Part shown: piece by piece, positions 1 through 64,000 of the stretch
Position numbering within the stretch: position 1 is the stretch's first letter
Layout: every line of letters starts with the position of its first letter
Assembly (NCBI GenBank): GCA_028279595.1
Contig: JANQNK010000008.1
Location: 1 to 64,000, forward strand
Length of the DNA stretch: 64,000 bases
Reading direction: 5' to 3'
Source of the DNA: Thermoplasmatota archaeon
GTDB taxonomy: Archaea > Thermoplasmatota > JAKEGO01
The notes under the pieces: model-generated
Seen by the model: only the letters and a program-made list of their open reading frames with translations
Databases searched by the model: none
Told to the model about the DNA's origin: nothing
Program-made: the position numbers and the translations under genes

Positions 1-320
1 GCCATTGCGAGGTCGATGTCCTTCACCATGAAGCTGTCCATCGCCATCCCGTCAAGGTCGACGATGTCGCCATTGGTGTCGATATCGAACTTGCCCGTGC
101 TGACAGGTGCTCCATCGACTATCAGCCATCCCTCGTAATGGTCATCACCTGGATCGGCCAGACCGTCGAAGTCCAGCATCAGTTCCACGTCCGTCATTTC
201 CATCGAGCTCTGGGCGTCGGAGGTTCCCGCGAAGACGAACAACTGCGCTACCAGCATCACCATGATCGCCGCGGCCGTCGCTCCCTTCACGGGCCTTCCG
301 TTTCCATCGGTCCTTTTCAT
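1..320 (-). CDS. Exported protein, 3' end outside window; resembles the RskA-C/'anti-sigma factor'-annotated domain family
   Basis: Not in ORF track. Hand translation from ATG at 320: MKRTDGNGRPVKGATAAAIMVMLVAQLFVFAGTSDAQ...HYEGWLIVDGAPVSTGKFDID...; signal-peptide-like N-terminus; GGAAGTGAT RBS-like site upstream; frame open to window edge. Confidence 0.7.
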   Translation of the reverse strand, partial: MKRTDGNGRPVKGATAAAIMVMLVAQLFVFAGTSDAQSSMEMTDVELMLDFDGLADPGDDHYEGWLIVDGAPVSTGKFDIDTNGDIVDLDGMAMDSFMVKDIDLAM

Positions 321-433
321 AACATCACTTCCTTTCAAGTGCGGTCCATTCGATGTCATCCCCGTTGGGATTCCATCACCAATGTTCCGATGAGGGTGAC
401 TTTATTAACCGATTTTTCAATTTCTGTTCCTGT

Positions 434-455
434 TCTCACCCTAATCTCACCAGAA
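434..455. promoter_or_regulatory. 11-bp tandem direct repeat in divergent promoter, candidate operator
   Basis: TCTCACCCTAA TCTCACCAGAA between divergent genes; a GGAGTACTCC palindrome also lies at 495-504. Confidence 0.35.
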
Positions 456-526
456 TTCGGATTCAGGTATTTCGAGACAAATGTTATACCATAGGGAGTA
501 CTCCTACGAATGGACCGGAGACAGAT

Positions 527-808
527 ATGAGGCAGCTCCTATGGTACCTTCTCGCCGGGACGCGGGGAGGGTACAACAGGATAAAGATAATCGAGCAGAT
601 ATGCGAGAGGCCCTACAATGCGCATCAGCTCGCGGAGAACCTCGAATTGGACTACCGGACGGTACGCCACCATCTGGACGTACTCACGAAGAACAACGTC
701 CTGGTCCGACCGGAAGGCAAGTCCTACGGTTCCATGTACTTCCTGTCGGGAACGATGGAGCAGAACATGGAGACCTTCGACGATATCAAGAGCAAGGTGA
801 GGACGTGA
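527..808 (+). CDS. ArsR-like winged-helix transcriptional regulator (archaeal LWYLLAGTRGG type)
   Basis: MRQLLWYLLAGTRGGYNRIKII...PYNAHQLAENLELDYRTVRHHLDVL; start moved from 353 to ATG 527 (GGAG upstream). Confidence 0.85.
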   Translation: MRQLLWYLLAGTRGGYNRIKIIEQICERPYNAHQLAENLELDYRTVRHHLDVLTKNNVLVRPEGKSYGSMYFLSGTMEQNMETFDDIKSKVRT

Positions 809-875
809 TTATGAAGAGATTATGGTATACACATAAATACGAATTCCAGCCAGATATTACATGGAGGTATCGCGC

Positions 876-1160
876 ATGGGTCTAGTTACGACCGTCACGA
901 TCGGCCTCGCCGTGATCGGTGCGATCATAGCCACGGGTCTTCTGATGCTCTACTTCCAGAGCTACAAGAGGGTCCGTGCTCCCTTCACCATGTCCCTGAT
1001 CTTCGTCGCCCTGTTCATGATGCTCCAGAACGTCCTGTTCGTCTATACCTTCATTACGAACATGGAGAGCCTCACGGACCTCGTCATGACCTACATGGTC
1101 GTGATAACGGCGTTCGGCGACTTCGCCCTCGCACTCCTGTTCCTGAACTCGAGGAAGTGA
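876..1160 (+). CDS. Small 3-TM membrane protein
   Basis: Three hydrophobic segments; GGAGGT RBS at 863-868 favours ATG 876. Confidence 0.8.
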   Translation: MGLVTTVTIGLAVIGAIIATGLLMLYFQSYKRVRAPFTMSLIFVALFMMLQNVLFVYTFITNMESLTDLVMTYMVVITAFGDFALALLFLNSRK

Positions 1161-1161
1161 A

Positions 1162-1554
1162 TCAGTCCGGTAGTTCGTACAACTCTATCTTCCTGCCCTC
1201 AGGGTCCAGTATCGACGCGAATGTACCCTGCTGGTAGACCTGTGGCTCCATCAGGATGACCACACCCTTCCCCCTCAGTTCCTCGACCAGGTCCTTTACG
1301 CCCTCGACCCGGAAATTGATCATGTAGCTCTCCTTGCTCGGGTCCATGTAATCGGTGTCCTCGGGCATCAGGGAGAATACGGAGTATGCGTCGACGCCCT
1401 TCTTGTCGTCCATGATCACAGTGGCATTGGTCTCGTCGAACTCGAGTCCGAGCATCTCCTCGTACCATTTCCTTGTTGCATCCGGGTCCTTCGACCTTAC
1501 GAAGACGCCGCCGATCCCTTTCACTTGTCCCATGTGGGGGTGGATGGGGTCCAT
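1162..1554 (-). CDS. VOC/glyoxalase family protein
   Basis: GIGGVF..SKDP...WY, YMINFRV, FASILDPEGRKIELYE; start could be 1533. Confidence 0.88.
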   Translation of the reverse strand: MDPIHPHMGQVKGIGGVFVRSKDPDATRKWYEEMLGLEFDETNATVIMDDKKGVDAYSVFSLMPEDTDYMDPSKESYMINFRVEGVKDLVEELRGKGVVILMEPQVYQQGTFASILDPEGRKIELYELPD

Positions 1555-1581
1555 CGATATCTATGCTTCGCCTGAAGCAAT

Positions 1582-1642
1582 GAGGGGGCCGGCCGTCAAA
1601 ATGTGATGACGACTGCGGGTGATGCGGCGGCCGTCCCCCCTC
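1582..1642. terminator. Imperfect GC-rich inverted repeat directly after the giant gene's stop codon
   Basis: GAGGGGGCCGGCCGTC (1582-1597) versus GGCGGCCGTCCCCCCTC (1626-1642). Confidence 0.35.
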
Positions 1643-4600
1643 TCATTCATCGTGATCGGCTATGGATATCTCCGGCGAGATGTCCTCTGATGAGGTCACA
1701 GCGGCCGGTCCCGTCTCGGGAACTGGAGCCTCGGTGAAAGGGGGTGGCGGCGGCGCCTGGACGGGAAGGTACTCGTTACAGGCGTGGCAGTAGTGCCGTC
1801 CGTACTCGGGATAGTATATCGGCTCCCGTCCGCAGGTCGGGCACGTGATCGCAGGGGGAACGTACTCCGCGACCGGTCCCGGTGGAGAATCGGATGGCGG
1901 ACCCACAGTGCCTGTACCGGCTGCCATTTCCGCGCCCTTACCATTTCTCTTCCTGAGGGCTACCACGGTCAGAACGACCAGTACCAGTGCGAGCACACCG
2001 ATGATGGCCATGAACGATATGCCGGAATCCTTGCTGTCCGATCTCACAGATGGCTCCTCGATGACGGTCACCGTTTCCGACACTTGTTCGGACCAGAGCC
2101 CGTTCTGCGCCTGGACGCGGAAATGGATGATGTGCGTCCCCACGGACAGCCTGTCCGCCTTGCAGTGGACGGTCTCGGCCTCGCCGAGGACCCCGAAGTC
2201 ACCGGAACTCCACTCGTATGCGACTATGACGCCGTTCTCGCCGTCCCCGCGGAACGTGAATGTCCCGAAGTCGATCGTTGTCTCCTCGGGTGAGACGGAC
2301 TCGAGGACGGCGACCGGCACCCTGTTGTCCACATGGACGGTCACAGAGTCTAGTTGCGAGATCAGTCCTTCGTCGTCGATGGCCCTGGCATAGAATGTGT
2401 AATATCCCTTCTCCAGTCCGGCAAGGGCGATGTTGGCGGACCATGTCTCAGTCCCACTGGCGACCGTCGGGAACGCGAAACCGCCCTGCTCCGAGGATAT
2501 CTCGATCCGGTCCAGGGTGTTCTCGGGATCTGATGCCGTTCCGGTCATCTCGATGGCGTTAGCGAACGGACCGTCGCCGCTGTAGGGTAGCGAGATCGAG
2601 ATGGAGGGCCTGCGGAGGTCGGTGTTGTTGATGAACAGGTCGATGTACTCCGTCTCCGTGCCTCCCTCGTCGTCGACCGCCCTGACGGCGATGGTTATCA
2701 CTCCATCGGTATGTGCCGTTGTGTTCCAGAGGTAGCTCCAGTCGGACCAGTCGCCGTAGTCGTCGGTGCATTGCTCCCATGTTTCCCCGCCGATCCGTAT
2801 GGTGACGTCCTCCACGATTCCATCCACGTCCTCCGCGGTCCCGACGATCTCGATCAAGCCCTCGACGTTCTGTCCGTAGATCAGGTTCGTGAACTCGACG
2901 TCGGGCTCCTCGTTCGGGACGATCTGGATCACTTCCAGCCTGTAGTCCGTGTAGTTGACGAACGGGTCGTTGACACCGTCGTCGATGATGGCGTAAAGGT
3001 AGTATTTCCCTTCGGGGACGTCGGTCACGTCCCAGTCATATTCGTCAACGCCGTCCTCGCCGATCCCGGATACGATCTCCGCCTCCTCGGTCTCGTTTCC
3101 GTCACCGTACTCGGTGTTCGTGTCCCTGTAGAATGATATCGTGGCATTGTCGTCAGGGTCGTGGTCGGACCATTCGATCGTGAAGATGTTATCATCCTCG
3201 AGGTCGATCTCGTCCTTCCCGTCCATCAGCACGGTGAATCCGAGGGTGGGTGTTACGTTAACGATCGAGACGTTGAGCTCCCATATCCTGGACGCCTGAC
3301 CCCGTGCGTCGGTCGCCCTGACGTGGACCCGGTGGAATCCGAGACCGTACTGGCGCGTCCTCCAGTGAGCCTCGAAGGACCAGTTGTTCCAGGCAACCTT
3401 GGTCATCTGGAGCTCCAGGACCTCGTCGAGCTCGGGGTCGTCGATGGAACACTCGATGGTGTCGATCTCGTCGTCCTCGTCGATGACGTATCCGGCAATG
3501 GTCACATTGCCGCGCACATCCTCCTTCTCGCCCGGATCCGTGTAGGTCACCAGGGGCCTGAAGTTCTCGTTCTCGATCGTGATGTTGATGTAGGAGGTGT
3601 TGGAGAAATCACCGTTCGAGCTCGCTGACTTGGCGTGGACCGTGTAGTTCCCGTCCTCGTACTCCGAGGAGTTCCACGGGAACTCCCATTCGGCGTATGG
3701 ATCGCCCGAACTGGTATCATCGGCGTCCATCCAGTCGCCGGAGACAGGGTCCTCTCCGACGGGCATTATGGCTATCCTGACACCGTCGATCTCGTCGGTC
3801 CAGTCCTCGTCCTCGGCAGTACCCCTCATGGTATGGTGGCCCGATATCTCGTCACCGTCCTCGGGCCTCTCGACGTCGATCACCGGCAGGTCCTGGTAGA
3901 TGACGATGGCGTCGTGCACGTCGACCTCCGACCATTCATCGCCGTCATTGGCCCGTGCGTGGATCGTGTAGTTGCCCTCCTCCTCCTCGGAGGCGTTCCA
4001 GTCTATCCTCCATTGGTCCCAGTCCCCGTCATCGGATGTGTCCTCGGCCTCGACCCAATCTCCCGGACCGGGGGTCTGGCCCTCCTCCATGATGGCGACC
4101 TCGACGGTCGTGACGTTGTCCCTGGAATCGGGGTCGCTCGCCCGGCCTCGGACCCTTATGTCCTCGTCGACCACTTCACCGTCGTCGGGGTTCGTGATCC
4201 TGACGTCGGGCCTCTCGTTCAGGTAGAGCTCGATGATCTCCGTGAGCGGACCGGCCATGTCGACGCTCACGGTCTCTTCTGTGTCGCCGACAGCGACCGT
4301 GATATCAGTGACGTTCTGGGTCGCGCTGTCGCTTCCGTTGTAGATACGGTCGGTCACGAGTACTGGTTCGATCCATCCGGACGAGTTGGTCCGATCGTCA
4401 CTGCCTCCCCATCTGGTTGTGGAATATACGGCCTGGCCTTCGTCCTCGATGAGGACGTGGGCTCCGTCCACGGGATCGTCATACTGGTCGATCGCACCGA
4501 CGTGAAGGTGGTTCCTTACGATGACACGCGCAGGCGATGTGCAATCGACGTCGCTGGCTCCGAAGGTGGCGTTGATCGTGATGATCGTGCTCGTCGAGGT

Positions 4601-7600
4601 CGCGATCAGGTCGTCCCCGTTGAGGCTGTCGATGACCGTGTCCTCGACGACCATGCGACCGCTGGAAAGAGAGATCCCGTCGTCGTTCCCGTCGAGGCCG
4701 CAATCCAGGATGGATACCTTCCTCGAGTTTCCTCCCGCGGAGATGCCCTCTGCCACGGAGTCATCGATGTCGCACTCCTCGATCTCCACCTGGACGGTGT
4801 CGTAGAGGTAGACGCCGATGTCGTTGAAGGTGATCTCGCTCCGTAGGAACTTCAGGTCCGAGGACCCTATGGCCCGAAGGCCGTGGACGTCGTTGGAACC
4901 GAGCACGCAGTCCTTGATCGTGACCTGCTCGGAGTCGAGGATCGACACGCCGATGTCATTGTCCTCGGTCTGGACACTGGATATTACCACTCCGTCCGAG
5001 ACCTCCACGTGAATGCCTCTGCTGCAGTCGTCCACCTCGACGTCCCTGATCACGGTGTCGGACGTGTCGTTGATCCATATTCCCGAATCCGAGGGGCTGT
5101 GTCCCGAGTCCGTGATCCTGAAACCATCGATGGTGACGAGGGTCGATCTGACAGTGAACACCGTCCCGGAGCCGCCTCCGTCGACGATCGATGCATCCGT
5201 CCCGTTCCCGATGATCCACAGCTGTTCGATGTCCACCACGGGGTTCTCGTGATAGTTCCCATCGAAGACCCGGATGGAGAACTCCTCCGATGAGTTGTCG
5301 ACGGCCCTCTGTATCGTATCGTATGGATTGGTGACGGTCCCGTTCATCAGCGGGTCACCGGCATTGTCGTCGTCGACGTACAGGACCGTGAGGTTCCTGA
5401 CGATCGGCCACCTGTCCTCGGCGTCCTCGTGGCCGTCGATCGGGTACGGAGTGTCCCCGATCCCATCATCGTCGTCGTCGAAGCCCTCGTAATCGGACCA
5501 GATGTTCCCGCTGCTGGAGTTGTCGTCCCAGTAGTTGTTGTCGGCGTTGTCGAAGCCCTGCGATGAGTGGTTCCCGTTCGATGTGAACGTGTTCCCGTAG
5601 ATGTTGTTGTACTCGCTGACAGACCACTGGTTCTCAGTGTGGATGTACAGACCGTAGCCGTCATTGTTCGATATCTGATTGCCGGTGATGTTGTTCCGGC
5701 TGCTCGTGAACAGTGTGATGCCGGTCTGGCCATTGTCCATGACGGTATTCCCGGTGACATTGACGTAGTCGGCGTTCTGGACCATTACTCCGTGCTCGGT
5801 GTTGTTGTGGATCAGGTTGTTCTCGATAACAGCGTTCCCGTCCGACCAGATCGTGATCCCGCTGGACGTCCCGTCGGCGATGACATTGTCCCAGACCCTG
5901 CCCTGGAATATTCCGAGCTTGAGAACGGCGAAGATGTGGTTGCTGCCGCTCAGGTCGCAATCCGATATGAATATCCCGTTCTCCGAAAATAATCCACCGA
6001 GTGCCGATATCGCACCGAAACCGTTGCCGTGGCTCGTGACGTTGTCTATGCGGGCGCCGTCGACGAAGGAGGCGTCGAGGCCGAAGTTCGTGTTCGACCA
6101 GAACTGGCAGTCGGAAACGTCGACGTCGAGGCCCGATGACAGGAGGATGCCGCTCTGGGCCGAATTACTGGCGTTGATACGCTCGAAGGACAGGTGCTCG
6201 TCCATCATCGACTGGATCCCGGACCCACCCAGGGTGTCAGTGACATCGATGTCGACGAAGGTCAGGTTCTCGGAGGCTATGATGTTGATCCCAGTACCCC
6301 ATGGGCCGTTCAGGTCGAGATCGCTCACAGTGATGTTGTCCGACACGGCAATGGTGATGGGCTGGAAGGTGTCCTCGTATGTCATGGAGGATATGTCCCC
6401 CTGCGAGCAGTTGATGAGGATGATCTGGCCATAGCCGGAGGGTACCGTACCCAGACTGGACTCATTCACGAAGAGACCGAGGGGACGGCGGTTCACCGTG
6501 ACGTCGCTGATGTCGTGGGAGGTCCACGATGCAAGGTTCCCGTAGTAGTCACCGACTATCGAGACACCGGCTCCGGTGATCGTGACGTTCTCGATGATCG
6601 AACCCATCGAACCCCCGATGTTCAATCCGCCCTCGTGGAAGTTCCTGTAGATCGGGATGCAGTCCCAGAGCTCGACGTTCCTGACCGTCGAACTTGCTCC
6701 GGCCAGGTCAATGCCCGTGGTGTTCGATATCGTACAGTTCTCGATGGTGACGTTCGTTGGCCTCCAGAGACGTATCCCGGCGATCCGATGCTTCCTGACC
6801 GCGTCGAGCTGACCGGATATCGTACAGTTGTCGATGGTCACGTTGTTTGTGGGATATCCCACGATGATGCCCATCTTGTTGGACTCGAGGGTGCAGTTGG
6901 TGATCCTGACGTTCTCGCCCCAAGCTCCGAGACCGATGCCCACCGAGCTGTTCGATACCAGGGTGTCCTTGATCAGCGCATTGATCGGGGCGGAGACCGA
7001 GAGGCCCTCGCCCGCGTCAAGTTCGCTTCCGCTGATGGTCAGGTTGTCGCCGTAGGAACAATATATCCCGGCTCCTTTCGATCTGAGGCCCGAAACCGTC
7101 GCATTGTCCGTCCACAGGAGCGAGAGACCGGCGCCCTCCTTGAGCGTATAGTCCTTTATTTCGACCCATGAACAGTTGGCGATGATGAGCTGGGCCACGT
7201 CCGAGGGTATCGCAGGATCGGTCTCGTTCTTGATGAATATGATCGGGTCGCCGTCGACCAGGTTGTCGTCGTAGATAGTGTGGCTGATCGTCTCGTTCTT
7301 GATGTAGCTTGAGAGTCCGATACCGCCGGCGACGAAGGTGTTCTCCTTCATGGTCACATTGTATCCCCGACCGATCGATATGTATCCCCTCGGCTCCTTG
7401 AACTCGTTCTTCATTATCCAGGCCCTCTCGATGTTGGTCATACCGACCCCGCCGCCGTTGAACCGGTTCTTCCAGATGGTGAGCCTCCGGCACTCCACAC
7501 CCATCCCGATACTTGAATTGGCATCCTTGAACCGGTTGTATGCTATGAATATCCCGCTGGCCCTGTCATAAGCGATGGTGGACCTATGGAAATTGTTGCT

Positions 7601-8113
7601 GATGACCCTGGCGTCACCGGTCCCGTCACTGTAGAGGCCGGTCCGCCAGAAGGTGTTGTTGTCGAGGTCGTAGCCACCGGCGAAGTGAACGAAGATGGAT
7701 CCCGTGTGGAACGTGCAGTTGTCTATCCTGTTGCTGCCCATCAGCCTCGGCATCATCGGACCGACGTGCCCGTCGATCCTTCCCATCGTCACGTTCATGC
7801 GTGAGAAGCGTCCGTCCGACACGAAGTCTATCGCGAATCCCTCGTAAACACAGTGTATACGGGACTTGTGGGACCCGTTCCCGATAACTGACACGGATTT
7901 CGTGTGGTTCAGGTTCTCGACGTACACGCCGTCGTAGACGCGTATCAGATCGTCCTCCTCGGCATCGTCCATTGCCTCCTGTATGCTGTCATGGGTGGCC
8001 CACCATCCCGAGTCGTCATCGACGACGTGGGTGACGGCGGAGACCGTCTGTCCGATCACAACGATCGCAAGCAATGCCAGGCAGATCGTCATCAACATTA
8101 TGCTAGCCTTCAA
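1643..8113 (-). CDS. Giant cell-surface protein: NosD-like beta-helices, Ig-like repeats, TM, Pro-rich tail with Tyr-rich zinc finger
   Basis: TTG at 8113 preceded by GAGGGGG gives signal peptide MKASIMLMTICLALLAIVVIGQTVSA; parallel beta-helix repeats; GNIWSDYEGFDDDDDGIGDTPY cap; repeated P.V.I..P.DG..V.G units; TM then RKRNGK; CPTCG..YCHAC. Confidence 0.85.
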   Translation of the reverse strand: MKASIMLMTICLALLAIVVIGQTVSAVTHVVDDDSGWWATHDSIQEAMDDAEEDDLIRVYDGVYVENLNHTKSVSVIGNGSHKSRIHCVYEGFAIDFVSDGRFSRMNVTMGRIDGHVGPMMPRLMGSNRIDNCTFHTGSIFVHFAGGYDLDNNTFWRTGLYSDGTGDARVISNNFHRSTIAYDRASGIFIAYNRFKDANSSIGMGVECRRLTIWKNRFNGGGVGMTNIERAWIMKNEFKEPRGYISIGRGYNVTMKENTFVAGGIGLSSYIKNETISHTIYDDNLVDGDPIIFIKNETDPAIPSDVAQLIIANCSWVEIKDYTLKEGAGLSLLWTDNATVSGLRSKGAGIYCSYGDNLTISGSELDAGEGLSVSAPINALIKDTLVSNSSVGIGLGAWGENVRITNCTLESNKMGIIVGYPTNNVTIDNCTISGQLDAVRKHRIAGIRLWRPTNVTIENCTISNTTGIDLAGASSTVRNVELWDCIPIYRNFHEGGLNIGGSMGSIIENVTITGAGVSIVGDYYGNLASWTSHDISDVTVNRRPLGLFVNESSLGTVPSGYGQIILINCSQGDISSMTYEDTFQPITIAVSDNITVSDLDLNGPWGTGINIIASENLTFVDIDVTDTLGGSGIQSMMDEHLSFERINASNSAQSGILLSSGLDVDVSDCQFWSNTNFGLDASFVDGARIDNVTSHGNGFGAISALGGLFSENGIFISDCDLSGSNHIFAVLKLGIFQGRVWDNVIADGTSSGITIWSDGNAVIENNLIHNNTEHGVMVQNADYVNVTGNTVMDNGQTGITLFTSSRNNITGNQISNNDGYGLYIHTENQWSVSEYNNIYGNTFTSNGNHSSQGFDNADNNYWDDNSSSGNIWSDYEGFDDDDDGIGDTPYPIDGHEDAEDRWPIVRNLTVLYVDDDNAGDPLMNGTVTNPYDTIQRAVDNSSEEFSIRVFDGNYHENPVVDIEQLWIIGNGTDASIVDGGGSGTVFTVRSTLVTIDGFRITDSGHSPSDSGIWINDTSDTVIRDVEVDDCSRGIHVEVSDGVVISSVQTEDNDIGVSILDSEQVTIKDCVLGSNDVHGLRAIGSSDLKFLRSEITFNDIGVYLYDTVQVEIEECDIDDSVAEGISAGGNSRKVSILDCGLDGNDDGISLSSGRMVVEDTVIDSLNGDDLIATSTSTIITINATFGASDVDCTSPARVIVRNHLHVGAIDQYDDPVDGAHVLIEDEGQAVYSTTRWGGSDDRTNSSGWIEPVLVTDRIYNGSDSATQNVTDITVAVGDTEETVSVDMAGPLTEIIELYLNERPDVRITNPDDGEVVDEDIRVRGRASDPDSRDNVTTVEVAIMEEGQTPGPGDWVEAEDTSDDGDWDQWRIDWNASEEEEGNYTIHARANDGDEWSEVDVHDAIVIYQDLPVIDVERPEDGDEISGHHTMRGTAEDEDWTDEIDGVRIAIMPVGEDPVSGDWMDADDTSSGDPYAEWEFPWNSSEYEDGNYTVHAKSASSNGDFSNTSYINITIENENFRPLVTYTDPGEKEDVRGNVTIAGYVIDEDDEIDTIECSIDDPELDEVLELQMTKVAWNNWSFEAHWRTRQYGLGFHRVHVRATDARGQASRIWELNVSIVNVTPTLGFTVLMDGKDEIDLEDDNIFTIEWSDHDPDDNATISFYRDTNTEYGDGNETEEAEIVSGIGEDGVDEYDWDVTDVPEGKYYLYAIIDDGVNDPFVNYTDYRLEVIQIVPNEEPDVEFTNLIYGQNVEGLIEIVGTAEDVDGIVEDVTIRIGGETWEQCTDDYGDWSDWSYLWNTTAHTDGVITIAVRAVDDEGGTETEYIDLFINNTDLRRPSISISLPYSGDGPFANAIEMTGTASDPENTLDRIEISSEQGGFAFPTVASGTETWSANIALAGLEKGYYTFYARAIDDEGLISQLDSVTVHVDNRVPVAVLESVSPEETTIDFGTFTFRGDGENGVIVAYEWSSGDFGVLGEAETVHCKADRLSVGTHIIHFRVQAQNGLWSEQVSETVTVIEEPSVRSDSKDSGISFMAIIGVLALVLVVLTVVALRKRNGKGAEMAAGTGTVGPPSDSPPGPVAEYVPPAITCPTCGREPIYYPEYGRHYCHACNEYLPVQAPPPPPFTEAPVPETGPAAVTSSEDISPEISIADHDE

Positions 8114-8183
8114 TCTCGATTCCCCCTCTGTTCGATCCACGACATCGGGTTCTCCACAAATGACGCTGAAAACAAGTGCGGAA

Positions 8184-8840
8184 TCAATCCGCATCACCTC
8201 TCCCGTCGTCCTCGAGGACCACTCCCTGGACGAGGCATTCCCGCAGGCCGCCCTCCTCGACACCCAGTATCCTCTCCAGAAGCTGACAGTTCAGCCTGAC
8301 GTAGTCCTTCCCAGGGTCGGAAAGGTCGTAGCCCCTGAGCTTCTCCCGGGGAGTGAAAAAGGTGGTTCCGAGAACGGACAGGGCTGCCGCGAATGTGTCC
8401 GGTACATCGAAAACGCCCTCCGAGACCCCCTGGTCTATGATCGTCATGAAGTTGGGTACGAACATCTGCGCCAGACCGTCGTCGAAGCGGGCGTGCAGTA
8501 GGACGTTGCCGTCGGCGTAGAGGCAGCTCCAGAGCTCCTTCTTCTCGAAGGCGATCTCCCAGAAGTACTGGAATATCCTGTTGAGCTTGACGATAGCGGA
8601 CATGTCCTCGTCCCCGGCGATCCCCTCCACCCTCCGGGATATCTCGTCCAGGTTCGCCGCGACGATCTCGTCGATCAAGTCGTTCTTCGATTCGAAATGG
8701 TAGAAGAACGTACCCTTCGCGACACCCATCTTGTTAGTGATGCTCTCGACGCTCATCCCATCGAAACCCTGTTCGATGAGAAGCTCCTCGGCGGTCGATA
8801 TCAACCTCGACCGTGTCAGTGCTTTCCTGTCGGTCGACAC
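8184..8840 (-). CDS. TetR/AcrR family transcriptional regulator
   Basis: AEELLIEQGFDGMSVESITNKMGVAKGTFFYHFESKNDL; GTG 8840 with GAGGGG RBS preferred over 8945. Confidence 0.9.
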   Translation of the reverse strand: MSTDRKALTRSRLISTAEELLIEQGFDGMSVESITNKMGVAKGTFFYHFESKNDLIDEIVAANLDEISRRVEGIAGDEDMSAIVKLNRIFQYFWEIAFEKKELWSCLYADGNVLLHARFDDGLAQMFVPNFMTIIDQGVSEGVFDVPDTFAAALSVLGTTFFTPREKLRGYDLSDPGKDYVRLNCQLLERILGVEEGGLRECLVQGVVLEDDGRGDAD

Positions 8841-8857
8841 ATCGTTCCCCTCTACCG

Positions 8858-8899
8858 ACTGACCGTCGGTCAGTATTTCCGGCGTTTCAAGATATTTAA
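8858..8899 (-). promoter_or_regulatory. TetR promoter: TATA box plus palindromic operator
   Basis: Perfect ACTGACCG-T-CGGTCAGT at 8858-8874, downstream of TTAAATAT (8899-8892, minus strand). Confidence 0.7.
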
Positions 8900-8960
8900 G
8901 TATTTTGGTAACTACGGTACGGTTTTCGGCAGAATCGGTCTCCACCGATATCTAAGGATC

Positions 8961-9566
8961 CTACCGCTGATACGGCCCTCCGACAGGCCCCTGCTCCTGA
9001 TATCGCATCATGGATTCCCGCTTGATCCGGTTCAATGCCTTGATGTGACCGATCCCGGCCGGTATCATCAGGATCGCTGCGAATATCGGGATCACATTCC
9101 CACCGAAATAGTATGAGTCATCGTCATCGTCACCCCAATCACCTTCGTCCGAGGCCTCGTCGAGCTCCCCGATGTTCACAAAGAACAACCCGGTGATTAT
9201 CAGGATCAATACGGCGATGAGCGGTACCGCCGCACCAGCCCATGCGAACTCCATCCCGAAACCGAGACGGTAGAGTATGATGCCGAAAAGACCGATCACG
9301 GACAGAAGGACGGACAGGAGGAACAGCGTTCCGATCTGCTCCAGATTGTCTGCCATGTCATCGATCTCCTTCGGAGAGAACCCCGAAGCGCTGGCGATGA
9401 TCGTCGCGTCATTGGAATAGTTCGTGTAATCGGGGTCGTAGTCGAAGTACGGGCTCGTCTCCCCATCGACGGTGTAGGCCACCCACGGCAGGAGCGGCAT
9501 CGTGACGCTTCCTATGACGCTGAGTATGACCAGGAGGTACGCATTCCTCGTGAGCGGGTCGCGCAT
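8961..9566 (-). CDS. 4-TM membrane protein ('LPW' family)
   Basis: Four hydrophobic segments, MPLLPW after TM1; TGATG overlap with upstream gene. Confidence 0.8.
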   Translation of the reverse strand: MRDPLTRNAYLLVILSVIGSVTMPLLPWVAYTVDGETSPYFDYDPDYTNYSNDATIIASASGFSPKEIDDMADNLEQIGTLFLLSVLLSVIGLFGIILYRLGFGMEFAWAGAAVPLIAVLILIITGLFFVNIGELDEASDEGDWGDDDDDSYYFGGNVIPIFAAILMIPAGIGHIKALNRIKRESMMRYQEQGPVGGPYQR

Positions 9567-10642
9567 CAGAATCCCCCCTGCCTGTAGTATGGATCATGTA
9601 TCGGGACCTGATGGTCCGTAGGTTGGTCAGGTATGTCGGGATGGCGTCCGTGCTGGTCCTTGAACCTCATCTCGAACTCCCTCGAATGTGTTATGGCTGT
9701 CTTGAATCCACGCAATCCCTGGACGACCATCACCCCGCCAACGACCATTGCGACTGCTCCCGCAGGTGAGAACAGATCGGTCTTCAAGTCGTCATCGGTG
9801 GCCTGGTTCATTTCAGTGGTCAGTGTCCATCCGATGAATGTCGCTCCGGAGAACAGGATCAGGGCCGCGAGCAGGACCACGATAGCGGATGAACCGCCGA
9901 CGAGGGCGATCGCACCTCTCTCCTTCCGCAGGTCCATCATCCGGTCGGAATAGAGTAGCAGTCCACCGATGATGATACCGCCGGTGGAGCCAAGCAGTGA
10001 CATCCATATCCGGTCCTCGTAGGTATTCCAGAACGATCCCTTCAACTTCTCTGCAGAGGTGTTGCCGGCGATAGCCTCCCCATCGTAATTATAGTGTATA
10101 TCGTCCCCCTCATCGGGCATTATCGATATCCAGGGAAGCGCCAGGAACAGGACGAGGCCGATGATCGAAAGGATAAGGAGTACCTTGCCGGTGCGCTGTG
10201 CGTAATGTGAGATATCTGGAAGCCGGAAATCACCCATACCACGATACTGGGCTTGGGTAGGAGGCGGACCCCCGTACGCCGGTGGCCTCCGCTGCTCCGC
10301 GGTCTGGCCCATCGGTCGGCCGTAGGGCCTCTGGGCGGGAGCCGGCTCCTCGCTCAAGGGGGCCTTCGGCACAACCGGAGGTTCCTCCTTTGCCGGAGGA
10401 ACGTACGCAGGCCCGGTAACGGGCGGGGATACGTATGGCTCCTCCTCCCTGTCGGGATATTCATAGGAGGTCGTTGAAGGTTGTTCCTCCCGGTCGGGAT
10501 AGTAGAATTGCGTTGAACTCTCAATTCCCGGGTCGTCCTCATGCTCCTCGAGGTACTGCTTGCAGCTGTAACAGTACCACCTGGAATAGGTCTCGATATA
10601 ATTGGCATCCTGTCCGCACGTTGGGCACATCACGTCCATCAC
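9566..10642 (-). CDS. Zinc finger + Pro-rich linker + 4-TM 'LPW' membrane protein
   Basis: CPTCG...WYCYSC N-terminus, Pro/Tyr-rich linker, LALPW then three more TMs. Confidence 0.8.
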   Translation of the reverse strand: MMDVMCPTCGQDANYIETYSRWYCYSCKQYLEEHEDDPGIESSTQFYYPDREEQPSTTSYEYPDREEEPYVSPPVTGPAYVPPAKEEPPVVPKAPLSEEPAPAQRPYGRPMGQTAEQRRPPAYGGPPPTQAQYRGMGDFRLPDISHYAQRTGKVLLILSIIGLVLFLALPWISIMPDEGDDIHYNYDGEAIAGNTSAEKLKGSFWNTYEDRIWMSLLGSTGGIIIGGLLLYSDRMMDLRKERGAIALVGGSSAIVVLLAALILFSGATFIGWTLTTEMNQATDDDLKTDLFSPAGAVAMVVGGVMVVQGLRGFKTAITHSREFEMRFKDQHGRHPDIPDQPTDHQVPIHDPYYRQGGF

Positions 10643-10717
10643 TTCCGTTGGGTCCCCTCTGATGAACCTTTCACAGCAAATGCTGGAACGATTGATAAAG
10701 GTATGTGACAGGAGGCA

Positions 10718-12229
10718 CTACCATCTGGGACGGTACCATGGACCCTGGTGTCTCCTCAGGGTCATGATGTTCCGAATGCTCAGGGGCAGGATAACGAAGG
10801 CGACCGCGAACGGGACGATGTTGCCGCCGAATCCGTAGTTGAGCCTGGGCGCGTAGTAATAGTAATAGTACTCGTCCACGTCGCTGTCGAGCTGGCTGAT
10901 ATGTATCGCCAGGACCAGTCCGACCATGAGAATGAGCATCGCGACTACGGGGATCGCTATCCCGGCCCATTCGAGACGGAACCGATAACCAAGCCGATCG
11001 AGGACCACGCCCGCCAGGCACAGCATCGACAGGATCAGACAGAGCCATAACAACGAGGTGATGGCGTTGATGTCGTCGGACACCTCGTCCAGGGAGCCCG
11101 GGAAGGTGCCGAACATCTCACCGTGGATCGTCGGTTCGTCGACGTACTGGACGTAGTGGTCGTCATGTTCGTCCTCCAACTCGTAATAGTACCCGTAGGA
11201 CCCGTCCTCCCTCTCGTTGTACTCGTAGGTCAGCCACGGGACCAGGGGCATGCAGATGATCCCGACCATGCTGAGGACCAACATGGCCTTGATGATCCTT
11301 GCGTCGAAGTGGGTATAGGTCACGGGTTTCCAGAGAGGCTGGCGGGACCGGCTATCCGACTGGGGCGAAGCAATCGTTGATCGGCGGGCGACCGCGATCC
11401 GTCGTGCCTCGAAGGCCTCCGACGACTCCAGGGCCCGGCCGAGACCCTTGAACGCGAATCCAGCGTAGATGACAGCTACCAGTGATGCCACCACCGAGGC
11501 GAAGGAGAAGACGGTATGTTCGACGTCACTGTTGGTCGATTTCGTCATCTCGTTGGCGATGGACCATCCGAAGAAGGAGAAGGCTGTGTACAGTATGAGC
11601 ACGGCCATGAGGATCAGGAGCATGGATGAGATGAGGACGTACAGGTTCGTGTGGCGCCGGTTCCTGAGGTCGACGATCTGTGGGGAGTAGAGCATCAACG
11701 CACCGAGGATCACCCCTCCGAACACCGAACCGACGGCGAGCACGATCCGCTCCTGGTAGATGTCCATCACCGAACCGTTGAGGTCGGCGGTGCCGTTACC
11801 GGCCATCCGATTCAGCCTGAAGTCGTAATGGCCGGTGGAATTGAGCTCATCACCGTCCCTGGACACGGTGACCCAGGGCATGATGATGAGGATCACGAGC
11901 GCAAGTATTGACATGATGAGCAGGGCCCTGCCGGTGTTCACCAGCCATATGGAGTCGGGGCTCCATGATCGGGGAGTGGTTCTCCAGTACCTTTCCGAGG
12001 GAGGGGTCCGGTAGGCCTGCCTCGGCCAACCGCCGGTGGTCCTGCTCGGCGGGACCGGACCGGACCGATGGTACCGAAGGGGCGGCATGTCGTCCCCGAG
12101 CTCGTACGCGGGCGGCATCGGGACGTAACCCGCCTCGACGTACTGCTCGCATGCGTAGCAGTAATAGCTTGAATACTTCTCGATGTAGTCAGCGTACCCG
12201 CCGCAAGTTGGACACATCTGTCTTCTCAT
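10718..12229 (-). CDS. Zinc finger + two tandem 4-TM 'LPW' domains
   Basis: CPTCG...YYCYAC; IMPW unit resembles 9566-10642; LVPW unit resembles 8961-9566. Confidence 0.8.
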   Translation of the reverse strand: MRRQMCPTCGGYADYIEKYSSYYCYACEQYVEAGYVPMPPAYELGDDMPPLRYHRSGPVPPSRTTGGWPRQAYRTPPSERYWRTTPRSWSPDSIWLVNTGRALLIMSILALVILIIMPWVTVSRDGDELNSTGHYDFRLNRMAGNGTADLNGSVMDIYQERIVLAVGSVFGGVILGALMLYSPQIVDLRNRRHTNLYVLISSMLLILMAVLILYTAFSFFGWSIANEMTKSTNSDVEHTVFSFASVVASLVAVIYAGFAFKGLGRALESSEAFEARRIAVARRSTIASPQSDSRSRQPLWKPVTYTHFDARIIKAMLVLSMVGIICMPLVPWLTYEYNEREDGSYGYYYELEDEHDDHYVQYVDEPTIHGEMFGTFPGSLDEVSDDINAITSLLWLCLILSMLCLAGVVLDRLGYRFRLEWAGIAIPVVAMLILMVGLVLAIHISQLDSDVDEYYYYYYAPRLNYGFGGNIVPFAVAFVILPLSIRNIMTLRRHQGPWYRPRW

Positions 12230-12296
12230 TCCGGTCCCCCCGGGGTCTTGGTAACGTTACTAGGGACCGCGCCCACTTAAATCTTGTCTTGGACGA

Positions 12297-13763
12297 TCAG
12301 ATGGTCGTCGGGCCGCCGATGGGCAGCTCGGGCAGGGAGTCCAGGTCCCCCCTCAGCGCGGGTCCGTGCGTGTAGGTGCCGACGATACCGGCGCCGTCCC
12401 CGCCCTCGTTCAGGTACATGTTGTTCGCTAGTGCGGCCCACGGGCGGCCGTCGGGGTCGATGCAGATGTCGATGAAGTCGCCGAACCCTCCGCATCTCCG
12501 GTATCCGCAGTCGCTGGTGACGTCCAGCGGGTCGTCCGCGTCGTTGACGGTGACGGTAGTGATGAGGGGAACGTCCACGAAGGCGTCGGTGACGACGCCG
12601 AGGTATCCGGACCATCCGGTGCCCTCGGGGTTGAGACCGATGTAGGCCCATGCGGCCCTTCCGTCGGCGCCGCCGGCTATGGTCGGGAACCCGGTCCCGT
12701 TGACTCCCGGAGGAGCGACCATCATGGGATCGCGCCAGGACTCTCCGAAGTCCTGGGAGTTGCTATAGTAGGGCATGTTGTCCGAGCCGATCCAGAAGGC
12801 ATGGACGTTGTCGCCCTCGTCGGTGCTGATAGCTATCTCGTGAGTTGCCGAACCCGTGTTCGTGGTGATTATGTGCTCGGTCCAGGTGAGTCCCCCGTCG
12901 GTGCTCCGGTACATGGCCGGATCGTAGTTGCCGGCGGGCTGGCCCCGGTAAATGTAGCCGTTCTCGGATCCGACGAGATGGCCCGAGAGTCCGGATGCAG
13001 GGCTCTGGCCGATCTCGTAGTGCGGCTTCTCCGCGTCCCAGGTCTGTCCGCCGTCGAGGCTCGTGCATCCGTAGGACCCGCCGACGCCGCCGCCCTGGAG
13101 ACCGGTGTTGATCGAGAAGACGTAGGTGGTCGGATAGAGGGAGCCCGGGAAATCGTATGGAGTGGATGCGATGGTCTGATGGTCCTGCGGTGTGTAACCC
13201 GAGGCCAGGGACCGCTCGAAGAACTCCCATGTCTCGCCCTCGTCGTCGGATATCTCGACGGTCATGCCTAGAAGGGCGTGCATATCGAACTTGACCAGTC
13301 TGTCGGTCCAAGGGTCGACGTAGAGGTATGGGTCGTTGCTGTTCGGGGCGTTCGGACTCGGTGTGACGTCCTCCCAGCTCTGCCCCTGGTCCTGGGACCG
13401 CCAGATCTTCGTCCCGACGGGTGCGGAGTTGTGGCTGGTCATGAAAAGCGTCCCCGTGGAGGTGACGCCGATGGTAGGCTCGAAGGTATGGACGCCGATA
13501 CCGTAGTAGGTCCCGTTGGCCCAGTAGGGCAGGTTGGCCCCCGTGAGGTTCGCCGAGAGGTTCATCCAGTGTTCGCTGGCGTCGAGTCCCCCGTCGAAGT
13601 GGTAATAGGTCCCGTTCGGGGCCGGCGCGTGGAACTCGAAGGGATCGTAGGGAGCTGGAGGCGGCGCATCCTTCTCGTCCTCGGGCAGGGTGAACATGTA
13701 TATCAGTCCAGTTAGACCGATGACGATGACAAGAGTGACAATGATCACACCTAACTTGCTCAT
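12297..13763 (-). CDS. Membrane-anchored BNR/Asp-box beta-propeller (sialidase-like) protein
   Basis: N-terminal TM; Asp-boxes SQDQGQSW, SDDEGETW, SLDGGQTW, STDGGLTW, SQDFGESW. Confidence 0.8.
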   Translation of the reverse strand: MSKLGVIIVTLVIVIGLTGLIYMFTLPEDEKDAPPPAPYDPFEFHAPAPNGTYYHFDGGLDASEHWMNLSANLTGANLPYWANGTYYGIGVHTFEPTIGVTSTGTLFMTSHNSAPVGTKIWRSQDQGQSWEDVTPSPNAPNSNDPYLYVDPWTDRLVKFDMHALLGMTVEISDDEGETWEFFERSLASGYTPQDHQTIASTPYDFPGSLYPTTYVFSINTGLQGGGVGGSYGCTSLDGGQTWDAEKPHYEIGQSPASGLSGHLVGSENGYIYRGQPAGNYDPAMYRSTDGGLTWTEHIITTNTGSATHEIAISTDEGDNVHAFWIGSDNMPYYSNSQDFGESWRDPMMVAPPGVNGTGFPTIAGGADGRAAWAYIGLNPEGTGWSGYLGVVTDAFVDVPLITTVTVNDADDPLDVTSDCGYRRCGGFGDFIDICIDPDGRPWAALANNMYLNEGGDGAGIVGTYTHGPALRGDLDSLPELPIGGPTTI

Positions 13764-13886
13764 GGACCACTCCACCCCTTGAAAGTATATAAGAATTTAG
13801 CCGTGAAGTCCGGACGGTCGAGGTTCGTCAGGGACGGTCGATGGACCTTGGGGCCGATCGGTCTCCCACTATCTTCCCGAACGATC

Positions 13887-14504
13887 CTACTGTCCGGTCC
13901 GCTCCTTGAACTTGGATATCTTGGCGTCGGCGTCCTCGTCATCCATCGAGAACTCGAGCTCCTCCTCATCCGGTGTCATATCGGGTCCAGTCTCCTCGCT
14001 ATCGTCCTTCTTCAGGTCGCGTTTCTCGTCGAGGAGCTGCTTCTCGCAGGCCAATTCCAGCAGATCAAGGACGGAGTTCGCCACGCGGTCCCTGCTTATC
14101 TGGTCGAACCGGTGGGTGGCATAGGTCCTTCCCTGACCGTCGAAACCCGCCCTGTACATCTCTATCGTGGCGGTCCCTGAGCCGGAGGAGAGGGTGTACC
14201 TGAGACCCGGGCGGCGGCTCTCCCCCGGGCCAGCGTCGGCGCCGATTCCCACGGAGAGGTCGATGACCAGCAGGCCCCCCTGGGGATCGATGTCCTCGGA
14301 CACCTCCATGTCATAGGAGTACCGCTTCAATTCCTCGGTTATCTCCTCGAACGCCGGTTTTATCTCGAAGGCGTAGATGTCGCCCATCTCGTGGATGTCG
14401 ATGGACTCCTTGGGCATGCTCCTGTGCTCCGCCCTCTGCCTGAGGGACTTGTTCCGATAACTGGCCAGGATCCCCAGGAGCCTCTCGTGGGTTTCACCCT
14501 TCAT
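13887..14504 (-). CDS. Hypothetical protein with acidic C-terminus
   Basis: Fills the gap between genes; GGTG upstream; no recognisable motif. Confidence 0.65.
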   Translation of the reverse strand: MKGETHERLLGILASYRNKSLRQRAEHRSMPKESIDIHEMGDIYAFEIKPAFEEITEELKRYSYDMEVSEDIDPQGGLLVIDLSVGIGADAGPGESRRPGLRYTLSSGSGTATIEMYRAGFDGQGRTYATHRFDQISRDRVANSVLDLLELACEKQLLDEKRDLKKDDSEETGPDMTPDEEELEFSMDDEDADAKISKFKERTGQ

Positions 14505-14624
14505 CTCAGCACCGTCACCTGGATAGCGTTATTGGATAGATAAATCGTTCGATGACGAGGTATGACCGAACCATTCACTGGTGAGACGCGTCGATACCCG
14601 GACGGGGCCGGTATCGAGCGCCTT

Positions 14625-15821
14625 TCACGGACGTTCGCGGAAGTACTCCTCGACCCGATCGAAGGCCTCCTCGATGAGCTCGGGAGGCGGGAGATGGACC
14701 ATCCTGAAGTGACCCTTACCGTACTGGGTGCAGAAGCCGGAGCCGTGGACGAAGAGTACGTGCTTCTTTCTGAGGATGTCAAGGACGAGCGCCTTGTCGT
14801 CCTGAAGATCGGGGTCCTCTATCTTGGGGAACATGTAGAACGCACCACCGGGGACCGCCGATGACAGCTTCTCGATCTCCCCGATCCTCTTGAGCGCGAT
14901 GTCCCTGCGCTGCATGAGGGTCCTGTTCGTCTGCGCGATGTGGTCCTGCGGACCTTCAAGGGCGGCCTGGAAGGCGACCTGCGCGGGGTGCGAAGGGCAC
15001 AGTCTGGCCCTCGCCTGGCGCTGAACGCCGTCCTTGACGTCGTCGAGGGCTCCGGAAGGGTCGCGGAATGCCACGTATCCGATGCGCCATCCTGGAGCGA
15101 TGTAGACCTTTGATATGCCGTTCAGGACCATCAGCGGGACGTCGCTGCCGGTCTGCGCTGTCGGGACGACCTGGTCCTCGTAGGTCATCTTGTCGTAGAT
15201 CTCGTCGCTGATGACCGGGATTCCGTGCTCGCCCGCCAGGTCCATTATCGCCCTGAGCGTCGAGCCCTCGTAGAGGGCGCCCGTCGGATTGTTCGGATTG
15301 ATGACGCAGATGGCCTTCGTACGATCGGTGACCTTGGACCGCATGTCGTCGAGGTCCGGTTGCCAGCCGTTCTCCTCGTCAGTGTGATACGAGACCGGGG
15401 TCCCGTCATAGAACCTGACATAGGAAGTGTAAGGCGGGTACGATGGCCCCGGTATCAACACCTCGTCGCCGGGAGACAGCATCGACGCGAACAGCATCTG
15501 GAGGACCTCGGTGACGCCGGTCCCGACGATGATGTCATCGGTCGTGACGTCGCATCCCTGGGACCTCTCCTTCCCGACGATGGCATCGATGAGCGACGGT
15601 ATTCCATAGGATGGCGAATATCCGTTCTTGCCCTCGCGAAGTGCGCCTATGTAGGCCTCCTTGATGTGCTCCGGGGTGTCGAAGTCGTAGGCGACGGGGT
15701 CGCCTATGTTCAGTTTCAGTATTCGATGTCCCTGGCGCTCGAGCTCAGCGGCAGGGACTGCCACGTCCCTGATGGCGTATTCGATGCCCTTGGCCCTCTC
15801 GGATGCCCGTAACTGCCTCAA
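14625..15821 (-). CDS. Class I/II PLP aminotransferase, alanine aminotransferase-like
   Basis: EYAIRDV, LNIGDP, INPNNPTG, SDEIYD, NGISKVY..PGWRIG; TTG 15821 with GGAGGAG RBS. Confidence 0.9.
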   Translation of the reverse strand: MRQLRASERAKGIEYAIRDVAVPAAELERQGHRILKLNIGDPVAYDFDTPEHIKEAYIGALREGKNGYSPSYGIPSLIDAIVGKERSQGCDVTTDDIIVGTGVTEVLQMLFASMLSPGDEVLIPGPSYPPYTSYVRFYDGTPVSYHTDEENGWQPDLDDMRSKVTDRTKAICVINPNNPTGALYEGSTLRAIMDLAGEHGIPVISDEIYDKMTYEDQVVPTAQTGSDVPLMVLNGISKVYIAPGWRIGYVAFRDPSGALDDVKDGVQRQARARLCPSHPAQVAFQAALEGPQDHIAQTNRTLMQRRDIALKRIGEIEKLSSAVPGGAFYMFPKIEDPDLQDDKALVLDILRKKHVLFVHGSGFCTQYGKGHFRMVHLPPPELIEEAFDRVEEYFRERP

Positions 15822-16000
15822 TTGCCACTCCTCCGAAACCTGCGAACAGGTGCCCATTCGCGCTTGATGCGGATGGGTGGATGGGCTTAGCAAGTTATCC
15901 GATTTGAATCTTTCGAGTGGTTCGGGGACATCCGGCCGCCAGATGACCAACAAAAAGGAAAAATAAGACGAAGGCCTTAGCCCCAGCTGGAGAGGACCTG

Positions 16001-19000
16001 ATGAAACTACTGAGGACCATCCAGATGACGCTGATCGTGGCGACATTGTTCATGTCAATCGCAGTGATCGGGACGCATGGGAAAACATGGATCGTGGACG
16101 ATGACCCCGGCTCATGGCGGGACGCTTCCAACATCAACAGCGCCATCTCCAGCTCGACGAACGGTGACACGGTCCTGGTCTACAACGGGACCTATAACGA
16201 GAACGTGGAGGTCACCAGGTCAATAACCATCACCGGGAACGGTTCGAACGTGACCATCGTGGATGCGGAGGGATCGGGAATCGTATTCGAGGTGAGGGCT
16301 AACGATGTCACCATCGAGGGCATCACGCTAACAGGGAGCGGAAGCGGGTCGAACACCGGTGGGATCTTCGCAGACGGCAGGGACGGGCTCAGGATCAGGT
16401 CCTGCGAGGTCCTCGAGAATGCGGACGATGGCATCTACATCAAGAACTCCGATGACGGCGTCATATCGAACTCGACCGTCACCGGGAACGATGCGAACGG
16501 CATCCTCCTCATCGACTGCACCGGGTTCAGGACCGTTTGGACCTCCTATGAAGAGAATGTCCACAACGGCATTGCCATCCACGACACGAAGCTGACGGTG
16601 GACAACTGTTCCATCGGCGGCAACGGGATGCACGGCATCCACATGACAGGTGCCTCTAGGAAGTGCGATATCGGATTCGTGGAGATATTCGGGAATTCGG
16701 GATACGGCATCAACATCACCGTGGGTGCCGATAACAATACGGTACATCACTGCAACATGACCGACAACGGAATGGAGCCCCAGGCATTCGATTCCGGGGA
16801 TTCGAACGTATGGGACGACGGCGAGGTCGGGAACTTCTGGTCCGATTACGGCGGCTCCGACCATAACGGGGACGGGATAGGCGACTCGGATTACGACCTG
16901 GACGGCGAGGCGGACGCAGTGGACCGCTATCCGCTCATAGTTCCATGGAATCTCGCTCCCAAGGCGTGGATCGACTCCATCTCTCCGAACCCGGTCATCA
17001 AGAGGGAGAACGTGACCTTCGCCGGGAACGGCTCGGACTCGGACGGAAGGGTCGTCACCTACATCTGGTCGTCAAATCGGCAGGGTACGTTCTACAACGG
17101 CCCGCCAGCCGTATTCAACTATTCGGGAATGAAGAAAGGTGAACATCAGATCACGTTCAAGGTCATAGACAACGAGGACAAGGCCAGCAAGACGAAACGC
17201 TGGAACCTGACCGTGCTTCCTGTTCCGAACGTCAGACCGAACGCGACCATACTCCTCGTGAATCCCGATCCCGTTGAGGAGGAGCACCGGGTCGACCTAG
17301 AGGGGCTCGGTGAGGACGACGACGGTGCCGTCACACGGTTCGTCTGGTCCTCGTCCATTGACGGGGAGTTCTACAACGGGTCCTCCAACCAGACCTGGAC
17401 AACGGACCTCTCAGTGGGCGACCACATAATATCATTCAAGGTCAAGGACAACGACGACGCCTGGAGCTGGCTCGTCAACACCACATTGACAGTTGAACCG
17501 CATCCATTGACGGCGGACATCGTGAGCGTGGACCCCAGTCCAGCCGTTGTGGGAGACAACATCACGTTCACTGGAGCATCTCGCTGGGGCAGGAACGTAT
17601 CCGACTATTCCTGGAATTCCGATGTAGACGGGCCCCTCTACAACGGTTCCAACGACACTTTCACGACGGACTCGCTCTCGATGGATGATCATGTTATCAA
17701 TTTGAGGATACGGAGCGACGGTTTCGGTTGGAGCGAGGAAACCACGGTTAACCTGTCGGTCAGGGCAGAGCCCAACAAGCCTCCAACCGCTGTGATACAT
17801 TCGATATCGCCGAACCCCGCGTCGAAGACGGACAACGTGACGTTCTGGGGTTCGGGATCGGATGCCGAGGGACCCCTCGCACGTTATCGTTGGAGCTCGT
17901 CCATGGACGGCGAGTTCCTCAACACCACGGATCCGATCTCGCTCTATGACGGCCTTACGATCGGTTACCATGAGATCACCCTGTGGGTCATGGACTCCGA
18001 TGGGGTGTGGAGCGGACCGGTCTCAACTGATCTCGCAATACATGACTCACAGGTCAGAGCGGACCCTCCGGTCTGCAGCATCGAGTCCATCACGCCGAAC
18101 GTTGCCCGATCGGAGGAGGAGGTAACCTTCGACGGCGACGCGTCCGACTGGGACGGTACCGTGGTGAAGTGCGAATGGAGCTCATCCAGGGATGGCATCG
18201 TGTATTCGGGACCCGATCTCGACTTCTCCACCGCCAACCTGACCGTTGGTGTCCACCGGATCACGTACAGGGTCATGGACAACGAGGGCTGGTGGAGCGA
18301 TCCGAAGGAGAGGGTCATGGTCGTGCTGCCTGACGACCATACTGGCGCGCCAGATGACCTCTGGCTCCAGTACGGAATGAACGCCGGGAACACCCGGACC
18401 TTTCCCAATATCACCTGCAGGAGCCTGAAGTTCGTTCAGAGGACGAACCTGAGCGGCCTGTCGGACGGGGTGATCGTGAATGACGGCGATTCGCTCTACC
18501 TGAACATCGACCTTGCCGAGAGCGATTACTGGGATGAGGCCACGATCTCCATCGATCCGGTGACCCTGGAACGGGAGTGGCTCTGGAACACCTCGTGGGC
18601 GAGCATGTGGGGTCCGGCGATCCTGAACGGAACGATAATCACACCGACAGGGGATGCCATCTATGGATTGTCGCCAGGTGGCGAGGAGCAGTGGAACCAT
18701 TCAGTTGGAGGTTTTCTCTCGTTCGTGAACGCCCACCTGAAGGTCTGGAACGGCATCATCTTCGTCGTCATGGGGAACGAGATCGGAGCAATGGACACGT
18801 CCGGAGAGATGCTCTGGCAGAACGAGGTTGGTACGCTCATCGCACCTCCGGCGATAGGAGATGCGGTATACGTTGGCAACATCGAGGGAGGCATCCACGC
18901 GCTGGATCCCTTCGATGGGTCGGTACTGTGGACCTATGCGCTCGAGGGCGGAATCTACGAGTCCCCGGTGGTCACCGAGGACTACGTTGTCTTCGGGTCC

Positions 19001-20029
19001 GGCTATTACTTCTCCAACGGTTCCCTGGTGGTCCTGGACAAGGAGACCGGCAAGAAGGTTTGGAGGCGAAATTTCGACCTTCCGATCTCGTGTTCTCCGG
19101 TCGTTCACAACGGGAACGTCATCTTCGAAACTGGGAACGAACTCAGGTGCCACAGGCTCAAGAATGGTAACGAGGTGTGGGTCGAGGACACCGGCCACGC
19201 CACCGACCTGCTCGTCGCCGGGGACGCGTTGATCGTTACTCAGGAGATCTGGTTAACGGGATTCACTCTCAGCCACCCGACCATCAGCATCATCGATTTG
19301 GATACCGGCGAGAGGCAGTTCAAGTACGAATTCCCGGTCGGCAGGAGCGATTCCTATTTCGAGGGTGGTCCCTTCCATCCGGTCATCTCGAACGGTTCCC
19401 TTTACGTGGTCTACGACCACTACATATACGAGTTCGAGATACGTTCGGATACCGGGCCAGCGGACGACGGAAGCTCCTCCGAGGAGGGTCTGGCCCTTGC
19501 GTTCGAACCGGGGTCATTGCTGTTCATCATCTCGATCGTCGCGATACTCGTCATCGTCCTGATAGCCGTGGTCCTTGGTTCTCGGTCCCGCAGAGGTGGA
19601 GGGACCAAGAGGGCGAGGCCTCACAAGCCGAACGACCGATCGGTCAACAGGACCGGGATCGAGCCGGAACCTCGCAGACCGTCTCCACGAGACCACGGAC
19701 CTGGTGGCAGGTATGATAAGGGTCATTCGAGGCGAGGGTACGATCACGAGGACGGCGTTCCCTTCGTTACGGGTAGACCGATCAGGGATGGACCGGGAAC
19801 GGCTCCTCCCGTCCAACGGCGAAGGATAGCGAGGGATGAGCTGCCAATCAGGGAAAGGGACCCATACCAAGATGAGCCATTCATCGGGGAGGAACCTGAC
19901 GAGTTCGATACGGAATTCGATCAGCAAGACCAAGAATCGGGTTCATCGGAACAGTTCATCTGTCCGGAGTGCAACGCCGAGATTGCGGAAGGAGCGAGGT
20001 TCTGTCCTGAGTGCGGGACTTACTTCTGA
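16001..20029 (+). CDS. Cell-surface protein: beta-helix, 5 PKD-like repeats, PQQ-like beta-propeller, TM, disordered tail, zinc ribbon
   Basis: Signal peptide; WDDGEVGNFWSDY..DGIGD; W.SS.DG repeats; WLQYGMNAGNT and G...W propeller repeats; C-terminal CPECNAEIAEGARFCPECG. Confidence 0.88.
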   Translation: MKLLRTIQMTLIVATLFMSIAVIGTHGKTWIVDDDPGSWRDASNINSAISSSTNGDTVLVYNGTYNENVEVTRSITITGNGSNVTIVDAEGSGIVFEVRANDVTIEGITLTGSGSGSNTGGIFADGRDGLRIRSCEVLENADDGIYIKNSDDGVISNSTVTGNDANGILLIDCTGFRTVWTSYEENVHNGIAIHDTKLTVDNCSIGGNGMHGIHMTGASRKCDIGFVEIFGNSGYGINITVGADNNTVHHCNMTDNGMEPQAFDSGDSNVWDDGEVGNFWSDYGGSDHNGDGIGDSDYDLDGEADAVDRYPLIVPWNLAPKAWIDSISPNPVIKRENVTFAGNGSDSDGRVVTYIWSSNRQGTFYNGPPAVFNYSGMKKGEHQITFKVIDNEDKASKTKRWNLTVLPVPNVRPNATILLVNPDPVEEEHRVDLEGLGEDDDGAVTRFVWSSSIDGEFYNGSSNQTWTTDLSVGDHIISFKVKDNDDAWSWLVNTTLTVEPHPLTADIVSVDPSPAVVGDNITFTGASRWGRNVSDYSWNSDVDGPLYNGSNDTFTTDSLSMDDHVINLRIRSDGFGWSEETTVNLSVRAEPNKPPTAVIHSISPNPASKTDNVTFWGSGSDAEGPLARYRWSSSMDGEFLNTTDPISLYDGLTIGYHEITLWVMDSDGVWSGPVSTDLAIHDSQVRADPPVCSIESITPNVARSEEEVTFDGDASDWDGTVVKCEWSSSRDGIVYSGPDLDFSTANLTVGVHRITYRVMDNEGWWSDPKERVMVVLPDDHTGAPDDLWLQYGMNAGNTRTFPNITCRSLKFVQRTNLSGLSDGVIVNDGDSLYLNIDLAESDYWDEATISIDPVTLEREWLWNTSWASMWGPAILNGTIITPTGDAIYGLSPGGEEQWNHSVGGFLSFVNAHLKVWNGIIFVVMGNEIGAMDTSGEMLWQNEVGTLIAPPAIGDAVYVGNIEGGIHALDPFDGSVLWTYALEGGIYESPVVTEDYVVFGSGYYFSNGSLVVLDKETGKKVWRRNFDLPISCSPVVHNGNVIFETGNELRCHRLKNGNEVWVEDTGHATDLLVAGDALIVTQEIWLTGFTLSHPTISIIDLDTGERQFKYEFPVGRSDSYFEGGPFHPVISNGSLYVVYDHYIYEFEIRSDTGPADDGSSSEEGLALAFEPGSLLFIISIVAILVIVLIAVVLGSRSRRGGGTKRARPHKPNDRSVNRTGIEPEPRRPSPRDHGPGGRYDKGHSRRGYDHEDGVPFVTGRPIRDGPGTAPPVQRRRIARDELPIRERDPYQDEPFIGEEPDEFDTEFDQQDQESGSSEQFICPECNAEIAEGARFCPECGTYF

Positions 20030-20056
20030 GCTTGTAGAGGTCCCTTCAGAACAGTA

Positions 20057-21196
20057 TCATTCTATCTCGGGGATCCTGCAGTCTATCAGGTAGGGAGAGC
20101 CGAAGTCGGTCATTTCGCCAGCGTGCTTGCCGGGTACTGGCAGCAGCCTCGCAGACAACGGCTTGTTCAATTTCACGGCAAGGGATGCCAGGTCGACCAG
20201 GATACCGTAGATCTGGTCCTCCGTGACATCCCCGGGGAGAGGGACGGCGTCGAGCCCTATCCCGCAGACCGTCGAGTACATGAGCAGGTCCTTGATGGAG
20301 AAGTATCCCCTGTTGAACCGCTCGACAAGACCGGCGTCCTCGGTAAGCGGGAGCATCAGGCCCGAGTATCCCGTTGTCCGGACGTCCAGGCCCTTGATGA
20401 CGCTGGTGACGAGGGCGGCGATGGAAACGGTCCCGTATCCGCCGAATTCCCCCATACCCAGCTTCTCGAAGGCGTAAGCGACGCTCTCGTTCTGGGCAAG
20501 GCCAGGCGCTGTCGAGGCGTCGATGCCGTTGAACCGGATGCCCTCGGAGGCTTCGAGTTCGAATCCGATCTCCTCCAGCGGCCTCAGGGACCGCTCGAAC
20601 TCCATACGGAGATGTCCCGCGGCGTCATCCAGGCCGTTGGCCCGGGCGAACGATCTGAAGACAAGGTCGCCGCACTCGAGCCCTATCATGAAGCAGGGCT
20701 CGCCCGAATGATAGCTGGCAGGGAAGAAGGGAATGTCGGGCTGGCAGTTGGCCAGGGCGCCGAACCTGAAGTTCCCGATGCCCTTCCCGGTGGCCTTGGA
20801 GATGTCAATGAACGCCCTCGACGCCCTGACGCAGGCATCGTGGTCGATGCCGTCCGCGTCCGCGATCGCGGCGGCCGCCGAGACCCGTGTGGTCCTCGAG
20901 ACGATGCCGGGTACGGCATCGATGGACTCACCAGACACCGGACCGATGCTGATGAACGGCACGTCCATCTCGGCGCACGAGGACTCGATGGAATCCACCG
21001 CCTGCGTCAACTCCGCTGGGCCCATGTGACCGAGGTAGTCGGTCCAGGGCTGGGTCGATATCCTGGCTGTCTGGACCTCGTAACCAGCAGACGTGTAGGC
21101 CTCGGTCGCCTTCCGGTTGAAGACGGCGGCATCCTCGAGGGTAGGGTAGAAGTCGGACTCGAAGGTCCTACCCGAGGTTATGGTACGGATCCTCAT
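20057..21196 (-). CDS. DUF711 (UPF0210, PFL-like) family protein
   Basis: MRIRTIT, PFFPASYH, GYSGLMLPL.ED, YSTVCGIGLDAVPLPG, KPLSARLLP. Confidence 0.82.
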   Translation of the reverse strand: MRIRTITSGRTFESDFYPTLEDAAVFNRKATEAYTSAGYEVQTARISTQPWTDYLGHMGPAELTQAVDSIESSCAEMDVPFISIGPVSGESIDAVPGIVSRTTRVSAAAAIADADGIDHDACVRASRAFIDISKATGKGIGNFRFGALANCQPDIPFFPASYHSGEPCFMIGLECGDLVFRSFARANGLDDAAGHLRMEFERSLRPLEEIGFELEASEGIRFNGIDASTAPGLAQNESVAYAFEKLGMGEFGGYGTVSIAALVTSVIKGLDVRTTGYSGLMLPLTEDAGLVERFNRGYFSIKDLLMYSTVCGIGLDAVPLPGDVTEDQIYGILVDLASLAVKLNKPLSARLLPVPGKHAGEMTDFGSPYLIDCRIPEIE

Positions 21197-21240
21197 CACT
21201 TCGGGATTCCGGAGGCCTGATAAATACCCTTCTCCCGGAT

Positions 21241-21786
21241 TCACAGGACGGCGTGCATCACGATTATCGCCATCAGCAGCAGTGCCACCAGCCAGCTGAC
21301 ATGGTACATCCTGTTGGATCGCATGTCGCCGACCCAGGGGGCTCCGCTCCTCATTCCCAATCCTGTGAGCCCGTATCCCAGCAGAACGGCCATCGCAATG
21401 ATGGTCGACCTGCCGCAGTCTCCCTCGATCGCGCCGTGGATGAGAACGGACATGATCCCGACGATCCCGAAGACGGGATGAAAGGGCCGGAGTATGACGT
21501 CGTTCAGGGTTTGGAAGATGCTGGCCGGAGGTCCCTCATCCTCGGAGGTATCGACATCCTCGTTACTCTCCACCGGCGGGAGCCCCCTGTGCTCCCGCGA
21601 CCACGGCCTCGTGTCGAGTCTCAACAGTCTGAGAATGAACGGCAGTAGAGCAAGGAAGAGGAAGAAGGCCGCTCCGAACCGGAACACGTCCTTGTTGACG
21701 CCGTCGGCGCTGGCCGTGGGAAGGAACACCAGTGTGACCAGTAGAACGTAATAGAACAAATGGATCGTCCGGCCGCTCGTTCTCAT
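21241..21786 (-). CDS. Membrane protein with intramembrane histidines
   Basis: Several TMs with HP.FG..IHG and YH...MH, resembling heme-b ligand spacing; start uncertain. Confidence 0.6.
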   Translation of the reverse strand: MRTSGRTIHLFYYVLLVTLVFLPTASADGVNKDVFRFGAAFFLFLALLPFILRLLRLDTRPWSREHRGLPPVESNEDVDTSEDEGPPASIFQTLNDVILRPFHPVFGIVGIMSVLIHGAIEGDCGRSTIIAMAVLLGYGLTGLGMRSGAPWVGDMRSNRMYHVSWLVALLLMAIIVMHAVL

Positions 21787-21826
21787 CAAGGCTGCAATAA
21801 TGCGCCTGGATATTAAATCCTGTCGT

Positions 21827-22309
21827 TCACATGAACCGCTCGAACCGGTCACGGTCCGCCTTGCACACCGGACATTTCGCCGGCGGTTTCTCGCGGGCGC
21901 AGAGGTATCCGCAGACCCTGCATCTCCAGACAGGCTGGCTCAGCCCGCTGGAAGATCCAGGAACGGCCTCGGTTGCGGCCTTTCCCGGTCCGCCAACAGG
22001 CCTTCTCTCGGGTATGGGTTCGGGCTCCTTCTCACCTCTGAGTATGTCGTCATCAACATAGAGGGCGCAGTAACAGGCGCCATACTCCTCGAGGTCGGGA
22101 TCGCGATAATCGCACGGACAGATGATGTCGAGGTCCTCCTCTCTTACGCCTGAGAACAGCCTGCAGGGACACGCCATGTAGCCAAGGCGCTCCTCGTTCA
22201 TCAGAAGGCCCTCGACGAGCTCCTTCGTGAACTCGACGTCGGGATTGAGATTGTAGCCCCCGTCCTCGGCCTCCCTCTTCAACCGTTCGTAGGTACCGTC
22301 TATGTCCAT
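21827..22309 (-). CDS. Ferredoxin:thioredoxin/disulfide reductase catalytic subunit with C-terminal rubredoxin-like domain
   Basis: CPCR, CPC, CYCALY; WRCRVCGY...PPAKCPVC. Confidence 0.9.
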
Positions 22310-22320
22310 GCGGCACTCAC

Positions 22321-22611
22321 CTATTCTGGCGGGTAGCCGAGATTCTCCCTGATCTGGTCCGCCTTGAAGCCCACGACACACTGATCGTTATTGATAACGA
22401 GAGTAGGGAACGAGCATGCTGGATTGTATTCCATGACCTTCTCGCGGACGGCCTGCTTCTCGTCGCCCTCAAGGTGGTCGACGTAAATGAAGTCGTAGGC
22501 CACACCGAGGTTGTCCAGCAACCGCTTGGTCTTTTTGCACCAGACGCATGTGCTCAGTGCATAGAGCATGACATTGCCCCTGTCCTCTCCATCGATATGT
22601 TCTATGTTCAT
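22321..22611 (-). CDS. Glutaredoxin-like protein
   Basis: [15 protein letters not shown]; adjacent to the FTR-like gene. Confidence 0.88.
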
Positions 22612-22743
22612 CGTGATTCCTCCTTCGTTCGAGCGTCAGCGGGTAGTGTCCCCCACACTCCGTAAGGGTCATTCATAGACCCCCATTTTAGGATTGCCCT
22701 TAAAAGGCAACCTTTTTATCCTAATAACGCGAGGGAAAGTTCG

Positions 22744-23658
22744 ATGGGGACCGCGAACATATACGTAGACCGCGTCACCAAGTACTACGGAAGGGTCCGT
22801 GCCCTGGATAACGTGTCGCTCTCGATAGAGGAGGGCCAGATCTTTGGGATCTTCGGCCCCAACGGAGCGGGCAAGTCCACACTCTTCAGGACCATTTCGG
22901 GACTCACCAGACCGAACTACGGCGAGGTGTTCGTACGCGGGGCCCCGGTCTCCCTCAACTACACCCGCGTCAGACGCCACGTGAGCCAGCTTCTCGAGCT
23001 TCCGGAGGTCTACGACTACATGACGCTCTGGGAGTACCTGAGGTTCTTCGCCAGGATGGGCAAGGTGGAGCCGCGCCTGATCGACGGGCTCGTCTGGGAC
23101 TGGATCATGAACATCGGCATGATCGACCAGGCCCACCAGCCGATCAGGGGGTTCTCCATCGGCCAGAGGCAGAGGATGGAGATCGCCAGGGCGTTCCTGA
23201 CCAATGCCAAGATAGTCCTACTCGACGAACCGTTCATAGCCCTCGACATCGCCATTACGGAGAGGCTTCACCGCTACTTCGACGACTGGGTGCGGGAGGG
23301 TCGCCTGATAGTCATCACATCCCACAATCTCGATGCAGCACTGAAGTTCGTGGACGAGTTCGCGATCCTCAGCAGGGGGAGGGTGGTAGACCGTGTCTCC
23401 ATGACGGACCAGCACGAGGTCCTGATAACCGTGAGGACGGACGACGCCGCCGGCACCGCCGTGACCCTGGAAGGGATCGAGAACGTGGTCATCCAGTCCG
23501 TCGGGGCTACGGACGTCAAGGTCCAGTGCGGCCAGGAGACCGTCCCGGAGATGGTCAAGAGGCTCGTCGAGGACGGGGCGGTGATCTACGAGGTCAGGGA
23601 GGAGAACCTGATCGAAGCACTTTACAGGAGGGCTCTTAAGAATGCTAGACGTAGATAG
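22744..23658 (+). CDS. ABC transporter ATP-binding protein
   Basis: GPNGAGKST, FSIGQRQR, LLDEP, SH. Confidence 0.92.
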   Translation: MGTANIYVDRVTKYYGRVRALDNVSLSIEEGQIFGIFGPNGAGKSTLFRTISGLTRPNYGEVFVRGAPVSLNYTRVRRHVSQLLELPEVYDYMTLWEYLRFFARMGKVEPRLIDGLVWDWIMNIGMIDQAHQPIRGFSIGQRQRMEIARAFLTNAKIVLLDEPFIALDIAITERLHRYFDDWVREGRLIVITSHNLDAALKFVDEFAILSRGRVVDRVSMTDQHEVLITVRTDDAAGTAVTLEGIENVVIQSVGATDVKVQCGQETVPEMVKRLVEDGAVIYEVREENLIEALYRRALKNARRR

Positions 23659-24460
23659 GGTCGTCCTGAACTTCCAGAAGGACCTGACGGCGGCGAAGAA
23701 CTGGTTCATCCTGCTGATCGTGTTCGGGTTCATGCTGATGATGGTCTCCTGGATCGCCATGGCGGGAAGCTCGGAGCCTCTTGTCAGGCAGAGTGACATC
23801 CCATGGATGATCGTGGGAGCCCACGCCTACATTGCTATCATATGCTCGGTCTCTTTCCTCGCCGGAGCGAACATCGCGTACTACTCGGAGATCCAGGGCA
23901 AGACGTTGAAGACGATGTCCCTCTACGACCTCTCCCTCAACGATATATCGATAATGAAGATATTCAGCGCCAGCGGACTCGGGGTGATGTTCGCGTACAT
24001 CTTCGTGAACATTACGTTCCTTCCGTTCATGTGGCTCGGGGGTTTCCATGCATTCAGGATGGTGCAGGCGGTCCTGTTCGCGACCTGCTTCTGCTTCATC
24101 CTCTTGACGGTGGCCGCGGTCTATCTGATGCACCTGATCGTCGCCTTCGCACCATTAGTGAACTTCAGGCCGGCGGCGCTCCACGCGTTCCTGATGTACC
24201 TGTCGTTCTTCATGACCGAGACCTTCTTCAGGATGGTCGCCGGCTGGAGCGACCTGCATTTCAGCTCGACCAGCCCGCCGCTATGGGCGTTCGGGATGTA
24301 TCTGTCGCCGGTACACCTAAGCGGAAGGATGGCCGGTGCGATGCTAGGCATAACTTCGATGGACGCCACTGCAGCGGTGATCCCGCTGGTATTGATTGCG
24401 ATATTCGTGTTCGGCTTCTTCGGGACCGAGGAGAAGAGGCTTGAGATCTTCCTGAGATGA
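23642..24460 (+). CDS. ABC-2-type permease
   Basis: About 6 TMs; overlaps the ATPase gene. Confidence 0.75.
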   Translation: MLDVDRVVLNFQKDLTAAKNWFILLIVFGFMLMMVSWIAMAGSSEPLVRQSDIPWMIVGAHAYIAIICSVSFLAGANIAYYSEIQGKTLKTMSLYDLSLNDISIMKIFSASGLGVMFAYIFVNITFLPFMWLGGFHAFRMVQAVLFATCFCFILLTVAAVYLMHLIVAFAPLVNFRPAALHAFLMYLSFFMTETFFRMVAGWSDLHFSSTSPPLWAFGMYLSPVHLSGRMAGAMLGITSMDATAAVIPLVLIAIFVFGFFGTEEKRLEIFLR

Positions 24461-25018
24461 TCAGCCGTCGTATCTGTCGTGGAACGTGAACTCCTCAACG
24501 TCAAGTCTACGCGGCCGCTCCTTCTCGTTCTGGACCTGTTTCTCGGATAGCAAGGGACTGAGCTCTGGAGCCTTCTTCCCGACGATGACAAGGGTGATCA
24601 CCTTGGCGCCATCTGGGATGGCAAGTATCTCCCTGACCCGGCTCTGGCTGAACCCCGCGATCGGATGGGCGACGAACCCGAGCTCCGTGAACCGTAGAAT
24701 CATGAAGGCGGTGGCCATCCCGGTGTCGAACAGATAGTACTCCCTGTCCTTGATCACGCAGTCGTCGTCCTTCTCGGAGAACACGGCCACGATCATCGAA
24801 GCGGCCGTGGCCCATTCGTTCCCGCGGCCCAGAGCGGTGAACATCTCCTCCAATACGGCAGGGTCGCGAACGAAGACATATCGCCATGGCTGCTGATTGA
24901 AACACGAGGGGGTGATCCGGACGCTCTCGATGACCTCCGAGAGGACCTCGTCCGTTATCGGAACGGGATCCAGGGACCTGAAGGCTCGCCTGGAATCGAT
25001 GGCCTCCTTTACGTCCAT
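24461..25018 (-). CDS. Nitroreductase family protein
   Basis: SRRAFR, TPSCFNQQPW, FDTGMA. Confidence 0.9.
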   Translation of the reverse strand: MDVKEAIDSRRAFRSLDPVPITDEVLSEVIESVRITPSCFNQQPWRYVFVRDPAVLEEMFTALGRGNEWATAASMIVAVFSEKDDDCVIKDREYYLFDTGMATAFMILRFTELGFVAHPIAGFSQSRVREILAIPDGAKVITLVIVGKKAPELSPLLSEKQVQNEKERPRRLDVEEFTFHDRYDG

Positions 25019-25019
25019 G

Positions 25020-25496
25020 TCATCCTCTCTTCTCGGCAAGGACCGTCTTGACCGCATCGACATGGCCCTTCACCTTCACATTGGGCCACACGTGGGCGAT
25101 CTTCCCGTCGGGATCGATCAGGAAGGTCGACCTGACGACGCCCAGGGAGGTCTTGCCGTACAACTTCTTCTCTCGCCATGCGCCGTACTTCTGGAGGATC
25201 TCCCGCTTCGTGTCGCTTAGCAGCTGTATCTTGAGGGCATGCTTCACGATGAAGCGCTCATGGCTGCCGATGGAGTCAGGACTTACGCCTATCACTTCGG
25301 CGTTCATTCCCCTGAACTCGGCGAGTTCCTCGGAGAACTGGCATGCCTCCTTCGTACAGCCGGGGGTGTCGTCCTTGGGATAGAAGTAGAGAACGACCCA
25401 CTTTCCGCTGTAATCGGTCAAACAGATGTCCTTCGCGTCCTGGTCGTGGACGCAGAAGTCCGGCGCTGCAGCTCCCACCTCGGGTATACCTGTCAT
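25020..25496 (-). CDS. bcp: Peroxiredoxin Bcp/PrxQ
   Basis: YFYPKDDTPGCTKEAC, RSTFLID. Confidence 0.93.
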   Translation of the reverse strand: MTGIPEVGAAAPDFCVHDQDAKDICLTDYSGKWVVLYFYPKDDTPGCTKEACQFSEELAEFRGMNAEVIGVSPDSIGSHERFIVKHALKIQLLSDTKREILQKYGAWREKKLYGKTSLGVVRSTFLIDPDGKIAHVWPNVKVKGHVDAVKTVLAEKRG

Positions 25497-25544
25497 TGCA
25501 TCACCTGGTACCGCATCGGTCTGCGGTCCTTATAGGGTTGTCGC

Positions 25545-26117
25545 TCACCAGTTGGTGGAACGGACCTCGAAGTAGGCCTGGGGATGCTGGCACGCGGGGC
25601 AGATCTCGGGCGCTGTGGGTCCCTCGTGGATGTAACCGCAGTTTCGGCACTTCCAGGCGACCGGCTGTCCCTTCGAGAACACCGCTTCGGTCTCGATGTT
25701 GGCCGCGAGCGCCAGATAACGCTCCTCGTGGGCAGCCTCGACACTGGCGATGTTCCTGTAGGCCGCCGCGACCTCCGGGAATCCCTCCTCATCCGCGATG
25801 TCCGCGAACTGCGGGTAGAGCAGGGTGTGCTCCTCGTTCTCACCGGCCGCTGCGGCCTTGAGGTTCTCCACTGTCGTGCCGATGACTCCGGCCGGATACT
25901 CGGCCGTGATCTCGACCATGCCGCCCTCGAGGAATCGGAAGAAGCGCTTGGCGTGCTGCTCCTCGTTCATTGCGGTCTCCTGGAAGACCTCCATTATCTG
26001 CTCGAATCCCTCCTTCTTCGCCTGTTTTGCGAAAAAGGTGTACCTGTTCCTGGCCTGCGACTCGCCGGCGAAGGACGCCAGCAGGTTCTTCTCGGTCCTA
26101 GTTCCCTTGATGCTCAA
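25545..26117 (-). CDS. rbr: Rubrerythrin
   Basis: AFAGES-like SFAGESQARNRY, EEQH, EAAHE, WKCRNCGY...CPAC. Confidence 0.95.
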   Translation of the reverse strand: MSIKGTRTEKNLLASFAGESQARNRYTFFAKQAKKEGFEQIMEVFQETAMNEEQHAKRFFRFLEGGMVEITAEYPAGVIGTTVENLKAAAAGENEEHTLLYPQFADIADEEGFPEVAAAYRNIASVEAAHEERYLALAANIETEAVFSKGQPVAWKCRNCGYIHEGPTAPEICPACQHPQAYFEVRSTNW

Positions 26118-26129
26118 ATCGAATCACCT

Positions 26130-26306
26130 CTATTTCGGCTCCCAGAAGCAGCGCTTCGGAGAGACCACCTTGTCCTCTTTCTTGAGTGTCTGTATCAGCT
26201 TCGAGACCTCGGCCTTCTCTATGCCCGTGGCGTCGGCCACCTCTCCCGGTCTCACCGGCTTGCCGATATCCCGCATCGCTTCCAGAACCTTCTCCTTGTC
26301 TTCCAT
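26130..26306 (-). CDS. Small winged-helix protein
   Basis: VLEAM...PVRPGEVADATG.EK.EVSK.I..LK...V.SPKRCFW. Confidence 0.75.
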   Translation of the reverse strand: MEDKEKVLEAMRDIGKPVRPGEVADATGIEKAEVSKLIQTLKKEDKVVSPKRCFWEPK

Positions 26307-26320
26307 TTCCATTTCACCTC

Positions 26321-26932
26321 TCAACTCTTTGACTTGAATGCCTCGCTTCCCAGTTCGAACGCCTTAAGATTGACGTCTACAGCCTTCGGCGGGACGGTCG
26401 AGGTCATGGCCTCCACCACCGCGTCCCTGTCGAGCGGGAATCCCTCCGAGGCTGCGAGGGCGCCCACCATCACGACGTTCACTGTGAGCGGATTGCCCGC
26501 TTCGTTCGCGATCTCGAGTGCGTCGATCTCCACGACCTCCGCCTCCTCCTTGATCGTTCCGATGACCTCCTCGTACGAGATGTACCTCTCGATCCTCCCG
26601 TTCACGAGGTCCTCGCTCTCACCCGGCGGGTGGGTCAACTCGGTGTTCGTGATGACCAGGCCCCCTGGCTTGAGGAAGTACAGGTAACGCAGTGCCTCCA
26701 TGGGCTCGAGTGCGACGATGACGTCGGCCTCCCCGAACGGGATGAGCGGTGAGACAGCACCATCGCCGATCCTCTGGTGGATGACGATGGAGCCGCTCCT
26801 CTGGGAAAGACCGTGAAGTTCGCCGGACCGGACCTCCTTGCCCGTAAGGGCGCAGGCCTCGCCGAGGATGTTGCTCATCCTCACGACGCCCTGGCCTCCG
26901 ACACCGGCGTTGATGATGCTGAACGGTTTCAT
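26321..26932 (-). CDS. iorB: Indolepyruvate:ferredoxin oxidoreductase beta subunit
   Basis: GVGGQG, ELHGLSQRSGS, EPMEALR; ATGA overlap with iorA. Confidence 0.9.
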   Translation of the reverse strand: MKPFSIINAGVGGQGVVRMSNILGEACALTGKEVRSGELHGLSQRSGSIVIHQRIGDGAVSPLIPFGEADVIVALEPMEALRYLYFLKPGGLVITNTELTHPPGESEDLVNGRIERYISYEEVIGTIKEEAEVVEIDALEIANEAGNPLTVNVVMVGALAASEGFPLDRDAVVEAMTSTVPPKAVDVNLKAFELGSEAFKSKS

Positions 26933-28932
26933 TCGTCCACCTCCGTGGCCCGTACGAGCTCCTCGTAGTCGGACACCTCGATGTAGGCCCTGTTCTCGCC
27001 TCCCTTGAGTGTCGCCGTCGAGATTATCGCCTGCTTTCCGCAGAGCTTGGAACAGACGCCGCATCCGACGCATATCTCGGGAGCGATCCGTGCCTTGCCG
27101 TCCTCGGGGTCGATGGAGATGGCTGGACACATGAAGTCCTTGACGCAGTTGTACATCCTGTCGCACTTCTCCTTGTCGACGAAGAACGGCACGTGCTTGC
27201 CGCCCGCCCTCCTGTAGTTCCTGAAGTGGTACAGCGCACATTCCTGGCGCGATATGATGGCCGAGACACCCTCGTGGTCCACGGCCTCCCTGATGAGCTT
27301 GATGTTCTTTCCTATGTCGTAGGAGTCGATATTGACTATCTTCTCGACGCCCAGGCCCCTGAGCATCCCTTCGATGTCGATACCCTTCCCGGGCGTATGG
27401 CCGGCGACCTCCGGTGCGGCGGGATTGGACTGCTGTCCCGTCATTGCGGTCACCGAGTTGTCCATGATGAAGAGCGTGATGTCGTCGTCGTTGTGGACCG
27501 CGTTGGCGATCCCGGTCAGACCTGCGTGGAACGTCGTGGAGTCGCCCATCATCGCGATGACCTTCTCCTTGGCGACGTACTGGACCCCGGCCGCGATACC
27601 CATGGAGGCGCCCATGGCTATCATTGAGTCGCTCCAGTTCACGGGTTCGAGGCAGGCCATGGAGTAGCATCCGATATCGTTGGCGTAGAAGACCTCGTCC
27701 TGTCCGCCAACTGCCCTCCTGAACGATGTGAAAGTAGCCCTGTGGGGACATCCCGCGCAGAACACGGGAAGTCTGGGCGGAAGGATGGACGCCTTTTCGG
27801 TCATCCTCTCGAAATGGGCCATGTGGTCGAAGGGCGGTTCCTTGCCGACGGCGTCCGCTATGACCTTGATGACTATGGGGACGTTGTACTCGAGCATCTC
27901 GCTGAAATGGCCGGACCTCTTCCCTACGATCTCGATCGACGGATTGGTGTCCTTCGCGATCATCGTGACGGTGTTCTCGATGTACGGGAACAGCTCCTCG
28001 ACGACGATGACCTTGTCGAGCCCCGATATGAACTCCGCGATGAGTTCCTCTGGCAGGGGGTTGAGCACTCCAAGCTTCAGCACAGCGGCCTCCTGCTCAA
28101 GGTCCATGAGGCTCTCGAGCGCGTACCTGTAGCAGACGCCCGATGAGATCACCCCGACCTTCGGGAGACCATCGGTGCCATCGACCTGCGTGAGTTCCTT
28201 CCCGTTGAAATGTTCGGTCCTGTTCAGGTCGGATCTGCCCAGCTCCGCCTTCAATCGGTCCATCTTCTCAAGCAGTTCCGCCTTTGCCGCCCGGGCCGCG
28301 GAGCCAACGGTCCTGAACGAGTGCCTGTTCTCCTTCCAGGATATCCTCTCGAACGGCGTCCTCTCCATCGGACCGAGCCTGACGATCCCGCTCTGGTGGT
28401 TGACCCTTGTCGTCGTCCGGATCAGGACCATCGTCCTGTACTTCTCCGAAAGTTCGAAGGAGAGGCGGACCATGTCGGCCATCTCCTGAGGGTCGGAGGG
28501 TTCGAGCATCGGAAGGTAGGCAGTGTAGCCGAACCAGCGTCCGTCCTGTTCCGATTGGGAGGAATGACAGTACGGATCGTCCGCTATCAGCACGACGCAG
28601 CCGCCCTTGACGCCCGTGTAGGCGAGGGAATAAAGCGAGTCGGAAGCGACGTTGGTCCCGACGCTCTTCATGGACGTCAACGACCGCATCCCGACAAAGG
28701 ATGCGCCGGCGACCGTCTCCAGCGCGACCTTCTCGTTCGTGGCGATCTCCATCCGGAGGTCGTCGAACTGAGGAAGGACCTTCTCGAACGTGTCCAGTAC
28801 CTCCGTCTGGGGGGAGCCTGGATAGAACGACACCACCTTGACGTCCGACTCGAGCGCCGCCCTGACGACGGCTTCGTTCGTAAGCAGATAGGCGTCCTTC
28901 TCCTCCTTCTCGATCACGTCCTTGAAGGCCAT
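26929..28932 (-). CDS. iorA: Indolepyruvate:ferredoxin oxidoreductase alpha subunit
   Basis: YPGSP, NEKVALE, SSQSEQD, FCAGCPHR, DIGCY, GDST TPP motif, C-terminal ferredoxin. Confidence 0.92.
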   Translation of the reverse strand: MAFKDVIEKEEKDAYLLTNEAVVRAALESDVKVVSFYPGSPQTEVLDTFEKVLPQFDDLRMEIATNEKVALETVAGASFVGMRSLTSMKSVGTNVASDSLYSLAYTGVKGGCVVLIADDPYCHSSQSEQDGRWFGYTAYLPMLEPSDPQEMADMVRLSFELSEKYRTMVLIRTTTRVNHQSGIVRLGPMERTPFERISWKENRHSFRTVGSAARAAKAELLEKMDRLKAELGRSDLNRTEHFNGKELTQVDGTDGLPKVGVISSGVCYRYALESLMDLEQEAAVLKLGVLNPLPEELIAEFISGLDKVIVVEELFPYIENTVTMIAKDTNPSIEIVGKRSGHFSEMLEYNVPIVIKVIADAVGKEPPFDHMAHFERMTEKASILPPRLPVFCAGCPHRATFTSFRRAVGGQDEVFYANDIGCYSMACLEPVNWSDSMIAMGASMGIAAGVQYVAKEKVIAMMGDSTTFHAGLTGIANAVHNDDDITLFIMDNSVTAMTGQQSNPAAPEVAGHTPGKGIDIEGMLRGLGVEKIVNIDSYDIGKNIKLIREAVDHEGVSAIISRQECALYHFRNYRRAGGKHVPFFVDKEKCDRMYNCVKDFMCPAISIDPEDGKARIAPEICVGCGVCSKLCGKQAIISTATLKGGENRAYIEVSDYEELVRATEVDE

Positions 28933-28941
28933 TGTTCCACC

Positions 28942-29436
28942 TCACGGTCCAACGTGCATCATGCCCCACTCGACGTCGAAGTCCTCGAAGCGCTCGGCGT
29001 TCTCGCGCTCGCGCTTGAGGATGTCGTAGTGGAGCTTCTCCATCTCTGCGAAGTACTCCAGCATCTCACGGTGCTCGGACCCCGCATCGAACTTGAGGGC
29101 GAAGCTTGAGTAGAAATCGGCCGCAGCGGTCTCGGCCGCCATGGCGTCCGACAGCACCTCGCTGATCGCCACGCTCTCGTCAGGTATCCTGACCGTGGGC
29201 ATCGGGACCGGGGTCACGTCGGGGAGATGGAGGTCGCCGTCCGGAACGAGGTCCAGGTAGAGCGATTCAAGATAGGCCTGGTGCTTCCTCTCCTCACCGG
29301 CCAGGAACCTGAGCCTGTCCTTCAGCACGGCGTTCCTGACCCTCTGGGCCAACAGGTCGTAGACGTCCCTCGCGTCGACCTCGGCCTTGACGGCCGAGAC
29401 GACTATCTCCTCGATGGAGTACTTTGATAGTTCCAT
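28942..29436 (-). CDS. Ferritin-like/rubrerythrin diiron protein
   Basis: KAE..Y, EERKH, AAE...FY, MEKLH. Confidence 0.85.
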   Translation of the reverse strand: MELSKYSIEEIVVSAVKAEVDARDVYDLLAQRVRNAVLKDRLRFLAGEERKHQAYLESLYLDLVPDGDLHLPDVTPVPMPTVRIPDESVAISEVLSDAMAAETAAADFYSSFALKFDAGSEHREMLEYFAEMEKLHYDILKRERENAERFEDFDVEWGMMHVGP

Positions 29437-29447
29437 TCGTTCACCCT

Positions 29448-30011
29448 CTACATCTTCCCGACGAGGTCGTCGGCGGGTCTGACGGTCTCAGCTCCGGGCC
29501 TCCAGCCGGCCGGGCATTGGATCCCGGGATTCTCCCTCACGTGTTTTGCGGCCTGTACCTGGCGTAGTATCTCCAGGGCGCTCCGTCCGATGTCGTTGTC
29601 GTGCATCGACATGGCCTTGAGCTTTCCGTCCGGATCTATAATGAAGGTCGCCCTCCACGATAGGCCCTTGTCCTCTATGTAAGTGCCGAAAGCCTTGCAT
29701 ATCTTGCCTGTCGGGTCTGCCAGCATGGGGAACTGGACGAGCCCGACCGCCGGGGATGAATCGTGCCATGCGAGGTGGGAGAACGCGGTGTCGGTGCTGA
29801 TCGCAACGACCTCCGCATCGCTCTCCTGGAACTGGTCGTACGTCTGGGCCAGCTCCTGTAGTTCGGTCGGACACACGAACGTGAAGTCCGCCGGGTAGAA
29901 CGCCATCACAAGCCACTTTCCCCTGAAGTCTGACAGTTTAATGTCCACTATCGCGTTCCCGTGGAACGCCTTCGTCTCGAAGTCAGGGATCTCCTCGTTC
30001 ATCGCTACCAT
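29448..30011 (-). CDS. ahpC: Peroxiredoxin AhpC (2-Cys)
   Basis: FYPADFTFVCPTE, QCPAGW; ATG 30011 with GGAGGAG RBS. Confidence 0.92.
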   Translation of the reverse strand: MVAMNEEIPDFETKAFHGNAIVDIKLSDFRGKWLVMAFYPADFTFVCPTELQELAQTYDQFQESDAEVVAISTDTAFSHLAWHDSSPAVGLVQFPMLADPTGKICKAFGTYIEDKGLSWRATFIIDPDGKLKAMSMHDNDIGRSALEILRQVQAAKHVRENPGIQCPAGWRPGAETVRPADDLVGKM

Positions 30012-30071
30012 ATCTCTCTCCTCCTTCGGAATATCCTCATCTGGGTCTGCGTCTGCCCCCTGCACTCGTGC

Positions 30072-30584
30072 CTACTCGCCCTTCGCGGGAGGGGTGAAGA
30101 CCCTCGTGCCGAGCTCCTTGTCGAGCATGAGTATGCCCTGTCCGGAGTCCCCGATCCACTTGAGCTGCTGGACGACGCCGGTCGCCGACGCCTCCTCCTC
30201 GACCTGTTCCTCGACGAACCACTGCAGCATCTGCGCTGTCCCGTGGTCCTTCTCCTCGAGGGCGATGTCCATCAGACCGTTGATCAGTCCGGTCACCTTC
30301 TGCTCGTGAGCGTATGCGCCCTCGAACACAGCCAGTGGGGAGTCCCACTCGGTCTCCGGACCCTCTATGGTCGTCAACGTCACGCGCCCTCCGCGCTCGT
30401 TGACGTAGTCGAAGAGCTTCATTGCATGGAAGTGCTCCTCCTGTGCCTGGCAGTCCATCCATTTGGCCATGCCCGGCAGTCCCGCCGAGTCGAAGTAGGC
30501 CGACATCGAGTAGTACAGGTACTCGGAGTACACTTCCGCGTTTATCTGAGCGTTTATCGCGCTCTGCATCCTGTCGCTGAGCAT
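30072..30584 (-). CDS. ftnA: Non-heme ferritin
   Basis: QINAE.YS.YLY, EEHFHA, HEQKVT, WFVEEQVEEE. Confidence 0.95.
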   Translation of the reverse strand: MLSDRMQSAINAQINAEVYSEYLYYSMSAYFDSAGLPGMAKWMDCQAQEEHFHAMKLFDYVNERGGRVTLTTIEGPETEWDSPLAVFEGAYAHEQKVTGLINGLMDIALEEKDHGTAQMLQWFVEEQVEEEASATGVVQQLKWIGDSGQGILMLDKELGTRVFTPPAKGE

Positions 30585-30620
30585 ATGCTTCGCCTCCTCA
30601 GTTCCTCATCGATCGTCATT

Positions 30621-31001
30621 TCAGAGCTTGGTGCTCCAGAGGCCGTGCAGATTGCAGTAGGAACGGACCTCGCGGACCTTGCAGGTGGTCTCGAACTCGG
30701 CCATGGCCGGGGCTCCCGGCTCTAGGAACTTCTTGTAGGTCCTCGAGTTCGTTATAACCTCGATCCACGTGATGAAGTGCTCCTCCTCCATGGGGTGGGG
30801 TATCGAACCGACCTTCACGGTAACGCCGGTGTCGGTGACCTCCACGACTGGGAGATGCTTCTCCATGCCCGCGTCCTCGGTCTTCGGCGCCATGAGTATC
30901 ATCGGCTGGCCGCAGCATTCAAGAGCGCCCATTCCACCTTTTAGCACCTCGACCTCGTTCCCGCACATCTCGCACTTGTAGACCTCTAACTTCTCCGCCA
31001 T
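30621..31001 (-). CDS. dfx: Desulfoferrodoxin (2Fe superoxide reductase)
   Basis: YKCEMCGN..CCGQPM, EKH, HPM...H, CNLHGLW. Confidence 0.95.
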   Translation of the reverse strand: MAEKLEVYKCEMCGNEVEVLKGGMGALECCGQPMILMAPKTEDAGMEKHLPVVEVTDTGVTVKVGSIPHPMEEEHFITWIEVITNSRTYKKFLEPGAPAMAEFETTCKVREVRSYCNLHGLWSTKL

Positions 31002-31010
31002 TCTTTCACC

Positions 31011-31160
31011 TCATTTCACTCTCTTCATCGGGGATCCGCAGCAGTACGGGACCGCCGACGGAACCTCGTCGAACTCGATCGTGCTGCAATCTTCACAATC
31101 GCAGGTATACTGTACCGGCTTTCCCGCCGGCTCGCATGTCGTACAGACTCCTTCGTGCAT
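31011..31160 (-). CDS. 49-aa Cys-rich desulforedoxin-like miniprotein
   Basis: Not in track. MHEGVCTTCEPAGKPVQYTCDCEDCSTIEFDEVPSAVPYCCGSPMKRVK; GGAGG RBS; fills the fprA-dfx gap. Confidence 0.8.
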   Translation of the reverse strand: MHEGVCTTCEPAGKPVQYTCDCEDCSTIEFDEVPSAVPYCCGSPMKRVK

Positions 31161-31162
31161 AT

Positions 31163-32353
31163 TCATTCCTCCAGTATTCCAATCTCCCTATGCCGCTGGG
31201 CGATGGCGTCAGCCAGGTCGTCCAGCGCTTTGTAATCCTCATCCCTAGGCAGGCCCTTCACTAGGACCGGCTCTAGCATTTCTGCCTTCATGTTGCCGAG
31301 CAGCGACGTCATCTGGTCCACGACCTTGCTCCCCCATCCGAAGGAGCCGATCAGTCCCATGTACCTCGTCTTCGGTTTCAGCGCATTGATGAGGTACGCC
31401 GTGTAGACGGCAGTTGGATGTGCCCCGGTCAGGACAGTCGGGGTGGCCAGCACGATGGTCGCGGCGTCCACTGTCTCCATTGCAAGGTCTCCGATGTCGG
31501 TGACCGTCAGATTGTACATCTTCGCCTTGACGCCCCGGTCGGTAAGTGCCTCTGTGAGGTGTTCCGCCATCCTGCGGGTCGAGTCGTGCATCGACACGTA
31601 CGCGACGATGGCCTCGTTCGTTACGTCCGGGGATGTCCAATCCTTGTAGGCGTCGAGTATCCGCGACGGCTCGTTGTGAACGGGTCCGTGGCTGGGACCG
31701 ATGTAGTTGACGTCGAGCCCGTCGATCCTCTCGAGGTACTTCGGGATCAGATGCTTGAAGGGCATCATGATCTCGGCGTAGTAGCGCTTCGCTGCCGGAT
31801 AGACGGCGTTCCAGTCGTTGGAGAACAGGTCGCTCGTCGCAAGGTGCGAACCGAGGAAGTCGCAGGAGAAGAGTATCCCGTCCTCCTGGATGTAGGTCAT
31901 CTGTGTCTCCGGCCAGTGGACCCATGGAGAGATCATGAACTCGAGCGTCCTGTCGCCCAGCGAGAGCGTGTCCCCGTCCTGGATGACCTTGAACCTCTCT
32001 CCGGGGATATGCAGATGGTCCACGCTGAGGCCCATGCACTTGGCGTTCGTGACGACGACGGCGTCGGGATACCTTCCGAGGATGTCCATGATCCCGCCGG
32101 AGTGGTCCTGCTCGGTGTGATTGGTCACGATGTAGTCGATCCTCTCGACGCCCACCTCGTCCAGGTGCGCCATCAGTTCATCCATTTTCTCCGGATCGAC
32201 CGTGTCGATAAGGGCCGTCGCCTCGGACCCCACCACCAGGTAGGAGTTGTAGCTCGTCCCGTCCGGTAATGGTATCAGTTCGTCGAAGAGGCGCCTGTCC
32301 CAGTCGATTGCTCCGACTGCATATACGCCCTCGACGATCCGGCGTGCACCCAT
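31163..32353 (-). CDS. fprA: Flavodiiron protein (A-type flavoprotein)
   Basis: GTSYNSY, HTEQDHSG, HWPE, GPSHG, flavodoxin domain (GSFGW). Confidence 0.93.
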   Translation of the reverse strand: MGARRIVEGVYAVGAIDWDRRLFDELIPLPDGTSYNSYLVVGSEATALIDTVDPEKMDELMAHLDEVGVERIDYIVTNHTEQDHSGGIMDILGRYPDAVVVTNAKCMGLSVDHLHIPGERFKVIQDGDTLSLGDRTLEFMISPWVHWPETQMTYIQEDGILFSCDFLGSHLATSDLFSNDWNAVYPAAKRYYAEIMMPFKHLIPKYLERIDGLDVNYIGPSHGPVHNEPSRILDAYKDWTSPDVTNEAIVAYVSMHDSTRRMAEHLTEALTDRGVKAKMYNLTVTDIGDLAMETVDAATIVLATPTVLTGAHPTAVYTAYLINALKPKTRYMGLIGSFGWGSKVVDQMTSLLGNMKAEMLEPVLVKGLPRDEDYKALDDLADAIAQRHREIGILEE

Positions 32354-32354
32354 C

Positions 32355-32516
32355 TCATGCCACCTTTTCGAAGTCCTCTTTGCCCGCACCGCATATGGGG
32401 CAGAACCATCCCTCGGGGACGTCCTCCCATGCGGTTCCGGGATCGACGCCCTGGTCCGGGTCGCCGGCAGCTGGATCGTATATGTAGCCACACACCTTGC
32501 ATTCGTACTTGTCCAT
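32355..32516 (-). CDS. Rubredoxin
   Basis: Not in track. [53 protein letters not shown]. Confidence 0.95.
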
Positions 32517-32538
32517 CACATCATTCCTCCGTTCTCCA

Positions 32539-33069
32539 TCACAGTGCGCTGTCGAACTCCTCGTCGTCGAAGCCCTCGAAGGACTCGTAGATCTCCCAGT
32601 AGCCCTCCGCGGTGTCGACGCTCCGGAGATTGTCGAGCTCGAGCCTGATCAGTTCGAAGTGCGAACGCTCCATGTTCGCAAGGACGTTGAGCTGCCTCGC
32701 CCTGTCGAGGTCTCCGTCCGATTCGAACCTCTTTGCCATGGATCTGTAGAACTCCTCGGCAGCCGTCTCGGCCTCGAGGGCACCCTCGAGGACCTCTATA
32801 GGGGTCATCTGGGTGTCGTACCTGAGCGAGGGGAGGGGGACCTCCGTCGTCTCCGGGACCACTATCTCCTCGTCGGGGCGTATCGCCTTTAGGTTGCGCC
32901 TGAGGAAGCGCTCGTGACGCTCCTCCTCCCTCGCCAGGAAGGTGAACCTGTCCTTCACCATGTTGCTCTGGGCGCGGTCGGACATCGATCCGTAGATGTC
33001 CTGGCTCTCCATCTCTGCCTTGATGGCTGCAAGGAAAAGGTCCTTTATCTCATACTCATCGGTCTTCAT
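32539..33069 (-). CDS. Ferritin-like/rubrerythrin diiron protein
   Basis: KAE, EEERH, EAE..AEEFY, MERSH; paralog of 28942-29436. Confidence 0.85.
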
Positions 33070-33120
33070 CTTTCATCACCTCGCGGACGCCCCATGTCAC
33101 ACGACGGGGCCGGACATTGC

Positions 33121-33277
33121 CGAAGTGTCATTTTTAACTTTCGCCATTCATGACATCAGCGATCGTCTTGACACGTCCGGGCGTATCCGGCGCCTTTCGG
33201 CACAAATCCTAAATACGGAAGGGTATATATGAATAACGCCTAATAGGTGACGAAATCCGTAAAAAAAGCGACGGATT
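33121..33277. promoter_or_regulatory. Divergent promoter with inverted repeats
   Basis: CGAA-N15-TTCG (33121-33143) around the AT-rich box of the stress operon; TATATAT at ~33224; AATCCGT-N10-ACGGATT (33254-33277). Confidence 0.5.
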
Positions 33278-33296
33278 ACGTTCAGAAGGTGTTCAC

Positions 33297-33719
33297 ATGG
33301 ACGACACCGACATGAAGATAATCGACGCGCTCGAGAACAATGCCAGGGCCACTTTCACGGAGATAGCGAAGGGGCTCGGGGTCTCAGAATCCACTGTGAG
33401 GAAGAGGGTGGACAACCTCGAGGAGACCGGGGTGATCAAGGGTTACGCCGTCATCCTCGATCCGATAATGATGGGGAAGCGTGCTGTAACATATCTCGGC
33501 CTCGACGCCGAGCCGGAGGACTTCCTCGACATCGTCGAGGCCCTTTCAACGATGGAAGAGGTGAGATGGCTGGCCACGGCCACCGGGGACCACATGATAA
33601 TGGCCGAGATCTGGGCCGAGGACGACGCCACACTGTCGAGGTTCCTGGAGGAGAGGGTGAAGACCATACCCGGCGTCATGCGGGTCTGCCCGACCATAGT
33701 CCAGGAGCGTGTGAGGTAG
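33297..33719 (+). CDS. Lrp/AsnC regulator, LrpA-like
   Basis: LENNARATFTEIAKGLGVSESTVRKRV..LEETGVI, TGDHMI. Confidence 0.9.
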   Translation: MDDTDMKIIDALENNARATFTEIAKGLGVSESTVRKRVDNLEETGVIKGYAVILDPIMMGKRAVTYLGLDAEPEDFLDIVEALSTMEEVRWLATATGDHMIMAEIWAEDDATLSRFLEERVKTIPGVMRVCPTIVQERVR

Positions 33720-33721
33720 GC

Positions 33722-34441
33722 ATGGACGAAGTCGCCGCGACGGTCCACTGCGACGCAGAGGGAATCCTCGTCGAGAGGAGCAACAGGTTCCTGGCCATCG
33801 TTGACATCGATATCGAAGGAGATGTCTCGAGGGAGAAGGCCCACGTACATGACCCGGGAAGATTGCTGGAACTGCTATATCCCGGGAACAGACTGTTGTT
33901 GAGGAAGGCGGACAACCCGGACAGGAAGACCGGATGGGACGTCATTGCCGCGCGTTACGAGGATGAATGGATACTGATCAATTCCGTTTTCCATAGAGGG
34001 ATCGCCGACTGGCTTCTATCGAAGGACGACAACCCGTTCGGGCGATTGGAGGGTCTGACCCCCGAGGTGACCGTGGGCCACAGCAGGCTCGATTTCATGG
34101 CCGAGGATAGTGAAGGGACTCCGCTTGGTATCGAGGTCAAGGGATGCACCCTGGCCGTCGACGGGACGGCCCTTTTCCCCGACGCACCGACCGAACGCGG
34201 GAGGAAGCACGTGGAGACCCTCATCGGCCTCGTTCGGGGCGGGAAACGGGCGGGTTTGCTGATACTGGTATTCAGACCGGACCCAATGGAGTTCGCTCCC
34301 AAGGACGATACCGATCCCAGGTTCGCGGAAGCGTTCTGGAGGGCCGTCGATCTAGGTGTCGAGGTCCACCCCGTCAAGTTCGGATTCGATGGAGGGAGGG
34401 TCCGGTATCTGGGCGAGATCCCGGTTGCCGACCACCCGTGA
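33722..34441 (+). CDS. sfsA: DNA/RNA nuclease SfsA
   Basis: NRF, HVHDPGRL, SRLDF, IEVKGCTL, FPDAPTERGRKH. Confidence 0.92.
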   Translation: MDEVAATVHCDAEGILVERSNRFLAIVDIDIEGDVSREKAHVHDPGRLLELLYPGNRLLLRKADNPDRKTGWDVIAARYEDEWILINSVFHRGIADWLLSKDDNPFGRLEGLTPEVTVGHSRLDFMAEDSEGTPLGIEVKGCTLAVDGTALFPDAPTERGRKHVETLIGLVRGGKRAGLLILVFRPDPMEFAPKDDTDPRFAEAFWRAVDLGVEVHPVKFGFDGGRVRYLGEIPVADHP

Positions 34442-34517
34442 TAAAACTGGTGACACGCGTCGATGATGCCCAGGCACACCAACGAGCACCGTCTTCGATT
34501 TACCTGAGTGACAATTC

Positions 34518-34559
34518 GGCGCCACGCCGGCCATGAGGTGGTACGCCGGCGTGTGCGCC
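34518..34559. terminator. Strong hairpin between convergent genes
   Basis: GGCGC-CACGCCGGC ... GCCGGCGTG-T-GCGCC, a 14-bp stem with one bulge. Confidence 0.45.
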
Positions 34560-34605
34560 TTCCCGCTGCAAGCCCCCGTGAAAGCGAGGCGAGATCTGGG
34601 GGGGT

Positions 34606-37600
34606 CTATCTCTTTGAGCGAGCGGGTGCCCTTCCGGGCTTTCCGACCTGAGGTGTCTCGGTAACGCGGTCGGAGTTCATGATGCCTAGGTAATCGTTCG
34701 TCAGCCTTGTACCGCCACCCCTCACCGTGACGACGACACCCTTCTCCCGCAGCGCCCTGAGGTGGTAGGCGACGGCGGGCTGCGTTACTTTCATCTTCTT
34801 CGCGAGCTTTGCCTGGGTTATCCCGGGGTTGGAACCGACGATCTCGACAATCCTGACCTCCGCTCCCCTGAGCTGGAACTCGGGGACCTTGTATCCGAAC
34901 GGATAGAAGCGCTTGCGGAAGCCGTCGTTCCTGCTCTTGATGAAGCCGGCCGTCTCCAGCACCCGGAGGTGATAGCCGGCGGAACCGTTCGGCAGTGCCA
35001 GCTGCTTCTTGATGAGGCTGAAGTGCGCTCCGGGATTCTCGAGGATGTACTCGACGAGCTTCCCGCGGGTCTTCTGGTCCGTGATCTTCTTTGTCCTGAG
35101 CTTGGAGTAGAGCGGGAAGAGCATGGAGAGGAAGAGGTAGAACCCGACTCCGGTGAACGCGAAGGCCGTCAGGACCCCCGCAGCGGCGACGCCGGCTATC
35201 AATCCCTGTTCGTCCGAGTTCGGGGGCCGGAAGAAGGGCTTCGCGCCGTCGTCCTCGCCGTCATCATTGTCCACGTAGAGGACGACGCTGTCCTCGTCGG
35301 AGTGGTGGTATCCGTCGTACGATATCACAACGATGGTGTGGTTCCCGTCATCCAGGTCGGCGGTCTTGATCCTGTAGGTCCAGCTCGTCTTCCCATCGGC
35401 GTACTTCCAGGAACCGTTGTCGATCTTGACCTTGACCCACTGGATGATGCCGTTCGAGTCCCAGGCCGTTCCCGAGAGCTCGACCGTCCCGTTGACCTCG
35501 TCGCCTGTCTCGTGGGATGTTATCTCCACTGTGGGCTTCCTGTTGACAATGACCTTGCCCTTGACGGGGTCGCTCTTCACGTCCTCGTCATCGACGGTCC
35601 ACAGGTAGATGTCATGGGTACCCAGTGAGAGTCCGTCGGTCGTGAAGGTCGAGTTGGTGCCCTCGTAGAGCTCCTCGTCGATGCTCGAGGCCCACAGGTA
35701 CTTCGCGATTGAACCGTCGTCGACGCCGCCCGCCTTGAAGGTGACCTCGGCGCCGTAGAGGGCCGGGCTCGGGGATATCGACAGGATGACCGCGGATGGT
35801 TCACCGTTTATCGTCACGGTCCCTTCGACCTCGTCGCTCCAGGTCCCATCGGAGTCCTTGACCTTGAAGTAGATGGTGTGGGTGCCGTTCGACAGCTTCT
35901 TCGTCGAGAACACGAAGTGGGGTCCGTAGTAGAGGAGGCCGTCGATGCTCGAGCGCCAATGGTACTTGATCGTTCCCTCGGAACCGGTCCCGTTGAAGGT
36001 CACGTATTCGCCCTGGTCGGCCGACTCGGGCGAAATGCCCACGATCTCCGCCTCCGGCCTCTCGGTCTCGTTCTCGTCCTCGCTGCCGTTGACGTTGAGA
36101 TAGGTGTAGTAGTAGTCGCTCAGGGCGCCGTCGTCGTCCCTGACCTTGACCTTTATCGTGTGGTTCCCGTCAGAGAGCCCGGTCTCCTGGAAATGGTCGG
36201 ACTCGCCCTCGTAGAGCTCGCCATCCTTGAACGAGTACCAGAAGTACCAGACCACCTCGCCGTCCGGATCGGTGGCGTTCACGTGGAAGTACACCGTATC
36301 GTTCTCTTCCGCCGGGTCCGGTGTGATATACACATCGGTGATACTGGGTCCGACGTTCTTCGTACCGTTTATCGTGACATGGTCGTAGGCGTAGTCGCTT
36401 GCCAGCTCCTCATCATCGTAGACCTTGAGCTTGATGGAGTGGTTGCCGACGGACAGATCATCGGTGGTGAAATGGCTCTTGTTGCCTGCATACAGCTGGC
36501 CGTCCTTTGAAGAATACCAAACGTACCATATGATATCGCCGTCGGGATCGGACCCGCTTCCGTAGAAGGTCACTGCCTCACCTTCCTCCGCGTGGTCTGG
36601 ATCGATCTCGAGGATGGTCGCGTTCGGCTTCTGGTTCTCCGAGCCGTTCACGACCAGATGGGAGTATGCATAATCACTGTGTGCGTCGTCGTTGTCGTAG
36701 ACCTTCAGCTTGATCGTGTGGTTGCCGACGGACAGTTCACTGCATGTGAACGAGGTCTCGTTTCCCTCGTAGAGCTCTCCGTCCTTGGATGAATACCAGA
36801 CGAACCAGTCCACGTAGCCGTCGGGGTCCTGACCGCCTCCCTTGAAAGTGACGTTCTCGCCCTCCTCGGCCGGGTTTGGCGTGATGTCGAATATGGTGGC
36901 ATTGGGCCTCTGGTTCTCGTCGCCCTCGATGACGACATAGGATTGAGCGTAATCGCTGTGGGCATCGTCATCATCCCACACCTTGAGCTTGATGGTATGA
37001 TTTCCGATGGACAGGTCGTTCGTAGTGAACGAGCTCGAGTTTCCCTCGTGGATCCAGCCGTCGAAGGAGGAGTACCAGTCGTACCACACGACCTCACCGT
37101 CAGGATCGGTACCTTTGCCGTAGAAGGTGACGTTCTCGCCCTTCTCGGCGGGATTCGGATCGATCTCCAGGATCTCGGCCGTAGGGCTCTGGTTCTCAGT
37201 ACCGTTGATGACGAGGTGATCGTAGACGTAATCGCTCGTCGCGTTATCATCGTCCCTGACCTTGTGTTTGATCGTGTGATTCCCCGAGGACAGGTTGGTT
37301 GTCGAGAAATGGCTCTCGTTACCTTCGTAGAGCTCGCCATCGATGGACGAATGCCAGTAGTACCAGACGACCTCGCCGTCGGGATCGCTGGCATTGCTCG
37401 TGAATGTTATGGAATGGCTGTTGTTGGCCGGGTTCGGCGATATCCCGCCGATGTCGGCGATCGGTGCGTGGTTGCTGTCCTTTACCTTGAGTGTCTCGTG
37501 ATCGTACTCGCTCCAGGTGTGATTGTTGTCCATCACCCAGAACTTGATCTTGTGCTCCCCTATCGAAAGGTTCGAGTACGTTGTCGAGTTGGAGGATCCG

Positions 37601-38808
37601 TTGTAGAACACTCCGTCGATATCGGAGGCCCACCGGTACTTGATGATGGTGCCGTCCTCGTCCTCGCCGTAGCCTGTGAACGTCACATCATCGTCATCGA
37701 AGGCTGGTGCTGGTGATATCGATGAGATGTGGGCCGAAGGTGCCTTGTTTCCGGTGGATCCACCATCGGGTTCCATGAGTGGATACCGGTCCTCGTTGTT
37801 CCCTTCACCATCGATCTGGTACGCGGTATCGCCGATCCCGTCCTCGTCGGCGTCCGTACCTTCGTAATCGTCCCAGTAGTTGCCTTCCTCGCCGTCGTCC
37901 CAATCTAAGTTGTCATCGGAATTGGACACGCAGAGGGTCTGGGTCGAATTCGTATGATTGGTATCATTGCTTCCATAGAATTGGTTGTGATGGATGGTGA
38001 TGTTGTTGAAGCCGCCGCTCCCGATCTGGATGCACCATCCCCAGTGATCCGTGATGTTATTCCCGGTGATCAGCACGTGGTTCACTCCACCTGGCCAGCC
38101 GTAGAAGATTATTCCGAGATGGCTATCGGCGATGTAATTGTCGGTGATCTCGACGTCCCGGCAGTCGACCAACCTGATGCAGTTCTCTGGAGCACCTGTT
38201 ATCTCATTGCCATCTATCGTCAGGTTATGGGAATTCTTCCACTGGATCCCTGCTCCGAAGCTCGCAGTCCTGATGATGCATTCGCGCACTTCGGACCAGT
38301 TGGCGCACTGTGCCTTGATGGCATGGGAATTGATCCCCTCTATCAGGCAGTCCTGGATGAGGATCTCCTCAACATACCGCATACCGATGACCCCGTAGGA
38401 CCAGTGATGGTCGGAACCTGTGATGTTCATCTCCTTGATGACGACGTTGTAGCCATTGATCTCGATGGTGTCGACCCTGTACTCCTGGGAGTGGAGCCAG
38501 GTCTCACCCGTCCCATTCCCGATCAGGGATACCGAGTTGTTGACGTAGATGTTGCCGGAGTACTGTCCAGCGTATATCCGAATGGTATCCCAGTCACTGG
38601 ATGCGTTAAGGGCGTCCTGGATGTTGTCGTGATCTGCCCATGCCCCACCGTCGTCGTCCACGACGATCTCGTTGCCGGCGGAGGCCCCGGATGAGACCAG
38701 GTACAATGACGCCAAGAGGAGCGATACTATCGCCAGCATCCGGAGTCCTGCCGCCAGATTGATTTCCATTCTCGAACAATCGGGGATATTCCTACTTATC
38801 GAGCTCAT
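34606..38808 (-). CDS. Membrane-tethered transcription factor: beta-helix, 8 PKD-like repeats, Ig domain, TM, tandem winged-helix
   Basis: Signal peptide; GNYWDDY..DGIGD; W.SS.DG.LY.G repeats; TM; PLYS..RG..ENPGAHF..YHL..RFYP..SNPGITQ..YHL. Confidence 0.85.
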   Translation of the reverse strand: MSSISRNIPDCSRMEINLAAGLRMLAIVSLLLASLYLVSSGASAGNEIVVDDDGGAWADHDNIQDALNASSDWDTIRIYAGQYSGNIYVNNSVSLIGNGTGETWLHSQEYRVDTIEINGYNVVIKEMNITGSDHHWSYGVIGMRYVEEILIQDCLIEGINSHAIKAQCANWSEVRECIIRTASFGAGIQWKNSHNLTIDGNEITGAPENCIRLVDCRDVEITDNYIADSHLGIIFYGWPGGVNHVLITGNNITDHWGWCIQIGSGGFNNITIHHNQFYGSNDTNHTNSTQTLCVSNSDDNLDWDDGEEGNYWDDYEGTDADEDGIGDTAYQIDGEGNNEDRYPLMEPDGGSTGNKAPSAHISSISPAPAFDDDDVTFTGYGEDEDGTIIKYRWASDIDGVFYNGSSNSTTYSNLSIGEHKIKFWVMDNNHTWSEYDHETLKVKDSNHAPIADIGGISPNPANNSHSITFTSNASDPDGEVVWYYWHSSIDGELYEGNESHFSTTNLSSGNHTIKHKVRDDDNATSDYVYDHLVINGTENQSPTAEILEIDPNPAEKGENVTFYGKGTDPDGEVVWYDWYSSFDGWIHEGNSSSFTTNDLSIGNHTIKLKVWDDDDAHSDYAQSYVVIEGDENQRPNATIFDITPNPAEEGENVTFKGGGQDPDGYVDWFVWYSSKDGELYEGNETSFTCSELSVGNHTIKLKVYDNDDAHSDYAYSHLVVNGSENQKPNATILEIDPDHAEEGEAVTFYGSGSDPDGDIIWYVWYSSKDGQLYAGNKSHFTTDDLSVGNHSIKLKVYDDEELASDYAYDHVTINGTKNVGPSITDVYITPDPAEENDTVYFHVNATDPDGEVVWYFWYSFKDGELYEGESDHFQETGLSDGNHTIKVKVRDDDGALSDYYYTYLNVNGSEDENETERPEAEIVGISPESADQGEYVTFNGTGSEGTIKYHWRSSIDGLLYYGPHFVFSTKKLSNGTHTIYFKVKDSDGTWSDEVEGTVTINGEPSAVILSISPSPALYGAEVTFKAGGVDDGSIAKYLWASSIDEELYEGTNSTFTTDGLSLGTHDIYLWTVDDEDVKSDPVKGKVIVNRKPTVEITSHETGDEVNGTVELSGTAWDSNGIIQWVKVKIDNGSWKYADGKTSWTYRIKTADLDDGNHTIVVISYDGYHHSDEDSVVLYVDNDDGEDDGAKPFFRPPNSDEQGLIAGVAAAGVLTAFAFTGVGFYLFLSMLFPLYSKLRTKKITDQKTRGKLVEYILENPGAHFSLIKKQLALPNGSAGYHLRVLETAGFIKSRNDGFRKRFYPFGYKVPEFQLRGAEVRIVEIVGSNPGITQAKLAKKMKVTQPAVAYHLRALREKGVVVTVRGGGTRLTNDYLGIMNSDRVTETPQVGKPGRAPARSKR

Positions 38809-38850
38809 GATGATCCCTCGTTCCTTTCGTGGTTTTCATCCGGGAGGAGC

Positions 38851-38879
38851 ATATAAGTAAAGATTGGAACGAGTCTTTA
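38851..38879 (-). promoter_or_regulatory. TATA-adjacent dyad motif, copy 1
   Basis: TAAAGA-TTGGAACGAG-TCTTTA (38858-38879) abutting a TATA-like box. Confidence 0.6.
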
Positions 38880-38925
38880 TAACGTCGACCGAACGTGGAT
38901 CCATTGACTGGCTATTCCATCCAGA

Positions 38926-41900
38926 TCACTTACGGACCCGTGCGCGGAAGTCCTTTGTCACGAGGCATCCGTCCTTCCTTGACGTTCGGACTACACCCTT
39001 GGATTTCAATGATTTCAGGTGGTAGGAGACTGCTGGAGGTGTCACCTTCATCTTCTCCGCGAGCTTCCTCTGTGAAATCCCAGGATTCGATGCGATGACC
39101 CTGAGTATCTGCTTCTCCTTCCTCGTGAACTCCACCTCAGGCACGTCGTATCCATGTGGGTAGAACCTGCGATAGAAACCGTCAGTCTGGCTCTTGAGGT
39201 AGCCATTCCTCTCGAGTATGCGAAGGTGATGGCCGAGCGAACCGTTCGGAAGGGCCAGGTCCTTCTTGATCAACTGGTAGTGGGCCCCTGGATTGTCGGC
39301 GAGGTAATCGACGATCTCGCCCCTTGTCTCATTCTTCATGACATCCTTGCCCTTGACCCTCGAATAGAGAGGAAGGAACGCGAACAACGCGTATCTACCC
39401 CGGTCCGACGATGCGACCGCACCGAAGGCCAGGACAGCTATCAGTGCCATGGCGCCTATTGCCGGGGTGGACGTAAGAGGGATGTTCAGACCGGTGTCCT
39501 CGTCCCGGTCCGTCGGTTCGACCTCATCCGGATCCTCATCCTCCGCCTCGACCGTGAGGTATAGCTTCCCGAGATCGGAGTAATGGTTCCCGTCATAGCT
39601 CCTGATATTGATCTGGTAGGTCTCGTTCGAGAGTCCCGATGTGTTCCATTTGAACGACCACATTGTCGTACCCGTAGCGGTCTTCCATGACCCGTCGCCT
39701 ATCTGGTACTCGATCCTCTGGATCGACCCATCCTCGTCAGATGATGTCCCGGATACGGTGACGGTTCCATTAACGGTCGACCAGGACGATGGTGAATTGA
39801 TAGTGACCGAGGGTCGTACGTTTACAGTCACCGTCGTCGTCACAGTATCGCTCCATACTCCATTCCCATCCTGGACCTTCAGGGATATCGTGTGTGTCCC
39901 ATTCGACAGGTCGTCAGTATAAAGCGTGCCGTCGGTTCCGTTGTACAGCTCGCCATCGATGCTCGATGTCCAGACATACCTGGTGATCTCGACGTCGTCC
40001 ACGCAGTTCGGTGTGAAAGTAACATTGTTACCCTCTGCAATGATCGACTTGGAGACGGTCCAGATCCGTGCAACAGGTATGCCGTTCACAGTGACATTGG
40101 CGGTCTGCCGTTCACCCCATAATCCTTCATTGTCGATGGAATGGAGCGTGATCTCATGTGTCCCGTTCGATAGGGACGATGTTGACCAGACCTGCGAGGT
40201 TCCGTTGAATAATTCCCCATCGATTGATGATGTCCACACAAGAAGAGCCACCGAGCCATCGAAATCGAATCCGGTGCCGTTGAATGTGATCTCGTCACCC
40301 TCGTCGACGCTTGAGGGGTGGACGCTCTTGATCGTGGCGACCGGTGCGATGTTCTCTCCGGATGAGGACTCCTCGTTCCATGGTTCCATCAGAGGATACG
40401 GGTCCTTGACCTGGCCAGAAGAACCGTTTCCGGTACCGTTGTCGCCTCCCGAGGAATCGGATGCTATGTAATATGGAGTATCCCCGATCCCGTCATCATC
40501 ATCGTCCTCTCCATCATAGTCGGACCAGTAGTTGCCAGCGGACCCATTATGCCAAATTGCAGAACCATACTCATCATATACTTGCGTATTGACCCGATTG
40601 TCGATGAAATCATTGTGGTGGATGGTTATGGTTCCCCCGAGCTTTCGTTCTATGTAGATGCCGCCATGGTTCTCGACGAACCTGTTGAACTTGATCGTGT
40701 GGTTGAACGCATCATCGATCTCGATGCCATATTGGCCAGAGCCATTGACAACACCACATTTCTTGATTGTATTGTTGCGTATGACAATATTATCGGAGCT
40801 TCTTGAAAAAATACCAATTCGGTCGGTCCTCGTTATTAGATTTCCAACGATATGGATATTATCTGCTTCCCTGAGGTAAACGCTGTTCTGGTTCGTTCTT
40901 ATCTCGTTGCCCCAAATTTTAATTGAATATCCTTCGTGGACCTCGATAGGTACGTCAGAATTCACCAGATAGCAATCATGGATCTGACTGTTCCCTGACC
41001 TATCGAAATAGATACCAACGTCGTCTTTTGATGTGATATCGCATGAGGTGATATTTATCTCCATTGAGTTCCTTATCATGAGTCCAGTCGAGTTCGAATT
41101 GAGATCACAATCCTCAACAACCACATCGTTCGACATGACCATATGGATGGAATAATCGCACTTCGTTGTCGTAACGTTCTTTATTATACTATCATTGGTG
41201 AATCCGATAAGTATTGGATACGTCGTATCGCGGAGTGTCTGATCTCTGATCGTGGCTTTGGTACAATTGGCGATGATGATCTGGCCTCCTCCAATTGGAA
41301 CCGTGACATTCTCCTGGTTCTTGATGTAGAGGATGGGGTTCCCGTCGATCGTGTTCGATTGATCGATGTAATGGGATGACCACTCGTCCGCTTCCGACCA
41401 AGAAGGATAATAGGAGGGGTATGTCCGAATGAAAAGGCATCCGTTGTAGAGGGTATTGTTCCGGAACGTCAGGTCGACTGTATCCTGGATGAATATGCTA
41501 AGACCTGGCGATGTGATCGTGTTTCCATGGTAGGACGAATGGTCCGAGCTTGCGATATCAATGCCGAAAACGCTTGCCCATATCGTATTGTTGATGATGA
41601 GGTTGTTGATATTACTGTGGTGATAAATACCGACACGATTCGATTTAATCTCATTTCTAATGATACTCGTTTCAATGTTCCTGTAGGACCAGATCCCGTT
41701 GCTGCTGGCATCGAGAAGTGAGTTGGATATCGTAATATTGTCATTCCATCGTAAATAGATACCAGTAGAAACAGTATCCATTGAATCAGACCCGTTCGGG
41801 CCTCCACCACCTATGACCTTTCCAACACATTGAACATTGTCTACAGTACTGTTGTCGCAGTTCTGTAACCTTATTCCAGTACGAACCTCATGATCGCAAG

Positions 41901-44900
41901 TGATGTTCGTGATGGATACGTAACTGGACCATTCGACAGATATTCCTTCGTCCTTGTGAGACGACAGGTGGATCCCGTCGAGGAATGAGTTGTCACAACT
42001 TTCCAAACGTAGGCCAGTAGAGTCGCCGTTGCTGCCTGTTACGGAAATGTCACTGAGGTTGATCTGGACTCCGATGACCTGGACGATGGGACCCCGGTCA
42101 CCATAGATTTCAGAGGTCGTTCCATTCCCGACTATTGTCACTGCGATTGTGATGTTGATGTATTCGTGATATTCACCGTCGTATATACGGATCTCATCAC
42201 CATCCTGAGCTGCGTCCAGTGCGTCTCCGATCGATGAGAAATCCGCACCAGCCCAATCATCATCGACTATCAAGGTCACGGGGTCGCGGGTCCCATTCCT
42301 TCTCATAAGAGGACGAAGGTCCACAGACCCGGATGAGCCATTGAATGTATATGGGGTGTCACCTATTCCATTGCCATCGCTGTCCACTCCAGAATAATCA
42401 CCCCAATAGTTGCCGTAGAAACCGTCGTCCCAGTAATTGTCATCACTTTCGACGAGTCCCTGCTCGACGCCATCATCGGTGTTGTCGATCGCGTTGTTGT
42501 GGTGTAGAATGTTATCTATTGAGTCCTGATCGATCGTGATCGCGAATTCGTCATTATCCATAATGTAATTGTATACCACTGTGATCCCAGATGTCTCTTC
42601 GAGCACGATTCCGCCACCTGAATTTCCGATTATTCTGCATCTCTCGATAGTTCCATTCGTGACTCCTTCGCAGACCAATCCATCGCCCGAGTTCCTTCTG
42701 ATGGTAGAGTCCCTGAATTTTGCCCGTTGAGAGTTCGATACGATGATCGCATCGGAACCGCTATCCCTGATCGTGGAATTCGCGAACCTGAACGCTATGC
42801 AATCGACTATGGAGAGACCGACTCCCAGGTTGTTTTCGATCACACATTCATCGATGCGCAATCGTGCTACATCTTCCGCATAGAGACCCGACCCGTTCGA
42901 GGAAGAGCCGCCGCCCTGGATCGATAGACCACTGATGATCGTATCATCGGACATCACTGATAATGTAATCCCGGACCCACCTGCATCGACGGTAGTTCCA
43001 CTCGAACCATTTCCTACGATCGTCAATGGCAGGTTCACAACTATCTTCTCGTTGTAGGTCCCCGAATAAACCAGGATCATGTCATTCGATGTCGCGTTTT
43101 GAAGTGCTGATGAGATCGTGGTATGGGATGCCCAGGATCCTGGGTCATCATCGACAATCAGTAGGGACCTGTCGGTCAGAGGGTACCTGTCCCAGATGGT
43201 GATGTTCTCATCGTTATAAATGTAATACGGGGACTCGCCAACTCCATCGTCATCCGTGTCATAACCTTGATAATCGGACCACCAGTTCCCCTCGGACCCA
43301 TCATCGTATTGGTTGTTCAATGTTCCATTCGGATTGCGCCCTTGGTCGGAGATCTGGGGAGAAAGGCCGTTTTCGAGGAAGGTGTTGTGATGGATCAGAT
43401 TGCTATCGCCATCGACGTCAATGCCATATCCTGTATTGTCCTGGAACAGGCACCAGGATATGATGTTGTCGTCACCATTGACAAAGACCGGAGTACCATC
43501 ATTTCCAATGAACCTCGAATTGCGGATCGAGCTGTTCGATTTCAATTTGATACCGACACGTGAATTGTTACTGAAGGTCGAATTCAAGATCTCCAAAAAG
43601 TCGTTGTTTCCCATTTCATTGCCCCACCCTTCAGAATTATTGTGTATATGAACATCATGCAGTACGACCGAATCGAGATTGCGGATAAAGAGCGGATCCT
43701 CTTTGCAATATGAGATGGTCATGTTTTCCATCGTGAGATTTCCTCCTCCGTATTCCCAAGCGAATCCTGGACCCTCTGCCGAGGTCAATATGGTATCCCG
43801 AATGGTGAAATCATCGCAACGATCAACCTGGATCGCTCCGCGCCAATCTCCAGATTCGTTGCAAATGAATCTGCTGTTCGCTACAGTGATTCGACCACAA
43901 CCATCGAATTCTATCCCGTAAAAGATGTCGTACGTCCACCCATCCAGGAGGAGGTCCTCACAGTAGCTGAAGCGAATGGTATCTGAATAATTGAACAACG
44001 AGATATTGGACATCTGAAGACCTTCGACCTTATAGAAATCCAACCACCTAGTATCTGTGAAGGTGAGGTTTTCGACGACCACGTTCACCGAATCATCGAT
44101 GCTCAGTGAATCGCCAGGTCCACTGATCCTGCAGTTCGAAACGGAAGCGTCGTACAGATCGCTAAGTTTCAGTCCAAAATAGTCCATACGATAGATTTCA
44201 CAATTCTCGATCGTCACGTTGTCACAGTATTCTATCCATGCACCGGTCATCTGATCTGAGAAGGAACCGTTAGATAGGGTAACATCTGAACTGAAGTATG
44301 CCTGCAATCCGGATTTCGCATCATTAGTGGTCAGACCATCGACCATCACGCTAGTACAATTGATAATAATGACTTGACCAGCATTGGAAGGTACGATGAT
44401 ATCGCTCTGGTCCGTATACCTGTGGATGTCCTTCCCGTTCGTGGTGCAATCGACCACGGTGGTAGTGCCCGCGTTCGTGGCGTTCGAAACGCGTTCGTAG
44501 AAACCACAATCGAGGAAAGAACAATTTGAGACGTATACGTTCGTGGACGATGAGCTGAGATAGATCCCGCCCCCATTGAATTCGTCGAATATACAGTCCT
44601 CTATCGATACGTTGTCCGACCATAGAATGCTGATACCTCGAGCATTACTGCCCGATCCGTTCAAGCGCAGTCCTTCGACACGAACATCGTCACCCTCGAC
44701 AGCGATCAGAGGGGAACTGCCATCGAGTTCGAGGAATGATGAGGAACCATTGCCGATGATCGTCAACTCTTGATCGACCACGACGGCACCGCCATAGACT
44801 GAGTCCATTGAGTACGTTCCAGAATATACAAGGATCGTATCACCGGCGGAACTGTCATCTACAGCGTCGGCCAGATTGTCGTGATCCGCCCAATCCCCGT

Positions 44901-45060
44901 CGTCATCATCGACGACCCACGTCTTCGCTCCGACCTCCGGCACCAGGAGTAGGGAGACTACCAACACGAGGCCGAGGATGAATAACACAATAGGACGATG
45001 AAACATCCTCGACCCCAGGAACATTCGGGAAACCATATCGCTCTTCCCTTTCCATATCAT
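38926..45060 (-). CDS. Membrane-tethered transcription factor: 3 beta-helix modules, 2 PKD-like repeats, Ig domain, TM, tandem winged-helix
   Basis: Signal peptide; three VDDD...GN.W.DY..D.DG.G..PY units; TM; PLYS..RG..DNPGAHY..HHL..RFYP..SNPGISQ..YHL. Confidence 0.85.
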   Translation of the reverse strand: MIWKGKSDMVSRMFLGSRMFHRPIVLFILGLVLVVSLLLVPEVGAKTWVVDDDDGDWADHDNLADAVDDSSAGDTILVYSGTYSMDSVYGGAVVVDQELTIIGNGSSSFLELDGSSPLIAVEGDDVRVEGLRLNGSGSNARGISILWSDNVSIEDCIFDEFNGGGIYLSSSSTNVYVSNCSFLDCGFYERVSNATNAGTTTVVDCTTNGKDIHRYTDQSDIIVPSNAGQVIIINCTSVMVDGLTTNDAKSGLQAYFSSDVTLSNGSFSDQMTGAWIEYCDNVTIENCEIYRMDYFGLKLSDLYDASVSNCRISGPGDSLSIDDSVNVVVENLTFTDTRWLDFYKVEGLQMSNISLFNYSDTIRFSYCEDLLLDGWTYDIFYGIEFDGCGRITVANSRFICNESGDWRGAIQVDRCDDFTIRDTILTSAEGPGFAWEYGGGNLTMENMTISYCKEDPLFIRNLDSVVLHDVHIHNNSEGWGNEMGNNDFLEILNSTFSNNSRVGIKLKSNSSIRNSRFIGNDGTPVFVNGDDNIISWCLFQDNTGYGIDVDGDSNLIHHNTFLENGLSPQISDQGRNPNGTLNNQYDDGSEGNWWSDYQGYDTDDDGVGESPYYIYNDENITIWDRYPLTDRSLLIVDDDPGSWASHTTISSALQNATSNDMILVYSGTYNEKIVVNLPLTIVGNGSSGTTVDAGGSGITLSVMSDDTIISGLSIQGGGSSSNGSGLYAEDVARLRIDECVIENNLGVGLSIVDCIAFRFANSTIRDSGSDAIIVSNSQRAKFRDSTIRRNSGDGLVCEGVTNGTIERCRIIGNSGGGIVLEETSGITVVYNYIMDNDEFAITIDQDSIDNILHHNNAIDNTDDGVEQGLVESDDNYWDDGFYGNYWGDYSGVDSDGNGIGDTPYTFNGSSGSVDLRPLMRRNGTRDPVTLIVDDDWAGADFSSIGDALDAAQDGDEIRIYDGEYHEYINITIAVTIVGNGTTSEIYGDRGPIVQVIGVQINLSDISVTGSNGDSTGLRLESCDNSFLDGIHLSSHKDEGISVEWSSYVSITNITCDHEVRTGIRLQNCDNSTVDNVQCVGKVIGGGGPNGSDSMDTVSTGIYLRWNDNITISNSLLDASSNGIWSYRNIETSIIRNEIKSNRVGIYHHSNINNLIINNTIWASVFGIDIASSDHSSYHGNTITSPGLSIFIQDTVDLTFRNNTLYNGCLFIRTYPSYYPSWSEADEWSSHYIDQSNTIDGNPILYIKNQENVTVPIGGGQIIIANCTKATIRDQTLRDTTYPILIGFTNDSIIKNVTTTKCDYSIHMVMSNDVVVEDCDLNSNSTGLMIRNSMEINITSCDITSKDDVGIYFDRSGNSQIHDCYLVNSDVPIEVHEGYSIKIWGNEIRTNQNSVYLREADNIHIVGNLITRTDRIGIFSRSSDNIVIRNNTIKKCGVVNGSGQYGIEIDDAFNHTIKFNRFVENHGGIYIERKLGGTITIHHNDFIDNRVNTQVYDEYGSAIWHNGSAGNYWSDYDGEDDDDDGIGDTPYYIASDSSGGDNGTGNGSSGQVKDPYPLMEPWNEESSSGENIAPVATIKSVHPSSVDEGDEITFNGTGFDFDGSVALLVWTSSIDGELFNGTSQVWSTSSLSNGTHEITLHSIDNEGLWGERQTANVTVNGIPVARIWTVSKSIIAEGNNVTFTPNCVDDVEITRYVWTSSIDGELYNGTDGTLYTDDLSNGTHTISLKVQDGNGVWSDTVTTTVTVNVRPSVTINSPSSWSTVNGTVTVSGTSSDEDGSIQRIEYQIGDGSWKTATGTTMWSFKWNTSGLSNETYQINIRSYDGNHYSDLGKLYLTVEAEDEDPDEVEPTDRDEDTGLNIPLTSTPAIGAMALIAVLAFGAVASSDRGRYALFAFLPLYSRVKGKDVMKNETRGEIVDYLADNPGAHYQLIKKDLALPNGSLGHHLRILERNGYLKSQTDGFYRRFYPHGYDVPEVEFTRKEKQILRVIASNPGISQRKLAEKMKVTPPAVSYHLKSLKSKGVVRTSRKDGCLVTKDFRARVRK

Positions 45061-45103
45061 TTGATCCCCTCATCGTCTTCTTCGTGTTATTACCCTTTTG
45101 AGG

Positions 45104-45132
45104 TTATATATGCAGATTGGAACACTTCTTTA
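45104..45132 (-). promoter_or_regulatory. TATA-adjacent dyad motif, copy 2
   Basis: AGATTGGAAC-ACT-TCTTTA (45114-45132) abutting TATATAA on the minus strand. Confidence 0.6.
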
Positions 45133-45262
45133 ATTATCGATCGTCCTGCCTGGATTGGGATTTGGAAAGACGGCCTCCAGATTACCGATCGTTCGATCAC
45201 TCGTTCGGACATACGGGCCGATCCGCATGACTGGCTCTTGCGCTGTCAGGTCGATCTCACGT

Positions 45263-46852
45263 TCAATTCCGGCGTTTTCTCACCAGTACCACGACGGCGA
45301 TGGCCGCGACGACGAACACCATCTCCATCCCGGGGCTGGACCCGCCGCCATCTCCGCCGGCCTTCGGTTCCGTGGTCACATCGATGTATCCTTCATCGTA
45401 CGAGCTGAACCAGGGATCGTAGTTGATCATCCTCAAACCGGCAGCGTTCATCTCGTAGTTGGTGGTGTCGCCGATAGACGACAGCGGGACCACGATGACG
45501 ACCTCATCGTCTTCAGGGATAGCGTAGGAGATCGTGTCTATATCATCGGCGACCTGGTCCATGATCATCGCGGTATCCATCATCGCTGTTGCCACGTAGA
45601 CAGCGTTGTCGAAGTCCGTCAGGTCCTTGGTCCCGGACGGGAACATGTAGACCATGAAGGCATTGAGGTCGTCGCCGGAGCTGACGTTCATGGTCCCGTC
45701 GATCTCGATCTCCAGGAACAGATGCTCGCCGGACGTCAGAGCGGTGAACTGGACGATATCGATCTCCGGATAGCCTCCGACGACCTTGTCATCCTCGTCC
45801 ATCACATCGTCGAGGTCGTCGTCCTCCGCGTATATCTCTTCGGCGATATGGACCATGATATCATCGGATGTCACGAGATCGTCCTCATCCGTCGTTGTCA
45901 ATGTTATGACGAAGGACCCGATGTCATGACTGAGCCAAACTGGATTCTCCGATGTCGACTCCTCCGTGATCCCGTCCGATGCGTTGTAGTCCCATGACCA
46001 GGTGAGCTCCTTCTTCGAATAGATCGTGCAATAGTCCCGCAGCCTCAGATTCTCACCCGGTTCGCCCAGGACGTCCCCGGCTATCGGACCGATCAGCGCG
46101 ACACTCGAGTTGATGAAGACGTTGTCGTCGCAGTATTGGTCCATCTCAAGGGGTCCATCGACGTTGCCGGCGACCTCGTTGAGGATGAACATGTTGTCAT
46201 CGGACAGCGCCATGGATATGCCGTAGGCGCCGTTCGACGAGATGTTGTTTCCGCTTATGTTGTTGTTGTCAGAGAGCGAGATGTACAACCCATCGTCGGA
46301 GTGGTTGATGCACACGTTGTCGACCACAGTGTTGTCGTCGGAGTCGAAGATGTAGATCGCAGTATAGTCGCCCTCCATGATCGTATTCCCGGTGACGACA
46401 CAGTTGAACACGTTGTCCAGCCTGATGCCGTAATCGTTGTCGACGAGGAGGTTGTCCGTGATCGTGGTGTCGTTGGCCTCGCAGTCGATTCCCTTTCCGA
46501 GATAGGGAGCACCCGTCACCATGAAGTCGCTGAACGTGCAGCCCGGAGCCGTTATCGTCACCACGTTACCGAAGCCGGTCCCGATGTCAAGGATTGTCTG
46601 GTCCGAACCGTTCCCCATCAGGTACAGCTGTTTATCGATCTCGACCTCTTCGGAATATGAACCGTTGAAGACGAGGATGGTATCTCCGGCAGTGGCGTTC
46701 TCGATCGCACTCTGTATGGTATTGTAGTCTGCCCATGGTCCGTCATCGTCGTCGACGAAGATCGTCTCTCCAGTCGATGATCCCGATACCAGGACGATCG
46801 CCAGAACGGTCAACAGCACGGCTGGTATCAACTTCGAATATCCCCTCTTCAT
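45263..46852 (-). CDS. Cell-surface beta-helix/PKD protein with PGF-CTERM-like anchor
   Basis: Signal peptide, VDDDDGPW cap, C-terminal SPGMEMVFVVAAIAVVVLVRKRRN. Confidence 0.8.
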   Translation of the reverse strand: MKRGYSKLIPAVLLTVLAIVLVSGSSTGETIFVDDDDGPWADYNTIQSAIENATAGDTILVFNGSYSEEVEIDKQLYLMGNGSDQTILDIGTGFGNVVTITAPGCTFSDFMVTGAPYLGKGIDCEANDTTITDNLLVDNDYGIRLDNVFNCVVTGNTIMEGDYTAIYIFDSDDNTVVDNVCINHSDDGLYISLSDNNNISGNNISSNGAYGISMALSDDNMFILNEVAGNVDGPLEMDQYCDDNVFINSSVALIGPIAGDVLGEPGENLRLRDYCTIYSKKELTWSWDYNASDGITEESTSENPVWLSHDIGSFVITLTTTDEDDLVTSDDIMVHIAEEIYAEDDDLDDVMDEDDKVVGGYPEIDIVQFTALTSGEHLFLEIEIDGTMNVSSGDDLNAFMVYMFPSGTKDLTDFDNAVYVATAMMDTAMIMDQVADDIDTISYAIPEDDEVVIVVPLSSIGDTTNYEMNAAGLRMINYDPWFSSYDEGYIDVTTEPKAGGDGGGSSPGMEMVFVVAAIAVVVLVRKRRN

Positions 46853-46886
46853 AGTGGTCACCGGTTTGACCAACGAGGTAGGGATA

Positions 46887-47969
46887 TTAAAACCTGGCCC
46901 CCCGCTTCCCGAGCGCCTTCAGTGCAATGGCCTTGTCCGGGCAGACCTCGTGACAGCAGAAGCACCGAATGCACTTCTCGTATTCGATCACTGCCCTGTC
47001 TTCGGGGATCGTGATCGCGTCCTTCGGACAGATCTCCTCACACCTGCCGCAGGCTGTGCATCTCTCGGTGATCACCGGACTACGCTTTGGCGTTCGTTTA
47101 CCGGTGGCGATGTGGCCAGCTCCCGAGGGCAGTTTGAACCCCATCACCATTACATCTTCAGGTGTCAGGACCGGGTAGTCGATGCTGTCGGGCCACAGGT
47201 CCCTGAACTTCGCCCTCTTCAGCGTCGGGACGCCGACGGGTTCGATGTTGAGCATCCTGCAGACCGCGATGTCCATTGCCACGGCGTCGGTCGACGCCAT
47301 CAGGACGCCGGTGTCGACAGGGTCCCCGCCCATGGGACCATTGCCCACCATCCCCATGATCCCGTCCAAGATGAACAGGTCAGGAGGTGTGACGGAAAGG
47401 ACGTCCAGGAGCATGTCGGCGAATGCTTGCTTCCTTGGATACACCGCATGGTACCTGGCCTTCTCGGCCCCCGGGACGATGCCGTACATTATCTTCGTGG
47501 CCAGGGTCATGACCTGGTAGACGTGCGTCTTGAGCTTCGGGAGGGCGATGATCCTGTCAGCACCCAGTGCGAAATCGCAGACCTTCAGACGCCGTATGCG
47601 TTTTCCGCCCTTGACATCGACCTTCGTCCAGCCGGTGTCGTAGTTCAGTTCGATCCCGAGGTCATCGGCGATCGCGGTCATCCCGGTGAAGTCGTATGCG
47701 TCCTTCAATCCTTTTTTCGAGAAGCGTCCGGCGGGGGAGTCGCCGATGAACGGCTCCCCGCCCGCGTCGATGACGGATTTGGCGACAGCTGAGATAACAT
47801 CAGGGTGGGTCGTGACGGCGGTCGAAGGGTCGCTGGCCTGGAGCAGGTTCACCTTCAAACAGACCCGGTCACCCTTCGAAACGTACCTGGCCATCCCGCC
47901 AATGGGTTCGACAAGGGACCCGATGTCAACGGCCCGATATTCCTGTTTCGAGATGGCGACCTGGCTCAC
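46887..47969 (-). CDS. DUF362 + 2x[4Fe-4S] protein
   Basis: KVNLL, TTHP, PKLKTH, DGIMGM.GNGP, CTACGRC...CP/CIRCFCC...CP. Confidence 0.88.
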   Translation of the reverse strand: MSQVAISKQEYRAVDIGSLVEPIGGMARYVSKGDRVCLKVNLLQASDPSTAVTTHPDVISAVAKSVIDAGGEPFIGDSPAGRFSKKGLKDAYDFTGMTAIADDLGIELNYDTGWTKVDVKGGKRIRRLKVCDFALGADRIIALPKLKTHVYQVMTLATKIMYGIVPGAEKARYHAVYPRKQAFADMLLDVLSVTPPDLFILDGIMGMVGNGPMGGDPVDTGVLMASTDAVAMDIAVCRMLNIEPVGVPTLKRAKFRDLWPDSIDYPVLTPEDVMVMGFKLPSGAGHIATGKRTPKRSPVITERCTACGRCEEICPKDAITIPEDRAVIEYEKCIRCFCCHEVCPDKAIALKALGKRGARF

Positions 47970-48052
47970 GGGGGGGAGTCACATCATGGATACTTAATCC
48001 TGACCGCTGAAACCGTGGCAACCCTTTTCTAATCCGGAACGGTTCCCGGACC

Positions 48053-48895
48053 ATGTCTGGCATCGTTTTCCTGGGCACGAGGGACCTGGAGGCCGTCAGG
48101 CGCTTCTACGTCGAAGAGGTCGGGTGCACGATATGGCTCGAACAGGCCGACTGCATCGTCCTGAAGCACGGCAACATGCTCCTCGGGTTCTGCAGCAGGG
48201 ACATACTCGAGATGGGCGGGATCATAACGTTCTTCCTCGACTGCAAGTGCGACGTCGACGTCATGTACAAGCAGATGGGCGAACGCGCGGTCACCCCGCC
48301 GAAGGAGAACTCGAAGTACGGGATCTACCACTTCTTCGCCGCGGACCCGGAGGACAGGCCGGTCGAGTTCCAGTGCTTCCTCCATCCGGTGGCGCCGCAC
48401 CTTCCCGGGGACGACCTGCTGAGGACCAGGAGGAGCGTCAGGAAGTTCGAGGACAGACCGATACCCGAGGACGTCATCGTCCAGGTCTTCGAGCTTTGCA
48501 GATGGGCCCCTACCTCGATGAACAGGCAGCCCTACTATTACATGATAATAGATGACAGACCGACGATGGACTTCCTGGCCTCGGTCCGGGGTTCCAGTTC
48601 GGCCCCGATAGCGGCTGGTCCGCTGGCCATCGCTATCGGTTCGGACCCGGAGCTCTCGAAGAGGCACATCGAGGACGGGGACATAGCCGCCTACCACCTC
48701 CTCCTGGCCGCCTGGGTCCATGGTCTGGGCACCTGCTGGATCGCTGACATGGACCGGTCCGAGGTCAAGGAGCGATTGAACATCCCGCAGGACCACTACG
48801 TCGCGACGGTGACGCCTCTCGGTTATCCCTCGACCGTTCCGCAGCCGCCCGGACGGAAGGACGTCGCGGAGTTCCTCAGGTTTCCCGAGGACTAG
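48053..48895 (+). CDS. VOC-nitroreductase fusion protein
   Basis: N-terminal RRFY..VG...FFAADPEDRPVEFQ; C-terminal RRSVRKF, APTSMNRQP, GLGTCW. Confidence 0.85.
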   Translation: MSGIVFLGTRDLEAVRRFYVEEVGCTIWLEQADCIVLKHGNMLLGFCSRDILEMGGIITFFLDCKCDVDVMYKQMGERAVTPPKENSKYGIYHFFAADPEDRPVEFQCFLHPVAPHLPGDDLLRTRRSVRKFEDRPIPEDVIVQVFELCRWAPTSMNRQPYYYMIIDDRPTMDFLASVRGSSSAPIAAGPLAIAIGSDPELSKRHIEDGDIAAYHLLLAAWVHGLGTCWIADMDRSEVKERLNIPQDHYVATVTPLGYPSTVPQPPGRKDVAEFLRFPED

Positions 48896-49422
48896 AACTT
48901 GTAGGGTCTCATTACTGTAGTATAGTAGCCACTGCCCGTGTATAGCGCAGGCCGTACGTCCACGATGTCGATGCCCTTCTTCCTGTGGGTGTAGACCGCT
49001 TCCGCTATGATCAACTGGTGATCTCCCGCCTCGACCTCGTTGACGACCTTGCACTCGTAGATGACTATGGCCTGCTCGATCAGGACAGAGGAGGTCTTCA
49101 CGGGTTCCCTGCGGGTAAGTCCGGTCTCGGCGAACTTGTCCACCTTCTTGCCGGACCGGGTTCCGCAGTAATGGACCTTGTCAGCATGCTCTATCGGCAT
49201 CAGGTTGATCGCGATCTCCCCGGTCTCCTGGACCTTGTCATAGGTGTGCCGGGATTTCCGGAGCGATATCATGAACAGCGGTGGGCTGGCCGATACCTGC
49301 GACAGCCAGGCTGCTGCCATCATGTTGTCGCCGCTGCTCACCAACGCAGCCGGCATGAACTGCATCTCCATGGCAATGGCTTTTGCGTCTCCCGTCTCCC
49401 ATATCTCGTCCTCGGCGTTCAT
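48892..49422 (-). CDS. Flavin reductase-like (flavoredoxin/DIM6-NTAB) protein
   Basis: SPP, RHT, CGTRSG..VDKF, ECKV, GDH. Confidence 0.85.
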   Translation of the reverse strand: MNAEDEIWETGDAKAIAMEMQFMPAALVSSGDNMMAAAWLSQVSASPPLFMISLRKSRHTYDKVQETGEIAINLMPIEHADKVHYCGTRSGKKVDKFAETGLTRREPVKTSSVLIEQAIVIYECKVVNEVEAGDHQLIIAEAVYTHRKKGIDIVDVRPALYTGSGYYTTVMRPYKF

Positions 49423-49436
49423 TCGATCCACTCCTT

Positions 49437-49916
49437 TCATTCCGTGAACAGTGAAGAGATGATCCGGCAGGCATCCTCCAGGAGCCTGCGGTGGTGAGGG
49501 GGGAAGGCGTCCGGCCTGTGCGAGTCGATGTCCAGTTCACCCACGATCATGCCGTCCACGAATATCGGTAAGACGATCTCGGACCTCACGCTGGGACTGC
49601 ACGAGAGGTAGTTCGTCTCCTCGAGGACGTCCGGTACCACGAAGGTCTCAAGCGTCTCGGCGGCCTGTCCGCAGATGCCCCTGCCGAACGGTATCCTCGT
49701 GTGGTCTGTCGGATCGCCCACGTATGGCCCGAGGACGAGCATCCTCTCCTCGACCGGATCTACCAGGTAGAATCCTGTCCAATCGTAGTCCTCGAACCTG
49801 TCGTCCAGCAGTTCGCATATAGTCATAAGTTTCTGGTCCCTTTCACCTGGCCCGTCGACTATGGCACGGATCCCATCGATGACGGCGGATGCGGTCAAAG
49901 AGAAGTCGTCGCCCAT
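49437..49916 (-). CDS. GAF protein, free methionine-(R)-sulfoxide reductase-like
   Basis: WTGFYL, LGPYVG, GRGICG, VPDV..NYLSC...SEIVLP, LDIDS. Confidence 0.85.
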   Translation of the reverse strand: MGDDFSLTASAVIDGIRAIVDGPGERDQKLMTICELLDDRFEDYDWTGFYLVDPVEERMLVLGPYVGDPTDHTRIPFGRGICGQAAETLETFVVPDVLEETNYLSCSPSVRSEIVLPIFVDGMIVGELDIDSHRPDAFPPHHRRLLEDACRIISSLFTE

Positions 49917-49920
49917 AACA

Positions 49921-50352
49921 TCACTCGCCGAAAGCGCCGATGAGGAAGGACCTGATGTCCTCCCGCAGCTTCCTGAAGGCTTCGAGCCTGTCCTTGGCAT
50001 AGTAGGGATCGGGGAATCCGTGGTGCATGACGAACCTCGCGTTCGAGAACGTCGGACAGATCTCCTGGGCATTGTCGCACAGGGTCATCACGTAGTCGAA
50101 TGTCCGGTCCTCGAAATCACGGATGTGCTTCGACTTCTGCGCGGAGATGTCTATCCCGACCTCCTCGAGTACCTTGATCGCCCAGGGGCTGACTGGCGAC
50201 GGCGCGACGCCGGCGCTGGTCACCTCGTACCTGTCGCCGTACATCTCCCGCAGGAGTCCCTCGGCCATCTGCGACCTAGCAGAGTTCGCGGTGCAAACGA
50301 ACATGACTGTCTTCTTTTCCTTCCCGCCGGTTCCCTTCTTCGCCTTGGCCAT
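49921..50352 (-). CDS. arsC: LMW-PTP family arsenate reductase
   Basis: FVCTANSARSQMAEG, TLCD...CP, FPDP. Confidence 0.88.
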   Translation of the reverse strand: MAKAKKGTGGKEKKTVMFVCTANSARSQMAEGLLREMYGDRYEVTSAGVAPSPVSPWAIKVLEEVGIDISAQKSKHIRDFEDRTFDYVMTLCDNAQEICPTFSNARFVMHHGFPDPYYAKDRLEAFRKLREDIRSFLIGAFGE

Positions 50353-50426
50353 GATAACCACTCCCTGGAACGGTATCGAGACTTATTAGTTTTACCTGAA
50401 ACGGGGGCCCTTCATAAAATTCGCCA

Positions 50427-51062
50427 TCACTTGAAGACCTCGCCGGCCTCCAGGTACCATAGGACGAGGTCCAGTTCGTCCATCGGGATCCCGATGCCGT
50501 CCGAGAACCCCGCCATCGCCTGTTCTATCTCGATATATCGTTTCGGGGTCGTCGACGATGGGACCTCATCCAACACACCGAGCTCGACGAGGTTCCCGAG
50601 GATGTGCCTGTCGAGGATCGCGAGGCGCTGACCGCGGCCGACGTTCCTCAGGAAGTGGCTCGCCTCCTTGTATCCGAGACCGTTGACGTTATCGACCAGC
50701 CATTCCCTTGCAGCGGCGGGAGGTCCATCGATATGCTTCCGAACCGCAAGGACGCCGTCCTCAGTGAACAGCTCGCGGGCTGTGACCACGCGCTTCGCCT
50801 TCGTGAACCTGAAACGCACCCGCCGTAATGGTTCGTGCAGCTCTTCCTCGGTGCACTGCTCGAGTAGGCCCAGGGATTCGATGTCGAGGAGAGCGTTCCA
50901 GCAGCTTCTCGCCTTCGACTGGGGCGTGAGCAGACAGAAGACGAGTTCCCTGAACAGGACCTCATCCGTGCCGTCGCGCCAGATGGCGTCGAACTCGGCC
51001 AGACGGTCCCGTACGTCGTGGATGATGGATTCATGGACCTTCTTCAATTCATTGACCGTCAA
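50427..51062 (-). CDS. ogg: N-glycosylase/DNA lyase (8-oxoguanine DNA glycosylase)
   Basis: ELVFCLLT, GLGYKEASHFLRNVG, ILDRH, LDLVLW. Confidence 0.92.
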   Translation of the reverse strand: MTVNELKKVHESIIHDVRDRLAEFDAIWRDGTDEVLFRELVFCLLTPQSKARSCWNALLDIESLGLLEQCTEEELHEPLRRVRFRFTKAKRVVTARELFTEDGVLAVRKHIDGPPAAAREWLVDNVNGLGYKEASHFLRNVGRGQRLAILDRHILGNLVELGVLDEVPSSTTPKRYIEIEQAMAGFSDGIGIPMDELDLVLWYLEAGEVFK

Positions 51063-51086
51063 TCCGTCCGTGGGACCATCTCCCCT

Positions 51087-51434
51087 TCAATCGTCCTTCA
51101 GGCCGTCCCATGCCTCGAATGCCCGTCTGAGATGCGGGATCGTAATCGAGCCTCCGACGACGAGGCCGATGGACATGGCCTCCTCGACCTCCGCGTCGGA
51201 GACGCCCTCCTCGTGACATCGGATCAGGTGGTATTCGATGCAGTCGTCGCAGCGTAGCACGAGGGACGCCACGAGCCCGAGCATCTCCTTCGTCGAGGCG
51301 GGAAGCGCGCCCTCACGATAGACCTGGCTGTCGAGTCCGTAGAAGCGTTTGATCCCCTGTCCCGCGTATTGCATCACAAGGTCGTTCAGCCTCTCCCTCT
51401 CGGCCTCGAAATCCCTGTCGTGATCGTGTGACAT
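51087..51434 (-). CDS. Carboxymuconolactone decarboxylase/AhpD family protein
   Basis: KEMLGL..SLVLRCDDCIEYH, VGGSI. Confidence 0.88.
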   Translation of the reverse strand: MSHDHDRDFEAERERLNDLVMQYAGQGIKRFYGLDSQVYREGALPASTKEMLGLVASLVLRCDDCIEYHLIRCHEEGVSDAEVEEAMSIGLVVGGSITIPHLRRAFEAWDGLKDD

Positions 51435-51490
51435 TCACATCTCCCCCGTCGGTGAAATGAATCGCCGCATAAAACATCTCGCCCGGGCCG

Positions 51491-53902
51491 TCACTTGGCC
51501 GGCTCCCATTTCCGAAGCAGGAGCGAGAGAGATATAACGCTGAACGAGCTGAGCGCCATGGCCATGGCCCCGAGCTCCGGTCTGAACGTCCATCCCGTGA
51601 CCGGGAACAGCATGCCGGCGGCCAGCGGTATCAGGGCGGTGTTGTAGGCGAAGGCCCAGAAGAGGTTCCCGCGTATACGCGACATGACCTTGCGTCCTAG
51701 CTGGACCGCTGCCGCGGTGTCGAGAGGATCATCGCCGACCAGGACGACCTCGCCGGCCTCGACTGCCACGTCGGTGCCGCTTCCGATGGCGATCCCCACA
51801 TCGGCCTGGGCCAGTGCGGGCGCATCGTTGATCCCGTCGCCGACGAACGCCACGACCTCTCCGCTCTCCTGCATCCTCCTGACGACGTCGGCCTTCCCTC
51901 CGGGGAGCACCCCCGCGTGGACGTTCTGGATACCTATCCGACGGGCGACCGCTCCGGCAGTATCGGGGTTGTCGCCGGTGACCATCGCAACATCGATGCC
52001 CATCCCCTTGAGAACCTTCACGGCCTTCCGCGACGTTCCCTTGACGGGGTCCGAGACCGCGATCAGTCCGACCACCTCGCTTCCGGAGGCGACCGCTATG
52101 ACCGTCTTCCCCGCCATCTCCATCTTCGCCATCCGGGCGGAGACCTTGCCGTCGATCGACACGGACCGCTCCTCCATCATCGACCTGTTGCCAACGGAGA
52201 CCACGTTCACGCCGACCGCGGCAGAGATGCCCTTGCCCTCGACCGTTTCGAATCCCGTGGCCTCCATGGCACTTGCGGCCTCTTCCTTGGCGGCATTGAC
52301 GACAGCCTCCGCGAGAGGGTGCTGGGACCCAGCCTCGACCGCTGCCGCCATCCCGAGGAGTTCCGGACGTTCGACGCCGTACGTAACGACGTCGGTAACC
52401 CTCGGTTCTCCCTCCGTAAGGGTGCCTGTCTTGTCGAAGAGGACGACGGAAATGTCATCGGCCCTCTCGAGGGCCTCCCCCTCCTTGATCAGGATCCCGA
52501 GCTCTGCTCCACGGCCGACCCCGACCGTTACGGCCGTCGGTGTCGCAAGTCCGAGAGCGCAGGGACAGGCGATGACGAGAACCGCTATTGCCGTCGTGAG
52601 TGCGAAGAGGAGGGTCGAGCCCCCAACGAGATACCATCCGAGGAATGCCACGATCGCTATGGTCAAGACCGCTGGTATGAAGACCGTCACGGCCCTGTCG
52701 GCCAGACGCTGTACTGGAGGCCTCGATCCCTGGGCCCTCTCGACCATCTCGATGATCCTGAACAGGGCGGTATCGCGTCCGACGGCGGTGGCCTCGAACC
52801 TGATCAGGCCGTTCCTCACGAGGGTTCCGCCGGTAACATCAGCGCCGACGTCCTTGACCACCGGCATCGGCTCTCCCGTCATCATGGACTCGTCGATCGT
52901 GCCGGAACCATCGATGACCTTGCCGTCCACCGGCACGCGGGATCCGGGCTTGACAACGACCGTATCCCCCTTCCTGACCTCGTCTACCGGCACCTCGACC
53001 TCCTGGCCGTCACGAAGGACGATGGCCACGTCGGGACGCAGGTCCATCAGCTTCCTGATCGCGTCGGAGGTCCGGCCCTTTGCCCGGGCCTCGAGGTACC
53101 GTCCGAGGGTGAGGAACGACGCCAGCATGAGTGCCGTGTCGTAGAACATGAAATGTGGTGTCAGGACGATGCGGAACGTACCCAGGACGGAGGAGCCGTA
53201 GGCCACTCCGATGCCCATGGCGTACATCACGTCCATGTCCAGATGTCGATTGCTGAGCGAACTGAAGGCGGCGGAGAAAATGGGATAGGCTAGATAGACG
53301 AAGAACGGGAGGGAGATGGCGAACATGAGGATGCCCATGGGGAGCGGGAGTTCCGGACGGAGGTGCATGACGGCCATCATAGGGATCGATACCGCGAAAC
53401 CCATGACTATCCGCCTGAACTTCGAGCGGAGGTCAGCACGGTGCTCCTCCTCGGCAGCGTCCCTGGCCTCACCCGCGAGGCCGAGGTACTTGAAGCCGAG
53501 GTCCTCGATGGCGGTCTTCATGTCGCCGAGGCTCGCGGACCTTGGATCGTACTCGATGGTGGCGGTCTCGGTCGCGAGGTTGACGTTCGCCTCGCTGATC
53601 CCGTCCACCTTGTGGAGCGCCTTCGTGACATTGGCCACGCAGGAGGCGCAGTGCATTCCTCCGATACGGATGTCAACGTGGTCGGAGACCACTCCGAAGC
53701 CGGCTTCCTCGACGGCCGTCTTCAGGTCGTCCGGGGAGACGTCGAGATGGCTAACGGTAGCGATCTCGGTCGCAAGGTTGACGTCTGCGGCCTCCACACC
53801 CTCTACGTTCCGCAACGCTTTCGCTACGTTCGAGGAACATGCGGCGCAGTGCATTCCCGATATGCGGAGCTCGGTGATGCTGGTCCCTTCGTCGTCCGCC
53901 AT
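51491..53902 (-). CDS. copA: Cu(I)-translocating P1B-type ATPase
   Basis: 2x GMHCxxC, TGE, CPCALGLA, DKTGT, GDGINDAP, YN, MxxSS. Confidence 0.95.
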   Translation of the reverse strand: MADDEGTSITELRISGMHCAACSSNVAKALRNVEGVEAADVNLATEIATVSHLDVSPDDLKTAVEEAGFGVVSDHVDIRIGGMHCASCVANVTKALHKVDGISEANVNLATETATIEYDPRSASLGDMKTAIEDLGFKYLGLAGEARDAAEEEHRADLRSKFRRIVMGFAVSIPMMAVMHLRPELPLPMGILMFAISLPFFVYLAYPIFSAAFSSLSNRHLDMDVMYAMGIGVAYGSSVLGTFRIVLTPHFMFYDTALMLASFLTLGRYLEARAKGRTSDAIRKLMDLRPDVAIVLRDGQEVEVPVDEVRKGDTVVVKPGSRVPVDGKVIDGSGTIDESMMTGEPMPVVKDVGADVTGGTLVRNGLIRFEATAVGRDTALFRIIEMVERAQGSRPPVQRLADRAVTVFIPAVLTIAIVAFLGWYLVGGSTLLFALTTAIAVLVIACPCALGLATPTAVTVGVGRGAELGILIKEGEALERADDISVVLFDKTGTLTEGEPRVTDVVTYGVERPELLGMAAAVEAGSQHPLAEAVVNAAKEEAASAMEATGFETVEGKGISAAVGVNVVSVGNRSMMEERSVSIDGKVSARMAKMEMAGKTVIAVASGSEVVGLIAVSDPVKGTSRKAVKVLKGMGIDVAMVTGDNPDTAGAVARRIGIQNVHAGVLPGGKADVVRRMQESGEVVAFVGDGINDAPALAQADVGIAIGSGTDVAVEAGEVVLVGDDPLDTAAAVQLGRKVMSRIRGNLFWAFAYNTALIPLAAGMLFPVTGWTFRPELGAMAMALSSFSVISLSLLLRKWEPAK

Positions 53903-53986
53903 CGCTACCGATTATGCCTTGACACCCTTATAATGGCCTTTCCCTAAATTAGAGGTCAAGCGTTGGAGCGTCATTTCGAAGCGGGC

Positions 53987-55171
53987 TCAGAGCAGTCTCT
54001 TCTCGCCCTCGAGCTTCTGCAGCCTGGCGATGTCCTGTGAGGCCTCGAGGACGCCCAGGTACTTTCCGTCCTGGTCGTGGACTGCGAAGTACTGGATGAG
54101 GACCTTGCTGTCACCAAGGTCGATCCAGAACTCGGCCTCGGTCCTCGTGCCGTCACGCATCTCGTCCAGGATCTTCTGGACCATGTGCATGCTCTTCTGC
54201 GGATGGCAGCCCTGCACCGTCCGCCCGATGACCGACTTGGACCTCGGGAAGATCCTGTCCGGGGCGTCGTTGAAGTAGCGGACGTGGTCCTCGGCCCCGA
54301 CGAACGAGATATCGATGGGCAGCCTGTTCAGGATGGCCTCGAGTTCCACGAGTGTCAGTGTCCCCGTATCGAAGGCAACCTCGCCCTCGCCCATCTCCAC
54401 GCGGGCGGCCTCCTCGCCCTCGACGGGGTCCGGCGTGAATCCGCAGTAACCGAAGTCGTCGAACTCGCTCCTTATCTGCTTCCATTCGTCCCCCTCGATG
54501 ACCGTCAGGGCGGTCGGGAAGAGGATGTTGTTCTCCTTGTAGAAGTGGTTGACCATGAGCTCGTTGAGTTCCGAGCATACCCTCTCGAGCGACTCGGAGA
54601 AGTCGCGATGGCCCATCTTCTCCCTGTCCTCGAAGAGCGTGAAGAGGGCCTTCTTCCCCTCGCGTATCTGATCGTGGTCCATCCACATGATGGCGGGCGG
54701 ACCGGTGATCCCCTTCTTCTCCAGGGTGGGGAATAGGACGTTCTCCTCGCGGACGTAGTGGACCTCTGCGTCCCTGAGGTGCTGGACGATGTGCTCGGCC
54801 TTCTCGAGCGCCTCGGCGTCGGGTTCCGTCCCGCTGTTGCGAAGGACGTCGGCAGCGTCCTGGAGGGAGCACATGAACTCCTTGAACATGTCATGCTCGC
54901 GCATGAGGATCCCGATGGGATGGTCTAGGGGCGCCAGTGGTTCGCCCTTCTCGAGCTGCTCCTTGAACACCTCGATGTGGACGTCGCAGAGCCGGTGCAT
55001 CTCCTTCTTCTGCATGCCCTCCTGGAGAAGCTCCTCCTCGATCTTCGATATCTGATCGGGACCGACCTCGTCGAGGATGCCCTTGAACTCGGCCTTCAAC
55101 TCCTCCGGGTCGGCTCCCTCGTGCAGGCGTCTGATCATGTCCTTGAGTGCTTCCTTCCGATCGTCGTCCAT
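53987..55171 (-). CDS. DUF438/hemerythrin/PAS domain protein
   Basis: LCDVH, HP...EH, HY.REEN.LFP, KENNILFP, LPIDISFV, CHP. Confidence 0.85.
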   Translation of the reverse strand: MDDDRKEALKDMIRRLHEGADPEELKAEFKGILDEVGPDQISKIEEELLQEGMQKKEMHRLCDVHIEVFKEQLEKGEPLAPLDHPIGILMREHDMFKEFMCSLQDAADVLRNSGTEPDAEALEKAEHIVQHLRDAEVHYVREENVLFPTLEKKGITGPPAIMWMDHDQIREGKKALFTLFEDREKMGHRDFSESLERVCSELNELMVNHFYKENNILFPTALTVIEGDEWKQIRSEFDDFGYCGFTPDPVEGEEAARVEMGEGEVAFDTGTLTLVELEAILNRLPIDISFVGAEDHVRYFNDAPDRIFPRSKSVIGRTVQGCHPQKSMHMVQKILDEMRDGTRTEAEFWIDLGDSKVLIQYFAVHDQDGKYLGVLEASQDIARLQKLEGEKRLL

Positions 55172-55214
55172 CTCATCATCTCCATTATCAGTGATAGTCA
55201 TCTACTAGGTCCCA

Positions 55215-55571
55215 TCACCGTGATCTTATCATCACGAGGAGCATCTTGAAGGGTTCGGGCGCGTGCAGCGAGTGCGGCACGTTCGCGGGCATTATGATGA
55301 ACTCGCCCGCCTTGACGTGGTGCGCCTCGCCGTCGATCATGACGTGGGCCAGGCCATCGAGGATCTGCACGTAGGCGTCGAACGGCGCAGTATGCTCGCT
55401 CAGTCCCTGGCCGGCTCCGAAGGCGAAGACGGTGATCGTCCCTACGTCCCTGTCGACGAGCGTCCGGCTGACCACGGACCCCTCCTGGACAGCTATCATT
55501 CCGGCGAGGTCGAGCGCCACGGCGGCGTCGACCTTCCTGCCCTCGTCACCAGACGAACCTTCCATTGTCAC
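55215..55571 (-). CDS. Cupin domain protein
   Basis: FAFGAGQGLSEHTAPFDA, MPANVPH. Confidence 0.9.
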   Translation of the reverse strand: MTMEGSSGDEGRKVDAAVALDLAGMIAVQEGSVVSRTLVDRDVGTITVFAFGAGQGLSEHTAPFDAYVQILDGLAHVMIDGEAHHVKAGEFIIMPANVPHSLHAPEPFKMLLVMIRSR

Positions 55572-55787
55572 AGCTCCGGCTGAAGATTCGACCTTGGGGT
55601 TATATCCTTTTCCCTAACTGATTCCCTGATAGAGTGTACTGGTGATGCGCGTTGATGTCCTACCGGATCGACATCGAGCGCGTCCTTCCATGAATTATCG
55701 TGAAGGGATCAGGTGAAGGACCAAGGCTCGTCACTTCCGCACCGGTCCCCGGGAAAGATATATTACCACTCGCGCCGGTCAGGGAGC

Positions 55788-56531
55788 ATGACCGGTCTCA
55801 GGGACGTCCTTCTCAAGAGGATGACTCCAGAGGAGTTGGACCAGAGGGTCGAAGGCGTCCGTAACGAGTTCGCGGGCCTCATCGACGAGGAGGCGGCGAC
55901 CTACATCATCGCCGGGGACAGGGGAGACCTGAAGGGCGCCCTGGTGCCGATATCCCAACTCGAGGATGGGATGTGGGCCAGCATATCCGGGAACGTCCTC
56001 TCGACCGGTTCCTCGAGTGGCGGCAAGGACGTCGCATGGGCCGTCGTCGGGGACGGGTCCGCGAGGATAAGATGCGTGTTCTGGAGGCGGGAGCACATCG
56101 AGATGGTCCGATCCAAGACCCTGGTCGAGGGTGCCACCGTCCGGCTCATCAACGGCCGGGTCAGACCGGGGCAGGACCTGGAGTTCCACATCGATTCGAA
56201 GGGCGTCATCGAGATACTTGGGGACGACCTCGTGGAGATATCTTCCATTTCCGTCGGCGACGTCGTGAGCATCAAGGGGGTCGTCAGCGACGCCGCGCCG
56301 ACAAGGGAGTTCAACCGCCGGGACGGTAGCGTCGGGAGGGTCGCCTCCATGACGCTGTTCGACGGGTCCGGGGATGTAAGGGCCGTTTTCTGGGACGACG
56401 ACGCTTCCCGCTGCTCCGATGTCCTCGTTGGCGACGAGGTCTCGCTCCGCGGCGGACTGGTCAAGGAGCGCAACGGCCTCCTCGAGGTCCACGCCTCCCG
56501 GGGGACCCGGATCGAGGTCAAGAGGGGCTGA
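55788..56531 (+). CDS. RPA-like OB-fold ssDNA-binding protein
   Basis: GLIDEEAA N-terminus; two OB folds (D.S..IR.VFW; REFNRRDGS.GRV..L.DGSG.VR..FW). Confidence 0.8.
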   Translation: MTGLRDVLLKRMTPEELDQRVEGVRNEFAGLIDEEAATYIIAGDRGDLKGALVPISQLEDGMWASISGNVLSTGSSSGGKDVAWAVVGDGSARIRCVFWRREHIEMVRSKTLVEGATVRLINGRVRPGQDLEFHIDSKGVIEILGDDLVEISSISVGDVVSIKGVVSDAAPTREFNRRDGSVGRVASMTLFDGSGDVRAVFWDDDASRCSDVLVGDEVSLRGGLVKERNGLLEVHASRGTRIEVKRG

Positions 56532-56580
56532 CCGGAAGCGATAAATGGTGCCCGGCGATTCCAACCGTTGAGGGGAGCCG

Positions 56581-57174
56581 ATGGATACCAGGATGACCAT
56601 GCAGACCGGGACGATGGTACTGATCTTCGCGTTGATGGCGATCATAGCATCCGGAATACTGGCGGTAGCAGCCCACCAGAGGGCGGCCGACCACTACGTG
56701 GATGGCGAGGAGATGATGGAGGGCTTCCCATCCAGTGCGGAGGTCAAGGCCTGGAACGAGGAGATGGACGGGATCTACGACGCCATCGCCCTCGCCGGTC
56801 TTCTCCTGATGACGGGAATTGCCCTCGGATTCCTCGGGAGCGTGCTCGTGATACTTTCCGCAGCAATGATGTCCGGGACCGAGGATTCGGCATCCATCAT
56901 GAAGGGCATCACTGGCACGCTGATGATGTTCGTGGTAATAGGCACTGTACTTACGATTGCGGGCCAGGGGATGATCTACGGCGCCGCCGTCGATGACGTC
57001 GATGGTTTCGACGGTGAGGAGCTCGCCGCCCGCGAGAGGACCTTCGGACAGGGAAGCATCATGACGGCCCTCGGACTGACGCTGCTGCTCTTCACGATGC
57101 TGTCCCTGGGTTTCACACTTGACCGTTGGATGGACCATAATGATGGGGAATGGCCGAGATCGCCCTATCCCTGA
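56581..57174 (+). CDS. Multi-pass membrane protein
   Basis: Four hydrophobic segments; GAGGGG RBS. Confidence 0.7.
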   Translation: MDTRMTMQTGTMVLIFALMAIIASGILAVAAHQRAADHYVDGEEMMEGFPSSAEVKAWNEEMDGIYDAIALAGLLLMTGIALGFLGSVLVILSAAMMSGTEDSASIMKGITGTLMMFVVIGTVLTIAGQGMIYGAAVDDVDGFDGEELAARERTFGQGSIMTALGLTLLLFTMLSLGFTLDRWMDHNDGEWPRSPYP

Positions 57175-57558
57175 TCAAAGGTCGTCGGGGCGAAGGACCG
57201 AGGACCTCTTCGATGCCCAGATCCCAACGAGGAACACGACCAGAATTATCTGCACGGCGGCAACGATTATGCTCGGTATCATACCGGGATGGTCCTCGGC
57301 CAGTTCTACGAATCCAGGTCCCACCAGTCCGAGGAACAGGAGGAAGTACAGCAGGAACCCGATGGAGCCGGTCTGAAGGGACTTCAGGGCTGCACGTTCA
57401 CGGTCGTCGGGGTATTTCGAACCGACATAGTATCCTGCCATTATGATGCACAGAAGGGCGATGATCGGATGGATCAGGGAACCTAGGAGTATCAGCAGCG
57501 AGCCCTTCCACCATGCCGGCATCGCCTCGATGGCCCTCAAGGTCCACAGTCTCCTCAA
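57175..57558 (-). CDS. Small membrane protein
   Basis: Hydrophobic segments; GGAAGTGA upstream of TTG. Confidence 0.65.
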   Translation of the reverse strand: MRRLWTLRAIEAMPAWWKGSLLILLGSLIHPIIALLCIIMAGYYVGSKYPDDRERAALKSLQTGSIGFLLYFLLFLGLVGPGFVELAEDHPGMIPSIIVAAVQIILVVFLVGIWASKRSSVLRPDDL

Positions 57559-57627
57559 TCTATCACTTCCGTGGTATCCCGGTAACCTGTATAATAATGT
57601 TCAGTAACTGGGGGAGTCTCAGCCTGA

Positions 57628-58137
57628 TCATCGACGTCTCCGGAACGACAAGGCAGTGACAGCTAAAAGCGCAGCGACAACGAGGCCCGCTCCGAACCCC
57701 GGGGTCTCGTTCCCGTCGTCCTTCTTCGGCGGCGGCGCTGCGCCCTCGAGGACTGTGAGGTCCAGCTCCCTGCTCACCTTCATGTGGGTGGCGTTCTCAG
57801 TGTAGTCGACCGTGATGTTGAAGCCGACGTATCCCGGCGGGAACTTGTGCGCCATGAAGGTGTACGTGAATGTCCCCGAATGATTGACCATCGAGATCGG
57901 GATCGAACAGACCGTGTCGGTGCAGTAGGTTATCTTGACCCCAGTGACGTTCTCGAGGTTCTGCACGGTCGCGTTTATCGTGATGTCCTGGTCGGACCTC
58001 GGCTCCGCCGGAAGCGCCGAGATCGACACTATCTCCGGAGCGGCCTCAACGCTGGTCGGAACGAGCGCAAGGACCACTGTTAGGACCATCAGGAAGCCGA
58101 CGATGCGGCCGTGGGTGGATGCCATCATCTCATTCAT
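57628..58137 (-). CDS. PGF-CTERM surface protein with one Ig-like domain
   Basis: Signal peptide; TPGFGAGLVVAALLAVTALSFRRRR. Confidence 0.82.
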   Translation of the reverse strand: MNEMMASTHGRIVGFLMVLTVVLALVPTSVEAAPEIVSISALPAEPRSDQDITINATVQNLENVTGVKITYCTDTVCSIPISMVNHSGTFTYTFMAHKFPPGYVGFNITVDYTENATHMKVSRELDLTVLEGAAPPPKKDDGNETPGFGAGLVVAALLAVTALSFRRRR

Positions 58138-59153
58138 TGAAGAAGCTCCTTGTTAAATCCCTCGCCGAAAATCGAGTAACCTGCGTCCAACGCGGCACGC
58201 CTGACCTCGGGATCGGGGAATGAGGAGGCCTCCGAGATGGCCCATCTGGAGAACTCGTTGGTCAGGTCGTCGCCGAACCCCTGGACAAGGGTCATGGCGG
58301 CCGTCATCTTCGACGGTGCGCCGAGATGCGACGGGTCGGCCCCGAGGTAATCACGTATCATCCTCTCCTTGTCCGGGGTGTTCTCCCTCAGCCATGGAAG
58401 CACGACCGCGCTTATGTCACCGTGGATCTCCGAGGGGACGTCGATGGTCCGGGAATCGATGAGGTCGACCTCGCGCAGCCTGTCGGCCCAGAACCTCTGG
58501 GTGTAGGAGCCGTCGATGACCGACGCCGAGAACCGCCTCTTCTCCTTGGTCGGAACGGTCCTGGAGCGGAGGTAGGAACCGACCAGCTGCCCGGAGATCC
58601 CCCACGATGGCTCTGCCGTGCTGAGCATAACGCCGAGCATCACGCTGGCCCCCGGACCCTTGGCCGCCCTCGATGCCACGACCGAGTCGAACAGGGAGAC
58701 GAAATGATTGGGGTCCGATGCGACGAGGACCTCGGGATGGAGGTCGTAGGCGATGAGGACCATCTCGAGAAGCTCCCTGTCAGGGCCCCTGAGTCTCACG
58801 ACATGGTGGAAAAGGGTAATCATGAACGCGGGGAATGCGTCCTCGGCGTACTCCTCCAGGTCGATGTTCCCGAAGGCGTCGAGGATTATCCTGTCGACGA
58901 CCACCTGGTCGAGCCCGGGATCGTTCAGTGCCTCCCTGACCAGATAGCCCGTGATGAAGGGCCTCTCCAGCCGGAGCTTGACATCCAGATCGTCTATGTC
59001 CATGTCCCCGAGGTTGGGGTCCGTGTCCGTAAGGTATGCCCTGACCGCTGCATAGGCCAGTGGTTCGAGCTCGTCGGCCTGCTCCGGGGACAGTCCGAGC
59101 CTCCTCCTCAGGTAGTTCACGACCATTACGATGTCTCCGCGTTCGTTGGACAT
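58134..59153 (-). CDS. Hypothetical alpha-helical protein
   Basis: ATGA overlap with downstream gene; TATA-like box upstream; no recognised family. Confidence 0.7.
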   Translation of the reverse strand: MSNERGDIVMVVNYLRRRLGLSPEQADELEPLAYAAVRAYLTDTDPNLGDMDIDDLDVKLRLERPFITGYLVREALNDPGLDQVVVDRIILDAFGNIDLEEYAEDAFPAFMITLFHHVVRLRGPDRELLEMVLIAYDLHPEVLVASDPNHFVSLFDSVVASRAAKGPGASVMLGVMLSTAEPSWGISGQLVGSYLRSRTVPTKEKRRFSASVIDGSYTQRFWADRLREVDLIDSRTIDVPSEIHGDISAVVLPWLRENTPDKERMIRDYLGADPSHLGAPSKMTAAMTLVQGFGDDLTNEFSRWAISEASSFPDPEVRRAALDAGYSIFGEGFNKELLQ

Positions 59154-59242
59154 TCGTACGTTCCAGTTCTATAATAGTGTTTCTGGAGCACGAAGTGGAG
59201 TAATGTGAAATGGGCTGGTCGTCGGACCCTTCCCTGATCCGT

Positions 59243-60565
59243 TCAGAGGCCCTTCTCTGCCAGGAACCCGCCGATGACCTCGTCGAGCTTCGGCCTGCCG
59301 ATCTCCTCGAGGTCGTACCTGACCCTGAGCATCACCTTGTCCGGCTTGATTATCCTGTTGAGGTCTATCGGGGTCCCACTGACCACGACCTCCGCGTCAG
59401 AGCGGTTGATGGTCTCCTGGAGGTCGGCCACCTGCTGCGGGCTGTAGCCCATGGCCGGCAATGTGTACTCGAGGTGGGGGAACTTCTCGTACGTCTCCAG
59501 GATCGTTCCGACGGCGAACTCCTTCGGCCTCACGAACTCGCTCGCCCCGAACCTGTCACCGGCAATGAATGCAGCTCCGTACGGCATGCCGCCGTGGGTG
59601 GTCGTCGGGCCGTCCTCGATCAGCAAAGCCCGCTTCCCGCGGATCATCTCCGGGTTGTCGACAGTTATTGGTGACGCCGCCTCGACGATGATGGCGTCGG
59701 GATTGACGGCCCTGACGTTCTGCCTCAGGACCCTGACGTCGTCGAGGTCGGCCGTGTCGACCTTGTTGATGAGGATGACGTCCGCGAGAAGGACGTTCTC
59801 GTGGCTGGGATAGTATATCGTCTCGTCGCCCGACCTGTGGGGGTCGGTCACCGTGATGTACAGATCGGCCTTGTAGAACGAGGCGTCGTTGTTTCCGCCG
59901 TCCCAGATCACCACGTCGGCCTCCGCCTCGGCCTGTCTGAGGATGGCCTCGTAGTCTACGCCGGCGAAGACTATCGACCCCGCGTCGATGTGGGGTTCGT
60001 ACTCCTCGCGCTCCTCGATGGTGCACTTGTGAGTATCGAGGTCATCGTACGTGGCGAACCTCTGGACGGCCTGTGCCTCGAGGTCCCCGTAGGGCATCGG
60101 ATGCCTGATGACGGCGACCTTCTTGCCGTTCGCTGCGAGTATCTGCGCGACCCGTCTCGTGGTCTGGCTCTTTCCGCAGCCCGTCCTCGTCGCGCATATT
60201 GCGATGAGCGGCCTGGACGAGGAGATCATCGTCCCCGACCTGATGAGCTCGAAGTCGGCACCGGCAGCGTTCACGAGGGCGGCCTTCTCCATCACGTACT
60301 GGTTGGTGACATCGCTGTAGGAGAAGACGACCTTCGTCACCCCGTGCTTTCCGATGAGCTCCACGAGGTTGTCCTCGGGATATATCGGGATGCCGTCTGG
60401 GTAATTGGGCCCCGACAGGGCCGGCGGATATTTCCTTCCGGCGATGTCCGGGATCTGGGTCGCAGTGAATGCGACCACATTGACGGTCTGATCGTTCCTG
60501 AACCTGGTGTTGAAGTTGTGGAAATCGCGGCCTGCCGCGCCCATTATTATGACGTTCTCTACCAT
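59243..60565 (-). CDS. P-loop GTPase, cyclic 2,3-diphosphoglycerate synthetase-like family
   Basis: GAAGRDFHNFN, TRTGCGKS, RHPMPYG, WDGGNND, EDGPT.THGGM. Confidence 0.82.
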   Translation of the reverse strand: MVENVIIMGAAGRDFHNFNTRFRNDQTVNVVAFTATQIPDIAGRKYPPALSGPNYPDGIPIYPEDNLVELIGKHGVTKVVFSYSDVTNQYVMEKAALVNAAGADFELIRSGTMISSSRPLIAICATRTGCGKSQTTRRVAQILAANGKKVAVIRHPMPYGDLEAQAVQRFATYDDLDTHKCTIEEREEYEPHIDAGSIVFAGVDYEAILRQAEAEADVVIWDGGNNDASFYKADLYITVTDPHRSGDETIYYPSHENVLLADVILINKVDTADLDDVRVLRQNVRAVNPDAIIVEAASPITVDNPEMIRGKRALLIEDGPTTTHGGMPYGAAFIAGDRFGASEFVRPKEFAVGTILETYEKFPHLEYTLPAMGYSPQQVADLQETINRSDAEVVVSGTPIDLNRIIKPDKVMLRVRYDLEEIGRPKLDEVIGGFLAEKGL

Positions 60566-60804
60566 GCTCTCACCGGCCCTCGTTATGGACGATACCTAAA
60601 TAAACATTTCTCAGAGGCAATGTTCCAAGGGAATGGCAAAGGTCCAATCCCCAAGGGGTCCTTGTCAATGACAATACTCACCGCCATTGGACCAATGGGC
60701 AGTATGACAATAGGTCGCTGATTTCGCAGGTCATTGGGAAAGCGCCCCCCACAACACGGGATGTTGTGCGCGCCCTCCCTCCCTTCTGTCCGATGGATGG
60801 AGCG

Positions 60805-62037
60805 TCAGATGTCCTCGTCGTCCGACTCGTCCGGAGCGATGAGGTAGCAGTGGGTCTGCCGGCCCTCCTTGATCACGTCGATGAGACCCTCGTGGTACAT
60901 TGCCCGCACGTTGAGGTTCACCAGCTGCTTGCGCGCGCCAAGGGCCACGCAGATCTCCTTCTGGGATATGCCGGGATTATCTGCGATCAGATTGAGGATC
61001 CTGAGCTGGAACGTGTCCATCTCGATGGACTCCTCGACCTTCATGCCTATCGGGTAGAACCGGCGGAACCGGCCGTCCATCACGGACTTGACCAGCTTCT
61101 CCCGTTCGAGTACCTTGACGTGATAGGCGAAAAGGCCGTTCTTCAGACCCAGCTTCCGCATGATGCCGGAGTAGTGATCGCCGGGATTCGCGATGATGTA
61201 ACCGTGGATCTTACCTCGGATGTAATTGTTCAGGACCGTTCGGCCGGTGACCTTCGCGTATAGCAGGCCGAAGGCCGAGAAGACCAGATAGATGCCGGAC
61301 TGGGAAAGGGCCAGCACGACGAGGAACGAGATGAGGCCAGCAAGCCAGTAGTAGTACGACGGCACGGATGTCACGGTCTCCCTGCCCGGTTTCGACGATG
61401 CTACCCTGATGTTCACCTGCTGGGTGGTGACACCGTCAGTGGCTAGGATGGTCACATTGCTGCCTCCGAGCTCCGTCGTGTCCACGAAGAATGCGAACTT
61501 CGACGTCCCGGCGGCCTCGGTCCATTCGCCGTCCTCGACCCTGAAACTGACCGAAACGACACCTCGGTCGTCGGTGGCCTCGCCCTCGACCATCACAACG
61601 CTGTCGGCCGGGATGACCTCGGACGTGACGGTGATCTCGGGGGGTGTGGCCGGCGTCTCGGCCGAGACGACGTTCGAGTACGAGAATGCGTGGGAATAGC
61701 CCTCGGCCGATATCATGAAGTGGTAGGTCGCGCCCTCGTCGAGTCCTGAGATGGTCTTGGAGGTCAGTCCGGTGCCTACCACACCGCTCACATACGTGCT
61801 CCAGACCCTTGTAGGGACCATGAGCTCGGAGACGTCCGAATAGTGTATGATGGTCTGGTTCAGCTCGGGGGACGCCTCCTGTGTCCACGTTATGCGCACG
61901 CTCTCGCTCCCGAGGACCTCGATGCCCGTGATCTCGGGGGCGGGCGGTGCGGGTCCCTCCTGGCCGGTAGCGTCACCGGTGAGGTAGAAAGAGGCGATGA
62001 TCACGACCAATATTGCCAGGATACCGACGGCTCGCAC
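60805..62037 (-). CDS. Membrane-tethered transcription factor: FN3-like domain, Ig domain, TM, tandem winged-helix
   Basis: Signal peptide; ITW...GLDEGATYHF..S; TM; LYA..RG..ANPGDHY..YH..RFYP..DNPGISQ. Confidence 0.82.
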   Translation of the reverse strand: MRAVGILAILVVIIASFYLTGDATGQEGPAPPAPEITGIEVLGSESVRITWTQEASPELNQTIIHYSDVSELMVPTRVWSTYVSGVVGTGLTSKTISGLDEGATYHFMISAEGYSHAFSYSNVVSAETPATPPEITVTSEVIPADSVVMVEGEATDDRGVVSVSFRVEDGEWTEAAGTSKFAFFVDTTELGGSNVTILATDGVTTQQVNIRVASSKPGRETVTSVPSYYYWLAGLISFLVVLALSQSGIYLVFSAFGLLYAKVTGRTVLNNYIRGKIHGYIIANPGDHYSGIMRKLGLKNGLFAYHVKVLEREKLVKSVMDGRFRRFYPIGMKVEESIEMDTFQLRILNLIADNPGISQKEICVALGARKQLVNLNVRAMYHEGLIDVIKEGRQTHCYLIAPDESDDEDI

Positions 62038-62040
62038 GTT

Positions 62041-62066
62041 CGTAACTAGGTTACGTTTATATATAT
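62041..62066 (-). promoter_or_regulatory. TATA box with downstream palindrome, probable leaderless promoter
   Basis: TATATATAAA (minus strand) followed by CGTAAC-N3-GTTACG (62041-62055), then GTG at 62037. Confidence 0.55.
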
Positions 62067-62144
62067 CTAGTTTGGTGCGCCCCGTTACCGATATTTAAAG
62101 GTATTCGATGGATTTATGAGAGGGACCTGTGCCGATGCACCGGT

Positions 62145-63161
62145 TCAGGGCCTCACACCGATGGCGTCGAGTGCATCGGCCAGCGCTCCGTAGGCCTCGG
62201 CATCATGGTAGCCTGTCGATATCCGGAATGCCATCGTGTCGCCGAAGTGTTCCGCTGCGAACAGAAGGATCCCGTATTCGTCCAGGAGACGGTCCGCCAC
62301 GTCGATGGACGGTGGCCCTTCCCCGTAGCGCAGGTATGAGAATGGCATGCCGGTCCTCGCGATGTCGAACGAGGGAAGCATATCTACCAGCAGGGATTCG
62401 CCCTCTGCTACTATCCTCTTCGCCTTCTCGATGAAGCGATCGTGGTCGGCCAGGAACGCCATCGCCGCCGCCTCGCCGAAGGAGTTGTTCGTGGGGCTGA
62501 TGTTCTCCTTGGTCCGTCTCAGCCCCGGGGCGAGGTCCGGCGTGGAGACGAGCCAGCCTATCCTTGCACCACCCATTCCCCCGATCTTCGAGAGCGAACA
62601 TGTCACTATCGTCCGCTCGCCGACTGCATTCACGTTGGTGGGAAGCCCGGCGAAGGGTCGGTAGATCTCGTCGATCAGCATCACGGCGCCCGATCCGACG
62701 GCCGCCCGGTGGATATCGGAAATATCGGTAGTGTCTCCCGAGGGATTGTTGGGATGGCATACGACCACCATCTCGAATTCGTCGTTCTCGATGGCGTCTA
62801 CCATGTCGGACCTCGGGACCTGGACCACCTCGCCCCCGAACGCCTCCGGGATGTTCCTGAGGGGTTCGAATATCGGTGTCTCGACGAGGACCCTCCCACC
62901 GTTGACGCATTCGAGGAAGGAGACGTTGTTGGCCTCGTGAGCGCCCTCGGTGATGATGACCTGGTCCGGATCGACGCCGAACCTGGACGCGAACTCTCCT
63001 CTGAGATCCGATCTTCCGTGGACGGCCCCGTAGTCGGTGCTGATATCGGATAGCCGAAGCCCTAGCTCCTCGATCGAGAGCGGTGGCACAAGGCTGCCTC
63101 CGAGATTGTACCTTGCACCCTCCCCCCGGACCAGGTGCTCGATGAGGGAGTAGCGCTCCAT
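62145..63161 (-). CDS. Class I/II PLP-dependent aminotransferase
   Basis: HPNNPSG, DEIY, SLSKIGG.GG.RIGW. Confidence 0.88.
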   Translation of the reverse strand: MERYSLIEHLVRGEGARYNLGGSLVPPLSIEELGLRLSDISTDYGAVHGRSDLRGEFASRFGVDPDQVIITEGAHEANNVSFLECVNGGRVLVETPIFEPLRNIPEAFGGEVVQVPRSDMVDAIENDEFEMVVVCHPNNPSGDTTDISDIHRAAVGSGAVMLIDEIYRPFAGLPTNVNAVGERTIVTCSLSKIGGMGGARIGWLVSTPDLAPGLRRTKENISPTNNSFGEAAAMAFLADHDRFIEKAKRIVAEGESLLVDMLPSFDIARTGMPFSYLRYGEGPPSIDVADRLLDEYGILLFAAEHFGDTMAFRISTGYHDAEAYGALADALDAIGVRP

Positions 63162-63165
63162 CCTG

Positions 63166-64000
63166 TCACGGCTCCAGGCGCTTCATGTCCCTCGGGAAGA
63201 GTATGCTCTCCCTGACGTTCTCCGCGCCGATCAGTACCTGTACGACGCGCTCGAGGCCGAGGCCCCATCCGGCGTGCGGTGGCATGCCGTACCTGAACGC
63301 CTTGAGGTAGAAGCCGAAGCCCTCCGGGTCGAGGTCGAGCGCCTTCAGCCTTTCGACCAGCAGGTCGTGGTCATGGACCCTCTGCGCGCCAGAGGCGAGC
63401 TCGATGTGACCCTTCATCAGATCGAATCCGAGCCCGTACTTCCCGTCGGGCTGAACGTAGAACGGCTTGGCCTCCAGCGGCCACCGGTCTATGAAGTAGT
63501 ATCCGGGATATCGTTCCGCCAGTATCCTCAGGGCGTCGGAACCCAGGTCCTCGCCCCACGGGACCTCCATCCCGCCCTCGGCGATAACCTCCAGGGCGTG
63601 GTCGTAGGTGATCCTCTCGAATGTACCAGGGACCTCGATCTGGCGCTCGGGGTCCACGGTATTGGCGCTCTCTATCGCCCTCACGAGGGCCGCCTCGACG
63701 ACGTCCATGGCGTCCGAATCAGTGGCGAACGCCAGCTCGACGTCCACCGAAAGGAACTCGTTGATGTGCCTTGTGGTGTCGTGGGACTCGGCCCTGAAGG
63801 CCGGTCCGAACTCGAAGACCCTGTCGAGGCCCGAGGCCATGAGTATCTGCTTGTAGAGCTGAGGGCTCTGATTGAGGAACGCGTCCCTGCCGAAGTAGTC
63901 GACGTGGAAGAGCTCGGTCCCTCCCTCGGTGGCCGTTGCGACTATCTTCGGGGTCGTGATCTCGACGAACCCGTCGTCGATCAGGCTCTGCCGCATGCCC
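63166..64000 (-). CDS. aspS: Aspartyl-tRNA synthetase, archaeal type, 5' part outside window
   Basis: TEGG, QSPQLYKQ, FRAE...RH.NEF, SGAQR, GMPPHAGWGLGLER. Confidence 0.9.
   Translation of the reverse strand, partial: GMRQSLIDDGFVEITTPKIVATATEGGTELFHVDYFGRDAFLNQSPQLYKQILMASGLDRVFEFGPAFRAESHDTTRHINEFLSVDVELAFATDSDAMDVVEAALVRAIESANTVDPERQIEVPGTFERITYDHALEVIAEGGMEVPWGEDLGSDALRILAERYPGYYFIDRWPLEAKPFYVQPDGKYGLGFDLMKGHIELASGAQRVHDHDLLVERLKALDLDPEGFGFYLKAFRYGMPPHAGWGLGLERVVQVLIGAENVRESILFPRDMKRLEP

Follow-up and report, generated by a model that had tools for sequence, protein, structure and literature searches.

ToxR and CadC carry an N-terminal OmpR-type winged helix and have no cleaved signal peptide, and in ArnR and ArnR1 the HTH is N-terminal, the membrane helices are C-terminal and there is no large ectodomain. 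The eukaryotic membrane-tethered factors Notch, SREBP and ATF6 are freed by intramembrane proteolysis; in the type-I protein Notch, a large glycosylated ectodomain is joined to a cytoplasmic part with a role in transcription. As a class, transmembrane transcription regulators (TTRs), with the bacterial ToxR, TcpP and CadC, have already been defined and censused, with 4 ± 2 per archaeal genome (Demey et al. 2023; PMC10269533). The membrane-bound archaeal transcription factors ArnR and ArnR1 of Sulfolobus acidocaldarius are reported to control surface structures (PMC6396743). The TTR census makes no mention of Thermoplasmatota or of the architecture described below. The sequence-only reading of this DNA knew of no characterized example of that architecture, and no paper describing it was found in the literature searched by COG3398, HVO_0163, 5DUK, PF24266 and descriptive terms.

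The window analysed here is a 64,000-nucleotide stretch of the genome of an uncultured marine Thermoplasmatota archaeon, and all window coordinates refer to its reverse strand (-). Two adjacent genes encode P0001 (1400 aa; 34606..38808) and P0002 (2044 aa; 38926..45060), as the sequence-only reading had reported, and both reading frames are intact and free of internal stops. Both were delineated by ORF translation, Pfam and hydrophobicity, and P0001 additionally by charge and sequons. The only DNA sample listed with this stretch is a coral metagenome, probably the source sample, and no RNA sample is listed.

P0001 starts with a signal-peptide-like segment (residues 1–45; 38674..38808), in which a Kyte-Doolittle scan identifies a basic n-region, a hydrophobic core (residues 14–45) and small residues preceding NEIVV. 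The ectodomain (residues 46–1200; 35209..38673; Pfam and a sequon shuffle test) consists of one NosD-like beta-helix (Beta_helix/NosD, residues 118–317), an array of about eight PKD repeats (E 3e-34), a Big_7 domain (residues 1092–1161) and an acidic linker. It is followed by the membrane span and the juxtamembrane PLYS[KR] motif (residues 1201–1236; 35101..35208; hydrophobicity and alignment). Two winged helices complete the protein, winged helix 1 (PF24266 in Pfam, residues 1246–1307; 34888..35073) and winged helix 2 (HTH_24/MarR_2-like, residues 1313–1371; 34696..34872), the latter with a Pfam HTH_24 match at residues 1318–1359.

P0002 begins with a signal peptide, followed by three to four beta-helix modules of the NosD-like kind and then by two PKD-like units, a Big_7 domain, a span and the tail. 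Its ectodomain (residues 47–1859; 39484..44922; Pfam and sequon shuffle test) has Pfam Beta_helix matches in nine stretches (E 3e-87), PKD_4 at residues 1662–1746 and Big_7 at residues 1750–1818, and is encoded by DNA with a G+C content of 0.489 versus 0.584 for the window. The membrane span (residues 1860–1886), followed by a DRGRY plus PLYSR juxtamembrane motif to residue 1900, lies at 39361..39483 (hydrophobicity, AlphaFold and alignment). Winged helix 1 (PF24266, residues 1910–1974; 39139..39333) matches Pfam and PDB 5duk (E 2e-12), and winged helix 2 (HTH_24/MarR/ArsR-like, residues 1979–2031; 38968..39126) is defined by Pfam (HTH_24, residues 1980–2025), NCBIfam and a profile search. The common layout described earlier (signal peptide, NosD-like helix, stalk, span and basic tail) thus holds for both proteins, but P0002 is mostly beta-helix with only a short PKD/Big_7 stalk. 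The beta-helices resemble NosD in fold only: a single NosD unit above 300 bits was the criterion for NosD identity (TIGR04247), and P0001 scores 87 bits, whereas P0002 gets to 310 bits only when nine stretches of repeated modules are added up.

Each protein has only two hydrophobic segments in the Kyte-Doolittle profile, one N-terminal and one directly preceding the tail (residues 1201–1234 in P0001 and 1860–1886 in P0002), and the AlphaFold model renders the membrane span as a helix. The tails are basic (33 K+R versus 12–16 D+E per 170 aa) and the ectodomains acidic (211–263 D+E versus 62–95 K+R). N-x-S/T sequons are in excess over composition-preserving shuffles (n=2000) in both ectodomains, in line with the sequon-rich stalk described earlier, with 46 versus 13.0 ± 3.3 (maximum 25) in P0001 and 58 versus 28.8 ± 4.7 (maximum 47) in P0002. 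NGS/NGT sites also occur in the tail. Because of the charge distribution, sequon placement and hydrophobic-stretch length, both proteins are most likely type-I, N-out/C-in proteins with a single span and the double winged helix inside the cell, in agreement with the topology first proposed.

The tail is related to archaeal two-HTH regulators, as had been suggested. PF24266 (62–67 bits, cut-off 31) and HTH_24 (49–59 bits, cut-off 21.9) are matched in both proteins, and the two models occur together in 57 of 57 homologues scanned. A profile built from 12 tails matches PDB 5duk (E 2e-12), which is labelled 'putative DNA binding protein', as well as MarR/ArsR/Lrp-type regulators, and AlphaFold predicts two winged helices of canonical form at pLDDT above 90. 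The motifs quoted beforehand (PLYS, RG, NPGAH, HL, RFYP, NPGI[TS]Q and YHL) are all present and conserved. The NCBIfam ArsR/SmtB model (NF033788) gives the tails 41–54 bits, below its curated cut-off of 55, and by these scores the tail is a relative of ArsR/SmtB metalloregulators in fold and motif, not a member. Close relatives exist as soluble two-winged-helix proteins of 172–173 aa without a membrane span, encoded by this genome, a Thorarchaeota MAG and Methanothrix, and the tail is evidently derived, judging by sequence kinship, from this soluble archaeal regulator family. A fold search returned ScpB, ESCRT-II and SelB, which are protein/RNA-binding tandem winged helices, as readily as DNA binders. 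Among 149 diverged family members, winged helix 1 is almost invariant, including its recognition helix and wing, and the start of the recognition helix of winged helix 2 varies in the manner of specificity-determining positions. The near-invariance of winged helix 1 argues against a private operator for each receptor through that unit.

The pair is not the singular case that it first appeared to be. The source genome (2.29 Mb) encodes 12 proteins of the same design, including a third member in the window of about 410 aa (60805..62037) with a signal peptide, a small ectodomain, a span and the double winged helix. A match to the tail module is present in 245 of the 301 genomes sampled from the phylum, membrane-type copies number about 1 to 19 per complete chromosome, and 2353 cluster representatives contain the module at E < 1e-10, at the C-terminus of proteins of 200–2000 aa. 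The ectodomains differ among members (beta-helix, PKD, FG-GAP and CARDB), and the juxtamembrane motif, like winged helix 1, is nearly invariant. The family is large, modular and phylum-wide, and apparently unstudied. 'Short forms' of 200–280 aa were rejected as minimal members, since many look like fragments at contig ends. The host lineages are marine and sediment heterotrophs, namely Marine Group III, SG8-5 'Proteinoplasmatales' and MAGs labelled Methanomassiliicoccales.

Both genes are preceded by a putative promoter in which GTTCCAATCT is followed by a TATA-like element, TTACTTATAT about 45 nt upstream of the ATG of gene 1 (38851..38870) and GCATATATAA upstream of gene 2 (45104..45123). 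CCAATCT followed by a TATA box occurs eight times in the 2.29 Mb genome; five of the sites serve the five closest paralogues as promoters, and another two precede other secreted proteins. The element was not found upstream of homologues in the two related genomes examined and contains no dyad, and it was discarded as a conserved operator; it may be promoter sequence that was inherited, or else a BRE of an unusual kind. Upstream of gene 2 lies a gene for a 536-aa NosD-like beta-helix surface protein (45263..46873), which shares 29% identity with the beta-helix modules of P0002 and ends in a plain C-terminal membrane anchor without a winged-helix tail. Because this neighbour manages with a plain anchor, the tail is probably more than an anchor. 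Elsewhere, genes for a subfamily of ~340 aa lie immediately upstream of same-strand SBP_bac_5 and permease genes of a peptide ABC transporter at no fewer than 10 loci, with at least three ectodomain types and a promoter-bearing gap of 222–390 bp, a gene order as found for local regulators. A conserved block preceding the transporter genes was not retained as an operator, since the archaeal BRE/TATA pattern fits about equally well.

On balance, P0001 and P0002 are probably a type-I variant of TTRs that would act as one-component surface receptors, with DNA binding predicted from the tail. The outer part is exchangeable (beta-helix, PKD, FG-GAP, CARDB and others), and a conserved cassette, made up of the span, the juxtamembrane motif and the two winged helices, would give the output. 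The ectodomain would be bound or clustered by an extracellular polymer, a surface or a partner protein, and this event would alter how the tail engages promoter DNA close to the membrane. The protein would most likely remain membrane-bound throughout, as ToxR, CadC and ArnR do. Surface-protein or uptake genes, and possibly the receptors' own genes, are the probable targets.

An unlikely alternative is that the tail is a common docking module, which would either tie the surface proteins to the nucleoid by non-specific DNA binding or attach to a single conserved protein of the cytoplasm, in the manner of the ScpB and ESCRT-II winged helices. The near-invariance of winged helix 1 and the juxtamembrane motif over all ectodomain types and genomes speaks for such a module, as do the up to about 19 membrane-type copies per chromosome and the protein-binding tandem winged helices among the structural neighbours. 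Because winged helix 1 is almost invariant, one common partner or site fits better than many private operators. However, the sequence relatives of the tail are regulator families rather than ScpB or ESCRT-II, the recognition helix of winged helix 2 varies at its start, the transporter-linked subfamily is arranged like a local regulator, and a plain membrane anchor is enough for the neighbouring beta-helix protein.

Regulated intramembrane proteolysis, in which ligand binding would lead to ectodomain shedding, a rhomboid- or presenilin-type cut in the span and regulation by the free double winged helix, is decidedly unlikely. Genes for a rhomboid (C18:385321-385764), for a presenilin/SPP homologue (C11:44641-46173) and for three M50 proteases are present in the source genome, and the spans of the family have a high content of Gly, Ala and Ser, as is the case for many intramembrane-protease substrates. 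Free soluble homologues of the tail also exist and presumably work as regulators. However, these proteases are near-universal in the phylum, with a presenilin homologue in 257 of the 301 genomes, and the family has no linked protease gene, the rhomboid gene lying three genes off and on the opposite strand. Co-occurrence of presenilin and the tail module proved uninformative, as one genome family without both represents a single event. The bacterial examples in the TTR census discuss proteolysis as inhibited by partner proteins (PMC10269533). Nothing found here favours the Notch/SREBP-like release that had been offered as one route, and release is not required because prokaryotic DNA can reach the membrane. 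An extracellular double winged helix (two spans or inverted topology) or a chimeric assembly is very improbable and close to refuted: the span and juxtamembrane stretch of P0001 do fuse into 34 hydrophobic residues, but these are too short for two full spans, most members keep T-E-x-G-[KR]-Y between a normal span and a stretch of only ~10 residues, the charge bias obeys the positive-inside rule, and the fusions recur in the 12 paralogues and in thousands of proteins and are covered with 0 differences across both genes by a 36,855-bp contig of a second assembly, although its sample is probably the same.

How uncultured archaea transduce signals is poorly known. If the tails of P0001, P0002 and their relatives bind DNA, this one family would account for most envelope-to-genome signalling in these archaea, and the exchangeable ectodomains would reveal what the cells watch for in their surroundings. 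A concrete promoter for testing this is offered by the transporter-linked subfamily. The family also bears on how a membrane-bound protein locates its DNA site, and it supplies synthetic biology with type-I receptor-regulator fusions that occur in nature. A broader and rather doubtful extension is that uncultured Thermoplasmatota, and possibly other archaea, possess a receptor system of their own, in which up to ~20 glycosylated surface proteins per cell would share one near-identical DNA-binding cassette and relay contact with a polymer, a surface or a neighbouring cell, directly from the membrane or upon tail release, to a promoter element common to them. Such a system would be a prokaryotic Notch-type counterpart with a built-in DNA binder.

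Of the known systems, the general TTR class is already established, and the present type-I design is the part for which no description was found. Both proteins have at least one predicted transmembrane region, along with a domain predicted to bind DNA (PF24266, HTH_24), in the same polypeptide, the two features that define TTRs, and share with them a single-pass, one-component organization with a cytoplasmic winged helix, an extracytoplasmic domain and no kinase. The 12 members of one family in the source genome contrast with the 4 ± 2 TTRs of the census. Unlike in ToxR and CadC, the DNA-binding part is C-terminal, doubled and of the ArsR/MarR type, the proteins have a signal peptide and a predicted glycosylated ectodomain of 1150–1800 aa, and Trans_reg_C, the mark of the ToxR/CadC family, is not among the Pfam matches of P0001 and P0002. 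ArnR and ArnR1 differ in lying outside the PF24266 family. The 32 hybrid two-component glycan sensors of Bacteroides thetaiotaomicron (PMC10269533) are similar as numerous membrane paralogues with a built-in DNA-binding domain in a polymer-degrading organism, but they contain kinase and receiver domains and an AraC-type HTH, whereas P0001 and P0002 have no phosphorelay. The likeness to Notch is one of layout, and there is no homology to Notch, SREBP or ATF6. The closest relatives of the tail are the soluble PF24266 plus HTH_24 proteins (HVO_0163 type, PDB 5duk, COG3398-like), for which no characterization was found in the literature searched. P0001 and P0002 carry the tandem that defines this family above the curated cut-offs, and thus the same double winged-helix module, whereas the soluble proteins are about 172 aa long and have no signal peptide, ectodomain, span or PLYS juxtamembrane motif.

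The two adjacent open reading frames of 1400 and 2044 residues proposed in the sequence-only reading are present without internal stops on the minus strand as P0001 (window 34606-38808) and P0002 (window 38926-45060), and the NosD-like β-helix, PKD/Ig stalk and two winged helix-turn-helix units assigned to them match Pfam domains in both proteins. P0001 contains a NosD/Beta_helix unit (residues 118-317), a PKD repeat array and a Big_7 domain (1092-1161), and its extreme C-terminal part holds PF24266 (HTH_HVO_0163_N; 1246-1307) and HTH_24 (1318-1359), which are winged helices 1 and 2 of the tail. In P0002, nine Beta_helix stretches make up three to four NosD-like modules; C-terminal to them are two PKD-like units, then Big_7 (1750-1818), PF24266 (1910-1974) and HTH_24 (1980-2025). 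The two proteins share 44% identity across the final ~490 residues (stalk, membrane span and tail) and are unlike each other in the number of outer modules. The ectodomain-coding part of P0002 (window 39484-44922) has a G+C content of 0.489, lower than in its own tail (0.557) and in the window (0.584); a protein sequence rich in Asn, Ile and Ser, or a recent exchange of the ectodomain, could account for this.

The family is modular, with an exchangeable outer part and a constant double winged-helix tail. PF24266 and HTH_24 are present in 57 of 57 full-length homologues, and the outer domains differ (NosD/Beta_helix in 14; PKD, FG-GAP and He_PIG in 12 each; CARDB in 11; Big_9 in 9; Big_7 and NPCBM_assoc in 8 each). 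Two regions hardly vary among 149 diverged tails: the cytoplasmic end of the span together with the juxtamembrane segment (T-E-x-G-[KR]-Y ... P-L-Y-[ST]-[RK]), and winged helix 1, with the motifs R-G-x-I, N-P-G-x-H-Y and N-G-x-L-A-Y-H-L-x-x-L-E and the wing D-G-x-Y-[KR]-R-F-Y-P. Conservation is lower in winged helix 2, most of all where its recognition helix begins.

The tail profile matches PDB 5duk, a 77-residue 'putative DNA binding protein', through winged helix 1 (E 2e-12) and MarR, ArsR, Lrp and ZitR-type regulators through winged helix 2. Both recognition helices carry the pattern S/T-x-x-x-V-x-Y/H-H-L-x-x-L, which we take to be ArsR-like. Close relatives of 172-173 residues with both domains but without the span occur in the host genome, a Thorarchaeota MAG and Methanothrix. 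Together, these matches, the pattern and the soluble relatives indicate that the tail is a regulator-family module taken up by surface proteins, in agreement with the kinship to archaeal two-HTH regulators that had been proposed. The soluble type represented by P0162 (173 residues; G000 C18:170686-171459, minus strand) keeps its length of 172-173 residues in many archaea, including the Thorarchaeota MAG, and is apparently uncharacterised. A fold search with the tail returned Rpc34, TFIIIC, PF0095 and MarR, but also ScpB, SelB and ESCRT-II, and by itself leaves the function of the tail unsettled. Because winged helix 1 is near-invariant and the structural neighbours of the tail include protein-binding folds, a tail that serves as a non-specific DNA or protein docking module is still a candidate explanation, albeit a rather unlikely one. 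The two views could be reconciled if winged helix 1 were to read a shared element close to the promoter, with winged helix 2 adding specificity.

Gene order is informative in one subfamily. Members of ~340 residues with a small Ig-like ectodomain are encoded immediately ahead of, and codirectionally with, the genes for an SBP_bac_5 binding protein (955-977 residues, carrying Big_1 domains at its C-terminus) and an OppB-like permease (L045:185-4377, L047, L054, L068, L074, L082, L083 and other loci). This is the order typical of a local regulator and the gene it targets. It recurs at 10 or more of the 80 loci, in combination with three or more unrelated ectodomain types, and the gap to the transporter gene is 222-390 bp. 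A block in the gap common to three ectodomain groups, ACAAAA ... ACAAAT[CT]T ... TATA, may be a BRE plus TATA.

The next gene upstream of P0002, in the same orientation, encodes a 536-residue NosD-like β-helix surface protein (window 45263-46873, minus strand), a tail-less relative of the P0002 ectodomain (29% identity to its modules). At its C-terminus this neighbour has a plain membrane anchor and a basic tail of five residues; winged helices are thus not needed for anchoring. At both the P0001 and P0002 genes, GTTCCAATCT immediately precedes a TATA-like box. CCAATCT followed by a TATA-like box within 7 nt occurs only eight times in the 2.29-Mb host genome (window 38861-38867 and 45114-45120; G000 C10:9652, C18:60770, C18:66064, C11:177807, C5:6069 and C19:81053). 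Seven sites precede a gene for a family member or for another secreted protein, namely the five closest β-helix paralogues, an 835-residue Ig-domain secreted protein and a 96-residue secreted protein adjoining another paralogue; the eighth precedes a probable ribosomal protein gene (N-terminus judged by eye). This distribution points to co-regulation among genes for surface proteins. The element has no dyad symmetry, and none was found ahead of homologues in two related genomes; it may be promoter sequence retained by inheritance or an atypical BRE.

The host genome (21 contigs, 86% complete) encodes 12 proteins of this build, ranging from 359 to 2285 residues, and two soluble relatives of the tail. 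A third member in the window (60805-62037, minus strand; ~410 residues) consists of a signal peptide, a short ectodomain, a span, PF24266 and HTH_24. A second tandem pair of giant members (1819 and ~1726 residues; G000 C18:55259-66073, minus strand), with near-identical N-termini and the promoter element of the P0001 and P0002 genes, is a recent tandem duplication. When the final 195 residues of P0002 were used as query in an exhaustive HMMER search, 6411 cluster representatives scored E < 1e-3, 2353 of them E < 1e-10. Among the 150 best, the match is almost always C-terminal in a protein of 200-2000 residues and begins within the membrane span. Of 301 sampled genomes of the phylum, 245 have a match at E <= 1e-10. 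Five complete chromosomes contain 26, 15, 33, 2 and 2 matches, of which ~19, 11, 17, 1 and 1 take in the span region and are counted as membrane-type. Every one of the 80 loci found in named records belongs to an uncultured MAG, under the label Thermoplasmata, Methanomassiliicoccales, Thermoplasmatota, 'Candidatus Proteinoplasmatales SG8-5' or Marine Group III. The only name given to such proteins by NCBI is 'right-handed parallel beta-helix repeat-containing protein'.

As a whole, the reading of these proteins as transmembrane one-component regulators has slightly better than even chances. The most likely mode would be that of a tethered regulator, as in ToxR, CadC and ArnR, with ectodomain binding or clustering as the input and promoters of surface or uptake genes as the output. 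Regulated intramembrane proteolysis that frees the tail is unlikely: proteases of the kinds that had been suggested as a check are encoded in the genome (a rhomboid, a presenilin homologue and three M50 proteases), but such proteases occur almost throughout the phylum and show no linkage to the family, and so lend no specific support. The sole rhomboid gene (G000 C18:385321-385764, minus strand) lies 2.4 kb past the end of the 2285-residue member, three genes away and on the other strand, which is probably a coincidence.

Several concordant features predict an N-out/C-in topology. A hydrophobicity scan reveals only two hydrophobic segments in each protein, one signal-peptide-like at the N-terminus and one just before the tail. 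The ectodomains of P0001 and P0002 are acidic (D+E 211 and 263 vs K+R 62 and 95), and the last 170 residues are basic (K+R 33 vs D+E 12-16). N-x-S/T sequons number 46 in the P0001 ectodomain (13.0 +/- 3.3 in shuffled sequences) and 58 in that of P0002 (28.8 +/- 4.7), counts reached by none of 2000 shuffles in either case. The P0002 span is followed by DRGRY and a ~10-residue hydrophobic stretch ending in PLYSR, which also fits this orientation. In P0001, the span and juxtamembrane stretch are fused into 34 residues, too short for two full spans. AlphaFold, given an alignment of 12 tails, predicts one helix in the membrane, one short helix in the juxtamembrane stretch and two canonical winged helices (pLDDT > 90). 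In a separate Logan assembly of the coral metagenome that is the probable source run, a 36,855-bp contig spans window 34400-45300 with 0 differences. A tail outside the cell, or a chimera, is highly improbable.

Transmembrane transcription regulators have been defined and censused as a class, with 1,384 in archaea at 4 +/- 2 per genome (PMC10269533); that study makes no mention of Thermoplasmatota, the PF24266 and HTH_24 pair or giant ectodomains. Literature on COG3398, HVO_0163, 5DUK and PF24266 outside subscription journals yielded no description of the architecture, and HVO_0163 appears there in one acetylome table entry only. The P0001/P0002 family lacks the N-terminal OmpR-type domain that ToxR/CadC membership requires, scores below the cut-off for ArsR/SmtB and resembles NosD in fold only, whereas it belongs to the PF24266 and HTH_24 family. 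Judged from sequence, P0001 and P0002 represent a real, conserved and apparently undescribed variant of membrane-bound transcription regulators, with a predicted function.
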